Shown here: one piece after another, positions 1 to 29,175 of the stretch
How positions within the stretch are numbered: the first letter of the stretch is position 1
How the letters are laid out: each line of letters begins with the position of its first letter
From: Candidatus Jordarchaeia archaeon
GTDB lineage: Archaea; Asgardarchaeota; Jordiarchaeia; Jordiarchaeales; Jordiarchaeaceae
DNA: 29,175 bases
NCBI GenBank assembly: GCA_029856435.1
Contig: JAHQXB010000071.1
Span: 1 to 29,175 of the forward strand
Direction: 5' to 3'
Translations under genes and position numbers: made by a program
The notes under the pieces: generated by a model
Seen by the model: only the letters and a program-made list of their open reading frames with translations
What the model was told of the DNA's origin: nothing
Databases searched by the model: none

Positions 1-513
1 CCTGAATCGCCGGAAACCTGCATTTCCCTATTTAGGGATATGATTGGGCTCCACCTCCATTGTTTGTTATAACATATAACATAGGAGAGCCCAAAAATCC
101 CAAAAAAGTTGACCGATTAGCAGGCACAACCAAAATTTTCAGCATATTAAGATTCTTCTGGTGCTTCCTATCATAATTTCTTTCATTAGTGAAAAAAGTG
201 CTCCGTACATTCTCCATCTTTGTTTTATTAACGTGAAAAACAATTTTTCATATTTCTGTCTAAAACGCTCTAGCGTATGAGGTTTTTTATATTTTTGTAG
301 GCTTCGCTTTGGTTAAAGTTTTTATATGGGGGTTTCTGTATTTTTTATTATTTTTTTATTTAATACTTTCGGTTTACTCTCTATCTACTATATATTTGTA
401 TTTTAAAAGGAATTAATTTTATTCTTAATTTCAATAAAAATAATTTTAAAAATATATTTTTTATTAATTAAAAATTAATATATTAAAGGTATCTAAAAAT
501 ATGGTGGTTTATT

Positions 514-1524
514 GTGGACCAGGACAGTGAAAAATTCCTTTGCCCTGAATGTTCGGGTGCTTTAGTATTACATTCTGGCGAATTTGTGTGTGGAGATTGC
601 GGTTTAGTTGTCTCCAAGCAGTATTTGGCACCTATTTTCGCTATAAATGAAGATGACTTATCAACCAATCAATATAAACACTATGTAGCATTGGGCGATA
701 GGGTTCATTTAGTTGACGGTATGGGTAGCTATATTGATTATCAGCGTACTCCCTTCTTTTATGATGGACAGGGTGCACCTCTCTCTTCGGATAAACAGGC
801 ATTGTATAGAAAATTAAAATTCAAATACAGTCTACGTCTAAGAATAGATAAAAGAGAATCAGATTATAGAGCGTTAAAGACATTGGATCATGTTACTTCT
901 ATGCTCCAAATTTCGAATTCTGTACGAGATAGGGCTGCTTATCTCTATCAGAAAGCAGTCAAAAAAATTAATAAAAAGGTTTCAAATCACATAGTTCTCA
1001 TTGCCGCTTGTCTTTTTTTCGCCATTAGAGAATATAAAGAACTAGCACCTTTAACAATACAAGAAATTACACAAAGCTTTAAAAAACTGGGTCATAGAAT
1101 AAGTGTAAAAAAGGTAATTAGAATAACCCTAGACCTAAGAACTTTATTCATACGGGAACATCCAAAAATCAGAAAGAGCGAAGATTATTTATACAGAGTA
1201 ATATCTGACGTAGTATCCTCCCCAATTATCGAACAGCGTTTAAAAGAAAGAGGCTTTAATACAGAAGAGTATAGAAGTCTACTAATGAAGGAAAGTAACC
1301 TCATATTAAGCAAAGTCGGAAGCACTTACCGCGGAGGAAGAAACCCATACATCTTTGCAGTATCTACAGTTTATTGCGCAGACCGTATAATGGCTAAGAA
1401 AAAGGCTAAGAAACCAATTCTAACACAGAAAATCCTAGCCAAAATAACCAGAGTTGCAGAGTATAGTATCAGAGACCATTACACAACTGTTTTAAAAACT
1501 ATAATAACGACTTACGAAAAATAG
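514..1524 (+). CDS. tfb: Transcription initiation factor IIB (TFB) family protein, divergent paralog
   Basis: N-terminal Zn ribbon CPEC...CGDC; linker DGQGAPLS; cyclin-fold repeats (LQISNSVRDRAAYLYQKA; GGRNPYIFAVSTVY); C-terminal HTH LTQKILAKITRVAEYSIRDHY. GTG start with GGTGG upstream. Confidence 0.85.
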   Translation: MDQDSEKFLCPECSGALVLHSGEFVCGDCGLVVSKQYLAPIFAINEDDLSTNQYKHYVALGDRVHLVDGMGSYIDYQRTPFFYDGQGAPLSSDKQALYRKLKFKYSLRLRIDKRESDYRALKTLDHVTSMLQISNSVRDRAAYLYQKAVKKINKKVSNHIVLIAACLFFAIREYKELAPLTIQEITQSFKKLGHRISVKKVIRITLDLRTLFIREHPKIRKSEDYLYRVISDVVSSPIIEQRLKERGFNTEEYRSLLMKESNLILSKVGSTYRGGRNPYIFAVSTVYCADRIMAKKKAKKPILTQKILAKITRVAEYSIRDHYTTVLKTIITTYEK

Positions 1525-1767
1525 TCCTAATAGGTGATACTAATTTTGCCCAGCTACCCTTCAGTTCCCTCCTATTATACTCTTTGGATTAGGAAAAAAG
1601 CTTTTTGCCATTTTCTAAAAAGCAGTAAGAAAAACAAGCAACAATGCCAAAAAAGGCGAGTGAGGTTCTTTTAAAATTCCTTTGACCTTTTTTGGAGTAA
1701 ATAGACTCTCATTAAACGAGCTACGAGTAGGCCATTATAATATCAATAAACAGGAATAATGAATTTT

Positions 1768-3675
1768 TTATTTCAATCTAATTGTTTCTAAATTCTGTGG
1801 CGCTCTAGTCTCTATTTTAAATACTTTGTGTGCTGTGCTTGCCAGACTAATACACTTTGAATTTTCCCCATGACAAGTGATTATCCTTTCGGGTTTGGGG
1901 GATAGCTTTCGAATATAGTCTAATAGCTGTCTCCTGTCACTATGCCCTGAGAAACCGTCTACCGTTTTAATATCGAGTCTCACATTCACCATTTCCGTTT
2001 TACCTTCTTTATTTTTCATAGGTATCTCCTTCCAACCTTTTTGCACCCTACGACCGAGTGTACCTTCTACTTGATATGAGACAAATAGCAAGGTATTCTT
2101 TGGATCGGGAGCCATTAGCTGGAAATACTCTACACTGGGCCCACCACTTAACATACCAGAAGTAGCCATTATTATACAAGGGTCTCCTTCGATTATGTCT
2201 GGCCTTGAACCTGCTCCCTCTACTGGTTTGAAGTATTCTGCTAGAAAAGGATTGCTACCTTGATGGAAAATTCTTTCACGTAGATCCTTCGATAAATATT
2301 CCGGATGAGTTGTATGGATAGCAGTGGCTTCGCTTATCATTCCATCTATATATATTGGAACTTCACGTAACATCCTTTTTCTCATATATTCCTCCAACAC
2401 TAGGATGAGTTCTTGCGCCCTCCCCACAGCCAATACAGGGATAAGTACTTTGCCGTCTCGGGATAAAGTTGCATTGATTATCTCCACCAGTTCTCTTTCA
2501 GCTCTTTTCCGTGAAGGCATTATATCGCTGGGCGCTCCATAAGTACTTTCAATTATAATCGTTTCTAATCTTGGAAATGTGCTGCTTGCAGCCTCTAATA
2601 AGCGAGACTTGGAGAATTTAATATCTCCGGTATAAGCGATATTGTATAGGCCGTCGCCTATATGTAAATGTGCAATCGCTGAGCCCAGTATATGTCCTGC
2701 ATTATGAAGGGTAAGACGAATGTCCGGAGCTATATCTGTAACCTCACCATAATCCAGAGGTATGGTGTGTAAAATTGCCTTCCTAACATCCTTCTGACTA
2801 TAAGGCAGTAGTTTTCCTTCGCGTTCTGCAACGTCTAGATAGTCTAATTGGAGAAGTGTCATTAAGTTAAGAGTAGCTTTAGTGCAATAGACAGGACCTT
2901 CATAACCATATTTAAATAAAAATGGTAAAAATCCACTGTGGTCTAGATGAGCGTGAGTGATTATGACGGCATCTAAATTTTCCAAATCAAATTCAGGCAA
3001 GTCTATCCGCGGAAACGCCTGCATAGAAACTCCTACATTAACACCACAATCAATTAAAATCGAACTTTCAGCCGTTTGCACAAAAATCGCAGTCCGCCCT
3101 ACTTCCCTGAAGCCACCCAATGAGGTTATACGTAACCAACCATCCTTAACTAATAAGGGGCGATGTATTCGTCTACCAATATTTCTAAGTATTTGCTTTC
3201 TTGCTACACACTCTGTTTGCAAAGCATGTCTAATTTTAGATATCATTTCCGAGGCTAGTGGAGGAGTTCTAATCACTGAAGGCCTCCAAAGAACAGTCCT
3301 TGTTATTTCTTTTAGTGTAACTCCATTTCTTCCTATCACAAGGCCAGGCTTTTTCGCTTCAATTATAACTTCGCCCACATTTTCATCGAAATTTATGTTT
3401 GTTATTTCAGCTTCTTCAGTTACTATTTTTCTTATTTTTTCTGCCGCTTCAGCAGGGGGCATTCTAACAGAAGGATCCGATCTAATTACCAACCTTTTAC
3501 GTATGCGTTTTGCAAGCTCTTTAACAAGCTCGCTGTCATCGACCAAAATTTTGGGATTTTTAAGGTAGATTGCAATTTCTGGTCCTTCAAATTCTACTTC
3601 TGTAACATTAGCTTCTTTAGGTATTCCTTGTAAAATTGTATTTTTTACTTCGCTAAGAACTTCTTGTGATAACAA
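1768..3675 (-). CDS. fttA: aCPSF1 / FttA beta-CASP ribonuclease with tandem KH domains (transcription termination factor)
   Basis: 635 aa; KH GxxG (GLVIGRNG); MBL motif THAHLDH; AGHILGS; YTGD; beta-CASP ESTYG and FSGHSD; CHGE. TTG start with AGGAGG RBS. Confidence 0.97.
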   Translation of the reverse strand: MLSQEVLSEVKNTILQGIPKEANVTEVEFEGPEIAIYLKNPKILVDDSELVKELAKRIRKRLVIRSDPSVRMPPAEAAEKIRKIVTEEAEITNINFDENVGEVIIEAKKPGLVIGRNGVTLKEITRTVLWRPSVIRTPPLASEMISKIRHALQTECVARKQILRNIGRRIHRPLLVKDGWLRITSLGGFREVGRTAIFVQTAESSILIDCGVNVGVSMQAFPRIDLPEFDLENLDAVIITHAHLDHSGFLPFLFKYGYEGPVYCTKATLNLMTLLQLDYLDVAEREGKLLPYSQKDVRKAILHTIPLDYGEVTDIAPDIRLTLHNAGHILGSAIAHLHIGDGLYNIAYTGDIKFSKSRLLEAASSTFPRLETIIIESTYGAPSDIMPSRKRAERELVEIINATLSRDGKVLIPVLAVGRAQELILVLEEYMRKRMLREVPIYIDGMISEATAIHTTHPEYLSKDLRERIFHQGSNPFLAEYFKPVEGAGSRPDIIEGDPCIIMATSGMLSGGPSVEYFQLMAPDPKNTLLFVSYQVEGTLGRRVQKGWKEIPMKNKEGKTEMVNVRLDIKTVDGFSGHSDRRQLLDYIRKLSPKPERIITCHGENSKCISLASTAHKVFKIETRAPQNLETIRLK

Positions 3676-4272
3676 CTTATGTCCTCCTTTGAGGTCCAGA
3701 GAATATGTCCTTATTACCTTTCCTCAATTAGATATATTAATTGCTTTGAATTTTGGGCTATAATATGTTAAATCAGACATTATTAATAGTTGTTAAAAGT
3801 GTGATGCCTTTGTTCTATTTTTCCAAAACGGTTCAGTGTTTCAGACAAGTATGAAATTATTCATACTTTTACATTTGCTTATTTGTGTTTCCTCAGCTTT
3901 CTGGAATTAAAGGATTCGTATTTTGAAGCGTTTTAGAAGTGAGCCTTTTAATATTAAATATTGGGCATCTAAGTATCTGGCTGAGGAAAAATCGAATTTT
4001 AGAATTACTACGTTCACTGAACATCCACTAGGTAATAAATATTTCGTAAAAGAACGGCAATGAGGCTGCCAAATTTTTATTATCCTCAGATTCATTTTTA
4101 AGGATGTAATGAATAGGATTTAATGTTCCCAAATTTTTATAGAAAACAAAAGGTCACGTCCTCTAGGCTTTAAACCAAAGGGGGCTTCGTAAAAAATTAT
4201 CGTTTATAAATGCGAAAAACTCAAAGAGGAATGATAATATTATAGGGAATAATCAATGACTTTAGCCAATCG

Positions 4273-5340
4273 GTGAAAACTGAGATGAGATTACAAGTTA
4301 AGACGGGAAAAAAGGTGCATATTCCAATTTTGACCGAAGAAGGGGCTCTTAGCAAAGTAGGAGAAATCTGCTTGGGATTGGGCATTACGGGTGGAGCTTT
4401 GGTAGTTTCAGATCCTATAGTAATAAAAGTTACTGAAGATAAGATTTCCAACTCGCTTAAAGAATCAGGAATAGATCACTCATTCAAACTGATAGAAAGA
4501 GCTACAAAATTTGCTGTTGACCAAGTTAGAGAAGAGGCACGAAAATTAAAAAGCAGGGTAATATTGGGTGTGGGAGGAGGGGGAGTAATAGACGTATCAA
4601 AGCTTTCCGCCTCGCAGGAGAATATACCCTTCATTAGTGTTCCAACTGCAGCTTCACATGACGGAATAGCTTCACCTCGAGCAAAAATTAATCACATCGC
4701 TCCGTTTTCTATAGAAGCAAATTCCCCCATTGCAATTATTGCAGATATTGATATTATATCAAAAGCGCCATACCGATTAACCGCTTCAGGGTGTGGAGAT
4801 TTAATAGCCAAGCTTACTTCTGTAAAAGATTGGGAGCTAGCCCATTTGCGCAAAAATGAAAGATTCGACAAGCAGGCTGCAACTATGGCTAAAGAGAGCG
4901 GCGAATACCTAGTTAGAAATGCAAAATTAGTAAGGGACAAAACCAAAAAAGGCTACCAACTGGTGGTAGAAGGACTAATTAAAAGCGGAATTGCCATGGC
5001 CCTAGCGGGCTCAAGCCGTCCATCAAGTGGTGCTGAGCATATGTTTAGTCATAAACTTGACCAGATAGCACCGAATTCAGCTTATCATGGAGAGCAATGT
5101 GGAATTGGAACTATAATTATGATGTATTTGCATGATGGTGATTGGAAAACTATAGTTGATACTCTAAAGACTGTTGGCGCGCCTACAACTGCGAAAGATA
5201 TTCATGTAGATAGCGAAATAATCATTAAAGCGATTTGTGGAGCAAAAGAAATTAGAAGTGATAGGTATACCATCCTCGATGAAAAAAAGATAAATCCAAA
5301 ATTAGCAGAAGAAGCTGCAACAGTTACAGGGGTAATCTAA
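4273..5340 (+). CDS. egsA: NAD(P)-dependent glycerol-1-phosphate dehydrogenase (archaeal lipid backbone synthesis)
   Basis: GVGGGGVIDVSK, SVPTAASHDGIASP, GCGDLIAK, SSRPSSGAEHMFSH, HGEQCG motifs. Exact start codon uncertain. Confidence 0.95.
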   Translation: MKTEMRLQVKTGKKVHIPILTEEGALSKVGEICLGLGITGGALVVSDPIVIKVTEDKISNSLKESGIDHSFKLIERATKFAVDQVREEARKLKSRVILGVGGGGVIDVSKLSASQENIPFISVPTAASHDGIASPRAKINHIAPFSIEANSPIAIIADIDIISKAPYRLTASGCGDLIAKLTSVKDWELAHLRKNERFDKQAATMAKESGEYLVRNAKLVRDKTKKGYQLVVEGLIKSGIAMALAGSSRPSSGAEHMFSHKLDQIAPNSAYHGEQCGIGTIIMMYLHDGDWKTIVDTLKTVGAPTTAKDIHVDSEIIIKAICGAKEIRSDRYTILDEKKINPKLAEEAATVTGVI

Positions 5341-5359
5341 AGGATTTTTGGGATTGTTT

Positions 5360-5803
5360 ATGACCAGCATTTTAACCCTTGTTGGTGTTAAACAAGCAAA
5401 GAAAGGAGAAAAATTCGTTTACATGGGCCATGCTGGACCATGCGAAAAATGCGAATTTTATAAAGTATGTATTAGCAATCTTAAACCGAAAAGAGTGTAT
5501 GAAATAATCGACGTCCGTGACATAAAACATCCTTGTAAAATTCATGAAGAAGGAGTACGTGTCGTGGAGGTTAAATACTCAAATATTCCCGCCGCTTTAG
5601 AAGCAAAACAAGTTATACCGGGAGTTACCATTACTTATTCGCCAATAAATTGCAACGTTTATGACTGTCGTTTCATAGATTTCTGTAGGCCTGACGGCCT
5701 CTTCGAAGGAGATAAATGCACTATTGAAGAGGTAATGGAGAAGATAGAGGAATGCAGAACAGGAAAGGTACTTAGGTTAGTACTACTCAAGATTGTGTCG
5801 TAG
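5360..5803 (+). CDS. UPF0179 family protein (Cys-rich archaeal conserved protein)
   Basis: TLVG..QAKKGEKFVY pattern, CEKCEFYKVC, RDIKHPCKIHEEGVRVVEV and a second Cys cluster. ATG at 5360 preferred over TTG at 5348. Confidence 0.85.
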   Translation: MTSILTLVGVKQAKKGEKFVYMGHAGPCEKCEFYKVCISNLKPKRVYEIIDVRDIKHPCKIHEEGVRVVEVKYSNIPAALEAKQVIPGVTITYSPINCNVYDCRFIDFCRPDGLFEGDKCTIEEVMEKIEECRTGKVLRLVLLKIVS

Positions 5804-6503
5804 TGGTTCTTTCAAAAGTTTCTAAGAATTTAACATTTTCAAAATCAAAATTTGAGAAGATATCACTTACAAGTCCAATTTTAGCCAGCTGAATATTATT
5901 AGCAAGAACTATTTCGGTAGGTATAGATATCTCAACCGACTTCCCTGTAATATTAATTTTAAATTTGTTAGAATCAACACCAGAAATTCTATTCTCGATT
6001 AACGCTTTTATCTTATCTTCATCTTTCTCTAATATGTTTCTTATCGTCACCTCATATTCTAAAACTTGACCTGCTAGTGGATGATTCATATCAACGCGTA
6101 CCCTACCACCGCTAACCTTTTGAACAGTTGCTAGACGCCCCTTCACGCGTATCGTCATCCCCGGTCTTGGTTTCACATTTTGTTTTAGAAATTCCCGCGC
6201 AGAAAAAGTTTTAATATTTTTAGGATCTCTCTTACCAAATCCCTTCTCCGGCGGAATTTCTACAACTTTTGTTTCACTAACATTCATTGTTTCCAAAGCT
6301 TCGTCTAGCCCAGGAAGCACCCAACCAGCGCCAACCACAACTAGTCTGGGTTTGTATACTTCACGCTCATTAAAAATATCCGCCTTTACTGCAACTTCTT
6401 GAATAGTTGTATCAAAAACTTTTCCAGTGCTTTTAACACGACCAATTAAATCAACTAAAATAAAGTTTCTTTTTCCGACTTGTTTTGCTCCAGTTTCCGA
6501 CAT
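5787..6503 (-). CDS. Long-type FKBP peptidyl-prolyl cis-trans isomerase (SlyD-like)
   Basis: GKVFDTT, VVGAGWVLPGLDEAL, IPPEKGFGKRDP, RVRVDMNHPLAGQVL motifs plus archaeal C-terminal extension. ATG at 6503 preferred over the ORF start at 6518. Confidence 0.93.
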   Translation of the reverse strand: MSETGAKQVGKRNFILVDLIGRVKSTGKVFDTTIQEVAVKADIFNEREVYKPRLVVVGAGWVLPGLDEALETMNVSETKVVEIPPEKGFGKRDPKNIKTFSAREFLKQNVKPRPGMTIRVKGRLATVQKVSGGRVRVDMNHPLAGQVLEYEVTIRNILEKDEDKIKALIENRISGVDSNKFKINITGKSVEISIPTEIVLANNIQLAKIGLVSDIFSNFDFENVKFLETFERTTTTQS

Positions 6504-6796
6504 CTCTGTACACCACATAATTCTAGAAATCCCAGTAGTAGATTATTATTAAATCTTTTCGTCTATTTCACTCCTCTCTTTTTCCACATGAAATTGCAAT
6601 ATCACTACATAAGTTTACGTGCCTATTTTTGGACACTTTTAACCACTGAGATAGACTGATATGAAAGCCAAAAAGGCGTTCCTCTGAGCATTTGAAACTC
6701 TCGTATTTCCTCTTATTATTGTGAGAGCTAAATAAACTAGATTAAAAAGTTAATAAACGAATTCGTCAAGTGTTAAGAAGAAAAAGCAAATTGGAG

Positions 6797-7270
6797 TTAC
6801 CTCTCCCAAAAGCTTTCCTTATCTCTTGAAACCCACTCAAACCCGTAAGTTTTCAGCACCTCGTTCACTACACCCCAAACCTCTTTACCCAGAAAGGCTT
6901 TTGGTTTGATTATAATTTTATCTTTTGTTAATTCGAAACTCAGCATAAGTTGGTATTCGCTAAGCTCCTCCCTAACCGTTTCTAAAATAAGACTCTTTTT
7001 CTCACCAGATTCTATTATCCTCTTTATCCTCTCTTTTTGGAGATACTTAATATAGTCTTCCCAGATATAAATTGGCGGCGAAGAAGTTAGTAGAGCCTCT
7101 ATTAGACGCGCTTCCTCCTCTATTCTGGGTTTGGGTTCTTTGAAAACCTCACGAATAGCCCTACGAGCAATTTTGATGAGAGCAACGTACCTTTTCACTG
7201 CAAAATTAACAAATTCTTCGTCTTCATAATCCAAACACATCATCTCTCCTTCTAGGGTTCTCGACGCCAT
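6797..7270 (-). CDS. Hypothetical protein
   Basis: 157-aa ORF with protein-like composition. AGGAG precedes the ATG ATG at 7243/7240, the likely true start. No family recognised with confidence. Confidence 0.7.
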   Translation of the reverse strand: MASRTLEGEMMCLDYEDEEFVNFAVKRYVALIKIARRAIREVFKEPKPRIEEEARLIEALLTSSPPIYIWEDYIKYLQKERIKRIIESGEKKSLILETVREELSEYQLMLSFELTKDKIIIKPKAFLGKEVWGVVNEVLKTYGFEWVSRDKESFWER

Positions 7271-7867
7271 ATACAGTCGACAAGATAAATGTGCAAGGCC
7301 ACACCATTCTCTAAGTTATGAACATTTTCTTCGACAACAGGGCACTTCTCGGATTTGAGTTAGTTCCTTAGGTATTTGAACCTTACCTATGCCCACATAT
7401 CATCAAAATTCCCCCAAAAAACAACCTCACATCAAGAACTACCATCAAGAATGGGAAAAGGAACACCCAGAAATGCAAGTGCTACCTCACATAGTTAAAC
7501 CCCACATACCACGCCTTTTTAGTGAACCGTTTGGACGCCTGTTGAGTCTATCTACTTTGGTTACTGGTAGCCTCTCCTTTATGGCAGTATGTTTATAGAA
7601 ATTTTGCGGTTACCCCTTAGCGTTTTCAAGAACGCAGTATTCCTCCACTTTTTCTGGTTATAGAGAGAATTTTTTCAAACGGCCTTTTCTTTATATCCAA
7701 GTTATGGTTTGCAGTAGTGATGTCTTCGACCATGCAGTGTTAGTTAGACCCATTTACCTCAAAAGAGTTTCAGAAAATTTTGATAAATTCCATCTTTGAG
7801 ACATAACCGAGAAATAAATCACTAGATGTTGTCGCAGTTATTTTTAATTCTATTGTACCTGCTACAA

Positions 7868-7976
7868 GGGTGATGTAGAATCGTTCGATTTCGCCTCAAA
7901 AAGGGGTGTTTATAGGGCTTCTTTCACGATTTGGAGCCTTATTAGGGAGATGGAACCGAATAAATCTGCACCACCC
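7868..7976. mobile_element. MITE-like element, copy 1 (109 bp)
   Basis: Imperfect TIRs GGGTGATGTAGAAT (7868-7881) and AATCTGCACCACCC (7963-7976); exact 8-bp direct repeat TGCTACAA at 7860-7867 and 7977-7984; no credible coding capacity; similar to 19167-19276. Confidence 0.8.
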
Positions 7977-8113
7977 TGCTACAAAATCCTATTTATCTAC
8001 TGAAAACGTTCTCATAATTTTTCCGAGATGTGAAAATTGTAGGTTTAAGAGCAAAATTCTAAAGGGGATTGGAAGATTCTTTATGGTAGATATTTCTATT
8101 GGTGGAGATAAAC

Positions 8114-8980
8114 ATGTTTTATATAGAGAGAATCCAAAAACTGGAAGACTTTGAAAAATGCACCGAGCTGGAAAAGCGTATTTGGGGAACAGGGGAATCA
8201 ACCCCACCACCTTTACTTATTGCACTTCAGAATAATGGAGGATTACTGCTTGGTGCATTTGATGAACGTCGAAACTTGGTGGGGTTCTGCGTCGGATTTC
8301 CAGGGAGTAAAGACAACCAGTCATATTTCTACTCCCACCAAACAGGAGTTTTACCTGAACTCCAGAGTTCAGGTTTAGGTTACATACTGAAAATGAAGCA
8401 GAGAGAGTATGCAATCAAGATGGGATTTAACCTGATAAAGTGGACATTCGACCCCTTGCAGGGATTAAATGGGAACTTCAACCTTAGAAAGTTGGGTGTA
8501 ATTTGTAGAACCTATCTCCCCAACTACTATGGCATTATGAAGGACAAGCTCAATGAGGGAATGCCAACTGATCGATTCGTAGCTGAATGGTGGCTAAAAT
8601 CTAAACGCGTGGTAGATAAAGAGCAAGGTAAAAACGCAAAAGTTAACCTAGATAAACTGTTGACAGAGGGAGCGGAAATTGCGAACGAAACAAAAGCACT
8701 CAAAAAGGATGTTAGGATAGTTGTAAAAAGCAATCCCAGTATAGATTCAGATCTTATACTTATTGAAGTACCACAAAGCATTAGAAGGGTTAAGGAGGAG
8801 TCCATAGATTTGGCTATAGACTGGGTGCAAAAAATAAGGCCCCTATTTTTAAACTATTTTAGTAAAAGGTACATTGCTGCAGATTTTATTTCGGAAATAA
8901 TTGAGGGTGAAAGACGTAACTTCTACCTACTTTTAAAGGATTACTTATTGGAAGACGAGCTAAGAGAAATTGAAAAATAG
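8114..8980 (+). CDS. GNAT-family acyltransferase (D-amino acid N-succinyltransferase-like)
   Basis: YSHQTGVLPELQSSGLGYILK, WTFDPLQGLNGNFNL.KLG, YLPNYYG, GMPTDRF..EW. GGTGGAG RBS before ATG 8114; directly upstream of an OSBS/NSAR gene. Confidence 0.85.
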   Translation: MFYIERIQKLEDFEKCTELEKRIWGTGESTPPPLLIALQNNGGLLLGAFDERRNLVGFCVGFPGSKDNQSYFYSHQTGVLPELQSSGLGYILKMKQREYAIKMGFNLIKWTFDPLQGLNGNFNLRKLGVICRTYLPNYYGIMKDKLNEGMPTDRFVAEWWLKSKRVVDKEQGKNAKVNLDKLLTEGAEIANETKALKKDVRIVVKSNPSIDSDLILIEVPQSIRRVKEESIDLAIDWVQKIRPLFLNYFSKRYIAADFISEIIEGERRNFYLLLKDYLLEDELREIEK

Positions 8981-8995
8981 TATGGTAGATATCTA

Positions 8996-10102
8996 ATGTT
9001 TATAGAAAAGATTGAACTCAGAAAAATACAAATGGAATATGTTTCTCCCTTCGAGACCAGCTTGGGAAGGGAATACCATAAAACGGCAATAATTGTGAAA
9101 ATAGAAACACAAGATCTTGAAGGATTTGGAGAGTGTGTAGCAGAGCAAAACCCCCGGTACTCGTATGAAACTGTTGAAACTGCTTGGCATGTTTTATCCC
9201 AGTTTATTATTCCCATAATCCTTAAGAGAAACGTGGAAAACCCAGAGAACCTCTTATCAATGTTAAAACCAATACGAGGACATAACATGGCATGTGCAGC
9301 AATCGAAGAAGCATTCATAGACGCATATGCAAAGGTAAGAAAAGTTTCTCTCTCAAAACTACTTGGCGGAGTAAAGAACCGAATAGAGAGCGGTGTGAGC
9401 ATAGGGATTCAAGAGAGCGTTGATAAACTACTAAAAAGTATAGGTAATTATCTGGAACAAAATTATCACAGAATAAAAGTAAAAATAAAGCCACAATGGG
9501 ACATCGAAGTACTGGAAAAGGTAAGGGAAGCGTATCCTGATATAAGCTTAATGGTAGATGCGAATGGTGCATATACAATTAATGATTTAAATCATCTACA
9601 GAAGCTAGACAAGTATAATCTATTAATGATAGAGCAACCTCTGGATTATGACGACTTGGTTTATCATGCAGAACTCCAGAGTAAAATGAAAACTCCAATC
9701 TGCCTAGATGAAAGTGTTCCCAATCTAAGCAGTACCCAAGCGGCAATCAAACTAGGTAGCTGCAAAATAATCAACATAAAAGTGGGCAGAGTGGGGGGTT
9801 TACAAAAGGCAAAGCAAATACACGATTACTGCCAAGAAAAGGGGGTTCCAGTTTGGTGCGGGGGGATGCTTGAAACGGGAATCGGGCGCGCAATTAATGT
9901 AGCCATAGCAAGCCTGCCAAACTACAAATTACCTAACGACATATCAGCAAGTGACAGATACTATAAAGAAGATATAGTAGAACCTCCATTCCAAATTAAC
10001 TGTGATGGAACCATAAATGTACCACAAATGCCGGGTATAGGGGTAGACGTCATAGAAGAACGTCTAGAGAAGGTAACGAAAAAGAAGAGGACCTTTACTT
10101 GA
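8996..10102 (+). CDS. menC: o-succinylbenzoate synthase / N-succinylamino acid racemase (enolase superfamily, NSAR/OSBS subfamily)
   Basis: PFETSLG, KVKIK catalytic KxK, metal ligands DAN / EQP / DES, KVGRVGG, CGGMLETGIG, DISASDRYY. Confidence 0.92.
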   Translation: MFIEKIELRKIQMEYVSPFETSLGREYHKTAIIVKIETQDLEGFGECVAEQNPRYSYETVETAWHVLSQFIIPIILKRNVENPENLLSMLKPIRGHNMACAAIEEAFIDAYAKVRKVSLSKLLGGVKNRIESGVSIGIQESVDKLLKSIGNYLEQNYHRIKVKIKPQWDIEVLEKVREAYPDISLMVDANGAYTINDLNHLQKLDKYNLLMIEQPLDYDDLVYHAELQSKMKTPICLDESVPNLSSTQAAIKLGSCKIINIKVGRVGGLQKAKQIHDYCQEKGVPVWCGGMLETGIGRAINVAIASLPNYKLPNDISASDRYYKEDIVEPPFQINCDGTINVPQMPGIGVDVIEERLEKVTKKKRTFT

Positions 10103-10142
10103 TATTTTACTGCATATTTCAAAAGTCGTAGATAGTTCTCAG

Positions 10143-11300
10143 CTAAACCTTGACGCGAGGTGTGTCTGGAGTGATTTTTGGCAAATCTATATTTATAACA
10201 CAATGCATTCCGGGCTCCGTATAAAGCGATAAGCCGCATTCGTTGCATCTAATACACTTCTTTATGGAATCAAAATCACCCCGCTTAGACTTGTTTACGA
10301 GTTCGGGATCCGCTATTTGCGCCCGTCCAATAGCCACCATATCCGCCTTTTCTTCGCAGAGAATTTTCTCAGCAGTTATAATGTCGTAAATCGCGCCTAC
10401 TGTTATGACGGGTACATCAATACATTCCTTGATGCCCTTAGCCAAGTGAACGTTAACGCACTCTCCAAGATTCTTCGTTGGGGAAATATAGTCAATGTTC
10501 TCGAAACGACCACTAGAAACATGCAAAATGTCTATCCCGGCATCAACCAGCATTTGTGCCAACCTCTTAGATTCCTCCAAGTTTAAATCACCTTCAACCC
10601 GTCCATCGGCGCTCATCCTAAAGCACAGAGGAAAACGCTCACCAAGGCTATCTCTAGTTTTCATAATGAGGTTAACAGCGAATCTCGCCCGATTTTCGAG
10701 ATTACCACCATAATCATCAGCTCTTTTATTTGAAAAGGATGATAAAAACTCGTGTATTAGATAGCCGTGACAACCATGAAACTCAATAAACTCTGCACCC
10801 GCTTCCTTAACCCTAACAGCAGCGGCAGCAAATGCATCCTCAATTTCTTCTATTTCGCCCAAAGTCAATTCTCTAGGTTTCGTCATCTCCATAACTAACC
10901 CTTGACTCGCACTTTTTAAGATGCAGGGTAGGGGTGAAGGGGCTACGGGTTCAAAGTTAGGCATCCAAGCCTGCCGCCCAGCGTGAGAGAGTTGCAAGCC
11001 GGGAATAGCGTCATTTCTCTTTATTACCGCAAAAAGTTTTTTCAAGCCATTTATATACCGATCATCATAAACGTTCAGAACATTTGGAAAACCCCGCCCA
11101 TTCTTGGTTACAGCACTAGCCCCCACTATGACTAGTCCTGAACCTCCCCTTGATATTTTCTCGTAATAATCTAAGTCCATCTTTGTAACGAATCCATCGG
11201 CTGATCCGAAATTGGTATCAGTGGGAGGAAAGACAATTCTATTTGGGATTTTTATCCCCTTTACTTCTATTGGTGTGAAGACCTTCTCCAAACCACTCAA
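10143..11300 (-). CDS. NADH:flavin oxidoreductase, Old Yellow Enzyme family, with C-terminal Cys cluster
   Basis: NRIVFPP, QLSHAGR, AGAEFIEFHGCHGYLIHEFLS, NKRADDYGGNLENRARF, IGRAQIADP, CIRCNEC...C. TTG start with AGGTGA RBS. Confidence 0.92.
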   Translation of the reverse strand: MSGLEKVFTPIEVKGIKIPNRIVFPPTDTNFGSADGFVTKMDLDYYEKISRGGSGLVIVGASAVTKNGRGFPNVLNVYDDRYINGLKKLFAVIKRNDAIPGLQLSHAGRQAWMPNFEPVAPSPLPCILKSASQGLVMEMTKPRELTLGEIEEIEDAFAAAAVRVKEAGAEFIEFHGCHGYLIHEFLSSFSNKRADDYGGNLENRARFAVNLIMKTRDSLGERFPLCFRMSADGRVEGDLNLEESKRLAQMLVDAGIDILHVSSGRFENIDYISPTKNLGECVNVHLAKGIKECIDVPVITVGAIYDIITAEKILCEEKADMVAIGRAQIADPELVNKSKRGDFDSIKKCIRCNECGLSLYTEPGMHCVINIDLPKITPDTPRVKV

Positions 11301-11381
11301 AGTTTCTCACCTTTTCTCTGTAAATTGGAGAACATTGCTTAAAAGACTATCTAGAAAAGACTCCTTGTTTACTCTAAATTT

Positions 11382-12648
11382 CCTAATGCCCCAAAATAGT
11401 TAAGTTAAATAAGGCGTTGCTAAATGTAAAAATATCATGTAAGGTGATTCTTAAATGTGGGGGGCAAGAAACAGACGGACAACAGCATGTATTTCCGTCC
11501 CAACGAAGCCTGCCCAAACCACGGGAGGTTAGGACCCAACAACAATATTATTGGCTCCGGACGCTACGGCAAAAGAAGCAGACGCAGCTCCTGAAGTGTA
11601 AGGCCTGTAGTAAGACTTGGAACGCTAGGGCACACTACTATTCGACCTAAAGGCCGACGAAGAAACCTTCCATGATGTCATCGTCTGCCTCGCTGAGGAC
11701 AACGGCGTCCGAGCAACATCGCAGATAAAGAAGGTGGACAAAGACACAGTCTTCCAATGGCTAAAGAAGGCTTCACAGCACATAGAAGAAGCGTCCAATT
11801 ACCTGATGAGCAACCTCAACTTCGAGGAGGCGTAATTAGATGAACTCTGGAGCTTCGTCGAAAAAAGGAAGCCCACTGCACATTACTAGAAACACTTCAG
11901 GAGGAGTTATGGTGACCACTGGATCCGGGGTGAGCTTCAACCCCAAACACAAGCTCATTCTGGCCTTCGTCACCGGAAAAATCAGCCAAGAGAACGCAGA
12001 CCAGCTAATAAAACAGACCAAAGAGAAAAGCGGCGGCTCCCTACACATCTTCTTTAGCGACTGGCGACCATACTACAGTGAAGCAATCCTTAAGTTCTTC
12101 GGCCAGCCAGCGCAGCCAGAGCGGAAGGGGATGCGGGGACACTGCCCAAAACCATGATTGGATCCCTCTCCCGGGCTTCTCTACGTTCAGATAGTTAAAC
12201 ACCGACGCAAAGGTCGTGTGATAGGAGTCACCACCAATTTGGTCTTTGGCACCCAAGAAGAGCTACAAGTGTATTTAGCAAGAGCCCTGTGCAACAGAAG
12301 GGTCGACACCGCCTTCGTTGAGAGGAAAAACAACACGCTTGTGCCACCACAATCGCCGCTTCACCCGCAAGACGCTGGCATTCTCCAAGAAAGCTTGCTG
12401 GCTAAGGCGCCAGCTACACCTCTGTGTCGACTACTACCACTTCTGCCTGCCGTACGCTGGACTACGTGAAGAACTCATCCCGCCAACCCCAACCGAGGGG
12501 AGCGGCTCGCCCAGAAAGGTGGAGGCAAATGACCCCCACCATTTAGCCGGAGTGGCAGACCCTTTGTGGAGCCTACAAGAGCTGTTAACTTACCAGATAG
12601 CACCACAAAGAACTAACAACATTATATCAACCATTAAGGAACACTAGG
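11382..12648 (+). mobile_element. IS1-family insertion sequence, inactivated (1267 bp)
   Basis: 8-bp TSD CTAAATTT at 11374-11381 and 12649-12656; imperfect TIRs (left CCTAATGCCCCAAAATAGTT; right end reverse complement CCTAGTGTTCCTTAATGGTT); visibly more GC-rich than the flanks; contains a fragmented transposase. Confidence 0.88.
11487..12647 (+). pseudogene. IS1-family transposase pseudogene (Zn ribbon, HTH and DDE domain)
   Basis: Across frames: CPN..., KCKACSKTW, HTH GVRATSQIKKVDKDTVFQWLKK, LDELWSFV, FFSD, VER.N, RKTLAFSK. Several frameshifts and in-frame stops, e.g. TAA at 11833-11835. Confidence 0.88.
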
Positions 12649-13437
12649 CTAAATTTTGGCTTTGACAAATTCCTTCACTTTTTTAAGGTCTACCGGGTTC
12701 TCGGTAATTTCGTTTTTCTTAAGACTCGTACCTACTATTATTCCGTCACATATAGTAAGATACTTTGAAAGATTGTTTTTATTAACACCACTTCCTGCCA
12801 GAACTTTTGATTGGGGGATTTTTTCCTTTATTTTTCTGATTTTGTTTATATCTGCTTCCATACCTGTACTTTCCCCAGTTACTATTAAAGCGTCTGCTAG
12901 GGAGCGATTCAGAAGTTCGTATGCCTCTAGTTCTGGAGATATTTCTCTCAACTGTATGGCATGTTTGACTTGTACATCGGCAAATATTCTAATGTTATCA
13001 GCTCCAATATATTTTCTGAACCGAAGCACATTGTAAGCCTCCGATTCAATTATGCCCTGATCAGTAATTACGGCTCCGCTGAGTACATTTACTCTCACAA
13101 ATTTACCACCTACCACGTAGGATATTGAGAGCGCTGCCAAGGCATCGTTTCGCAAAACATTTATTCCCAAGGGCAAATCAATTTCTTCTCTTATCCGCGT
13201 TGCGATGTAAACCATTGAAGCTACTGTTTCAGGACTCACTCTTTTGGGATAGAAAGGAGCATCACCATAGTTTTCAAGTATTATTCCATCCATTCCCCCA
13301 GAAGAATAAGCCTCTGCATCGCTTAAAGCCCTATCGCAAATTTCTTTAAAAGAAAGCCCGTATCGAGGAGAGCCTGGAAGAGGCAAAAGATGAATTACAC
13401 CAATTAAAGGCTTATCGCATCGAAATATGTCCCACAA
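12649..13437 (-). CDS. btpA: BtpA/SgcQ family TIM-barrel protein
   Basis: GVIHLLPLPGSP, ENYGDAPF, GINVLRNDA, FVRVNV, ADVQVKHA, ADALIVTG..TG, GSGV, DGIIVGT. Confidence 0.92.
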   Translation of the reverse strand: MWDIFRCDKPLIGVIHLLPLPGSPRYGLSFKEICDRALSDAEAYSSGGMDGIILENYGDAPFYPKRVSPETVASMVYIATRIREEIDLPLGINVLRNDALAALSISYVVGGKFVRVNVLSGAVITDQGIIESEAYNVLRFRKYIGADNIRIFADVQVKHAIQLREISPELEAYELLNRSLADALIVTGESTGMEADINKIRKIKEKIPQSKVLAGSGVNKNNLSKYLTICDGIIVGTSLKKNEITENPVDLKKVKEFVKAKI

Positions 13438-14396
13438 ACAGACACCACTTACAAGCTATTTCTAATTCATTGCCAAATGTTTTGTAAATATATCGAAGTT
13501 GCTGCCAGCTTGGGATTTATTTGGAGGAGTCATTCCTATTTTCACATTACCTTGTGCATTACTTTTGAAAAAATATGGCGCCTCAGAAGATTATTTTATT
13601 CTCCCTAAATTTATATTTTGGGTTCAAGAAAGCAAGAGGCCAGAGGCCACTTTTTAATTAGTGAGGTTTCTTGAGGGAGCATAGGAAGACGCATCACTGG
13701 AGTGCAGAAGGCCAACCGCGCTGTTAGAAGCTACTTCGCAAAGTCTTTAAAATTGGGCAACTGATTTTAACGAGCTCAAGTGTTTTGGGAGTATTGGATG
13801 TATTTGAGTCCCTATTGAAAGAGTGGTTCTTGAGGTCTACTCTTCAAATACCAGGAACCGGCCTGATGACTACAAGTTCCATAAGAAAACTAAGAAGGAT
13901 ACGAGCAAGTGCTTTTTGTAAGTGACTGCTAAAACTTTTCCCTTGAGCAGTTCAAATTTTAGGGGTTTGCTGTGTGTGGGCGAAAGGCAAGGTGTAGAGC
14001 TTGCATATAGTAATGATTACTGTACCAAAAAGGATTACATACCGGGTTTTTTACTACATCTTCCCAAACAGAAGCCCGGGAAACTAAAAAAGCTCGCGAC
14101 TTCAGATCTTACGCCTGCTACAACTACACCTATCTACTACCAATAATAACTGAAACAGGACATACCTATAACACTCAAGAAAAGGCGCCTAAATCCAAAA
14201 ACTAAAAAAGACGCTTGAGGGAAAAACAAGTTGGCAATATCTTACTAATAATAGTACTTCGGAAACTTTTGAAAGTTTTATTTGGGGACGCCGTGGACTT
14301 TCCATTTATAATTTTTCCTTTTCGCTTCCAGAAAATATGGTTTCTTCCGCCTTTTTTGGGGGATCTTGTCGTAAGTATGTAGTTTGTTGACATGGT

Positions 14397-14500
14397 ATGT
14401 GTGCAGGGTTAGCCAGTCTTGCCCCTTTTTTGGGCTTATTTGGAAAGAAGCCCTGTAAAGCCTCCTTTTTTTGAGAGGAACAAACGATCATGCATAGAAG
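14397..14500 (-). repeat. MITE-like element, degenerate copy 3 (inverted orientation)
   Basis: The minus strand carries ATCGTTTG..., TTTACAGGGCTTCTTTC, AAGCCC...GGGG and CTAACCCTGCAC, collinear with copies 1 and 2. One end is eroded and no TSD is seen; boundaries approximate. Confidence 0.55.
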
Positions 14501-14540
14501 GGAAGCCACATACTTAAGACGAGAGCCCGTATTAATAATA

Positions 14541-14553
14541 AGAAAAGTTTAAG
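14541..14553 (+). promoter_or_regulatory. Putative BRE-TATA promoter of tRNA-Asn
   Basis: AGAAAAG followed by TTTAAG about 35-40 nt upstream of the tRNA 5' end. Confidence 0.45.
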
Positions 14554-14634
14554 AGGGATTAATACTAATTTGTGTTCGCGAAGGTTGCCGAGGTAGCTCA
14601 GTTGGTAGAGCGTCAGGCTGTTAACTTGATGGTC

Positions 14635-14661
14635 AGGAGCTCTGTTTTAGAATCCCCATAA
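14635..14661 (+). other. tRNA intron 1, 27 nt, position 48/49, strict BHB
   Basis: Central helix ATGG (14629-32)/CCAT (14656-59); bulges TCA and AAG; inner helix GGA/TCC; outer helix CTTG/CAGG. Confidence 0.88.
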
Positions 14662-14672
14662 GCAGGTTCGAG

Positions 14673-14702
14673 ATGATATTAACACGCTTCATATCACGAA
14701 TA
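14673..14702 (+). other. tRNA intron 2, 30 nt, position 59/60, strict BHB
   Basis: Central helix TTCG (14667-70)/CGAA (14697-700); bulges AGA and TAT; inner helix TGATAT/ATATCA; outer helix is the T stem. Confidence 0.9.
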
Positions 14703-15198
14703 TCCTGTCCTCGGCGCCTCCCCTCGATTTTTGTTTCTTAAAAAGCGAGATAAGCGTCGTCTTAGGCAAACACACTTTGTTTTAGAATGTATGAAAACAA
14801 GTTTATGGTAATTTTTTCGAATTATTTTGCAAATTTCGATTGGCTTTTTTGGGGGGAGTCTGTTTAAAGAAAAACTTGTTGAAATCAAATATGTTTATTT
14901 CTTGAGATTTGTAAAAGATTAATTTGGGTTAGTTTGCACTTGTATAGTGAAGGTAGTGAAGAAAAGCGGATTGTATTGTTTAAGAAAATTGATTAGTTGA
15001 AGAGAAGTATCTAGGTAATCTTAGTAGCTCTCTGTAACTTATAGGAAACACAGAAAAGGGATATTCTCTAATAATGTAAATCGGATAGATGTAAAAAATT
15101 GTACATTTTAGGGATTTCCGATTTTAGTGTTGCAAAACTTTTAATAATGGGAAAACTTGTTTGATATCCTTACAGTAATATTGTGAAATGGGTGATTC

Positions 15199-15489
15199 GT
15201 GATGAAGAAATCCAGGGGTTATCGTTCTGGCACTCGGAATGTATTAAAGAAACACACTAGGCAACGCGGACTTCCACCCTTAAGCCGAATTTTGAGAAGG
15301 TATGAGCCAGGGGAGAAGGTTAGTATTGTAATTGATCCAAGTATTCATAAGGGTCAGCCTCACATGAGATTTCATGGGAAGATTGGATCTATATTAGAAA
15401 AACGTGGAAGGGCCTATGTGGTTTCGGTTAATATGGGGAATAGGAGGAAGATAATTATTGCTCGACCGGAGCATTTGAGATCTACCTAG
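15199..15489 (+). CDS. rpl21e: 50S ribosomal protein L21e (eL21)
   Basis: SRGYRSGTRNVLKK, GEKVSIVIDPSIHKGQPHMRFHGKIG, RPEHL. Confidence 0.97.
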   Translation: MMKKSRGYRSGTRNVLKKHTRQRGLPPLSRILRRYEPGEKVSIVIDPSIHKGQPHMRFHGKIGSILEKRGRAYVVSVNMGNRRKIIIARPEHLRST

Positions 15490-15509
15490 GTAGATAGGAG
15501 GTAACCTTT

Positions 15510-15839
15510 TTGCCTGTTAAGATTCTAAAGGAGAGGCGGCTTACTTTAGCAGAGGTTAAAAAGATTTTAGAGGAACGTAGCATGAAAGGAGAATTAAGTT
15601 ATATCCAACGTGTAACATTAGATTATGCTACCAAATTTTCACAATTATCTGTTGAAAAGTCTATAGAGATCGTTAAAAGGTTAATTGAAAACTTTGGAAT
15701 AAGTGAAAGTACCGCCATCCAAATTGTTAATGCCGTCCCAAAGAGTATTGATGAGCTGCGTGTTTTTTTAACGAATGAACAAAAGATTTTTACTGAGGAG
15801 GAGTTGAACAGAATTTTAAAGAGTTTAGAGGAAACATAA
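15510..15839 (+). CDS. rpoF: DNA-directed RNA polymerase subunit F (Rpo4)
   Basis: LTLAEVKKIL, ELSYIQRVTLDYATKFS, AIQIVNAVPKSIDELR; conserved position after rpl21e. Confidence 0.93.
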   Translation: MPVKILKERRLTLAEVKKILEERSMKGELSYIQRVTLDYATKFSQLSVEKSIEIVKRLIENFGISESTAIQIVNAVPKSIDELRVFLTNEQKIFTEEELNRILKSLEET

Positions 15840-15879
15840 AATAGATTCTTTTTAGTTTACTTAAAGGCGGGATTAGAAG

Positions 15880-16461
15880 ATGATTCTGAGTTCTAAGAAG
15901 TACGAAGAATTTGCATATGTGTTAGACTTTTTACCACAAGGCTATGCGAATGACCCCCGACCGACTTTCCAGAGAGAACCACTAACGCAGGCTATTGGTG
16001 AAACCCATTTTACATTGCTAGAACTTGTCCCAAGAAAGGGAGTTTCATTCGCTCTTCAGGAGAGAATTTATATTGGTAAGGGCTCCCGTAAAAAAATTGA
16101 CCATGTTCAAAGGCGTATTCGCTATGAGGATCTTACTCCCACAGCTAAATCGGAACTTCCATTTGTTATTGAAAAAATTGTGCAGCTAAGAGAAAAAGAA
16201 TTTGTAGATTTCTTTAACAATGCGCGCCCAATCACCACCAGAATGCACCAGTTAAAACTAATCCCAGGCATTGGCAAAAAGACAATGTGGCTAATACTTG
16301 AAGAGAGGAAAAAAGAACCTTTTAAGAGCTTTGAGAATATTAGTAGCAGAGTGCGTATGCCAGAACCGAAAAAAGCCATAGTTAATCGAATTATGAGTGA
16401 ACTAAAGGGAGAAGACAAGTACTACCTTTTCACCCGCCCATATACAACTAGCCAAGAATGA
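15880..16461 (+). CDS. DUF655 family putative RNA-binding protein (HhH motif)
   Basis: EEFAYVLDFLPQG, QAIGETHFTLLEL, FFNNARPITTRMHQL.LIPGIGKK, PFKSF; conserved rpl21e-rpoF-DUF655-ksgA synteny. Confidence 0.92.
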   Translation: MILSSKKYEEFAYVLDFLPQGYANDPRPTFQREPLTQAIGETHFTLLELVPRKGVSFALQERIYIGKGSRKKIDHVQRRIRYEDLTPTAKSELPFVIEKIVQLREKEFVDFFNNARPITTRMHQLKLIPGIGKKTMWLILEERKKEPFKSFENISSRVRMPEPKKAIVNRIMSELKGEDKYYLFTRPYTTSQE

Positions 16462-16467
16462 TTTAGA

Positions 16468-17295
16468 TTGCTCGATGATAATTTGTTTTTAGAAACCATC
16501 AAAATATTAAAAGAGTATAATATTAAGATAGATAAGAAGAAAGGACAACACTTCTTAGTCAGTTCCAACTTACTCAAAAGAGAGATTGAATACGCGGAAA
16601 TAAAACCGTCTGATACGGTACTCGAAATAGGCGCAGGGTTAGGCACCTTAACCGCGGCTCTAGCGGAAAAGGCTAAAAAAGTTTTTGCGATAGAGAAGGA
16701 TCAAAAATTATTCAGTATTCTGAGAAAGCGGTTATCTAGTTTTAGTAATGTAGAATTAATCTCTGGCGATGCCCTAAAATTAGAATTTCCAGCAGTTCAA
16801 AAAATTGTTTCCAACATTCCATACTCTATATCTTCCCCATTAACCTTTAAAATTCTCTCATCGAAATATGAAAGAGCGGTTTTGATCTACCAACTGGAAT
16901 TTGCTAAACGGTTAACAGCAGAACCGGGTACAAAAGATTACGGTAGAATAACTGTTGGAGTATATTGTAAAGCGGATGCAAAGTTACTAGAGAGGGTTCC
17001 TAGAAAAGCATTTTATCCGCCCCCAAAAGTTGAATCTGCAGTTATCTTGTTGAGACCAAAGCCTCCACCATTCGAAATTTCAAATGAGAACCTCTTTTTT
17101 GAGATAGTGCGTTTTCTGTTTATGCATCCAAATAAAAAGGCAAAACATAGTATAAAGTATTATCTAAAAAGTAAAGATATCGAAAGTAATAAACTAGAAT
17201 TCGCCCCTGAACTATTTGAAAAAAGGGTTAGAGATCTGACACCTGTGGAGATAAATAAGATAGTTAACGTTCTCATAGCATTAAAGAAGGGTTGA
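16468..17295 (+). CDS. rsmA: 16S rRNA (adenine-N6,N6)-dimethyltransferase KsgA/Dim1
   Basis: KKKGQHFL, VLEIGAGLGTLT, AIEKD, GDAL, VSNIPYSISSP, QLEFAKRL, YGRITV, FYPPPKVESA. Confidence 0.96.
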   Translation: MLDDNLFLETIKILKEYNIKIDKKKGQHFLVSSNLLKREIEYAEIKPSDTVLEIGAGLGTLTAALAEKAKKVFAIEKDQKLFSILRKRLSSFSNVELISGDALKLEFPAVQKIVSNIPYSISSPLTFKILSSKYERAVLIYQLEFAKRLTAEPGTKDYGRITVGVYCKADAKLLERVPRKAFYPPPKVESAVILLRPKPPPFEISNENLFFEIVRFLFMHPNKKAKHSIKYYLKSKDIESNKLEFAPELFEKRVRDLTPVEINKIVNVLIALKKG

Positions 17296-17903
17296 TTATG
17301 AAAAGTTTTGAGTATCAAGGGTTTAAATTTCTTGTTTTTGAAGATGTTTATAATCCTTCAGATGATACTTTTTTATTAGCCGAAAATATGGATGTATCAA
17401 AAGATGATTATGTTCTTGACATGGGCACTGGTTGTGGAATTTTAGCGGTTATTGCGGGGAAAATTGCTAAAAAAGTTGTGGGCATTGATATTTCCCAAAG
17501 AGCAATCATGAATGCGAGAGTAAATATATCTCTAAATAAAGTTGAAACACGTGTCGAAGCACGTTTAGGTGATTTGTGGGATGTTTTAAAACCCAGTGAA
17601 ATTTTCAGTTTGATACTCTTTAATCCACCCTATTTGCCAATACCCGGAACTGAAAAAAACGAGGGTATACTTGAAAGAGCATGGAATGGAGGGGAAAATG
17701 GTAGGGCGGTAATTAATTTATTCCTTGCAAGACTTGATGATTTTTTAAGAGAGGAGGGACGAGTTCAGATGGTTTTATCCTCATTATCTAAAATAGGAGA
17801 TACCCTATCTTATGTTAAAAAGAAACAGTTTAGCGCGGAAATAAGAGTAGAAAAAAAATTCTTCTTTGAAAAATTAGTTTTAATTAATCTCAAAAAAGTA
17901 TAG
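17292..17903 (+). CDS. HemK/Mtq2-like N5-glutamine methyltransferase
   Basis: VYNPSDDTFLL, LDMGTGCGI, FNPPY, AWNGGENGR; overlaps the rsmA stop. Confidence 0.9.
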   Translation: MIMKSFEYQGFKFLVFEDVYNPSDDTFLLAENMDVSKDDYVLDMGTGCGILAVIAGKIAKKVVGIDISQRAIMNARVNISLNKVETRVEARLGDLWDVLKPSEIFSLILFNPPYLPIPGTEKNEGILERAWNGGENGRAVINLFLARLDDFLREEGRVQMVLSSLSKIGDTLSYVKKKQFSAEIRVEKKFFFEKLVLINLKKV

Positions 17904-18002
17904 AGGGATTCATTTTTTAGACATATTTAAAAATGTTAACAATTTTCCGTAATATCGGCAAAACTAGCCTCCAACAAAAAATATTCAACTGGAGGATTTG
18001 AA

Positions 18003-19163
18003 TTGCCAATCAATCTAAATCCCGAGGCACAAGTAGCCTTGAGAAGATTGGAGGAAGCAGATACAAAGGAAGAGAAAATTGCGGCCATACAAGAGTTATT
18101 AAAGTGTATGGATAAACATAAAGGAACAGAGAATTTCGTGAATCAGCTTAAAAAGAGATTAGCAAAACTCAAGGCAGAAGTTGAAAAGGAAAAGGCAAGA
18201 AAGTGTGGCAGGGCCCAAGATTTCAGCATCAAAAAACAAGGAGCGGGGCAAGTTATTTTAGTGGGATTAACAAACACGGGAAAAAGCACAATCTTGAACT
18301 ACCTAACTGGAGCAAAAGCCAAAGTGGGGGGGTATCCTTTTACGACAACCCTACCTGAAGTTGGTATTTTAGATTTTAATTTAGTCCCCATACAGATAGT
18401 GGAATCACCCGCACTCTTTGAAGGGTGCAAAAGCAGCGAGAACGGACCGCAAATTTTTTCCGCTATTAGAAATGCTGACTCTATAGTTTTAGTCATAGAT
18501 CTGTCCCAAGATATTCTGCAGCAAGTTAGAACTTTATTAGGAGAATTAGAATCTGCAGGGATTTTACTTAACTTAAATCCACCCCCAGTTGAAGTAAAAA
18601 AGACTGGCGGTGGGGGAATACAAATAATGGGTCAGCATTTTTTTGATGGTAGTCCAGAAGATATTTCAAATTTTTTGCGGGGAAAACGCGTAATCAATGC
18701 AATAGTTCGTATCTGGGGTAAAATCACCTTAGAGGATATTGATTTAGCCATGAATAATAATGTGGAATATAAAAACGCTATAATAGTTGCTACTAAGGGG
18801 GATTTAATGGGATCTTCTGAGAATTATAAAAGGCTCGTGGATCATTGTGGCAAACGATTTGAAATTTATCCGATATCCATTTTTAAGGAAAAAGGGATCG
18901 ATGAGTTTAAAGAGGGAATATTCAAATCGCTAGGTATTATTCGAATTTACACTCGGGAGCCTGGAAAAGTTGTTTCAGAGAAACCTCTTGTTCTTAAAAA
19001 GGGCGCCAGCGTTGAGGATGTAGCTAAAAGGCTTCATATACGTTTTATTAAGAATTTCAAGTATGCTCGTATATATGGGAAATCGGTTAAGCATGAAGGA
19101 GAAAAAGTGGGATTAGAACATGTGCTCGAGGATAATGATATTGTTCAGTTTTATGTTAATTGA
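18003..19163 (+). CDS. DRG/Obg-family GTP-binding protein with C-terminal TGS domain (atypical G3)
   Basis: HKGTE, LKKRLAKLK, G1 GLTNTGKS, G2 YPFTT, G4-like TKGD, TGS IRIYT...GASVEDVAKRLH...FKYARIYG...DNDIV. G3 reads ESPA. Confidence 0.9.
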   Translation: MPINLNPEAQVALRRLEEADTKEEKIAAIQELLKCMDKHKGTENFVNQLKKRLAKLKAEVEKEKARKCGRAQDFSIKKQGAGQVILVGLTNTGKSTILNYLTGAKAKVGGYPFTTTLPEVGILDFNLVPIQIVESPALFEGCKSSENGPQIFSAIRNADSIVLVIDLSQDILQQVRTLLGELESAGILLNLNPPPVEVKKTGGGGIQIMGQHFFDGSPEDISNFLRGKRVINAIVRIWGKITLEDIDLAMNNNVEYKNAIIVATKGDLMGSSENYKRLVDHCGKRFEIYPISIFKEKGIDEFKEGIFKSLGIIRIYTREPGKVVSEKPLVLKKGASVEDVAKRLHIRFIKNFKYARIYGKSVKHEGEKVGLEHVLEDNDIVQFYVN

Positions 19164-19166
19164 AAG

Positions 19167-19276
19167 GCGCGGTGTAGATTCGTTCGATTTCGACTTCGAA
19201 GGAAGCGTTTATAGGGCTTCTTTTCCGATTTAGAGCCTCAAAACGAGGGGTAGAATCGGGCTAATCTACATCACCA
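19167..19276. mobile_element. MITE-like element, copy 2 (~110 bp)
   Basis: Collinear with 7868-7976 (shared TGTAGAWTCGTTCGATTTCG, GTTTATAGGGCTTCTTT, CGATTTRGAGCCT); TIR GGTGTAGATT/AATCTACATC; ATTGAA present at both flanks (possible eroded TSD). Confidence 0.75.
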
Positions 19277-19285
19277 TTGAAGTGG

Positions 19286-20005
19286 ATGGTTATTTTGATA
19301 AATGCTAAAGTGGTCATTTTAGAGCCAGAAAATGCTGGAAATGTTGGTGCAATTGCGCGTGCAATGAAAAATTTTGCACTAGAAGAGCTCGTACTGGTTA
19401 ATCCCAAATTCGAAAACATGTTTGAAGCAGAACTACGTGCAATGCACGGTATAGATATTCTCAGAAATATGCGTATAGTTAATACCTTAAAAGAAGCTGT
19501 TTCGGATGCAGATTTCATAGTAGGCACAACGGCTAAGGTGGGAATGAACTACAATGTTCTTAGAACTGTTATCACACCTGAAGTATTAGTAGAAAGACTG
19601 GCAAATATCAATGGAAAAATTGCTTTACTTTTTGGACGGGAAAGTAGTGGTCTGAGCAATGAAGAGTTGGAGAAGGCGGATATTATTGTTACAATTCCTA
19701 CATCAAATTATTCGGCTCTAAATGTTTCACATGCCGCTGCAATCATATTTTATGAGATTTATAAAAACCAAGCACAACGGCGAAAAGGCGCCCCTAGAGC
19801 TTCTTCAAGACTGGAAAAAGAAAAAGCTTTAGAGTATTTTCAGCTAATTCTAGCAGACATAAAATATCCCTCCTTTAAGTACCATATCGCGGAAAGGGTT
19901 TTCCATAATGTTATTTCCAGAGCTTTTATTTCAGGGAGGGAAATTTATACACTAATAGGCGTTCTTAGAAGAATACATTCATTTTTAACTTCAAAAAATA
20001 AATAA
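19286..20005 (+). CDS. trmJ: tRNA (cytidine32-2'-O)-methyltransferase, TrmJ family SPOUT
   Basis: EPENAGNVGAIARAMKNF, IVGTTA, ALLFGRESSGLSNEEL, IPT..Y.ALNVSHAAAI. Start codon uncertain (19277/19286/19295). Confidence 0.9.
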   Translation: MVILINAKVVILEPENAGNVGAIARAMKNFALEELVLVNPKFENMFEAELRAMHGIDILRNMRIVNTLKEAVSDADFIVGTTAKVGMNYNVLRTVITPEVLVERLANINGKIALLFGRESSGLSNEELEKADIIVTIPTSNYSALNVSHAAAIIFYEIYKNQAQRRKGAPRASSRLEKEKALEYFQLILADIKYPSFKYHIAERVFHNVISRAFISGREIYTLIGVLRRIHSFLTSKNK

Positions 20006-20053
20006 GAAGCACCATTCCAAATTAAAATCGAATTTCCTATTAACAATGCGAAT

Positions 20054-21859
20054 TTGCTAAGGAATGTTATGGTGCTTAAAATGATGAGCCAAAATGAGTT
20101 ATCAGAATTGTCAATACTGTTCGAAATTGGTTTCCTCTCTGACAAAATAGTAAAAGCCCTTTTTTGTTATACAGTTGGATTGCAGAGTATAGATGAAGAA
20201 ATTTTGAGAGAAGCCCTGATATTTCTTAGAGCAGTTGAAAAGGCTAAAGATAATTTTCCACCAATAATTATCGAAAAAGACACATACTTTAATTTAATAA
20301 TCTACCGCTTGGTGTTGTCTACCTGTTCTGAGCTTGAGGAAAAGAATTTAATGACGGAAATAGCTGAGATGAGGGGAAAGTTAGAGGGAATAATTTCTAG
20401 AAAGAGCATTAATGAAAAGGTAGATAGTATAGTAAAGTTTTTTAATAAAATTAGTGAGAAAACTCTGGAAGAAGGCAATAACTTTTTCAAATCCCCAGAA
20501 TGCCACAAACACTACATCAAGGATAAAAGAGCCATAGAATTAGCGACAGAAAGAATTTTATCCCAAGAGCATTTATTAGAACGACTGAGATCCGAAGAAT
20601 TCCCCACAAAAACGCAAGAAAAGGTCATAAACCTCCTGCTAAAAATCTCCTCAAAGATATATAGAAAGTTGGTTTCTTTAGCGGAGGAAAATGTAAATCT
20701 AATTAAATTACCTCCTGAGCTCCAAGAGCAATTAACTCAAATATTGCAAATCAATGCAGAGAGATATAACCAACTCATATCACTTACATACAAAATATCA
20801 GAACTTTTAGAGGCGTCAAATATAAGACACTTTCCTCTGGGAGTACATTATGCTCTAGAGAGCATTATTAGTGATTTTCAAAAAGATGTGCTAATAATTG
20901 TAAGTCTCTCAAGCGAAAGCAATATTTCGTATTTAGATCTACCAACTATCTTAGGAACCATTCTAAAATATGCTCTGGATAAAGAAGAAATGGTAAAATT
21001 AAGGAATGACATATGCCAACGTATACTAATTTTTAATATCCCAAAATTAGAGAGAGATAATTTGTTTTTACATAGTTCTATAGCAAATAGAATTGGCAGT
21101 TATTTGCTTGAATATTACGAAACCTTCCCAAAAATAGTAAGTTCAAAAAATTTTTCCGATTTTGTTTCATTTCTATCATCATTTAATTTAAAGGATTTGG
21201 AAAAACAAGAAATTGAAAAAGTTAGAATAGCTGAGCAGTCTCTAAAGAAAATTAAGAATTGGATTACAACTTTTGCCTCAGACTTGTTATCGACCCACAT
21301 TTTTGGTCCATCTTACATGTTTTCCTTTTTTAAATACATTTTTAATACGAATAACCAAGAATCAGAGGTTCCGCTAAAAGATCGATTGAAAATAATTATA
21401 GAAGAGATAAAACAGTTAAATTATACAAGAAATGTTGAAATTGGAAAAGAAATTGAAAAAATAGAGAAGTATACGATAGACGATAGTTTTGCAAACAATG
21501 AGGTACTCGATTTAATTAGCAAAATTAAAGAGGAGATAAAAAAAATAACTGAAGGAAAAAGATATACTTTAGAACTTTTTGAGGAAGAAGTTCCCTTCCT
21601 AATTTCCTCAATCTCAAACCTTATACCGCCCAACGAGATTTTAGATTTTAAAAGAAGAACAAGTCGCCCCGCAAAAATAATCTCAATTCTGAATGCTAGC
21701 TGGTTATTAAAAGTAAGCCACATAAACGAAGTATACAAATTGCTCAATGCCAAGACATCTAAAGAAAAAAGTCAAGTTGACATCAAACTTGACAGCTTGA
21801 TACAAAAATCAATAGAACTTAGCGAAATACATAGAAGAATGAGGGAATCAACAAAATGA
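20054..21859 (+). CDS. Large helical hypothetical protein; possible inactive zincin-like domain; translationally coupled to dCTP deaminase
   Basis: 601-aa ORF (probable start ATG 20081). IP..E..L.......NRIGS, W.TTFASD...FGPSY and IPPNE...RPAKIISILNASW...LIQKSIE motifs. ATGA overlap with the next gene. The ORF is solid; the domain call is inference. Confidence 0.8.
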   Translation: MLRNVMVLKMMSQNELSELSILFEIGFLSDKIVKALFCYTVGLQSIDEEILREALIFLRAVEKAKDNFPPIIIEKDTYFNLIIYRLVLSTCSELEEKNLMTEIAEMRGKLEGIISRKSINEKVDSIVKFFNKISEKTLEEGNNFFKSPECHKHYIKDKRAIELATERILSQEHLLERLRSEEFPTKTQEKVINLLLKISSKIYRKLVSLAEENVNLIKLPPELQEQLTQILQINAERYNQLISLTYKISELLEASNIRHFPLGVHYALESIISDFQKDVLIIVSLSSESNISYLDLPTILGTILKYALDKEEMVKLRNDICQRILIFNIPKLERDNLFLHSSIANRIGSYLLEYYETFPKIVSSKNFSDFVSFLSSFNLKDLEKQEIEKVRIAEQSLKKIKNWITTFASDLLSTHIFGPSYMFSFFKYIFNTNNQESEVPLKDRLKIIIEEIKQLNYTRNVEIGKEIEKIEKYTIDDSFANNEVLDLISKIKEEIKKITEGKRYTLELFEEEVPFLISSISNLIPPNEILDFKRRTSRPAKIISILNASWLLKVSHINEVYKLLNAKTSKEKSQVDIKLDSLIQKSIELSEIHRRMRESTK

Positions 21860-22461
21860 CCGTACTTTCCTCAAAGAGTATAATGGATAGACTCTTCCAT
21901 GAAAACCCACAAAAAAGGCTAGTAATTACGCCAATAATTAGTCATGAAGATCAAATAGCTCACGGCTCAATAGACCTAAGACTGGGAACAGAATTCATCA
22001 TCACAAAAAGAACTAAGTATCACCTCTTGGATCCGATGCAGGAAAATATTGAGTCCCAAATAGAACAATATCAAGATAAAATCTACATTGGATACAAAAG
22101 AAAACTTGTCCTCCAACCACGCCAATTCATTCTAGGAAGCACGTTAGAATACATAAAATTGCCAAACGACCTATTAGGATACGTAATCGGAAGATCATCG
22201 TGGGGCCGCGTTGGACTAATCATCGCTACAGCAACAATGATAGGACCAGGCTTTTCAGGATCGCTAACCTTAGAATTGGTCAACTTGGGAGAAGCAAATC
22301 TAGCATTGTACCCTGGAACAAGGATAGCTCAATTGGTTCTCCACACTATGGATGACGAAGATAGAGGATACATTAGTAAACCGGAGGCAAAGTATATTGG
22401 CGCTGTGGGCCCAGAATTCAGCAAAATACATACAGATAAAGAGTGGAAACTTTTAAAGTAA
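21856..22461 (+). CDS. dcd: dCTP deaminase family protein (trimeric dUTPase fold), atypical subfamily
   Basis: GSIDLRLG, LQPRQFILGSTLEYIKLP, GRSSWGR, PGFSGSLTLEL.N, YPGTRIAQL. Confidence 0.9.
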   Translation: MTVLSSKSIMDRLFHENPQKRLVITPIISHEDQIAHGSIDLRLGTEFIITKRTKYHLLDPMQENIESQIEQYQDKIYIGYKRKLVLQPRQFILGSTLEYIKLPNDLLGYVIGRSSWGRVGLIIATATMIGPGFSGSLTLELVNLGEANLALYPGTRIAQLVLHTMDDEDRGYISKPEAKYIGAVGPEFSKIHTDKEWKLLK

Positions 22462-22529
22462 AAAACAAAAGCGTGCAGCAAAAATAGTTAAAATAAGTGA
22501 AAAGATAAGCGAATAATATGAGGAAATCT

Positions 22530-23051
22530 CTAATCTGAATTTTCTTCCGATACAAGTTTAACCCTAGAGGGCCTAGGAAGTTTTGAGGCGCCAATGCGGA
22601 GAATTTTCTTTAAAATCTCTCTATTCTTGGGAGTATCATAAGCCCAAATACTGCAGATGACTTGCCCATCACGAACCCGCGCCGCACGACCAACTGGCTT
22701 ACCAAACGCTCGACGCATCCCATCCTGTAAACGGTCAGCTCCTGCAAACGCCATCATTCTATTTTCTCTAAGAATATGGAATGGTTTTACATGTATAACA
22801 AAGCGGAAGTCGTCTTTTCCCATCATTGTAGAAAGATTTCTGTTAACAGAGATACGCAGAGCTTCGAGTGCCTTGTGGCTGACCTGACACCTTTCTTCAA
22901 TGATGAGGTCCCCTCTCAAATCGAATTTCCCTTGACGATTGCCCATATCAAAAATCCTTATCTTTGGATCTGGGCCACCACGAACATACTCTCTTCGGGT
23001 ATAGGGTGGACGATCAATTTCAGTGTAGCATCTTGCGGGTCTCTTAGACAT
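22530..23051 (-). CDS. rpl10e: 50S ribosomal protein L10e (uL16)
   Basis: RPARCY, YTRREYVRGGPDPKIRIFDMG, ALEALRI, ILRENRM...GADRLQDGMRRAFGKPVG, KLPRP. ATG 23051 with GAGGTGA RBS. Confidence 0.97.
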   Translation of the reverse strand: MSKRPARCYTEIDRPPYTRREYVRGGPDPKIRIFDMGNRQGKFDLRGDLIIEERCQVSHKALEALRISVNRNLSTMMGKDDFRFVIHVKPFHILRENRMMAFAGADRLQDGMRRAFGKPVGRAARVRDGQVICSIWAYDTPKNREILKKILRIGASKLPRPSRVKLVSEENSD

Positions 23052-23238
23052 TTTGTTCACCTCTTTAAGTGACACCAATACTAAAACTCATTAGCATATT
23101 AAGGTTTCCATACACCGTTTTGTCGATAAAATTAGATTTATTGGTTTTTATGAATAATTAGTTAATTAGTATGTTAAGCTATTTTTACGCTTTTATGTTT
23201 AAAAGGTTTCATTTGGAAATATATAGTTTACTAGGTAG

Positions 23239-25670
23239 TCACTTGTCTTCCACCAGTTTCCAGAATTCTACATCATCCATAAAGTTTTTACCTACACGTA
23301 TACGTGTATGCCCTGTAACATTCTCCAATAGTAATTTTTGCTCAATCTTGGCGACCATTTGACGGGTAAATGCAACTGCATCAGGGTTTACGCTAATGCT
23401 GGTGGCGCCCATACGAACTAGAAACTCTAAATAGTCGGGATAGACGCTAGGCGCTTGCCCACAGATAGAAGTGGTCACTCCATACTTTTTACATATTTTA
23501 ATAGTATATGCAATTGCGCGTAGAACTGCCAAATTGCGTTCGTCGTAAAGCTCCTGAACACTAGCATCATTCCTATCTACTCCCAGAATTAGCATTGTTA
23601 GATCATTTGTTCCAAAGCTAACTCCATTTATTCCCTCTTGGCAGAATTTGTCTATCAGCAGTACACTACTTGGGACTTCCACCATAATCCAGATCTGGAA
23701 ATCTGGGTCTTTTTCTGGATCCAGTCCTTCTTCTTTCATAATCTGTTTTGCAATTCTGAAAACTTCTAGGGTTCGGACAAAGGGTAGCATTACCCAAAGA
23801 TTTTTCAATCCATATGTTTCTCTAACCTTTTTTACCGCTCTGCACTCCAGTCGAAAAACATCTGGCTCCTTTACGTATCGGAATTGGCCTCTAAAACCAA
23901 TCATTGGATTCGGGCCAATGTGACCAGCCTCATATTCTCTTCCTCCTTCTAGAGCCAAGAATTCGTCAGGTTTAAAGTCTAGAAAACGGTACACCACTGG
24001 ACCTGGGCTGAAGGCTTCTGCAACTTTTCTTATCCCCTCTGCAAATTTGTCTATCATCTCTTGGTCTCCACCCTCTTCAATAAGTTTTCTTGGGTGTTTT
24101 CCAATGTTTATCATCAAGTGTTCTGCCCTGAGTAATCCAACTCCGTCTGCCTGTGTTTGCTTCGCGACCCTGTCTGCTATTTCAGGAATAGATAGGTTCA
24201 CGTAAATTCTTGTGGCGGTAGGTATTATTCCCGTGCCAGTAATTGTTGCTACAACTTCCTCTTTTGCCTTTTCTAAAACACCCCGGTAAACTAGTCCTCT
24301 TCCACCATCAACGGTTACTTGCCCCTCATTTGCCAAGACAGCAGTTCCCTTTTCAGTTCCCACTATGCAGGGAGTCCCTAGTTCTCTGGATACTATCGCC
24401 GCGTGGCAAGTGTATCCTCCTTCATCAGTTACAATGGCTGCTGCTTTTTTCATAGCGGGAACCCAGTCGGGCGTGGTCATTTTTGTTACTAAAATGTCTC
24501 CTTCCTCTACTTGCCTTATGCCACTAACATCTTTAATAACCTTCACGGGGCCTGACACTATTCCAGGCGATACCCCTAGCCCCCTGAGTATTATTTCGCG
24601 TTCCATGGTGGTTTCCTGCGGGACGGCTTTTGTTGTTTCCATAGTTTCCTGTTTTAAACCATGTACTGTTTCTGGTCTGGATTGTAATATGTATATTTCT
24701 CCACTTTTATCTACTGCCCATTCTATGTCCTGTGGTGTTTTATAGTGGTTTTCTATCTGTTTTCCATACCGCGCAACTTTTTTTATTTCATCATCGGTTA
24801 GAGCGGGGATATTTTGTCTTTCTGGGGGGACTTCTAAGTGTTCGGTTTTTCCAGTCTTAGGATTCAGTTTGTACTCTACTTTTTTGGTTACAACATGTTT
24901 TTCTATTATTTCTAGAGTAGATTTGTCCACTAAGTATGTGTCTGGTGTTATTGCTCCGCTTACGACAGCTTCTCCTAATCCCCAACTGGCTTCTATCATT
25001 ATTTTTGTAGTGTCTCCAGTTGTTGGGTGTAATGTAAACATGACTCCCGCAGATTTCGCATCAACCATAAGTTGGACAGCTACGCTAATTAGCACATCTT
25101 GATGTCTGAATCCTTTTTCTTGCCTATAAGTTATGGCTCTCTTTGTGAATAGGCTACTCCAACATTTTCTTACTGCTTCAAGCAAACCTTCCCTATTAAC
25201 ATTTAGATACGTTTCTTGTTGTCCAGCAAAAGATGCGCCTGGCAATAGAGGAAGAACGGTTAGCCCATCACTTTATCCTCTGCAGAGGCGCTCGACCTGA
25301 CAGCCACTAATGGCTCTTTTTGTTTTACTCTTTTACCTAGTTCATCGTAACTCTCCATTATCGCCTCTGAAATGTCCTCAGGTATTGGTGTAAATTCAAT
25401 AAGGCGCCTAATTTTGTTTGAGGTGTCTTCGAGTTGCTGGAAGTCTTTAATATCGGTTTTTTCCAGCATGTTAAATATCTTAGTTTCTATTTTTGTATCC
25501 TCGAGGAACTTTTTATAGGCATAAGTAGTAACTGAAAAACCTGGTGGAACTGGGACTTTGGCTTTTGTTGTTAATTCACCCAAGTTAGCAGATTTTCCTC
25601 CTACTGCAGCCACATCGCTTTTTCCAACTTCTTCGAACCATAGGATAAACCTTTTTTCACTGGGACTCAT
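23239..25670 (-). CDS. ppsA: Phosphoenolpyruvate synthase (pyruvate, water dikinase); two exons join(25670-25275, 25245-23239), 800 aa if spliced
   Basis: VGGKSANLGEL, VAVRSSASAED|LPGASFAGQQETYLN, EASWGLGEAVVSG, PQDIEWA, LQSRPET, phospho-His TCHAAIVSRELG, GVGLLRAE, MIGFRG, IMVEVPS, SFGTNDLT, ICGQAPS. Removing 25246-25274 fuses the two ORFs in frame. Confidence 0.95.
25246..25274 (-). other. Candidate 29-nt pre-mRNA intron in ppsA with strict bulge-helix-bulge
   Basis: Intron AAAGTGATGGGCTAACCGTTCTTCCTCTA. Central helix GAGG/CCTC, bulges AT^A and TA^T, inner helix AAG/CTT then GATGG/CCGTT, exonic helix GCA/TGC then GCGCCT/AGGCGC. Splicing in vivo is not shown. Confidence 0.88.
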
Positions 25671-25825
25671 ACTTATAACCTCCGGTTACAGTATAATATG
25701 CCAATTAATACAAATCTTTTATTAATTTTTTGTAGTATTCAATAATGAAAAATAATCTTATCCCTTTACTTAATAAAACATATTGTTTTACAACAAACGA
25801 TTAAAACTATTGAAGCATAAACATC

Positions 25826-26272
25826 CTATCTGTTACCTTTAATGTCTCTGAACTTAAAAAGGTGTAGCACTGTTTTTTTATAATTTATAATTTTGTGCGT
25901 AGTATCACGTATATAGAGAGGTTCATTTGTCAGTAATCGAATTATAAGGTCGGCTTGAACTTTTTTTGCTAATTCTAAAAGGGAGGGATGAAGCTCGGGA
26001 GGGGGGCGAATAGAATAAATGAGCGTGCTATTAGTATATATTCCCATACTTGGTGCGGTTATATCGTCGACAACAGTTTTTAAGCCGTGGCAATCGGGTA
26101 TATGCTCTAGGTTGTTAGGTTCTATGTCTGTGACAACAATCTCAGTTTCTGGTAATTTTTCCTTTAGTCCTAGAGCTATTTGGGGAATTCTCCCCACTCC
26201 TATCTCAACAATTTTTCTGGAACCCTTGTAATTACTTGCTATATATTCTATAATATTTTCAGCATCCAACAA
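25826..26272 (-). CDS. UPF0146 family protein
   Basis: KIVEIGVG, VVTDI, DDITAP...Y...LIYSIRPPPEL, A.KV.ADLII. Confidence 0.88.
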   Translation of the reverse strand: MLDAENIIEYIASNYKGSRKIVEIGVGRIPQIALGLKEKLPETEIVVTDIEPNNLEHIPDCHGLKTVVDDITAPSMGIYTNSTLIYSIRPPPELHPSLLELAKKVQADLIIRLLTNEPLYIRDTTHKIINYKKTVLHLFKFRDIKGNR

Positions 26273-26327
26273 ACTGACATCGTTTCTAATTACCTTTTCA
26301 CCTTCAGATAATTTTTCATTAAAATTC

Positions 26328-27564
26328 TCATATGGGAGGTTTAGATAAAGGTATTTTGAGAGAATTCTCTATTCTGAGAAGCTCATTTATCTTGGCCATA
26401 CGCTCTCCTCCCATTATTCCTATTTTAATTATTGGACAATTTAATCCAACTGCGATTTGGGACAAAACAGGATCTGTAGTTTCTCCAGATCTGTGTGAAG
26501 CTATGGGGATGATTTTACTTTTATGGCAGAGATCTACGGTTGATATGGTGTCTGTTAGGGTGCCAACTTGGTTGGGTTTTATTATAGATGACGTTATTGC
26601 ATTTTTTTCTATTGCTGTTTCAAGACGCTTTTTGTTAGTCACTATTAGATCATCGCCAACTATCATGCTGTTTTTTATACTTGCGTTTAGTTTTGCGAAG
26701 TATTCAAAATCCTCTTCTTGAAATGGATCTTCGAGGTATGCTATTTCATAATTGTTTAGAAGGTGTAATAGGTATTCTAAGTGTTGTTCAGAGTTTAATC
26801 TTTTCTTTTCTTTTCTGTAAATATATTGCCCCTTATTAGGGTCCCATAACCTTGATGCCGCGGCGTCTATACCAATTTTTGCTTTTACTCCTGTCTCATC
26901 TTCAACTTTTTCTATTGCTTTAGTTAGTATTTCTAGAGCTTCCTCTATTGTTAGAGGCGCCGCCCATGCGCCTTCATCATTTCTTCCAAGCACATATTTT
27001 GAGTAGGCTTTTAGTATTAGTTCTCCTGTTACTTGGTGGATCGCTAAATTAGTTCTTGCTGCCTCTTCAAATGTTTTGGCTCCTAAAGGCAGGATCAAGA
27101 ACTCCTGAAAATCTATCGAATCCCCTTTTGTGTGCACTCCGCCCCCTATAATGTTGCTCATAGGGAATGGAAGCCTTAGCTTGTTTCCAAGGTATTGACA
27201 TAACATCAGATTTTTACTTTTTGATGCGGTCTTAGCTGTGGCGATGGAAATAGCTATTGCAGCGTTTCCACCGATTCTGCTGAGGTTTTTTGTACCATCG
27301 ATAGTCCATATTGTTCTATCGATTTCTTTTTGCTCTTCAACTTTTATTCCCTTAATTTTGGGTAACAATTCACTGTGTATAATTTGAATTGAGCGTTCCA
27401 CTCCTTCCTTAGGAAAAGCTTGAACTTCGAATTTTCCAACGCTGGCTCCAGATGGAGCGCTGGCAACAGCCTTAAAACCATTGCAATAAAGTGCAACCTC
27501 TATTGTATATTTCCCTCTAGAATCAAGAATCTTGCTTGCAGAAATACGATCTATTACTGGCGAT
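26328..27564 (-). CDS. eno: Enolase (phosphopyruvate hydratase); start codon apparently disrupted
   Basis: Frame is open from 27569: ILDSRG, APSGAS, NIIGGGVH, DFQEF, DEG, IDAAAS, EDPF.EED, VGDDL.VTN, IKPNQVGT, SHRSGET, GERMAKINELLRIE. No in-frame ATG/GTG/TTG upstream of GTG 27401; ATCG at 27564-27561 sits where ATG is expected. Confidence 0.9.
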
Positions 27565-27732
27565 TTTGCTCACCTCTCTTTAAAAGATAGGTCTAAGAAG
27601 ATATAAATAAATCTAATTACAATGATCGCTAAATCGATAGCAAACTTCTTCAGTTAATAAAAAGATGATTGGTTTGAGCGGAATAAAAGATTATTTTGAA
27701 AATAACAATTATTAAAAATTAAAAGTAGGTAA

Positions 27733-28740
27733 ATGATAGAAATGGACTATTTTATGGAGTTAAATAGTATTGAAGCGGAAATTAAAAGGAGGAAAGCACG
27801 AAAAGTTCTACTCCAATTTCCTGAAGGATTACAAAGTTCTGCAGTAAAAATTAGTAAAGCACTTAAATTAGCTACTGGAGCGGAAATAGTAATATCTGCT
27901 GATCCTTGTTGGGGAGGATGCGACCTAGCGGAAACTGCAGCCTTAAAGATTGAAGCGGATCTTTTAGTACATTTTGGTCATTCTCCTTGGCCCAAAAAAC
28001 CTAAAGTTCCTACGTTGTTCGTAGAGGCGCGTTCCGATATAGAAGTTAGAGATGTTGTATTGAGAGCGATAGGCTTTTTAAGTGCCAAGAAAATAGGCAT
28101 TGCAACAACTGTCCAACATATCCATAAATTAAATGAAATAAAAACACTACTCGAAGAAAAAGGATTTGAGGTTTTGGTAGGTAAACCTAGTGGAAGAGCC
28201 AAATACGCAGGGCAAATATTGGGTTGCGATTTGTCTAGCATCGAGAAAATAAATGTCGACCAATTTTTGTTTGTTGGCGGAGGAACTTTTCATCCATTAG
28301 GAATCGCTTTAGCTACGGGTAAGAGGGTCATAGCAGCAGATCCCTTTTCTGGAAAAGTTACTGATATGAGTGAAGAAGCCAAAAGAGTTCTTATGCGGAG
28401 ATACGCTCAGATAGCAAAAGCTAAGAACGTGAAGAGGTTTGGAGTAGTCATAGGTTTGAAGTTTGGACAAATAAATTTAAAATCTGCCAGACAGATTAAA
28501 GAAAAAATTGAAGGCAAAGGGAAGGAGGCCTACTTAATAACCTGCGAGGAAATAAATCCTGAAAGATTTGCGGGACTAGTAGACATAGAAGCACTTGTAA
28601 TAACTGCATGCCCAAGAATTGTAATTGAGGACGGACCTCAGTTTAAAATCCCTGTGGTAACGCCTATGGAACTAGACATTTTGCTTGGCATTAGAAAATG
28701 GGGGGGAATTAAAGATAAAGAAACATTTGGTTACAAATAA
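27733..28740 (+). CDS. dph2: Diphthamide biosynthesis enzyme Dph2 (2-(3-amino-3-carboxypropyl)histidine synthase)
   Basis: LLQFPEGL, PCWGGCD, LVHFGHS, TTVQH, GQILGC, GGGTFH, DPF, KFGQ, TACPRI; the three Fe-S Cys are present. Confidence 0.95.
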   Translation: MIEMDYFMELNSIEAEIKRRKARKVLLQFPEGLQSSAVKISKALKLATGAEIVISADPCWGGCDLAETAALKIEADLLVHFGHSPWPKKPKVPTLFVEARSDIEVRDVVLRAIGFLSAKKIGIATTVQHIHKLNEIKTLLEEKGFEVLVGKPSGRAKYAGQILGCDLSSIEKINVDQFLFVGGGTFHPLGIALATGKRVIAADPFSGKVTDMSEEAKRVLMRRYAQIAKAKNVKRFGVVIGLKFGQINLKSARQIKEKIEGKGKEAYLITCEEINPERFAGLVDIEALVITACPRIVIEDGPQFKIPVVTPMELDILLGIRKWGGIKDKETFGYK

Positions 28741-28861
28741 CTCAGTATGTTATGAATAGTTTAATTTAAAAACTTGGCTACGCTTCTTCAGGCAAGAATA
28801 TGAAAATGCTTCTCATAGTAAATGTTAGTTTGATAGAAAATTTTATTATTTGACTATAAAA

Positions 28862-29175
28862 CCCACATTCCGCACCCCCTTTAACATAAATATACTTTTT
28901 CATACACTGTTCCCAGAAGTGCAAGAATCTTCCGGTGAACCTCCCTGAGGTTAAGCGCCACAGTAAGTCTCTCCCCTGTCCCCACTTCCAGCAACAGGTG
29001 TATCCCCCCAAAAATCTGGAACACACGCCGCATAGCAGGCTGTATATATAGTACTTCAGTTAACTTTTGTAACAATTGTTTGGAACTGTTTTTGTGTGGC
29101 TTTCATCAAGCTTTCCGCGTTTCCTTTCAGTACGTTGTCTATGTGGTGGGTGAGTTTGTGGCGGATTTCTGAGGC
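28862..29175 (-). mobile_element. IS1634-like transposon remnant (3' end of transposase and right terminus), runs off the window
   Basis: Minus-strand peptide P.MRRVFQIFGGIHLL...LNLREVHRKILALLG..YEKVY resembles IS1634 transposase C-termini as recalled; followed by GGGGGTGCGGAATGTGGG (28879-28862), a likely terminal repeat. The upstream frame is broken. Confidence 0.55.

Follow-up and report, generated by a model that had tools for sequence, protein, structure and literature searches.

How two introns are removed from one precursor when the motifs that define them lay claim to the same bases is the question raised by the tRNA-Asn gene at positions 14587-14716 (plus strand) of the 29,175-nt stretch of DNA analysed here, referred to as the window. 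The preliminary description of this gene reasoned, from the incompatibility of the two complete motifs, that splicing should proceed stepwise, with refolding of the precursor between the two cuts. We examined the gene and its motifs, the corresponding genes of related archaea, and the splicing enzymes encoded by the host genome (G000; 3.5 Mb, 97.8% complete).

Identity and layout of the tRNA-Asn gene

The gene is composed of three exons, all on the plus strand. Exon 1 (14587..14634) supplies tRNA positions 1-48, that is, the 5' strand of the acceptor stem, the D arm, the anticodon arm and a variable loop of 5 nt; exon 2 (14662..14672), only 11 nt in length, supplies positions 49-59 with the 5' strand of the T stem and most of the T loop; and exon 3 (14703..14716) contributes positions 60-73, comprising T60, the 3' strands of the T stem and the acceptor stem, and the discriminator G73. 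The exons are separated by intron 1 (14635..14661, plus strand; 27 nt), which interrupts the tRNA at 48/49 and has to be excised for the cloverleaf to form, and by intron 2 (14673..14702, plus strand; 30 nt) at 59/60. Both lie in strict hBHBh' motifs, and the canonical site 37/38 is free of an intron. As read from the sequence, the anticodon GTT occupies 14620-22 and the discriminator G is at 14716. All of the conserved tRNA nucleotides are there (U8, A14, G18-G19, U33, T54-T55-C56, A58 and G73); CCA is not encoded, and CCT stands directly 3' of exon 3.

A putative promoter, consisting of a purine-rich BRE-like stretch and then a TATA-like box, is found at 14544..14555 on the plus strand, ~32-43 nt 5' of the mature end, and an oligo-T run on the same strand (14728..14736) is likely to be an archaeal transcription terminator. 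The gene sits in a 1.7-kb intergenic region, with a BtpA-family gene on the minus strand as one neighbour and a conserved information-processing cluster (L21e, Rpb4/RpoF, DUF655, KsgA, a methyltransferase and a DRG-type GTPase) on the other side. A 287-nt insertion (window 14246-14540) is flanked by the 8-bp direct repeat TAATAATA (14246-53 and 14533-40) and ends 7 nt upstream of the BRE/TATA-like box of the tRNA gene. The corresponding site is empty in G001 and G003, two genomes of the same genus, as well as in hot-spring contigs. Two repeat families make up the insert, namely one of ~165-175 nt (~14360-14530), present in dozens of copies, and one of ~65 nt (~14296-14361), and a repeat search with the insert returned 104 HSPs in total in the host genome.

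With both introns taken out, the exons yield a perfect 73-nt tRNA-Asn(GTT) that is accepted by ARAGORN. The same program found no tRNA anywhere in the unspliced window and nothing in the form lacking intron 1 only, and it mis-modelled the form lacking intron 2 only as a tRNA-Asn of 84 bases, in which a 16-nt intron is wrongly placed at 37/38. The Rfam tRNA model produced a single match in the window, at 14587-14664, which is barely significant (30.2 bits) and wrongly modelled. Thus, the expectation that standard scanners would miss or mis-call this gene was correct for ARAGORN and Rfam, respectively, whereas tRNAscan-SE 2.0 has called an ortholog with the exact junctions.

The exon boundaries were checked further. 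An exhaustive search of the region for combinations of up to 4 introns in strict BHB motifs gave exactly one tRNA-Asn(GTT) solution, with the junctions listed above. A global alignment that makes no use of motifs, between the 130-nt gene and the intron-less tRNA-Asn of the Asgard genome G048 (locus L007), placed the insertions at 14635-14661 and 14673-14702 and showed identity at 62 of the 73 exon positions; the boundary of intron 1 in this alignment slides by 2-3 nt owing to a short repeat. Relatives with no intron or a canonical intron also have G49, and the end of their T loop agrees with the cuts defined by the BHB motifs. The positions and lengths originally assigned to the two introns, and the lack of one at 37/38, were confirmed by these analyses.

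In dinucleotide shuffles, one BHB motif as strong as those of this gene turned up in 12% of cases and two in 1.7%, so that motif strength alone is modest to weak evidence. The identity of the gene rests instead on the cloverleaf obtained after excision, on conservation in three genomes of the same genus, and on the published tRNAscan-SE call for the ortholog. When the host genome was searched by BLAST with the gene, it returned one match only, and the window gene is the sole detectable tRNA-Asn of this genome. It is therefore near certain that 14587-14716 encodes a functional tRNA-Asn(GUU), present as a single copy in an Asgard archaeon of the Freyarchaeia type.

The difficulty of detection extends to the whole host genome, for which ARAGORN reported 2 tRNAs only, both of which really contain introns of 19-20 nt that had been read as long variable arms, and the Rfam tRNA model gave 12 matches, 6 of them above the gathering score. 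Standard annotation would thus make this genome look almost tRNA-free. A solver combining BHB search with ARAGORN found solutions for ~1/3 of the host orthologs, and about half were validated when introns were transferred from G005, another member of the genus, by alignment; the census is accordingly a partial one. In these genomes, introns have been reported in 92-95% of tRNA genes (PMC11291895), and, for these families, a 2026 preprint describes ~2.2 intervening sequences for each tRNA gene, with enrichment at canonical BHB boundaries (bioRxiv 10.64898/2026.10.13.758758). The gene had been set against the multi-intron tRNAs of Thermoproteales; for an Asgard lineage with introns in nearly all of its tRNA genes, this framing is outdated.

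Two strict BHB motifs with shared bases

The motifs were evaluated by the hBHBh' test, which looks for a 4-bp central helix, two 3-nt bulges on opposite strands with the cut after the second bulge nucleotide, and h and h' helices of at least 2 bp. For both introns we found 4/4 central pairs, 3-nt bulges at the called junctions, outer and inner helices, and a canonical tRNA after excision, in agreement with the strict character first ascribed to them. BHB1 (14623..14668, plus strand) has an outer helix of 6 bp (AACTTG 14623-28 with CAGGTT 14663-68), a central helix formed by ATGG 14629-32 and CCAT 14656-59, bulges at 14633-35 and 14660-62, and a 3-bp inner helix (GGA 14636-38 with TCC 14653-55); its formation consumes the 3' strand of the anticodon stem, the 5' strand of the T stem and T54-T55. 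BHB2 (14662..14708, plus strand) is compatible with the cloverleaf fold, its outer helix being the 5-bp T stem itself (GCAGG 14662-66 with CCTGT 14704-08), followed by a central helix of TTCG 14667-70 with CGAA 14697-700, bulges at 14671-73 and 14701-03, and an inner helix of 6 bp (TGATAT 14674-79 with ATATCA 14691-96).

The two motifs had been described as sharing the bases CAGG, which pair with CTTG in the outer helix of BHB1. The overlap is real, but its extent was understated, as this helix comprises 6 bp rather than 4 and reaches into T54-T55. It clashes with the anticodon stem of the cloverleaf, with the outer helix of BHB2 and with part of the central helix of BHB2, and since it takes the T-stem 5' strand that BHB2 needs, strict BHB1 and strict BHB2 are mutually exclusive, just as had been claimed for the two complete motifs. 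Each of them can form in the unspliced sequence of the window. Hence, the relation between the two introns is one of mutual exclusion and differs from nested dependence. For either intron of the G005 ortholog, the motif class did not depend on whether the other intron had been removed.

The anticodon stem and the T stem have the common core CAGG on their 5' strands, and this allows a strand swap: the BHB1 fold joins positions 39-42 to 50-53 and, from the strands left over, 28-31 to 61-64. Six consecutive outer-helix pairs are expected by chance in ~0.3% of cases for one intron; the outer helix of BHB1 is stronger than this expectation, and it could be under selection.

The competing folds were compared with the nearest-neighbour models of ViennaRNA at 37-70°C, in which proteins, modifications and tertiary contacts are ignored. 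For the full precursor at 37°C, the best cloverleaf-type folds with strict BHB2 reached -38.1 to -38.6 kcal/mol, and the best fold with strict BHB1 reached -34.6 kcal/mol. A cloverleaf that holds strict BHB2 together with a relaxed form of BHB1 was predicted at -37.2 kcal/mol, a cost of ~1 kcal/mol; relaxed BHB1 retains a 3-bp central helix, a proper 3-nt 5' bulge and the inner hairpin, and it fits the intact cloverleaf. Once intron 2 was taken out and the remaining structure optimised, the BHB1 fold came to -34.8 versus -33.9 kcal/mol. Its penalty thus went from +3.5 to -0.9 kcal/mol upon loss of intron 2 at 37°C, and to -2.4 and -3.8 kcal/mol at 55°C and 70°C, respectively; when explicit structures were compared, it amounted to +5.3 kcal/mol with intron 2 in place and, after its removal, to +2.6 kcal/mol at 37°C and 0 at 60°C. 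For the G005 ortholog, the cloverleaf-type fold was better than the swapped fold by 7 kcal/mol. The predicted minimum-energy structure of the entire precursor was a rod that corresponds to neither model, and it was given no weight. If a kinetic order of splicing exists, these modelled energies favour removal of the 59/60 intron first.

Conservation of the gene and its introns among relatives

BLAST searches of relatives with the gene recovered full-length orthologs in the same genus only, with identities of 100% in G003, 99% in G001 and 90% in G005; a usable ortholog was found by BLAST neither in the sister family f2 nor in G002 and G004. The ortholog of G005, a genome listed in the same genus as G000, lies at C1:1651332-1651462, and these are the coordinates of a published Freyarchaeia Asn GTT entry (PMC11291895, Supplementary Data 4, tRNA 14), the tRNA-Asn(GTT) of the complete SRVP Freyarchaeia genome described by Valentin-Alvarado et al. 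(2024). For this entry, the authors reported introns at 1651380-1651407 and 1651419-1651448 (28 and 30 nt), with junctions called by tRNAscan-SE 2.0 and R2DT (PMC11291895). The exon lengths derived from the published coordinates (48, 11 and 14 nt) equal those of the window gene, and the 48/49 and 59/60 junctions are hence the same; the published Freyarchaeia entries all splice to valid tRNAs wherever ARAGORN can judge. The two-intron layout of tRNA-Asn is thus already annotated in a sister species, and the window gene is a further example of a published phenomenon.

All 73 exon bases are identical across the host genome, G001 and G003, and G005 deviates at position 55 only, so that the 48 bases of exon 1 are the same in all four genomes. 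The introns have diverged, with compensatory changes. Columns 14-39 of the four-genome alignment, which include the BRE/TATA-like block, are invariant, and the flanks diverge. In intron 1 of G005, which is 28 nt in length, the first inner-helix pair is A-U in place of G-C, the inner helix has 8 bp, and the fourth central pair is an A.C mismatch. Consequently, strict BHB1 is present in the window copy, G001 and G003 and missing from G005.

For BHB2, the pair between position 55 and the intron within the central helix is U-A in the window, G001, G003 and Atabeya-1, C-G in G005, and U.G in G009, a member of the sister family, and Atabeya-2. This series of covarying states, read from the aligned genes, supports selection on BHB2. 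The published Freyarchaeia tRNA-Asn (L006, G005:C1, 1500-1631) has a C at the universally conserved U55, and an A-to-G change in its intron 2 matches C55 and keeps the central helix of the BHB paired. Splicing constraints may have carried this change into the mature T loop of the G005 tRNA-Asn.

Atabeyarchaeia-1 and -2 also carry two introns in tRNA-Asn(GTT). The first lies where the variable loop meets the T stem, and the second is at 59/60 and has the same TTCG central helix. The first intron differs from that of the window gene in that it is located at 50/51, inside the T stem, and has an outer helix of 3 bp, and the intron sequences are unrelated to those of the window gene. In the tRNA-Asn(GTT) of G009 (L060, C4 ~59030-59341, minus strand), introns were read by eye in the D arm and at 37/38, 52/53 and 59/60 (13 nt), the combined BHB and ARAGORN solver having given no solution for this gene. 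Other Asgard tRNA-Asn genes carry no intron or the canonical intron only. Across the sequences of the genomes examined, the 59/60 intron is widespread and the 48/49 intron is confined to this genus. Of the 22 validated tRNA genes of G005, 9 have an intron at 59/60, more than at any other non-canonical site; 48/49 is used by Asn alone, and only Asn has BHB footprints that overlap by more than 3 nt.

Recent intron transposition was considered as well and left no sign, since neither Asn intron has sequence relatives elsewhere in the host genome or among the G005 introns. A case of another kind was noticed in tRNA-Asp(GTC), the introns of which at 45/46 and 53/54 resemble each other (L037, G005:C1:1426998-1427132; ortholog G000:C115:30636-30771); their likeness, seen at the sequence level, suggests an intragenic intron duplication. 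Each of these introns lies in an HBh' motif that is nearly devoid of an outer helix.

Splicing enzymes and the order of intron removal

The preliminary description had called for typing of the EndA of this genome, and two EndA-family genes were identified. The alpha subunit is a 192-aa ORF on C104 (L001:1178-1756) that matches the A. pernix alpha protein (3p1z_B) with an E value of 3e-45; the alignment spans the Crenarchaea-specific (L1) loop, and the loop lysine and the Tyr/His/Lys triad are kept. The beta-like paralog is a 197-aa ORF on C64 (L002:1195-1788) with a Ser where M. jannaschii EndA has its catalytic His. Judged by homology, from which its substrate range is predicted as well, the enzyme would be of the (alpha-beta)2 arrangement with an L1 loop and the lysine characteristic of the crenarchaeal loop. 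EndA of this type cleaves relaxed HBh' motifs, and Asgard archaea have been reported to possess the class (Kaneta et al. 2018, PMC5829648). RtcB is encoded in the host genome too. Its only rtcB gene contains an in-frame TGA within a 30-nt strict BHB insert (G000:C93:1547-1576, minus strand), and removal of this insert restores the conserved metal-binding motif LPDAHQGYG.

In the maturation pathway that we propose, transcription from the gene's own promoter would generate a precursor of ~130-150 nt, from which the (alpha-beta)2 endonuclease would remove the 48/49 and 59/60 introns before ligation by RtcB and addition of CCA. By virtue of the shared CAGG core, the precursor would have two alternative folds. 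In the cloverleaf-like fold, intron 2 would lie in its strict T-stem BHB and intron 1 would be presented as a relaxed HBh'-type motif only; in the swapped fold, intron 1 would lie in a strict BHB and intron 2 would lose its outer helix.

The reading that we moderately prefer, on the strength of the modelled folds and the predicted enzyme type, is that both introns are cut while the precursor is in the cloverleaf-like fold, by an endonuclease of broad specificity and without a fixed order or refolding being required. In the host genome, the outer helix of the tRNA-Asp and tRNA-Val introns at 45/46 and 46/47 measures 1 bp; in G005, it measures 0-1 bp, as seen in the variable-loop introns of four tRNAs of that genome. 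This argues that an outer helix is not needed in the variable-loop region. Strict BHB1 therefore appears not to be required, since the relaxed form fits the cloverleaf, G005 has the relaxed form only, the Asp and Val introns do with next to no outer helix, and the enzyme is of the type that accepts such motifs. On the same grounds, namely a broad EndA, introns free of an outer helix, the A.C mismatch of the sister species and a relaxed BHB1 compatible with the cloverleaf, the proposed need for stepwise splicing and refolding is not established. Probably, intron 1 owes its strict outer helix to the shared CAGG as a by-product, and this by-product may have helped the intron to become fixed at 48/49. 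In G009, which has an intron at 52/53 and none at 48/49, the two stems have CAGG in common as well; this identity thus predates the 48/49 intron or is independent of it.

The best of the competing explanations, which we rate as a tentative one, makes the order obligatory by way of the strand swap: the 59/60 intron would be cut first, the swapped fold would then display strict BHB1, and the cloverleaf would be regained after the second cut. Such a switch would draw on the mutual exclusion of the strict motifs and on the drop in the BHB1-fold penalty after removal of intron 2 given above for both the optimised and the explicit structures, and it would leave no strand unpaired, as the orphaned strands pair with each other over 4 bp in the swapped fold; order-dependent processing of BHB motifs is, moreover, known in archaea (PMC8450103) and in C. 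merolae (PMC3728597). However, the sister species G005 does without strict BHB1, the other variable-loop introns of the host genome have essentially no outer helix, and an (alpha-beta)2 enzyme tolerates relaxed motifs; in addition, G009 combines the CAGG identity with an intron at 52/53 instead of 48/49, and the energy gaps between the folds are small. The full form of the idea, in which the precursor has two states, each with one strict and one relaxed BHB, and removal of the 59/60 intron flips the equilibrium, exposes the 48/49 intron and imposes a refolding-driven order, seems unlikely to us. If true, it would mean a refolding-driven splicing order in an essential single-copy tRNA.

The reverse order, with the 48/49 intron removed first and co-transcriptionally, is improbable. 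It would exploit the fact that all elements of BHB1 (to 14668) are transcribed ~36 nt ahead of the T-stem 3' strand, so that BHB1 could form before its competitor exists, and strict BHB1 is indeed the predicted minimum-energy fold of a leaderless nascent RNA that ends exactly at 14668. For all other nascent lengths tested, or with a 10-nt leader, anticodon-stem folds were nevertheless better by 1-5 kcal/mol and the BHB1 pair probability was at most 0.08. Furthermore, the anticodon stem forms earlier and would need to be displaced, and there is no indication that archaeal EndA acts co-transcriptionally. A search for RNA data sets covering window 13600-15900 returned none. Two hot-springs metagenome runs labelled "metatranscriptomic" were inspected as a source of RNA evidence and discarded because they seem to consist of DNA; in their contigs, the gene of a close relative is present in unspliced form, and there are no splice joints at the introns.

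Decay or loss of function of this tRNA gene, with BHB-like motifs that are fortuitous, can be dismissed as highly improbable, for although the shuffles and the low Rfam score of the raw sequence would allow it, the cloverleaf after excision is perfect, the exons (position 55 of G005 excepted) and the promoter block are conserved within the genus while the introns diverge with compensatory changes, and no other tRNA-Asn is detectable in a genome that is nearly complete.

Among known systems, the window gene is closest to its Freyarchaeia ortholog, which is 90% identical over the gene and differs in the length, mismatch and inner helix of intron 1 and in C55 with its compensating intron change. 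The interrupted tRNAs of Freyarchaeia and Atabeyarchaeia described in the 2026 preprint match it in lineage, in the ~2.2 insertions per gene, in the BHB boundaries and in the preference for the T arm; in the sections covered, neither competition between motifs nor splicing order is taken up. Nested archaeal multi-intron pre-tRNAs (PMC8450103, PMC3728597) likewise have several non-canonical BHB introns per tRNA and an (alpha-beta)2 EndA, and their RNA structure implies an order. Unlike in these, the BHB motifs of the window gene are alternatives, neither of which needs prior removal of the other. Soma et al. (2013) mentioned nested archaeal introns and demonstrated ordered BHB processing experimentally in Cyanidioschyzon merolae (PMC3728597); there, the organism is a eukaryote, the motifs fold independently and the order is experimental, whereas an order for the window gene is a prediction. 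Interdependence of introns by mutual exclusion, as opposed to nesting, was not found in the literature searched, yet this nuance is no new mechanism, and existing knowledge of tRNA splicing is unchanged by the window gene.

The gene provides a clean, fully resolved case of the extreme tRNA gene interruption of Freyarchaeia and Atabeyarchaeia. With its mutually exclusive strict BHB motifs, it also offers a convenient natural substrate for asking whether the (alpha-beta)2 endonucleases of Asgard archaea need the full hBHBh' motif or accept relaxed ones.

What the first reader, a model, noticed from the sequence alone, without database searches (positions are those of the whole stretch)
25235..25291. 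Candidate BHB-type pre-mRNA intron in PEP synthase (ppsA)
Seen in sequence: ppsA is split into 136-aa and 668-aa ORFs by a 29-nt insert (25246-25274, minus strand) inside the conserved VRSS.xAED-LP.ASFAGQ motif. The insert carries an in-frame TAA and shifts the frame. The junction folds as a strict hBHBh': GCA/TGC, 3-nt bulge TAT, 4-bp helix GAGG/CCTC, 3-nt bulge ATA, AAG/CTT plus an inner hairpin, with a further exon-exon stem GCGCCT/AGGCGC. Cutting after the second base of each bulge gives GAG GAT|TTG CCA (E-D-L-P), restoring an 800-aa PpsA with no slack. Established: the archaeal tRNA splicing endonuclease cuts BHBs at exactly those positions, and the well-documented archaeal protein-gene intron is in cbf5. 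Inference: a central carbon-metabolism gene needs EndA/RtcB splicing to be expressed, which could tie pyruvate/PEP interconversion to RNA-processing activity. Chance agreement of fold, cut sites and frame is very unlikely.
Basis: partly seen in the sequence, partly recalled or inferred. Interest (0 to 1): 0.96.

Follow-up and report, generated by a model that had tools for sequence, protein, structure and literature searches.

The report
tRNA-type mini-intron inside Asgard ppsA
The only PEP synthase gene of this Asgard archaeon is split by a 29-base intron of the kind normally cut out of tRNAs, so its mRNA almost certainly has to be spliced by the tRNA-splicing enzymes, which the papers I could search report inside a coding sequence for only one archaeal gene (cbf5).

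Summary

**What is there**
- ppsA (minus strand) is 132 codons (25670-25275), a 29-nt insert (25274-25246) and 668 codons (25245-23239).
- The insert forms a strict hBHBh' motif.
- Cutting after the second bulge base joins Pfam PPDK_N positions 113|114 and PDB 9dae_A residues 147|148 with no slack.

**Comparative evidence**
- The genome is a Jordarchaeia/Freyarchaeia MAG (Asgard).
- All 8 readable ppsA genes of its order carry an 18-30 nt BHB insert at the same codon, with different inner helices.
- 75 ppsA loci outside the order have none.
- Both exons are under purifying selection (dN/dS 0.06-0.24).
- No other PpsA/PPDK gene was found in the genome.

**Machinery**
- The genome encodes a catalytic and a His-less EndA subunit, plus RtcB.

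**Spliced form**
- In a congener, public Logan contigs from sister runs are identical except that the 30-nt ppsA insert is missing exactly at the predicted junction. The same holds for a 29-nt rtcB insert.

**Limits and context**
- No RNA data exist for this organism itself.
- The proposed regulatory link to metabolism is unsupported. cbf5, rtcB, a porA-like gene and hypD are also split here.
- This scan already noted the same ppsA intron on other genomes (e1-5396281, e1-5424935, e1-5513917).

The parts
25275..25670 (-). ppsA exon 1 (132 codons, ATG at 25670, ends ...SSASAED)
   Evidence: Pfam PPDK_N profile positions 2-113. Aligns to PDB 9dae_A residues 17-147.
25246..25274 (-). 29-nt BHB intron. 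Has an in-frame UAA and a length of 3n+2. No other copy in the genome.
   Evidence: blastn-short against the genome finds only itself.
23239..25245 (-). ppsA exon 2 (668 codons plus stop, starts LPGASFAGQQ)
   Evidence: Pfam PPDK_N 114-320, PEP-utilizers and PEP-utilizers_C. Aligns from PDB 9dae_A residue 148.
25277..25280 (-). Central 4-bp helix, 5' strand GAGG (exon 1). Pairs with CCUC at 25248-25251 (intron).
   Evidence: Invariant GAGG/CCUC in 7 of 8 relatives; one A.C mismatch in G005.
25274..25276 (-). 5' bulge AUA. Predicted cut between 25275 and 25274.
25245..25247 (-). 3' bulge UAU. Predicted cut between 25246 and 25245.
25252..25273 (-). Inner helix h' (AAG 25271-25273 with CUU 25252-25254), enclosing a 5-bp hairpin at 25255-25269.
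   Evidence: h' columns change AU to GC on both sides in the other family.
25281..25291 (-). Outer helix, 5' half in exon 1: GCA (25281-25283) and clamp GCGCCU (25286-25291).
   Evidence: 9 of 9 exon-exon pairs form here, against a median of 6 of 9 in 71 intronless ppsA loci.
25235..25244 (-). Outer helix, 3' half in exon 2: UGC (25242-25244) and clamp AGGCGC (25235-25240).

Best explanation
The 29 nt at 25274-25246 are an archaeal bulge-helix-bulge (tRNA-type) intron inside the coding sequence of the genome's only PEP synthase gene. Inferred mechanism: the pre-mRNA folds into an hBHBh' motif, held together by a long exon-exon stem. The heterotetramer-type splicing endonuclease (a catalytic alpha subunit with the Crenarchaea-type loop, plus a His-less beta-like subunit) cuts after the second nucleotide of each 3-nt bulge. 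RtcB then joins the exons and probably circularises the intron, giving an mRNA for an 800-aa PpsA. Unspliced mRNA can only yield a 136-aa fragment that ends at the intron's UAA. The intron was most likely gained once in the ancestor of the order (Jordarchaeales/Freyarchaeia) and has since drifted in length (18-30 nt) while keeping the motif. It is one of several such mRNA introns in this genome. What is shown: the geometry, the exact join, conservation, covariation, selection on the exons, presence of the enzymes, and a public contig of a congener with the exact joined form. What is inferred: that removal happens at the RNA level in this organism, and that EndA and RtcB are the enzymes.
For: Geometry and join:
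- Strict motif in the unconstrained MFE fold.
- Pfam 113|114 and PDB 147|148 are joined exactly.
- Chance frequency of such a motif at fixed boundaries is about 9e-5.

Distribution:
- 9 of the 11 species genomes of the order have ppsA. All 8 readable ones carry an 18, 19, 20, 29 or 30-nt insert at ED|LP.
- 75 ppsA loci outside the order show no gap.
- 97.4% of pair cells are paired, against 44-55% when partners are slid. Two h' pairs change on both sides.
- Exon-exon pairing is 8-9 of 9 in intron-bearing genes. No intronless locus of 71 reaches 9.

Function of the gene:
- dN/dS is 0.19-0.24 for exon 1 and 0.06-0.09 for exon 2, at dS up to about 1.2.
- This gene gives the only PPDK_N and PEP-utilizers_C matches in a 97.8%-complete genome.

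Enzymes:
- EndA alpha resembles A. pernix 3p1z_B, with the loop region and the DHAP histidine aligned. A second subunit lacks the histidine.
- RtcB is present.

Joined form in a congener:
- L112 (run SRR28530378, 802-aa PpsA) and L113 (run SRR28530383, 136+670 aa) are 100% identical over 7,983 nt, except that 30 nt are missing at GCAGAGGAT|TTGCCAGGC.
- The rtcB insert is likewise absent in SRR28530379 and present in SRR28530383.
Against: - There is no RNA evidence for the window's own organism. Its 90% protein cluster holds only forms of 668 aa or shorter.
- The library type of the runs with the joined form is unknown to me, so an intron-less DNA variant is not excluded.
- The two ppsA contigs have identical ends, which is what two DNA assemblies would give.
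- G005 has an A.C mismatch in the central helix.
- Covariation rests on 8 related sequences, and most pairs lie in constrained codons.
- My genome-wide strict-BHB plus ORF-join scan shows only a small excess over shifted-cut controls. It therefore cannot independently establish a large intron set.
Confidence: 0.9

Rival explanations
1. The insert is not removed from RNA. ppsA is expressed as two polypeptides (136 aa and about 668 aa) that assemble into a split PEP synthase. The joined contigs come from a DNA variant that lost the insert.
For: Exon 2 of the window begins with TTG, a possible start codon. Public annotation calls two CDS. The library type of the joined-form runs is unknown, and the two ppsA contigs have identical ends.
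Against: The break lies inside the invariant SSAxAED|LPxASFAGQ motif of one domain. In G009 exon 2 begins with CTG, which is not among the common start codons. A split protein would not need a strict BHB, covarying h' helices or tuned exon-exon pairing. Two different genes lose their insert in runs 78/79 and both keep it in run 83, with flanks 100% and 99.9% identical.
Confidence: 0.04
2. ppsA is a pseudogene broken by a small insertion.
For: The insert brings a stop codon and a frameshift.
Against: Both reading frames stay open in 8 species of two families at dN/dS 0.06-0.24, while synonymous sites are near saturation. The inserts differ in length but all keep the motif. No other PpsA/PPDK gene is in the genome.
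Confidence: 0.02
3. Translational recoding: the ribosome bypasses the 29 nt (hopping), as in phage T4 gene 60.
For: A short stop-containing gap with a hairpin lies between two in-register coding parts.
Against: No matching take-off and landing codons are visible: GAU lies before the gap and CUA UUG at its end. Gap lengths of 18-30 nt with unrelated inner sequences fit a structural endonuclease motif rather than a bypass signal. The joined form exists as nucleic acid.
Confidence: 0.02
4. Assembly or sequencing artefact.
For: The source is a 181-contig MAG.
Against: The same insert is present in independent assemblies, including a closed, long-read-validated chromosome (CP147778; PMC11291895) and many Logan, JGI and ENA contigs.
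Confidence: 0.01

Closest known systems
BHB intron in the cbf5 pre-mRNA of Crenarchaeota (Desulfurococcales, Sulfolobales; Watanabe 2002, Yokobori 2009, PMC2738675)
   Same: [quoted passage not shown] The host has a heterotetramer-type EndA and many non-canonical tRNA introns. The intron is too short to encode anything.
   Different: A different gene (a central-metabolism enzyme, not an RNA-modification enzyme) and a different phylum (Asgard). Here the motif is the strict hBHBh' form, extended by a 6-bp exon-exon clamp. This genome also has its own cbf5 intron of 31 nt at GTL|DPKVTG. I did not compare its position with the crenarchaeal one.
BHB intron in the 5' UTR of Haloferax volcanii HVO_1309 (PMC7714728)
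   Same: An mRNA processed by the archaeal splicing endonuclease at a BHB. That case was shown in vitro and by circRNA-seq.
   Different: That intron is in an untranslated leader (46 nt), so the reading frame does not depend on it. The ppsA intron interrupts the coding sequence.
Non-canonical tRNA introns of Freyarchaeia/Atabeyarchaeia (92-95% of tRNA genes interrupted; PMC11291895; bioRxiv 10.64898/2026.10.13.758758)
   Same: Same lineage, same motif and size class, presumably the same enzymes. They give the background from which mRNA introns could arise.
   Different: Those papers, as far as I could search them, describe tRNA genes only. The terms I searched in the 2026 preprint ('mRNA', 'cbf5', 'protein-coding') gave no mention of introns in protein-coding genes.
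IRE1/RtcB unconventional splicing of XBP1/HAC1 mRNA in eukaryotes (my own knowledge; RtcB's role is mentioned in PMC8718801)
   Same: It works alike: a protein endonuclease cuts two RNA structures, RtcB ligates, and removal of a tiny intron changes the reading frame.
   Different: A different endonuclease and motif (IRE1, twin stem-loops). It is regulated by stress. No regulation is shown for ppsA.

Membership tests
Archaeal BHB (hBHBh') intron, substrate of the splicing endonuclease EndA | Two 3-nt bulges on opposite strands, separated by a 4-bp helix | tested here: met
   Bulges AUA and UAU flank GAGG/CCUC.
Archaeal BHB (hBHBh') intron, substrate of the splicing endonuclease EndA | Flanking helices h and h' of at least 2 bp | tested here: met
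   h is 3 bp plus a 6-bp clamp. h' is 3 bp plus a 5-bp hairpin.
Archaeal BHB (hBHBh') intron, substrate of the splicing endonuclease EndA | Cutting after the second bulge nucleotide on both strands yields a functional joined RNA | tested here: met
   Pfam 113|114 and PDB 147|148 are joined and the frame is restored. A public contig of a congener holds the identical junction.
Archaeal BHB (hBHBh') intron, substrate of the splicing endonuclease EndA | Motif kept in relatives despite sequence change | tested here: met
   8 of 8 readable genomes of the order keep it. Inner helices are unrelated in sequence. 97.4% of cells are paired, against about 50% when slid.
Archaeal BHB (hBHBh') intron, substrate of the splicing endonuclease EndA | Host encodes EndA and an RtcB-type ligase | tested here: met
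   There are two tRNA_int_endo genes, one with Tyr/His/Lys and the loop, one lacking the His. RtcB is present, itself split by a 30-nt BHB insert.
Archaeal BHB (hBHBh') intron, substrate of the splicing endonuclease EndA | Removal at the RNA level in this organism; cleavage products with 2',3'-cyclic phosphate and 5'-OH; circular intron | not testable with these tools
No joined form of the window's own species is in the protein collection.
cbf5 pre-mRNA intron (the single published coding-sequence case) | Located in cbf5 | tested here: not met
   The host gene is ppsA. This is the same kind of intron but not the same intron.
PEP synthase / pyruvate, water dikinase (PpsA) | PPDK_N + PEP-utilizers (mobile His domain) + PEP-utilizers_C architecture with the phospho-histidine motif | tested here: met
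   All three Pfam domains match once the exons are joined. The TCHAAIVSRELG motif is readable in exon 2. The best PDB matches are PEP synthases.

The most novel reading that the evidence does not exclude
In Jordarchaeales/Freyarchaeia, cutting and rejoining of mRNAs by EndA and RtcB is a routine layer of gene expression. It would affect many protein genes (central metabolism, hydrogenase maturation, RNA modification), including the ligase gene rtcB itself, so that making new ligase needs pre-existing ligase. Introns would be gained and lost on the time scale of families: the ppsA intron predates the split of the two families, while the rtcB intron is found only in one. That would make a close relative of eukaryotes a natural system of protein-catalysed mRNA splicing.
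Probability: 0.6. Interest if true: 0.9.

Novelty: new member of a known kind. Interest (0 to 1): 0.8.

Why it matters
The papers I could search document splicing-endonuclease introns inside a coding sequence for one gene family only (cbf5), in Crenarchaeota (PMC2738675, PMC7714728).

This case differs in three ways. The same mechanism interrupts the only PEP synthase gene of an Asgard archaeon. It does so at the most conserved motif of the enzyme. And it is conserved across a whole order.

Practical consequence: public annotation splits the gene into two CDS. Metabolic reconstructions of these MAGs may therefore misjudge ppsA and other genes that look broken.

Conceptual consequence: it shows that tRNA-type introns can colonise mRNAs once a broad-specificity EndA is present, in the archaeal group closest to eukaryotes. 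It also offers a tractable case for asking how coupled transcription and translation copes with introns.

Tried and rejected
- **Run accessions.** A search of papers for the SRR accessions found nothing.
- **Genome-wide catalogue.** A strict-BHB scan gave 527,948 raw motifs. I combined it with ORF-join filters and a codon-usage filter. Chance motifs spanning ordinary gene junctions swamped it. Counts with the canonical cut barely exceed counts with shifted cuts: for introns of 28-32 nt and h'>=5, 66 against about 50. The scan recovers ppsA, cbf5, rtcB, a porA-like gene and hypD, but gives no reliable total.
- **Mobile repeat.** The intron has no second copy in the genome, so I rejected this.
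- **Two other window hits.** Scan hits near 26350 and 17271 look like ordinary gene junctions with a ribosome-binding site and ATG. I did not count them.
- **Broken enolase.** I suspected the neighbouring enolase was also split, but it is an intact 413-codon frame.
- **ARAGORN.** It finds no tRNA in the window, although Rfam finds one at 14587-14664.

Full report
**1. Observation**

On the minus strand, an ORF of 136 aa (25670..25260) and one of 668 aa (25245..23239) are separated by 29 nt at 25274..25246. The insert carries an in-frame TAA (read-through gives KVMG*), and its length of 3n+2 shifts the frame.

Exon 1 translates to a PpsA N-terminus ending ...VAVRSSASAED. Exon 2 starts LPGASFAGQQETYLNV. 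Pfam PPDK_N covers profile positions 2-113 in exon 1 and 114-320 in exon 2, followed by PEP-utilizers and PEP-utilizers_C. Against the solved PEP synthase 9dae_A, exon 1 ends at residue 147 and exon 2 starts at residue 148. The join is exact to the residue.

**2. Fold**

The unconstrained MFE fold of window:25232-25295 (minus strand) is -24.9 kcal/mol, z = -3.0, and 1 of 200 shuffles folds as well. From outside to inside it shows:
- an exon-exon stem GCGCCU/AGGCGC;
- helix GCA/UGC;
- the 4-bp helix GAGG/CCUC;
- 3-nt bulges;
- an inner helix with a 5-bp hairpin.

The order helix, then bulge, on each strand is the one a canonical 37/38 tRNA intron has. I derived this from tRNA numbering, so it rests on my own reasoning rather than a tool. 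Cuts after the second bulge base give GAG GAU|UUG CCA.

In this genome, a fixed pair of boundaries meets a motif with a 4-bp helix, h>=3 and h'>=3 at a frequency of about 9e-5.

**3. Organism**

Record titles of the nearest ppsA loci name Candidatus Jordarchaeia, Freyarchaeota and Freyarchaeum deiterrae. The window therefore comes from an Asgard MAG of that group: 3.54 Mb, 181 contigs, 97.8% complete.

**4. Relatives**

The order holds 11 species genomes, and 9 of them have ppsA. In the 8 readable ones an insert sits at the same ED|LP codon boundary:

| Genomes | Insert length |
|---|---|
| Window, G001, G003, G004 | 29 nt |
| G005 (closed chromosome) | 30 nt |
| G007 | 20 nt |
| G009 | 19 nt |
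| G006 | 18 nt |

G007, G009 and G006 belong to the second family. G010 is masked by N at this site.

Every insert has the 3-4-3 geometry with GAGG/CCUC. G005 has one A.C mismatch in that helix. The inner helices are unrelated in sequence: AAG/CUU, GAGAC/GUCUC, GGUU/AGCC and GAG/UUC.

On the alignment, 97.4% of pair cells are paired, against 44-55% when partners are slid. Two h' pairs change AU to GC on both sides.

Outside the order, 75 ppsA loci from archaea and bacteria have a gap of 0 at this site. In the big protein collection, all 17 clusters at 73-97% identity to exon 2 are 610-671 aa long. Forms of about 800 aa begin only at 72% identity or less. This is a length argument only; I did not inspect those inserts.

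The simplest history is one gain in the ancestor of the order.

**5. Not a pseudogene, not dispensable**

dN/dS is 0.19-0.24 for exon 1 and 0.06-0.09 for exon 2, at dS of 0.1-1.2. Between the two families dS is saturated.

The exon codons are tuned to the RNA structure. All 9 exon-exon pairs form in 7 of the 8 intron-bearing genes, and 8 of 9 form in the other. In 71 intronless loci the median is 6 of 9 and none reaches 9. A Thr-to-Ser codon change in SSA[T/S]AED contributes to this.

The split gene gives the only PPDK_N and PEP-utilizers_C matches in the genome.

**6. Enzymes**

The genome has two tRNA_int_endo genes.
- The first (L026, 192 aa) is most like the catalytic subunit of the Aeropyrum pernix heterotetramer (3p1z_B, E = 3e-45). 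The loop region KPKSPQFTRPL aligns to the A. pernix loop, and the DHAP histidine is aligned.
- The second (L027, 197 aa) has Thr where M. jannaschii EndA has the catalytic His. I read it as a structural subunit.

PMC5829648 reports that Asgard archaea have the (alpha-beta)2 type with this loop, and that the loop gives broad substrate range. RtcB is present.

**7. A joined form exists in public data**

The 90% cluster of a congener's exon-2 protein (84% identical to the window's) holds an 802-aa member. Its contig, L112, comes from run SRR28530378 and is 15,894 nt long. The contig with the split gene, L113, comes from run SRR28530383 and is 15,924 nt long. The two are 100% identical over 7,983 compared bases, except that 30 nt are absent exactly at GCAGAGGAT|TTGCCAGGC.

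Independently, an rtcB contig from run SRR28530379 (485-aa RtcB) differs from the SRR28530383 contig (70+425 aa) by the exact absence of 29 nt at LPD|AHQGYG, plus one mismatch.

Two genes lack their insert in runs 78/79 and both keep it in run 83, with near-identical flanks. This is most simply explained if 78/79 are RNA libraries and 83 is DNA. I could not verify the library types, and the identical contig ends would also fit DNA. Even in that case, a deletion exactly at the BHB cut sites would point to a spliced RNA as its template.

**8. Context in this genome**

Four further genes carry the same kind of insert:
- cbf5 is split by a 31-nt BHB insert at GTL|DPKVTG.
- rtcB is split by a 30-nt insert at LPD|AHQGYG.
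- A porA/korA-like gene is split by 33 nt. POR_N starts at profile position 17 at the first residue of exon 2.
- hypD is split by 28 nt. HypD starts at profile position 29.

The rtcB insert appears confined to the window's family. RtcB of the second family is 483-484 aa long.

My statistical scan could not size the full set. Earlier notes of this scan list further cases: tyrS, fbp, alba, gatE and others. One note reports a metatranscriptome with the 20-nt ppsA form spliced. I treat these as leads, not as support.

**9. Literature**

PMC7714728 (2020) states that cbf5 is the only reported BHB intron in an archaeal mRNA besides its own 5'-UTR case. PMC2738675 gives cbf5 intron sizes of 16-44 nt. 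A circRNA survey of Sulfolobus found no further supported mRNA introns. PMC11291895 reports that 92-95% of tRNA genes are interrupted in Freyarchaeia and Atabeyarchaeia, and none of its passages that mention introns or splicing concern protein genes. My searches found no paper on Asgard mRNA introns.

NCBI annotates the gene as two CDS.

**10. Verdict**

This is a real BHB intron in ppsA, a new member of the cbf5 kind, with confidence about 0.9.

Noticed in passing
G000 contig C93:1547-1576 (locus L108), minus strand: rtcB, the ligase expected to join spliced exons, is itself interrupted by a 30-nt in-frame BHB insert with a TGA, at the metal-binding motif LPD|AHQGYGFPIGG. Making new ligase would therefore need existing ligase. 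The second family of the order has uninterrupted RtcB of 483-484 aa.
   Followed up: partly
G000 contig C73:22783-22813 (locus L109), minus strand: cbf5 carries a 31-nt strict BHB insert (h 5 bp, h' 7 bp) between GHAGTL and DPKVTG, at the catalytic-Asp motif of the TruB family. I did not compare its position with the crenarchaeal cbf5 intron.
   Followed up: partly
G000 contig C66:3621-3653 (L110) and C136:1384-1411 (L111), minus strands: A porA/korA-like 2-oxoacid:ferredoxin oxidoreductase alpha gene is split by a 33-nt BHB insert, and hypD by a 28-nt one. The Pfam profiles start at positions 17 and 29 at the first residue of exon 2.
   Followed up: partly
window 14587-14664 (+): Rfam finds a weak tRNA (30.2 bits, poor acceptor pairing at the 3' end) that ARAGORN misses. 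It is probably an intron-interrupted tRNA gene, as is usual in this lineage.
   Followed up: no
window 25826-28740: ppsA sits next to a UPF0146 gene and an intact enolase (26328-27569, minus strand), with diphthamide synthase on the other strand. The same gene order is found in a congener (L113). This places the PEP-forming and PEP-using steps side by side.
   Followed up: no
L011 (G010:C46), junction region: The ppsA junction of this relative reads as a run of N (withheld or masked bases), so its insert could not be examined.
   Followed up: no
L115:2639-2667: The rtcB insert of the congener (29 nt) has one non-paired position in the 4-bp helix and only 2-bp flanking helices, yet it is the one missing from the SRR28530379 contig. 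Relaxed motifs may thus also be processed.
   Followed up: partly
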